From an uncultured Nitrososphaeraceae archaeon (GTDB taxonomy: Archaea; Thermoproteota; Nitrososphaeria; Nitrososphaerales; Nitrososphaeraceae): a stretch of DNA of 15,411 nt. Made by a program: the position numbers and the translations under genes. The stretch is taken from the NCBI GenBank assembly GCA_963837175.1, contig CAWIMJ010000011.1, positions 1 through 15,411 on the forward strand, read 5' to 3'. This document shows positions 1-15,411 of this stretch, piece after piece. The notes under the pieces were generated by a model. That model saw nothing but the letters and a program-made list of their open reading frames with translations, was not told where the DNA came from and did no database searches. How positions within the stretch are numbered: position 1 is the stretch's first letter; the number at the start of each line of letters is the position of its first letter.

Positions 1-29
1 CAGACAATTATTACAACTCTAGAAAATTG

Positions 30-66
30 TTTAAATATTAGGCCATCCTAATTAGGCAGACCTAAT
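30..66 (+). promoter_or_regulatory. TATA box (TTTAAATA, 30-37) followed by two overlapping inverted repeats ATTAGG-N4-CCTAAT (37-52, 51-66); DtxR/SirR/MntR-box-like operator
   Basis: Read directly: attagg-ccat-cctaat and attagg-caga-cctaat lie between the TATA box and the ATG at 71. TTAGG-N4-CCTAA is the core of DtxR-family (Sir-box) operators. Confidence 0.7.
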
Positions 67-70
67 CTAT

Positions 71-400
71 ATGATGACAAGAGATGATATTATTGTCTTC
101 AATGAGAGTCATGTGGCAATTCCATTACTGCAAGATATTGTGGATGAAACCACCTTTAAAATAATTTTATCTACTATTGACATAGCAAAAACAGTATTTC
201 AGATATGTGACGAGAATAAAATACCCATAAGCTCTACTTATAAGAAGATTAGAAGACTACAGTATGCTGGCCTAATATCCATAGAAAAAATTGAAATTGA
301 CAATAGGGGCAAAAAGGTGATTTTCTATAAGAGTAAGATAAAATCTCTAGAGTTTAATTTGAAAAAAGATAGTATATTGTTGCAGTTTCACAAAAATTGA
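71..400 (+). CDS. Archaeal winged helix-turn-helix (ArsR-like) transcriptional regulator
   Basis: 109 aa. KTVFQICDENKIPISSTYKKIRRLQYAGLI forms the HTH and KIEIDNRGKKVIFYKSKI the wing, a pattern typical of small thaumarchaeal wHTH regulators. Confidence 0.85.
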   Translation: MMTRDDIIVFNESHVAIPLLQDIVDETTFKIILSTIDIAKTVFQICDENKIPISSTYKKIRRLQYAGLISIEKIEIDNRGKKVIFYKSKIKSLEFNLKKDSILLQFHKN

Positions 401-480
401 TAATAATCGCTAGGACTAATTCATAAGGTTGCAAAATGTAAATAATATCAAAATGTTTGCAGATTTTCAAATCTCTAGCA

Positions 481-586
481 GTATTTTATTGAAAAATACA
501 TTGTGTATGTACATATATTCATTAATTTAAAAACATATTTTGTCGTAGTGTGTTTATCTGATTCTCATAATAGAGAATCTTCTATT
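481..586 (+). promoter_or_regulatory. Putative promoter/operator region of the 612 gene
   Basis: Inverted repeat GTATTTT-N5-AAAATAC (481-499), TATA-like TTTAAAAA (~526-533), and inverted repeat GATTCTC-N6-GAGAATC (560-579) overlapping AATAGA-N6-TCTATT (569-586). Confidence 0.4.
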
Positions 587-611
587 GTAATAAATACTTC
601 GACACCAGTCA

Positions 612-1850
612 GTGCCTAATATGATGACAAAAGTAACTAAAGGAATAAGGAATAAGATCATAAAGCTAGATGCATTCTATACGATAGTTGGAGTTGTTGT
701 TGCTTTTACAGTGGCAACTGTATTACTTATATTGTATATTACATTGCCATCGTTTGATTATAAGGCATTTGCGCAGGAAGAGAATAATGAAACTGTTGCC
801 GATATTATTGATTCTAATACCACTAATCCGTCTAACCTAACAAGTTCTAACACTACATTGGTAGATTTTGTATCCAATATAGAACAGATTAGAGGTCATC
901 TCGAGCAAGCAATATCCAATAAACAAGCTGGAAATAATATATTAGTTCTAGCACACACACTACATCCAATAGAAGAAATATATTCTAGTATAGAAGGTCA
1001 ACTATCTAATGCAAATAGCACTTTAAACCAAACTCTTTCATCAAATTTGAATCAACTTTCACAAATGGCCAGCAATTCTACAGTGGGTCGATTTAATACA
1101 CAAGCCCAGATAGTAAATGGCTTGTTAAACCAAACAAGTGAAAAAGTTATTCCAACTGAGACCAGAAATAATAATAATACTGCATTTAATCTAATGGTTA
1201 TAGCAGATTTATTATCAATAGCTGGAAGTGAATATAAAGAGGCTGTAGATAATGGGACAATAAAAGAAATAGTTGAGTATCAAGATGCTCAAGGATTTGT
1301 TTCAAGAGCACGATCTGTATTTGAACAAAGCTCATCATTATTATCATCATCATTGAAACCTCAAGAATTATCAGACAAGATTCAAAAGATAAAGGAATCC
1401 TTCTATGATTTAAACAATGCTATACAGAATAAATCAAATCCAGAAGTTGTCAATACGTCAATTAGAGCAATAATAGATGAAATATCAGGAATAATAGGAA
1501 TAAGTAAAGAAGTTCTTGGCGCTGGCAGCCAAGCTGGTGTAGAACAGATAAAAGTAATCGCGGAGATAAGAAATATACTTAATCAAACAATTCAAGAATA
1601 TAGACAACAGAACTACAATGAAGCTAAGACTCTAGCAATAAGTGCATATCTTGATAACTTTGAATATATAGAGAATCTTCTAGCAGAAAAAGATAAATCC
1701 TTAATGCAAAATATTGAAGTAATGTTAAGGGAACAGCTTAGACAGATGATACAAAATAAAGTATCATCAGAAGAGCTGCAACAACATATCGATAAAATAA
1801 ATAGCAATTTAGATCAAGCTGAGAAGTTACTTTCCTCGTCATCTACATAA
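612..1850 (+). CDS. Exported/membrane-anchored helical metal (probably iron)-binding protein with a C-terminal domain like the soluble domain of FTR1/PbrT permeases
   Basis: N-terminal hydrophobic helix ending in AFA-Q (signal peptidase-like site) and many N-x-S/T sequons. Motifs EQIRGH, HTLHPIEE, EYQDAQGF and AYLDNFEYIE. The start may be the ATG at 621 or 624. Confidence 0.65.
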   Translation: MPNMMTKVTKGIRNKIIKLDAFYTIVGVVVAFTVATVLLILYITLPSFDYKAFAQEENNETVADIIDSNTTNPSNLTSSNTTLVDFVSNIEQIRGHLEQAISNKQAGNNILVLAHTLHPIEEIYSSIEGQLSNANSTLNQTLSSNLNQLSQMASNSTVGRFNTQAQIVNGLLNQTSEKVIPTETRNNNNTAFNLMVIADLLSIAGSEYKEAVDNGTIKEIVEYQDAQGFVSRARSVFEQSSSLLSSSLKPQELSDKIQKIKESFYDLNNAIQNKSNPEVVNTSIRAIIDEISGIIGISKEVLGAGSQAGVEQIKVIAEIRNILNQTIQEYRQQNYNEAKTLAISAYLDNFEYIENLLAEKDKSLMQNIEVMLREQLRQMIQNKVSSEELQQHIDKINSNLDQAEKLLSSSST

Positions 1851-1991
1851 TCTCTCTCACCATCATTTACCCAATGAATAGTGGATATCAATTATACTTT
1901 AACTATTGTTGTGTTTGTTAACTCCTATTATTCTTCTTTCTTTCTAGTTATTATTAATAATAATTATAATTGCTCTTGTACTAATAAAAAA

Positions 1992-2237
1992 TTATCTATT
2001 TGATTTGACTGGCCAACTAACGCACATCTTCCTAGTGTATCTGATAAATAGCAATGTTTCACTCTGTCTGTATCTTTTCTGTCTCTGCTATTTCAGTGGA
2101 ATTATGCATGTCTACCTTCTTCTTGGCTATTCTGTTATGCAGCATGTCCTCGAGTATTTTTAGTAATTGTGTTTGCTGTGAGATGCTGCTGATGGTGATG
2201 ATGATGCCGTTAAATTATTCTTTTTCCTACCACTCAT
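1992..2237 (-). pseudogene. Probable frameshifted small helical protein gene
   Basis: The minus strand reads MSGRKKNNLTASSSPSAAS, then in another frame SQQTQLLKILEDMLHNRIAKKKVDMHNSTEIAETEKIQTE, then ETLLFIRY in a further shift. It needs two indels and looks more protein-like than the plus-strand ORF 2054-2257. Confidence 0.35.
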
Positions 2238-2305
2238 TAATAGACTTTAGATATTAAGTTGTAGTAATATACATATTCTTAATATGAGTATATTAACTGA
2301 TAACT

Positions 2306-2440
2306 ATGAGTGAAGAAATTGACAGAGAAGAAATTAAAGATGAAACCCATCAAGTACAAGATGAACAACAAGAAGAGTTGGATGATCTAAGAGGAAGAGG
2401 AAGAGGAAGAAGAATAAGACAAAGCATTGAAGAAGCTTGA
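2306..2440 (+). CDS. Small acidic low-complexity protein (44 aa), below the ORF-track cutoff
   Basis: MSEEIDREEIKDETHQVQDEQQEELDDLRGRGRGRRIRQSIEEA*. Strongly purine-biased, and divergent from the 2237 ATG across an AT-rich spacer. Confidence 0.4.
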   Translation: MSEEIDREEIKDETHQVQDEQQEELDDLRGRGRGRRIRQSIEEA

Positions 2441-2958
2441 GAAATTGAAGGAGACAAACTGCAGCAATATTAGTACAATAATCTACTATTATTACAGAAC
2501 AAGATGCACGGAAACAAAAGGTGAAACGAACTCTAACTCTTCAATAGCTGAATGCCAGATATATTTATTTATGCTCTAGGATATTCCACCAGAAGGACTA
2601 GTTAATACTTCTATTGCTGAGAGTGCTATTCACCGTAACGAAGTAACTTGTCACTGAAAGGTTTTATTATTTTTTATATATCTATAGTGATAATAGATTA
2701 CATTAGTAATATAGTTACAAGGTTTCTAGGTGCGAAATCACTTTCTATGGCATTCAAAAAAGAAAAAGAGAACCAATAACGGCATCCTATTACTAAAATA
2801 GAGCAATGAATTAGATCAGATAAGAAATAGATTACTAGTAGGAATAACTATCTCTGACGAATCAAATATTTAAGATAGTTTATAACCATAAATTATGAAA
2901 GAATAAGGAAGCACATACCTGGATAAAGTAAGTTAATAAGTTTATTTACATACATCTT

Positions 2959-3684
2959 TTGTATATATATATGTTGTCGGGAATTAGTATTATCATAATT
3001 ATGGTCTTATTCTTATTTGGCACAAATATTATGGTGATTATTATCAATACAGAATGGAGAATTGCTTTTGCAGCAAGTGACTTCTTAATTCAAAAAACAT
3101 CATCATTTGTAGATGAAAATAAAATTATGCATGTCTATGGTGAAGTAAAAAATATATCAAATAAAGCCATGACAAATGTAGTAGCAAAGGCCTTATTTTA
3201 TGATGCTAATGGAAAGTTACTTAATGAATTTCAAAGGTCTTCTGAATTACGCACAATTAATCCTGGGGGCATATCTCCATTTGAAATACTAAACATCAAT
3301 ACAAAAACTGTTAAAAATGTAAAGGACTTTAAATTATCTGTGATAGGCACTCCTATTGAGAAGAGTAAGCCAACAGCACTAAAAATTCATTCTGATAATT
3401 CTAGACTTAATCTTTTAGGTTTTTATTATATCAACGGCAGAATTGTAAATGGAGGCCCATTGACAGCTACAGACTCTACTGCAATAGCTACATTTTATGA
3501 TAGAGATGATAATATAATTGCAATTGGAAGAGCATTGGCTGAGCCAGTAAATATTACTTCAGATAGTCATGCTGCATTTGGACTCGTGGTAACAGAGAAA
3601 TTACAAACATACAAGATAAAAAGTTACTCTTTGATAGCAGATTCTGATCAGTACGTATCTTTACCGGTATTTTTATCAAAGTAG
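2959..3684 (+). CDS. Exported protein with two tandem FxLYD-type (Ig-like) domains
   Basis: Signal region ending in AFA-A, then two repeats: HVYGEVKN...ALFYDANGKLL...ISPFEI and YYINGRIVN...ATFYDRDDNII...AAFGL. The true start is probably the ATG at 2971 or 3031. Confidence 0.8.
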   Translation: MYIYMLSGISIIIIMVLFLFGTNIMVIIINTEWRIAFAASDFLIQKTSSFVDENKIMHVYGEVKNISNKAMTNVVAKALFYDANGKLLNEFQRSSELRTINPGGISPFEILNINTKTVKNVKDFKLSVIGTPIEKSKPTALKIHSDNSRLNLLGFYYINGRIVNGGPLTATDSTAIATFYDRDDNIIAIGRALAEPVNITSDSHAAFGLVVTEKLQTYKIKSYSLIADSDQYVSLPVFLSK

Positions 3685-3822
3685 AGTTACTAGCCTTTGT
3701 TATATTATATCTATTAAGTATTTCTAGAAGTTTACAACAATAAGAAACATCGTGCAGCTTAGAACATAAAAAGAGCTGTACAAGCGAGCTGTTATTATAT
3801 ATTTGAGAATAGGCATATCTTT

Positions 3823-4394
3823 GACAAGGTTGGAGTATACCTTGTAGCCTTTGATGAAGTCGTGCCCATTTTTATTCAAGCACAAAACCACGATCTTCTT
3901 TCCAAAGTAAAATGGTATGGAAGTGATGGTTCTGCGCTAAATAACAAGATTGTAAGAAATGCTGAAGCCGCAACCTTCGCACTAAACACAAGTTTCTCGA
4001 CTCCAATATATGGAGTCGAAAATCATAATGTAAAAGGTTTAAAGATGTCGAAGCTCAGATTCATGAGCAAATCGAGAGAACTCGTAGATCTTATGCAAGT
4101 GTTGCTTATGATATACTATGGATAGCAGCTCTAGCTGAGAATAATACCAAAGCTACACATGATACCAATTACTTAAAAACTAAACTTGTGAAAATAACCG
4201 ATTCATATAATGGAATCACAGACAATACAAGCCTAAATCAAAATGGTGATAGAAAGTATGGAGATTATGATTTTTGGGCTGTGAGTAATAGTGAGAGTAA
4301 TCATGATACTTTTACTTGGAAGCGTATTGGTAAATACATATCAGGTACAAGAACTGAACAAGGGCTTATCGATCAGATAATGCCAGTAAGGTGA
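3823..4394 (+). pseudogene. 5'-truncated, frameshifted ABC substrate-binding protein (type I periplasmic binding fold, branched-chain amino acid/LppC-like)
   Basis: DKVGVYLVAFDEVVPIFIQA...KWYGSDGSA...PIYGVENHN, then a 1-nt indel near 4030, then KRFKDVEAQIHEQIERTRRSYASVAYDILWIAALA...YNGITDNTSLNQNGDRKYGDYDFW. This joins ORFs 3862-4125 and 4188-4394; the N-terminal half is absent. Confidence 0.8.
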
Positions 4395-4510
4395 AATGAG
4401 AATGATTCTCACCAAATTCAATAGTCATAGGAGAATTAGAAAAGAATTACAATCAGTTGCTGTTGTAGTCATTTTTGCTGCTTTTCCCTTTGTATCTATT
4501 GTATAGATGA

Positions 4511-5069
4511 TCAACGGTAGTTGTTCTTGTTTCTTCTTTTTTTCTGTGATGATATCTCTAATAGCTTCCTTGTTTGTTCTATACCATATGCAGGTAGGAT
4601 CTTTGAATCAAGAAGGCCTATCTGAACCAAGAGAGATGCTTGATCCCAATAAATGTGTTCATGTGCTATCTTATCACCATCAAACTTCATGACCACAACA
4701 TGCGCTAGCTCTACATACTTACCTGTTGGTGGTATCCCAGGAAGCATAATTTTAATTTCTCTATCATGTGTAAAACTTAGAATGAGCTCATCAACAACCT
4801 GATCCTTTCCAACAGTACCAGAGACATGTACAATCTTTGTATCAGCAGGCATTTTTACCGACAAAATCATTCTTATAGAAATTGTAGACTCCATCATAGC
4901 CTATTCCTCCAGTTAATGTTGGTACATGGTGTACATATGGCTCTTTAACCATTGTCTTCATCGTTGTGTCTACATCATGATCTTGGAATTCGCACTTTAC
5001 ATGTTTGTCAAATACTGCTCCTAAGTTAGGATGTCGTCTATTTTTTTTCTTTCGATTATTATTGCTCAT
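4511..5069 (-). pseudogene. SnoaL-like/NTF2-fold ester cyclase family protein split by one frameshift
   Basis: FDKHVKCEF..DVDTTMKTM..PYVHHVPTLTGGIG..FY...FVGK joins MPADTK..VVDELILSFTHD..MLPGIPPTGK..KIAHEHIYWDQAS. Removing one base from the T5 run at 4852-4856 fuses the two ORFs. It may be a sequencing error. Confidence 0.85.
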
Positions 5070-5282
5070 ATGATTTACTGTCTCTCCCTATCAGTAGTTA
5101 TACAAAGGTTCTTAATCTCCTTTCTTTTTCAATATCGCAGAAAAATGACAGCCAAACTACACCATTTCTTTATACCAACTTGTGCTCACATAATTATATT
5201 GATTCCAACCTACCTTCATAAGTTTTAGCAACTTCTATACAATGTTATTTATACTAAAAGATAAAAACCCCCTAAGCCAATT

Positions 5283-5741
5283 TTGATAGTGAGAATAGCT
5301 GTGAGCAACTCGAATCACTATCATAAAAGGCATGCTCCTGTAAAGCGAATAAGTATGTCATTATCACCTGAATTATTATCTAAATTTGATAAGAGTATGA
5401 TTAAAGCAGGATATTCAGACAGATCCAAAGCGATTCAAACAGCAATTCATTCTTTTATAGATAATTATGATTGGAAAGTGGGTGAAAATGAGGATGGTGC
5501 TGGCGCAATAATAATGCTATACGACAACCATATTTATAACCAAGACACAAAATCAACTCAAATTCAGCATAAATACAAATATGTAATTAGTGCTTCCACA
5601 CATTTGCATTTGGAAGGTGATAATTGCCTGGAAACTATTATGGTAAAAGGACAAATTAAAAAAATCAAAGAACTTGCAAAATATCTATCAGAAAATCGAG
5701 GAATCAAGAGTCTAAAGGTTCATTTCGTATCTCTTGATTAA
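5283..5741 (+). CDS. nikR: Nickel-responsive regulator NikR (ribbon-helix-helix plus ACT-like metal-binding domain)
   Basis: RHH motif KRISMSLSPELLSKFD...GYSDRSKAIQTAI. Ni ligands QH...HLH....NCLE correspond to E. coli H76/H87/H89/C95. The start may be the GTG at 5301. Confidence 0.9.
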   Translation: MIVRIAVSNSNHYHKRHAPVKRISMSLSPELLSKFDKSMIKAGYSDRSKAIQTAIHSFIDNYDWKVGENEDGAGAIIMLYDNHIYNQDTKSTQIQHKYKYVISASTHLHLEGDNCLETIMVKGQIKKIKELAKYLSENRGIKSLKVHFVSLD

Positions 5742-5940
5742 TAATATTAATTTAATTAGGTTCATTACATATAGTATTTAAAAATCTATTGCACTGCTTC
5801 TTGTTCAGGATACATTTTTAAAAAATCAAAGTTATAAAATCCTTTTTTAATCAAATTAGTCGTTGTCAATTAGAATATGAATTCCGTAATATTAAGCGGT
5901 ATGATTAGTCTGGTATTTTGAATATATTTAAGCTATCAAG

Positions 5941-5970
5941 AGTAATACTAATTATAAAACTATTAATACT
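5941..5970 (+). promoter_or_regulatory. Putative NikR operator AGTAATA-N16-TAATACT downstream of a TATA-like box (~5925-5932)
   Basis: A 6/7 inverted repeat with a 16-nt spacer, the geometry of the E. coli NikR site GTATGA-N16-TCATAC. It ends 20 nt before the SBP start. Confidence 0.65.
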
Positions 5971-5990
5971 GGATTTCATATTTTGTCTCA

Positions 5991-7085
5991 TTGACGAAAA
6001 ACTTAATTATTATACAAATTACCAGTTTGGCTGCTGCAATTGCTTCAGTTATTGGTGTAAGTTTGAATCTAGAAGTCTATACAGCTGCAGGTTCTACTAC
6101 TCCTGTTTCAATATCAATTAATACGACTACTAATTCTTCTTTCTCTTCTGTTGGTAGTGGTATTGATAATACTACAAGGACACAACTTAATGTCGTAACA
6201 TCTGTTTCACCTATCACAAATATAGTCAAAAATATAGGTGGTGAAAGAATAGAACTAACAGGACTTATTCCAGAAGGTATTAATTCACATACTTATGAAT
6301 TAGTCCCTTCAGATAGAATCAAAATAGAAAATGCAAATCTTGTAATTATCGATGGACTTAACCTTGAAGGAAATATCGAAAGAGCCGTAAACCAAGCACA
6401 GATCAAAAATCATCAGTTACAATTGCTAAAACTTGGAGATACTACTATAACAAAGAATCAATGGATTTTTGATCTTAGTTTTCCAAAAGAAAGGGGCGAT
6501 CCTAATCCACACCTATGGTTGAACATAGCATATGCTATGAAATTTGCAAACCTTACAAGGGATAAATTAATAGAGATGGATCCTCAGAACGTCGACTATT
6601 ATTCTTCTAATACAGAAAGATATCTCCTAATTTTGAAGAAATTAGACAAAGCAATAATACAGTCAGTACATACTGTTCCTCCCCAAAATAGAAAATTGCT
6701 TACGTACCACGATTCATGGGCGTATTTTGCACCACGTTACGGCATGACTGTAATCGGTGCAGTTCAACCTTCTGATTTTGGAGAACCTACACCAAGGGAA
6801 GTCGGTAGGCTAATAGAGCAAATACGTGCTGAGAGAGTACCAGCCATATTTGCATCTGAAGTTTTTCAAAGTAAAGTAGTTGATCAAATAGCGAGAGAAG
6901 CAAATGTAAAGATTGTTGAAACGTTAAGTGACGATGATCTTCCTGGGGAAAGTGGTGATCCTGCACATACATATGTTGGAATGATGTTAGAAAATATGCG
7001 CAATATGCTTGTGCCGCTTGGTGGCAATGTAACTGCTTTGAATCATATCGATCCTATGGATACATACATACACTTATCAAGGTGA
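5991..7085 (+). CDS. Metal ABC transporter substrate-binding protein (cluster A-I, TroA/ZnuA/MntC family)
   Basis: N-terminal TM anchor and Ser/Thr linker. Motifs VVTSVSPITNIVKNIGG, NSHTYE, DGLNLE, DPNPHLW, YHDSWAYF and SDDDLPG. Confidence 0.95.
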   Translation: MTKNLIIIQITSLAAAIASVIGVSLNLEVYTAAGSTTPVSISINTTTNSSFSSVGSGIDNTTRTQLNVVTSVSPITNIVKNIGGERIELTGLIPEGINSHTYELVPSDRIKIENANLVIIDGLNLEGNIERAVNQAQIKNHQLQLLKLGDTTITKNQWIFDLSFPKERGDPNPHLWLNIAYAMKFANLTRDKLIEMDPQNVDYYSSNTERYLLILKKLDKAIIQSVHTVPPQNRKLLTYHDSWAYFAPRYGMTVIGAVQPSDFGEPTPREVGRLIEQIRAERVPAIFASEVFQSKVVDQIAREANVKIVETLSDDDLPGESGDPAHTYVGMMLENMRNMLVPLGGNVTALNHIDPMDTYIHLSR

Positions 7086-7091
7086 GCATAA

Positions 7092-7928
7092 ATGAACACA
7101 AATACTAATATTTGCTTAAACTTGCAAAATATAACATATGGATACTCTTATCATTTACCTGTTCTTGATGGAGTAAACCTGACAGTTCCAAAAGGCATAA
7201 TGCTTGGATTGCTCGGACCCAGTGGATCGGGTAAATCCACGCTTCTTAAAATAATTGTAGGTTTATACAAGCCATGGCATGGTTCTATTGAGTTTAATAA
7301 TAATAATATTATGTGCCCTGCTTCATCAAAAGGACAACAACAGAATTCTTGGTTTCGGTCAACTTTCAGAGTGCATAAAGACATACCTTCCATTGGATAT
7401 GTGCCTCAAGTAGAGAGTGTTGACTGGACTTTTCCCGTAACAGTCAAAGAAGTAGTTGCTATGGGGATTTGGGATCAATCAGGAGCAACACCTTGGCTTG
7501 CAAAAAATTCAACTGATGAGATAGAGTATATACTTGATAGTCTTGGGCTGGATGGTAGTTTATACATGAAAAGACAAATAAGGGAACTATCGGGAGGAGA
7601 GCAACAACGAGTATTTCTAGCCAGAGCATTGATTCGCAATCCAAGTATTCTTTTATTAGATGAGCCCACATCTGGAGTAGACTATAATACACGAGAAAGA
7701 ATTCTAGGAATATTGACAGAACTAAATACTAAGGGAATCACAATTATAATAGCAACTCACGACATTACTGGCCTAGCAAGACGACTTCCATGGGTTGTAT
7801 GTTTAAATAAAAACATAATATCTCAAGGTTCCCCAGCAGATACACTTACGGAAACTAATCTCTTGAAAACATATGGATTAATCGACAATACCTCGGTAAC
7901 ATCTACAAAGCCAACTGAAGAAGGGTGA
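7092..7928 (+). CDS. Metal ABC transporter ATP-binding protein (ZnuC/MntA-type)
   Basis: Walker A GPSGSGKS, Q-loop IGYVPQ, signature LSGGEQQR, Walker B LLLDEP and H-loop ATHD. An SD-like GGTGA lies upstream at 7081. Confidence 0.97.
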   Translation: MNTNTNICLNLQNITYGYSYHLPVLDGVNLTVPKGIMLGLLGPSGSGKSTLLKIIVGLYKPWHGSIEFNNNNIMCPASSKGQQQNSWFRSTFRVHKDIPSIGYVPQVESVDWTFPVTVKEVVAMGIWDQSGATPWLAKNSTDEIEYILDSLGLDGSLYMKRQIRELSGGEQQRVFLARALIRNPSILLLDEPTSGVDYNTRERILGILTELNTKGITIIIATHDITGLARRLPWVVCLNKNIISQGSPADTLTETNLLKTYGLIDNTSVTSTKPTEEG

Positions 7929-7940
7929 TAAAACAAAAAT

Positions 7941-8843
7941 TTGTTAGAATATATCATACAACCATTTCAATACGAATTTTTCACACGAGGAATAATAGTA
8001 GCAATAATGGTAGGAGGTGTATGTGGACTTGTTGGCGTATATATAGTATTACGTGGAATGAGTTATATCGGACACGGAATGTCGCATGCTGTTTTTGGAG
8101 GAGCAGTAGCAAGCTACATTCTTAGTTTTAATGTGTATATTGGTGCAACGCTTTGGGGATTTATCTCTGCTATTATTATCAATGAGATAAATAGAAGAAA
8201 CAAAATTAAAGCAGATGCCGCTATAGGAGTTGTCACTACTGCAGGTTTTGCAATTGGTGTTTTGTTAATTAGCACGACACGAAGTTTTACTAGGGATTTT
8301 GAATCTCTTCTTTTTGGTAATATACTTGGAATAACGGATCAAGATCTGCTCGTGATTTCTCTGGTATCTATTCTAACAATTCTCTTTGTTTTCTTCTGTC
8401 ACAAGAAACTCATTTTCATACTATTTGACAAGGAAACATCCAAAGTTTATGGAGTGAAAGGTGATCTTATCGAATTGATCTTTTCATTAGTTCTTGCAGC
8501 AGTAGTGATTGCTTCTATGAATGCTATTGGAGTTACTCTACTTGCGGCTGCTATAGTAGCGCCTGCAATATCAGCTAGGATGCTTACAAACAACTTCCTA
8601 AAAATGGTTACAATTTCTACAATAATAGGTATTGCTACTTCCTTCTTAGGAATGTATGCTAGTTTCTATTTTGATTCTGCGTCTGGTGCTACGATAGTAT
8701 TATTTGGAGCAGCAGCATTTGGGATATCATCACTTTATGCATTTCTGAGAAGAATATATCATACACACTCGCATGGAGATCAGAAGCATGCGCATCCTCA
8801 TATTCATGTACAAGAACATCAACACCCACATCAAAATGATTAA
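7941..8843 (+). CDS. Metal ABC transporter permease (ZnuB/MntB, ABC-3 family) with a His-rich C-terminal tail
   Basis: Multi-TM protein with GVYIVLRGMSYIGHGMSHAVFGG, DAAIG, LFGNIL and ASGATIV. Tail HTHSHGDQKHAHPHIHVQEHQHPH. SD-like GGTGA near 7924 and a TTG start. Confidence 0.95.
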   Translation: MLEYIIQPFQYEFFTRGIIVAIMVGGVCGLVGVYIVLRGMSYIGHGMSHAVFGGAVASYILSFNVYIGATLWGFISAIIINEINRRNKIKADAAIGVVTTAGFAIGVLLISTTRSFTRDFESLLFGNILGITDQDLLVISLVSILTILFVFFCHKKLIFILFDKETSKVYGVKGDLIELIFSLVLAAVVIASMNAIGVTLLAAAIVAPAISARMLTNNFLKMVTISTIIGIATSFLGMYASFYFDSASGATIVLFGAAAFGISSLYAFLRRIYHTHSHGDQKHAHPHIHVQEHQHPHQND

Positions 8844-9231
8844 AAGAAAACCGCTAACATTGAAATGCTATGTCTGTTTTTATGGTCTTTTAGAAAGCGA
8901 AAATGAATAATAATAAAAAGATGAATATTATATCTCTACAATTTTCTGCATAGTTATACACTCGTCATAGGTGTTATACTTCTTGTTCATACTTTATGCA
9001 CTGATGCAACTTTTACTATTCTTCGATAATTAGTGACATTCAAGGATTTACAAAGGCATGTTCAATATTCAATAACAATAACATTCTAAACACATCAAAC
9101 TGGTTTGGATTTAAGAGGTAAGTTGTTCTGGTTATGGAACAATGATAGTCATAGATTAGAGGATTCCAGAACTGCTGGTAATTTAAAATCTATAGGTATT
9201 ACTACTTACTCTATATAAAGAAACGTACTTT

Positions 9232-9981
9232 TTATCTATAGACATTTGAACCAGAATTTGCCTGTTCTAATCTAGCTTCTCTCAGATTTTTTTCTATTAT
9301 TTCTGCTTCTTTGATCAAAGAATTGATATCACAGGACGCATCTGGAAGTAGTTTCATCACTGCTTCTGAAATTGCTGCTGCAGCTCGAAAATCTGATACG
9401 TCTTTTATCACTTTTGTTAGCAAAACAATAACGTCAAAATTCATCCATGATCCTTCATTTAATAATAAGGCAGGAATTCCTGTTATCGAGCCACTGGAAA
9501 GCTGAACAATTTCAACTTTTTCGAGTCTTTCTTGAGCCTTTTTTGTACTTGCTACAGCATATATTTCTTGTATTTTAGATTTCCCGGCAGATGAATTGGA
9601 TATTTCGGTTGGCATGCCGGCAGCGCTAATGACAAGTCCACACTCATTCTTTTTTGCCCATTGTAAAATTGTTTTTGATACACAATAATACATTGATTGG
9701 TCAAGGTTTAATTCTGATATAAGAAAGGCAAGCTTGAGATTCTCATTTGCATAAATTCTTGCCGGAAAATTTGGAGTACCATTATAAATTACCGACAATG
9801 CTGGAAATCCCAATGAATCTAATACAGCGACAAGTTCATTTTTTAGTGAATGAATAAAGCATCCAGAGGCAATCGCATTGATTAGCCCTACGCTAGGAAA
9901 GCCATCAATGACAGTCCCTCCTTTAAGGTTAACCTCTTTTATTGTTCGAATTTCAATATTTGGAGAAGTAGAGTATGACAA
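9232..9981 (-). CDS. Proteasome assembly chaperone family protein (PAC2/PbaA-B-like)
   Basis: Motifs IDGFPSVGLINAIA, FPARIY, SE, GSITGIPALLL, DFRAAA and LIKEAEIIEK. Confidence 0.9.
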   Translation of the reverse strand: MSYSTSPNIEIRTIKEVNLKGGTVIDGFPSVGLINAIASGCFIHSLKNELVAVLDSLGFPALSVIYNGTPNFPARIYANENLKLAFLISELNLDQSMYYCVSKTILQWAKKNECGLVISAAGMPTEISNSSAGKSKIQEIYAVASTKKAQERLEKVEIVQLSSGSITGIPALLLNEGSWMNFDVIVLLTKVIKDVSDFRAAAAISEAVMKLLPDASCDINSLIKEAEIIEKNLREARLEQANSGSNVYR

Positions 9982-10352
9982 TATCAGTACAATTGCGTCC
10001 TTCCTATAAAAAATATTTTGTAGTCAGTAAACCAGAATTATATTTTATATAATTAACTTAGGAATTGATGAGATTAAAATCGTGGACAGTTTCATCGTCA
10101 TATTTTATGTACTCACTCCTTTTAGTATACTAGCAATAATTACTCTATACTCAGCGGTATAAGAACCCATATAGTTAGCATGTTCGGTGGAATGCATGAC
10201 AAATTTGACCATTTGCAACGCGAAAAGAGTAGATTATATCATGCATATGTTGGTAGTGATCTAACAACATTCCTACAGCCTTAAATAAAATTAAGAGATT
10301 GTAGGAAGAGGTAAGAGGAATAATTATTTAGATAAATAATAATACCTCTGTC

Positions 10353-10669
10353 TTATCTTATCGTTTCTTCTTTTATCAAAGTTTTACGTGCTGTAGATAT
10401 CAAATATACTGACATGCCAATCATTATTACTTGAAGTGCTTTACTAACCATGTCTAGCTTGCCTATGTAATACTCTACTCCCACTATTGGAACACCAATA
10501 GTTCTAGATGCTCATACGTTGCAATTAATATAACAGATACTGCTGCTACAACAATGTATGGAATCTTACTTCTAATCTTTGTCTTAAGGATCCAAACAAA
10601 TAATCCAAGATATACAATTCCAGCACCTATAAAAAGAGTCATTTCAACTTGTTTTTCTTGTGTTTCTGC
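10353..10669 (-). pseudogene. Frameshifted, probably 5'-truncated thaumarchaeal-type membrane protein missing from the ORF track
   Basis: Manual translation gives AETQEKQVEMTLFIGAGIVYLGLFVWILKTKIRSKIPYIVVAAVSVILIATY, a 1-nt loss near 10512, then ASRTIGVPIVGVEYYIGKLDMVSKALQVIMIGMSVYLISTARKTLIKEETIR*. It has three clear TM helices and an in-frame ATG at 10642. Confidence 0.75.
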
Positions 10670-10741
10670 AGGACAGAATTGACTCTATTTTTCCACCCAC
10701 CTTAATAGACATCTTTTTTCAATAAAATATAATATATTACT

Positions 10742-10963
10742 TTGAACAAGGAGCGAATAGTAACTATATTAATACTAATGGGGCTATTTGGTGGACTTGT
10801 TGGTGGGCCTATTGCTAGCTTGCTAGATTATCATGCTCTTCCAGTAAAACGCTTCTGGTTATTCATCATCATTCCAGAATTTATTGGATTTATATGCGCC
10901 AGTATAATGATATATTATGGAAGATCAAGGAGGAAAAGCAATGATGATAGAAAATTGTGCTGA
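10742..10963 (+). CDS. Small hypothetical membrane protein (2 TM)
   Basis: 73 aa with two hydrophobic helices and a basic C-terminus (RSRRK); TTG start. Confidence 0.55.
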   Translation: MNKERIVTILILMGLFGGLVGGPIASLLDYHALPVKRFWLFIIIPEFIGFICASIMIYYGRSRRKSNDDRKLC

Positions 10964-11276
10964 CATCCTCAGAGGCTCCTTAATCCTGTCGATTATCAAC
11001 AGCCTGTTATGACTCTATTATTCTTAGAGATTAAATGATATTCATTTCTCTTAATATTTGCATATTCATTCATGACATGTCTTCTTTTATCTTATCTGAT
11101 TCATTAGTATAAGTAGGGAGAAGAATTATTGGAATAACTGTACAATAATGCAACAAGCTATTTTTTTGTTTTCTTCTGTAAGACTCTTACTTTCACATTC
11201 TTAGAAAAACCTAAAGGAAATACATTGCATATGAACTCATTTAAATAATAAGAGTTCTTTTTAGTAATACAAACAT

Positions 11277-11555
11277 ATGGTTGCTACTGCATTATTAGTA
11301 TTTTATCGATTTAAAGCCATGACTAAAGAAGAAACACAAAAAGCTAACGATGAATGGAATGAATTGAAGAACAGCTTACCTTCTGGCATTGAGCTTATAG
11401 GAGAATATGTCCATGCATGGGGTACTGAATATAATGGTTTTTTGTTATTTGAAGCTGATAGCGCCGATTCATTTTTGGACTGGTGGTCAAAGTTTAAGGA
11501 TACTATTAGATGGTATGTAGAGCAAACACATACAATAGTAGCAAGGAGAAGGTAG
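11277..11555 (+). CDS. Small ferredoxin-like/dimeric alpha-beta barrel protein (GYD/DUF3303-like)
   Basis: 92 aa with a beta-alpha-beta-beta-alpha-beta pattern, GIELIGEYVHAWGTEYNGFLLFEADS. A TATA-like TTTAAATA lies near 11240. Confidence 0.7.
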   Translation: MVATALLVFYRFKAMTKEETQKANDEWNELKNSLPSGIELIGEYVHAWGTEYNGFLLFEADSADSFLDWWSKFKDTIRWYVEQTHTIVARRR

Positions 11556-11920
11556 CTAAATTTTTATCTAATGCATATTAAATTATTTTCTTCTACTTCT
11601 TTATCTCTTAAATCTCTGCATTCTAGTTTTATTTTTTTCAAATAACGACCTAGTTCATGTGTTCGGTGGGATTAGGTCCCTGCATGTAGAGGAGGGGTTC
11701 AATTATTTTGCTTATTTATTTTGCTTTTTCTCATACTGTGGCTTGCTATAGACTCAGGTGGAGGGTGGGGACAGATTTTAACTTGGTTTTATGTCTTGGC
11801 CATTCTTAATCATCTTAACATGTGCAAGATGTAATTAAGAATTAATCTACCTAAACATGGCACGCAAAATACTTCAAATAGAAGATGGCTTTCTGCTTCA
11901 AGAATAAATAGATATATTGC

Positions 11921-12463
11921 ATGGTGATAACCCATATAGAGGACATGGCTCAAACCCTTTGTATCAAATGTGGTTCAGAGCTCAAAGTATCTTCCTATTG
12001 TCACCTTTGCCAAGAGCCTTTAATTTTTGCATGTACTTCATGTGAGTATATTACTGAAGAAAAAGTTCATACCGATTGTAGAAATGCGGAAGTATTAGCA
12101 AAAACAGCAACAGCAGCACAAGAAGATGCGGCGGCTGCTGCTACTACAACAACCACACCTACAACTGGGAATCAAGAAAAGAGTATTGTTGATAAACCAA
12201 AAGAAGAAGAAACGGTTAAAGCAGAGCCACGTTCTGCACCATCTTATATGACAAGGGAGCAAGATAATAAAAATTCCAACAATGTTAATCCGTTTGTTGC
12301 AGGCACAGCAGTTTGGCAAAGCTTGATGACCTATTGGTTTAATGCTTATGGAGAATTTCTTAAAAATGCACCAAAAATGACTGAAGATTGGTATAATACA
12401 TATTGGAAGCCTTGGTTAAATTGGTCACGCAGCAGCAGACAAGGACAAGACAAAGTGAAATAA
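11921..12463 (+). CDS. Double zinc-ribbon protein with a low-complexity linker and a Trp-rich C-terminal domain
   Basis: C-x2-C-x9-C-x2-C-x7-C-x2-C-x8-H-x2-C, an Ala/Thr linker and a C-terminal segment with 6 Trp. The start may be the ATG at 11945. Confidence 0.75.
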   Translation: MVITHIEDMAQTLCIKCGSELKVSSYCHLCQEPLIFACTSCEYITEEKVHTDCRNAEVLAKTATAAQEDAAAAATTTTTPTTGNQEKSIVDKPKEEETVKAEPRSAPSYMTREQDNKNSNNVNPFVAGTAVWQSLMTYWFNAYGEFLKNAPKMTEDWYNTYWKPWLNWSRSSRQGQDKVK

Positions 12464-12939
12464 GCTCTGATTAACTAAGTAGCGGATTTGAGAGAAAAAA
12501 TATAAAAATCCCAAAAGTCATAACTTCATAATATAGGAGCAAGAAATCTATGAAATTAATTGAAGGAGATAGCATAAAGATAAAAATTTAGTTATTGTTT
12601 TTTAGCTTAGTAAATATTATTATTATATTAAATATATATCCATAAGTCATTCGACTAGGTTTTCTTAGTGAGCTAAGGAATATTAGGATATGATAAATAC
12701 TATAATATTATAATACAAAAGATGTAAATTCTACGGGTTCAGTGAGAGGCAATATACTATAGTTCACCAATTAATTTGCTATATACTCTTTCTCTGACAG
12801 TCCTTGAGATGACTCAATAGTCGGATGTCGTTGGAAAAACCAAAATAACTAACTGCCATAGGTGATTGCAAGATGAAAAACAGCAATCATATACTAAAAT
12901 AAATTATGTTATCCATTATCTATTATTGTCTACTAGCCA

Positions 12940-13748
12940 ATGATGATGCAAATAAAGCGTTTTCCAGTAGCCACAACATCCATAATCACATTAAATGCTG
13001 TAATTTTTGTCATAGGAATACTATCAGGTTCCCAAATACAAATTATTCAAAATTATGGTTTTATTCCTAATGATCTTTTTTATGTAGGAAGTAATGCAAA
13101 TGATAACGGGAATAATAATAATAATCCTGCTGAAAGTGCTCACCAAAATCCATTGTCTTCTTCACTACCGCTGCAATCATCAGAGCCATCACGATCATCA
13201 TCATCATCACTACCTGAATCCTTGATAAGATTATTCACATCTATGTTTATACATGCTAACATTGCACATATTGCGTTCAATTTATTTGCATTGGCTTATC
13301 TTGGTGGATATGCAGAAAGAGCAATTGGAGTCCCCCGATATGTATTAGTATATCTTATATCAGGAATTGTAGGCAGCTTTATTTCATGGGATTATAGCAT
13401 CTTACATCTTACACAATGGAGATGTAGTATTGATAGGTGCTTCAGGAGCTATCTCTGGTGTATTAGGCATAGGCAGTTCAACTGGCAATTACAAGGGCCT
13501 ATTATTGGCTCATGATACAAATTGTATTTGCGGTGATTGGCTCTGTAAGTGCACTTCCAATAGCATTTTCTGCTCATGTTGGTGGATTTATTGCAGGTGT
13601 ATTAATGACCAAGGTATTAGTTAAGTTAGAGCAGACAAAAAGAAGAAAATCAAGATATTTTCTGAGCCGTGAAAGAAAAGAGAATTGCTTACCAGTAATT
13701 ATCAGGCGTAGAAATCAAAGAAAGAAAAATTCCCTTCACATTTTTTGA
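12940..13748 (+). pseudogene. Rhomboid-family intramembrane serine protease split over three frames
   Basis: LFTSMFIHANIAHIAFNLFAL...AERAIG (first frame), IGASGAISG with the catalytic Ser (second frame), AYYWL...AHVGGFIAG with the catalytic His (third frame). Single extra bases near 13372 and 13490-13497; may be sequencing error. Confidence 0.88.
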
Positions 13749-13967
13749 ATCAACATTATGAAATAATATTCACTTTATTTTAATAGTGGGAGTGTGGTTG
13801 ACTCCATCAATATAGATTGGTTCCTTTTCTAAGGAAAATTCTCACTATCTTTAAGAATTAGAAGTAATCTAAATCCTTTTAGTTCATTCCAAAGGCTGTG
13901 TTAATATAATGTAGTATAATTTTAGTATAAGTTTATCTAATATATTTTCTAAGATAAAAATACACAT

Positions 13968-15401
13968 ATGTTGGAATCTCAGGCAATTGTAAGAATAAAT
14001 GGAGTACTGCCAGATATTTCGATATTAGGTGATGCAGAAAAGTCGGAAAGAGCAGCTGAGGTAAAAAGAACAGGCATGACTGCAAATACCTCTTGTTCAA
14101 TATTCGTTAAGGATAAGACGACAACTTCATCATCATCGACAACAATAAATAACAATACAATTTTCCATTTGCTAGTAGATATCGGTGAAGGAGTAGTCAA
14201 AAGCCTTGAAAAAATAGATCTAGCTCCTTATCGTGATTTTAATGATTTTACTACCGAATCTGCTGCAATTCACGTACCAGATGCTATATTTATAACTCAT
14301 TCACATGATGACCATATTAAGGAATTACCTCTACTCATCAGTAAGGCTAACCAACAATCAAGAGCTTTGAAAATATTTTGTACTAAGGAGTGTCATGATC
14401 AAATTGTAAGTAAATTCCCTGAGATTTCTAAAATAAATGATAAAGTATCATTTAATGTAATTCAACCAAATCAACCTTTTGAAGTAGGCTCTATCTCAAC
14501 AATACCTATTTTGGCATATCACGGTGATAATTCTCCACCAGGTTCTGTCATATACGTACTTAAGTTACCAGATAAAAGAAAAATAATAATTGGATGGGAT
14601 TTTCTCTCATTGCCAGATGATGATGTAGACCAGAATTTATTCTGGAATCCTGACCTTATTATATTAGGTACTCAAAGTTATAATCCTCATCCTGAAACAG
14701 GATTAATATCTGTTAGTGATGCCTTTGAACTTGTAAGAAGATGGAATGCAAAGGAATGTTATATAGTACATTATAGAGGATTGATGGATTTTGAAGATGC
14801 AAAAAATCAATGGTTCAGAGGACCTACTAAGGCTATGAATAGTGAAGAGCTTCAGAAAACCATAGATGAAAATCTTAGAGTAACAGGAAGGGAAGGGAAA
14901 TTCAAGATTACTGTAGCTAAGGAAGGAATGGTGTGGACTGCAAAAAGTCAAGAAGAACAAAAAGTAGAAGGACAGCAACAAGAACAACCAAGACAATTAT
15001 CTTCTATTGGTAATGTTATTGAAATCGAATCTCTTCAAAACTATATTCTAAGATTTGAAAAGGAGGATAGAGATGATATGCTCAAACTTATGATAGAAGA
15101 CAGAATTAACAGATTCGACCTCAAATTCATAAGTGCACATATAGACAGAAGTAACGACAATATTTTATATGCTCAAGGAGAAAAGGAAATGTTTTCAAAG
15201 GGTCCTGAATTGAAGATGGAAATAGTTCCATCATCATCAGAATCTCTAGACAAAGTAGAAGAAGCCTCTGTAGTAAGAATAAATGTGTTCAAGGGAAAGA
15301 AGAGCATCTTCAAAGATGACATACTGTTAAGCAGAAAAGACACTGAAGAACTCAGAAGGTATATTAGAGAAAACTTTGTTGCTGTTCAGACAACTACATA
15401 A
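13968..15401 (+). CDS. Metallo-beta-lactamase-fold hydrolase (PhnP/RNase Z-like) with an extra C-terminal domain
   Basis: ANTSCSIF, LLVDIGEG, THSHDDH (HxHxDH), AYHG, GWDF and IVHY, then a Q/E-rich linker and a ~130-aa beta-rich domain. Confidence 0.85.
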   Translation: MLESQAIVRINGVLPDISILGDAEKSERAAEVKRTGMTANTSCSIFVKDKTTTSSSSTTINNNTIFHLLVDIGEGVVKSLEKIDLAPYRDFNDFTTESAAIHVPDAIFITHSHDDHIKELPLLISKANQQSRALKIFCTKECHDQIVSKFPEISKINDKVSFNVIQPNQPFEVGSISTIPILAYHGDNSPPGSVIYVLKLPDKRKIIIGWDFLSLPDDDVDQNLFWNPDLIILGTQSYNPHPETGLISVSDAFELVRRWNAKECYIVHYRGLMDFEDAKNQWFRGPTKAMNSEELQKTIDENLRVTGREGKFKITVAKEGMVWTAKSQEEQKVEGQQQEQPRQLSSIGNVIEIESLQNYILRFEKEDRDDMLKLMIEDRINRFDLKFISAHIDRSNDNILYAQGEKEMFSKGPELKMEIVPSSSESLDKVEEASVVRINVFKGKKSIFKDDILLSRKDTEELRRYIRENFVAVQTTT

Positions 15402-15411
15402 AAACAATAAC

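Follow-up and report, generated by a model that had tools for sequence, protein, structure and literature searches.

The ABC transporter operon downstream of nikR in a 15,411-nt stretch of DNA (the window) from an uncultured Nitrososphaeraceae archaeon, whose products carry the public database names ZnuA or Mn/Fe, i.e. Zn/Mn, probably encodes a NikR-repressed nickel importer of cluster A-I (probability about 0.7), which may carry cobalt as well. On balance, this would be the first nickel-dedicated importer of the cluster A-I (TroA/ZnuA) type, belonging to a widespread soil-archaeal clade that has been swapped with NiCoT-like permeases and has entered urease operons. Nickel uptake by this Zn/Mn-type transporter had been proposed from a sequence-only reading of the window, and support for it now comes from the gene content (Table 1) and ligand residues, the synteny in related genomes, a conserved operator that is shared with NicO genes and co-varies with the regulator, the mutual exclusivity with NicO permeases and the linkage to urease genes. 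Each check suggested with that reading that computation can perform spoke for it.

Table 1. Positions of the regulator, promoter elements and transporter genes in the window
Feature	Position	Strand	Basis
Putative nikR promoter: TATA-like ATTTATAC and AAAGATAAAA	5247-5254, 5257-5266	+	Motif recurrence, read by eye
nikR (NikR1), ribbon-helix-helix and C-terminal nickel-binding domain	Likely 5301-5741; longest ORF from 5283	+	Pfam/NCBIfam/PDB
Candidate NikR box of the transporter promoter, GTAATAC-N14-TTAATAC	5942-5969	+	Motif scan, conservation
Putative TATA-like TTATAAAA within the operator spacer	5952-5959	+	Sequence reading; A/T boxes in related loci
ZnuA/TroA-type binding protein gene, TTG start	5991-7085	+	PF01297 6.3e-66
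ABC ATPase subunit gene	7092-7928	+	PF00005 1.5e-30
ABC-3 family permease gene	7941-8843	+	PF00950 1.1e-65
His-rich C-terminal tail of the permease	8748-8840	+	Translation; ortholog conservation

The regulator NikR1 combines a ribbon-helix-helix domain with a NikR_C domain, as NikR proteins do. Its open reading frame (5283-5741) matched Pfam NikR_C (1.2e-22) and NCBIfam NF002169 (118.6 bits, cut-off 111, residues 20-149 covered), and it was aligned with the Pyrococcus NikR structure 2bj1 (E 1e-23) from residue 5 of the 2bj1 chain. The segments QHKY and THLHLEGDNC aligned to QHEY and LHVHMDEHNC of 2bj1 and also to the corresponding segments of Helicobacter NikR, where they hold the residues that we take to bind nickel in both structures; therefore the full His3-Cys set, which had been claimed for this protein, is present with the canonical H-x-H-x5-C spacing. 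The GTG at 5301 is the more likely start over the TTG at 5283, because an ATG stands at the matching position in congeneric loci. A AAAGATAAAA-type motif was recognized by eye about 35-45 nt before the nikR1 starts in many related loci, and the ATTTATAC/AAAGATAAAA stretch is accordingly only a putative nikR promoter, at which the box scan described below found no NikR box of at least 13/14. A palindrome at 5276-5331, over the 5' end of nikR, is better-looking than the element at 5942-5969; it was rejected as an operator and is probably due to chance, since neither of the two congeneric loci conserves it.

The binding protein, ATPase and permease genes lie downstream of nikR in the same orientation, in keeping with the sequence-only reading, with intergenic gaps of 6 and 12 nt, so that a PF01297 binding protein, a PF00950 permease and an ABC ATPase, the make-up of a cluster A-I importer, are encoded in a single operon. 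The best NCBIfam match of the binding protein was AztC (185 bits, cut-off 350), and its scores for MntC and ZnuA were 150 (cut-off 400) and 96 (cut-off 268), respectively; the ATPase and the permease best matched AztA (170.6 bits, cut-off 220) and AztB (200.3 bits, cut-off 280). With all curated equivalog scores below cut-off, the three transporter proteins are not assigned as AztABC, ZnuABC or MntABC equivalogs, and profile searches gave no match of the window proteins to the NikABCDE, Nik/CbiMNQO, NiCoT or HupE/UreJ families. Among PDB structures, the binding protein matched MntA, PsaA, AztC and TroA (2e-35 to 4e-23). Its metal site is His3-Asp, and the ligand columns are invariant in 27/27 orthologues. 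Alignment with PsaA, whose ligand identities are presumed here, placed His240 instead of Glu in the third column, so the manganese-type set (His, His, Glu, Asp) is not found. His-His-His-Asp is what we take to be the ligand set of TroA and AztC, carriers of Zn (and Mn/Fe); this type of site is not diagnostic of the metal and fits zinc too.

The His-rich permease tail pointed out earlier has 10 His among the last 40 residues and is kept in 25/25 orthologous permeases, with 9-12 His each and 7 in one row, where the ORF extension ran past the stop. The tail is predicted to be cytoplasmic and may have a role in handing on nickel.

The element GTAWTAC-N14-KTAWTAC at 5942-5969 is a candidate NikR operator of the transporter operon. 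It ends 21 nt upstream of the TTG start of the binding protein gene and is the single match in the window, with 0 matches across 200 dinucleotide-preserving shuffles. The NikR-geometry palindrome claimed for the operon promoter is thus found and is unique to this place in the window, in an imperfect form: 5 of 7 half-site positions are symmetric and the centre base of one half-site is flipped. Its half-sites are spaced about two helical turns apart at the target promoter, as in NikR dyad operators, and it straddles the TATA-like TTATAAAA, which is the predicted TATA box of the transporter promoter; similar A/T boxes occur in the spacer of related loci, and some loci have no obvious spacer TATA box.

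Scanning of 438,439 nt, comprising the window and 40 nikR1 loci, with GTAWTAC-N13-15-GTAWTAC at ≥13/14 yielded 25 sites, whereas 50 shuffles averaged 2.08 and never exceeded 5. Nine of the 25 are just upstream of an ABC binding-protein gene and 10 are 32-63 nt upstream of NicO/NiCoT genes, the GTAWTAC-N14-GTAWTAC box preceding the latter where NicO/NiCoT rather than ABC genes flank the nikR orthologues. One or two boxes also stand before the binding-protein gene in 4/4 loci of a second archaeal family. The box follows the regulator: it scores ≥12/14 in 16/17 nikR1-linked loci and ≤10/14 in 7/7 loci from genomes that lack NikR1 and retain the transporter. Across the whole genome of the window, 12 boxes of ≥13/14 versus 4-14 in shuffles indicated no enrichment; two of the 12 are copies of the transporter promoter and most others lie within ORFs or repeated elements, and the same search found no box at the urease promoter. 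On contig C20, one box directly adjoins an ORF of 227 residues for which NCBIfam gave no match.

The synteny of nikR with the ABC genes extends beyond the window. They occur together in 14 of 40 nikR-orthologue loci of the same family, in two further loci of this family found via the binding-protein match, and in 4/4 loci of the second family, while a NicO/NiCoT nickel permease adjoins the same regulator in 14 other loci of the 40. ABC and NicO neighbourhoods interleave in the NikR1 tree, whose well-supported branches require at least four changes. The genome sets for ABC, NicO and NikR1 were compiled by hand from the search results, and the counts refer to related genomes, which are not independent samples. 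Among 101 such genomes, the ABC system was found in 41, NicO (over cut-off) in 38 and both in 0, against about 15 expected by chance, and this split recurs within three genera. Each of the 51 genomes with NikR1 carries one or other of the transporters (29 ABC, 22 NicO). The neighbouring family has the ABC system in 0/114 genomes, versus 41/101 here, and 19 urease-bearing genomes have neither transporter over cut-off. Decayed nikR1 remnants were detected in two congeners without ABC genes.

The window's genome carries amoA, in keeping with an ammonia-oxidising archaeon, and it encodes a full urease cluster (ureABC-EFGD) with a urea transporter. No CbiM, NicO or HupE/UreJ match, and hence no NikMNQO or NiCoT, was found in this genome (91.5% completeness). 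One SBP_bac_5 gene is located elsewhere in it, on contig C5. The co-occurrence of transporter and urease, suggested earlier as a check, was seen as physical linkage in three genera, where the ABC genes are within or adjoin the urease cluster. One genus has the co-oriented order UT-ureABC-chaperonin-ureEFGD-binding protein-ATPase-permease, with the ABC genes after ureD in 4/4 loci examined and in 7/7 genomes by coordinates; other genera have the ABC genes next to the urease cluster or oriented divergently from it. One NikR1 gene lies between ureC and a full-length NiCoT gene. On the other side, 8 of the 41 binding-protein genomes have no ureC match, six of them from one genus, in which no [NiFe]-hydrogenase was found in the three genomes tested and no LarA in the five tested; two urease-less genomes with the ABC system carry a [NiFe]-hydrogenase gene. 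The earlier suggestion of nickel supply to urease or another nickel hydrolase therefore stands as regards the linkage to urease and falls short as a general statement: 'for urease' is too narrow a role, because some genomes that carry the ABC system lack urease.

In the mechanism that we infer, four points are predictions: the metal, the direction of regulation, the part played by the tail and the blocking of the TATA box. Nickel-loaded NikR1 would bind the box and would block transcription initiation of the transporter, because the box straddles the promoter's TATA box; when nickel is scarce, the operon would be transcribed. The membrane-anchored binding protein would then capture the metal at its His3-Asp site and deliver it to a permease dimer for ATPase-driven import, with the His-rich tail buffering the metal or handing it on. 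Imported nickel would supply urease, the sole nickel enzyme sought and found in the window's genome.

An importer of zinc (or Zn/Mn), with NikR1 as a zinc sensor of the NikR family, would be in line with the TroA/AztC-type His3-Asp site (judged against the ligand sets presumed above), the best family matches to AztC, AztA and AztB and the public annotation, and His-rich tails are found in zinc proteins too. The Methanothermobacter NikR homologue MTH603, like NikR1 an archaeal NikR-family product encoded beside a ZnuABC-type cluster, was indeed proposed to be zinc-responsive (PMC3087415). This reading is nevertheless held to be unlikely, as the AztABC, ZnuA and MntC equivalog scores are all under cut-off and the genome has a second, ZnuA-like cluster A-I system, which is predicted to serve zinc and was counted for the nickel reading. 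In at least 35 related genomes, a NikR2 paralogue adjoins such a ZnuA-like binding protein; this pair could be a case of zinc sensing by a NikR-family protein in archaea, and MTH603-ZnuABC may correspond to it and not to the pair in the window. Zinc would also leave the exclusion of NicO, the operator shared with NicO and the location in urease clusters without a reason, and every cell needs zinc, yet the system is patchy (41/101 in the family, 0/114 in the neighbouring one). Cobalt would be served if the transporter mainly fed cobalamin synthesis and NikR1 with its NicO relatives formed a cobalt regulon, a reading regarded as very improbable. NiCoT-family permeases can be cobalt-specific (PMC2667541), the genome has neither CbiMNQO nor NiCoT, and the system is kept in urease-less genomes in which no nickel enzyme was found. 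These points are outweighed by the ABC genes inside or adjoining urease clusters, the NikR1 gene between ureC and NiCoT, and the His3-Cys set, which forms the nickel site in the NikR structures solved so far. To our knowledge, cobalamin synthesis is general in ammonia-oxidising archaea, whereas the system is patchy.

It is likewise very improbable that NikR1 does not control the transporter and that the adjacency and the upstream element reflect shared promoter ancestry. The TATA box inside the element speaks for this view, since part of the element's conservation is then promoter conservation, and so does the absence of box enrichment across the window's genome. However, the 7-N14-7 element also precedes unrelated NicO genes, in some loci no TATA box is evident in its spacer, its loss coincides exactly with that of NikR1 although the transporter stays, and it fits the published NikR box architecture.

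The nickel importer proposed for the window shares with the NikR-NikABCDE system of E. coli and with NikR-NikMNQO/NiCoT a His3-Cys NikR, a regulator gene beside its target and, at the importer promoter, a pair of 7-nt half-sites separated by 13-14 nt. In architecture, the window box agrees with the published NikR boxes GTATGAT-N13/14-ATCATAC and GTGTTAC-N13/14-GTAACAC (PMC545781), whereas its GTAWTAC half-site differs from theirs, and its target is a cluster A-I ABC importer in place of NikA (peptide/nickel family), NikM (ECF) or NiCoT. A 2009 survey of archaeal Ni/Co transporters names only Nik/CbiMNQO, NikABCDE and NiCoT (PMC2667541), and the proteins of cluster A-I have been described as Fe, Mn and Zn carriers (PMC8811889). 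With TroABCD, AztABCD, ZnuABC and MntABC/PsaABC the window system has in common the three-part architecture of PF01297, PF00005 and PF00950. It differs from AztABCD in the absence of an AztD-like partner gene among the window ORFs, and from cluster A-I importers in a binding protein without a long His-rich loop and a permease with a conserved His-rich tail; its context is NikR and urease, as against Zur, MntR or TroR. Binding proteins of the NiuBDE/CeuE type presumably fall into a siderophore/B12-like class with a nickel-histidine complex as ligand, while that of the window, from cluster A-I, is predicted to bind the metal ion directly. The Helicobacter NiuBDE/CeuE-type systems are non-NikA nickel ABC importers feeding urease (PMC5140060). 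No description of a cluster A-I nickel importer, or of the window locus, in ammonia-oxidising archaea was found in the literature searched.

If the nickel reading is true, a cluster A-I member would be added to the few known families of nickel importers, 'zinc' binding proteins would be shown to have a His3-Asp site that can be tuned to nickel, and metal selectivity in this well-studied fold would become directly testable. The clade, widespread in soil ammonia-oxidising archaea and everywhere annotated ZnuA, would have traded places repeatedly with NiCoT-like permeases, all governed by a single conserved NikR operator, and would have joined the urease operon in some lineages, and thousands of Nitrososphaeria entries named ZnuA or Mn/Fe transporter would need new names. 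It would offer a nickel route for many urease-bearing soil ammonia oxidisers that have no known nickel transporter, and nickel supply, as sensed by NikR1, would gate urea-based nitrification in soils. The candidate operator and its regulator also provide a defined pair for studies of metal-dependent gene control in ammonia-oxidising archaea.

Among other sequence features of the locus, AT-rich inverted repeats at 5761-5838 were dropped as they are not conserved, and a sigma-70 promoter/terminator scan, a method unsuited to archaea, returned fewer sites than shuffles. In four soil metatranscriptome libraries, which may contain DNA, no contig spans a gene junction by 31 letters and the contigs are evidence of neither operon structure nor regulation; short contigs match nikR and the binding protein, ATPase and permease genes.

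The interval 5283-8843 is filled by four genes in one orientation, and the ORF coordinates and family matches confirmed the arrangement described in the sequence-only reading, namely nikR upstream of and co-oriented with cluster A-I ABC genes (ZnuA/TroA type). The three transporter genes are separated by gaps of 6 and 12 nt, and 249 nt lie between nikR and the transporter genes. The start of nikR is likelier the GTG at 5301, because two congeneric genomes have ATG at that position. The most likely function of the locus, judged from comparison of sequences and with a probability of about 0.7, is the import of nickel by a cluster A-I transporter under NikR repression.

Annotated genes of the nikR-transporter locus and of the remaining contig
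Feature	Coordinates	Strand	Remarks
nikR	5283-5741	+	NikR_C 1.2e-22; NF002169 118.6 bits vs cut-off 111
ZnuA-type binding protein	5991-7085	+	PF01297, 6.3e-66
ABC ATPase	7092-7928	+	
ABC-3 permease	7941-8843	+	PF00950, 1.1e-65
PAC2 proteasome-chaperone gene	9232-9981	convergent	downstream of transporter genes
DUF3303 gene	11277-11555		within multi-copy part of contig
Partial rhomboid gene	12940-13515		within multi-copy part of contig
MBL-fold gene	13968-15401		93% identical to C33 and C36 copies (other contigs of the genome)

The structures matched by the window NikR include those from Pyrococcus (2bj1, 1e-23), Helicobacter (2ca9, 8.5e-17) and E. coli (1q5v, 2.5e-9). Its segments QHKY and THLHLEGDNC align onto QHEY and LHVHMDEHNC, so the full His3-Cys set claimed earlier holds, with all four residues aligned to solved NikRs in canonical spacing; these residues we take to be the nickel site. 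The binding protein carries an N-terminal hydrophobic anchor followed by a Ser/Thr-rich linker, the N-terminal part being devoid of Cys, and its closest structures are MntA (5hx7, 2e-35), PsaA (1psz, 6e-34), AztC (~1e-29) and TroA (4e-23). The alignment with PsaA gave the ligand columns H100, H174, H240 and D315, invariant in 27/27 orthologues. This set follows the His3-Asp pattern of TroA and AztC, unlike the His2-Glu-Asp pattern of the manganese type. The transporter proteins score under the cut-off of every curated zinc/manganese equivalog model. The His-rich permease tail was likewise verified, with 10 His among the last 40 residues and retention in 25/25 orthologues.

The proposed NikR-type dyad at the operon promoter, GTAATAC-N14-TTAATAC at 5942-5969 with a spacer containing TTATAAAA, ends 21 nt ahead of the binding-protein start codon and is the sole match in the window versus 0 in 200 shuffles. 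It recurs as the consensus GTATTAC-N14-GTAATAC directly upstream of all orthologous binding-protein genes, and its architecture agrees with that of NikR boxes known from the literature, GTATGAT-N13/14-ATCATAC and GTGTTAC-N13/14-GTAACAC, whose half-sites are sometimes reversed (PMC545781). Scanning of 438,439 nt (at least 13/14 half-site matches, spacers 13-15) revealed 25 boxes versus a shuffle mean of 2.08 and maximum of 5 (50 shuffles), including 9 before the binding-protein gene, 10 at 32-63 nt before NicO/NiCoT nickel-permease genes and 6 elsewhere; four NicO loci had no box at this threshold. As a control, each locus was given the score of its highest-matching N14 site ahead of the binding-protein gene. 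This score was at least 12/14 in 16 of 17 nikR-linked loci (11/14 in the remaining one) and at most 10/14 in all seven loci of genomes without NikR1, the window-type NikR. One genus with unlinked nikR and ABC genes bears 12-13/14 sites farther upstream. In a second family, each of the four loci has the ABC genes with nikR convergent, and its binding-protein gene is preceded by one box or by two, matching 14/14 in three of the loci.

NikR1 orthologues, defined at ≥52% identity, were found in 51 of 101 genomes of the same family, and 40 loci were fetched. Conservation of the nikR-ABC synteny, proposed earlier as a check, was established in 14 of these 40, where orthologous binding protein, ATPase and permease genes stand beside nikR, and in 4/4 second-family loci. 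For the other 26 loci, 181 ORFs near nikR were listed and the nearest 50 searched against Pfam, uncovering a NicO gene (PF03824) adjoining nikR in 14; 13 of these encode ~270-residue proteins weakly matching the HoxN/NixA model (four checked), and the remaining locus, in the order ureA-ureB-ureC-nikR-NiCoT, encodes a NiCoT of full length (359 bits vs cut-off 333). Neither ABC genes nor NicO were seen in 12 of the 40, two being decayed nikR remnants and several reaching contig ends. In the NikR1 tree, built without the two remnants, ABC and NicO neighbourhoods are interleaved, and well-supported branches force at least four changes.

Genome sets were compiled by hand from homology-search results; binding-protein orthologues were counted at E ≤ 1e-128, with a single broken copy included as well. 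Such orthologues occur in 41 of the 101 genomes and NicO above cut-off in 38, with 22 having neither and none having both, where independence would predict an overlap of ~15; the split also holds inside three genera. All 51 NikR1 genomes carry one transporter (29 ABC, 22 NicO). Without three genomes flagged unpublished (G035, G077 and G098), which alone support no claim, the counts are 39, 38, 21 and 0 of 98, and 50 NikR1 genomes (28 ABC, 22 NicO). Several genomes with neither have below-cut-off NicO-like genes adjoining ureC. Class-wide, sampling of two families found orthologues in 7/14 and 4/5 genomes, and 0/114 genomes of the largest family had one.

The window's genome (3.81 Mb, 58 contigs, contamination 3.2%) contains archaeal amoA and a complete urease cluster comprising a urea transporter, ureABC, a chaperonin-like gene and ureEFGD; at 91.5% completeness, searches for CbiM, NicO/NiCoT and HupE/UreJ gave no match, and one SBP_bac_5 gene lies on contig C5. 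The suggested association with urease stood in some genera, where the ABC genes lie in or beside urease clusters. In seven genomes of one genus with the binding protein but without NikR1, ureC is ~7 kb from the binding-protein gene, and 4/4 fetched loci show the co-oriented order urea transporter-ureABC-chaperonin-like-ureEFGD-binding protein-ATPase-permease, with roughly 50-110 nt from ureD to the binding-protein gene. In another genus the ABC genes diverge from the urease cluster, and nikR, where present, lies in between. Elsewhere, and weighing against nickel, the ureC search was negative in 8/41 binding-protein genomes, six of them from one genus in which [NiFe]-hydrogenase was absent in three tested genomes and LarA in five. 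Two of the four second-family genomes also lack ureC but possess a hydrogenase large-subunit gene, and NicO is absent there.

Zinc is another candidate substrate. The His3-Asp set does not separate it from nickel, and the public names of 120 listed orthologues are ZnuA, Mn/Fe or 'metal', never nickel. For a methanogen NikR homologue beside ZnuABC, zinc was the metal suggested by Kaster and colleagues (PMC3087415). The window's genome, however, encodes a second NikR/ZnuA-like system, plausibly a separate route for zinc. Its NikR2 (~25-26% identical to NikR1), at C46:20121-22083, adjoins a paralogous ATPase and also has three His and a Cys, but with 2 additional residues before the Cys. The paralogous binding protein on C8 (27% identity) keeps three His, the fourth column not being Asp, and the paralogous permease is on C37. 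In at least 35 of the 101 related genomes, coordinate comparison puts the NikR2 type within 2.1 kb of the second, ZnuA-like type of binding protein. By analogy with the earlier suggestion for Methanothermobacter, NikR2 may be a zinc-sensing NikR-family regulator. Nickel uptake by the nikR-transporter locus of the window is the interpretation supported by the comparative evidence.

Full-text literature searches found no description of this NikR-cluster A-I system. A 2009 survey recognizes three archaeal Ni/Co transporter families, cluster A-I not among them (PMC2667541). According to a marine study, nikR is one of the genes that only urea-type ammonia oxidisers possess (PMC12774514). Nickel and NikR both go unmentioned in work on Nitrososphaera viennensis under copper limitation (PMC7785015).

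The window is one complete 15,411-bp contig (C11) with a GC content of ~0.30-0.38. Its positions 1-10666 are 99.56% identical to C10:87869-77201 of the same genome, so the whole nikR-transporter locus occurs twice, with identical NikR and permease and with one residue difference in the binding protein and two in the ATPase; this could reflect a recent duplication or two strains within one assembly. Positions 10667-15411 are made up of segments that recur at 77-97% identity on over 15 other contigs and look like a repeat-rich or mobile region. The overlapping minus-strand ORFs 4842-5069 and 4511-4897 (span 4511-5069) resemble a single frameshift-split SnoaL-like gene, the second ORF being matched by the C-terminal half of the profile only.

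In two congeneric genomes (loci L026 and L027), nikR is decayed with 2-5 stop codons, ABC genes are absent within 6 kb and a below-cut-off NicO-like gene adjoins ureC; regulator and transporter appear, from these sequences, to have been lost jointly. At locus L034 of one related genome, the sequence between nikR and the binding-protein gene, read by eye, seems to encode a membrane protein that has a long loop rich in His, and the NicO search gave no match in that genome. The urease clusters of L010 (contig C50 of the window's genome), L064-L067, L072 and L073 all include a Cpn60/TCP-1 chaperonin-like gene, placed between ureC and ureE. For the locus at 5200-9000, 14 public DNA runs from seven studies, one of which runs may be the source sample, each contain 87-94% of the sampled words; they are labelled soil metagenome or carry no label.
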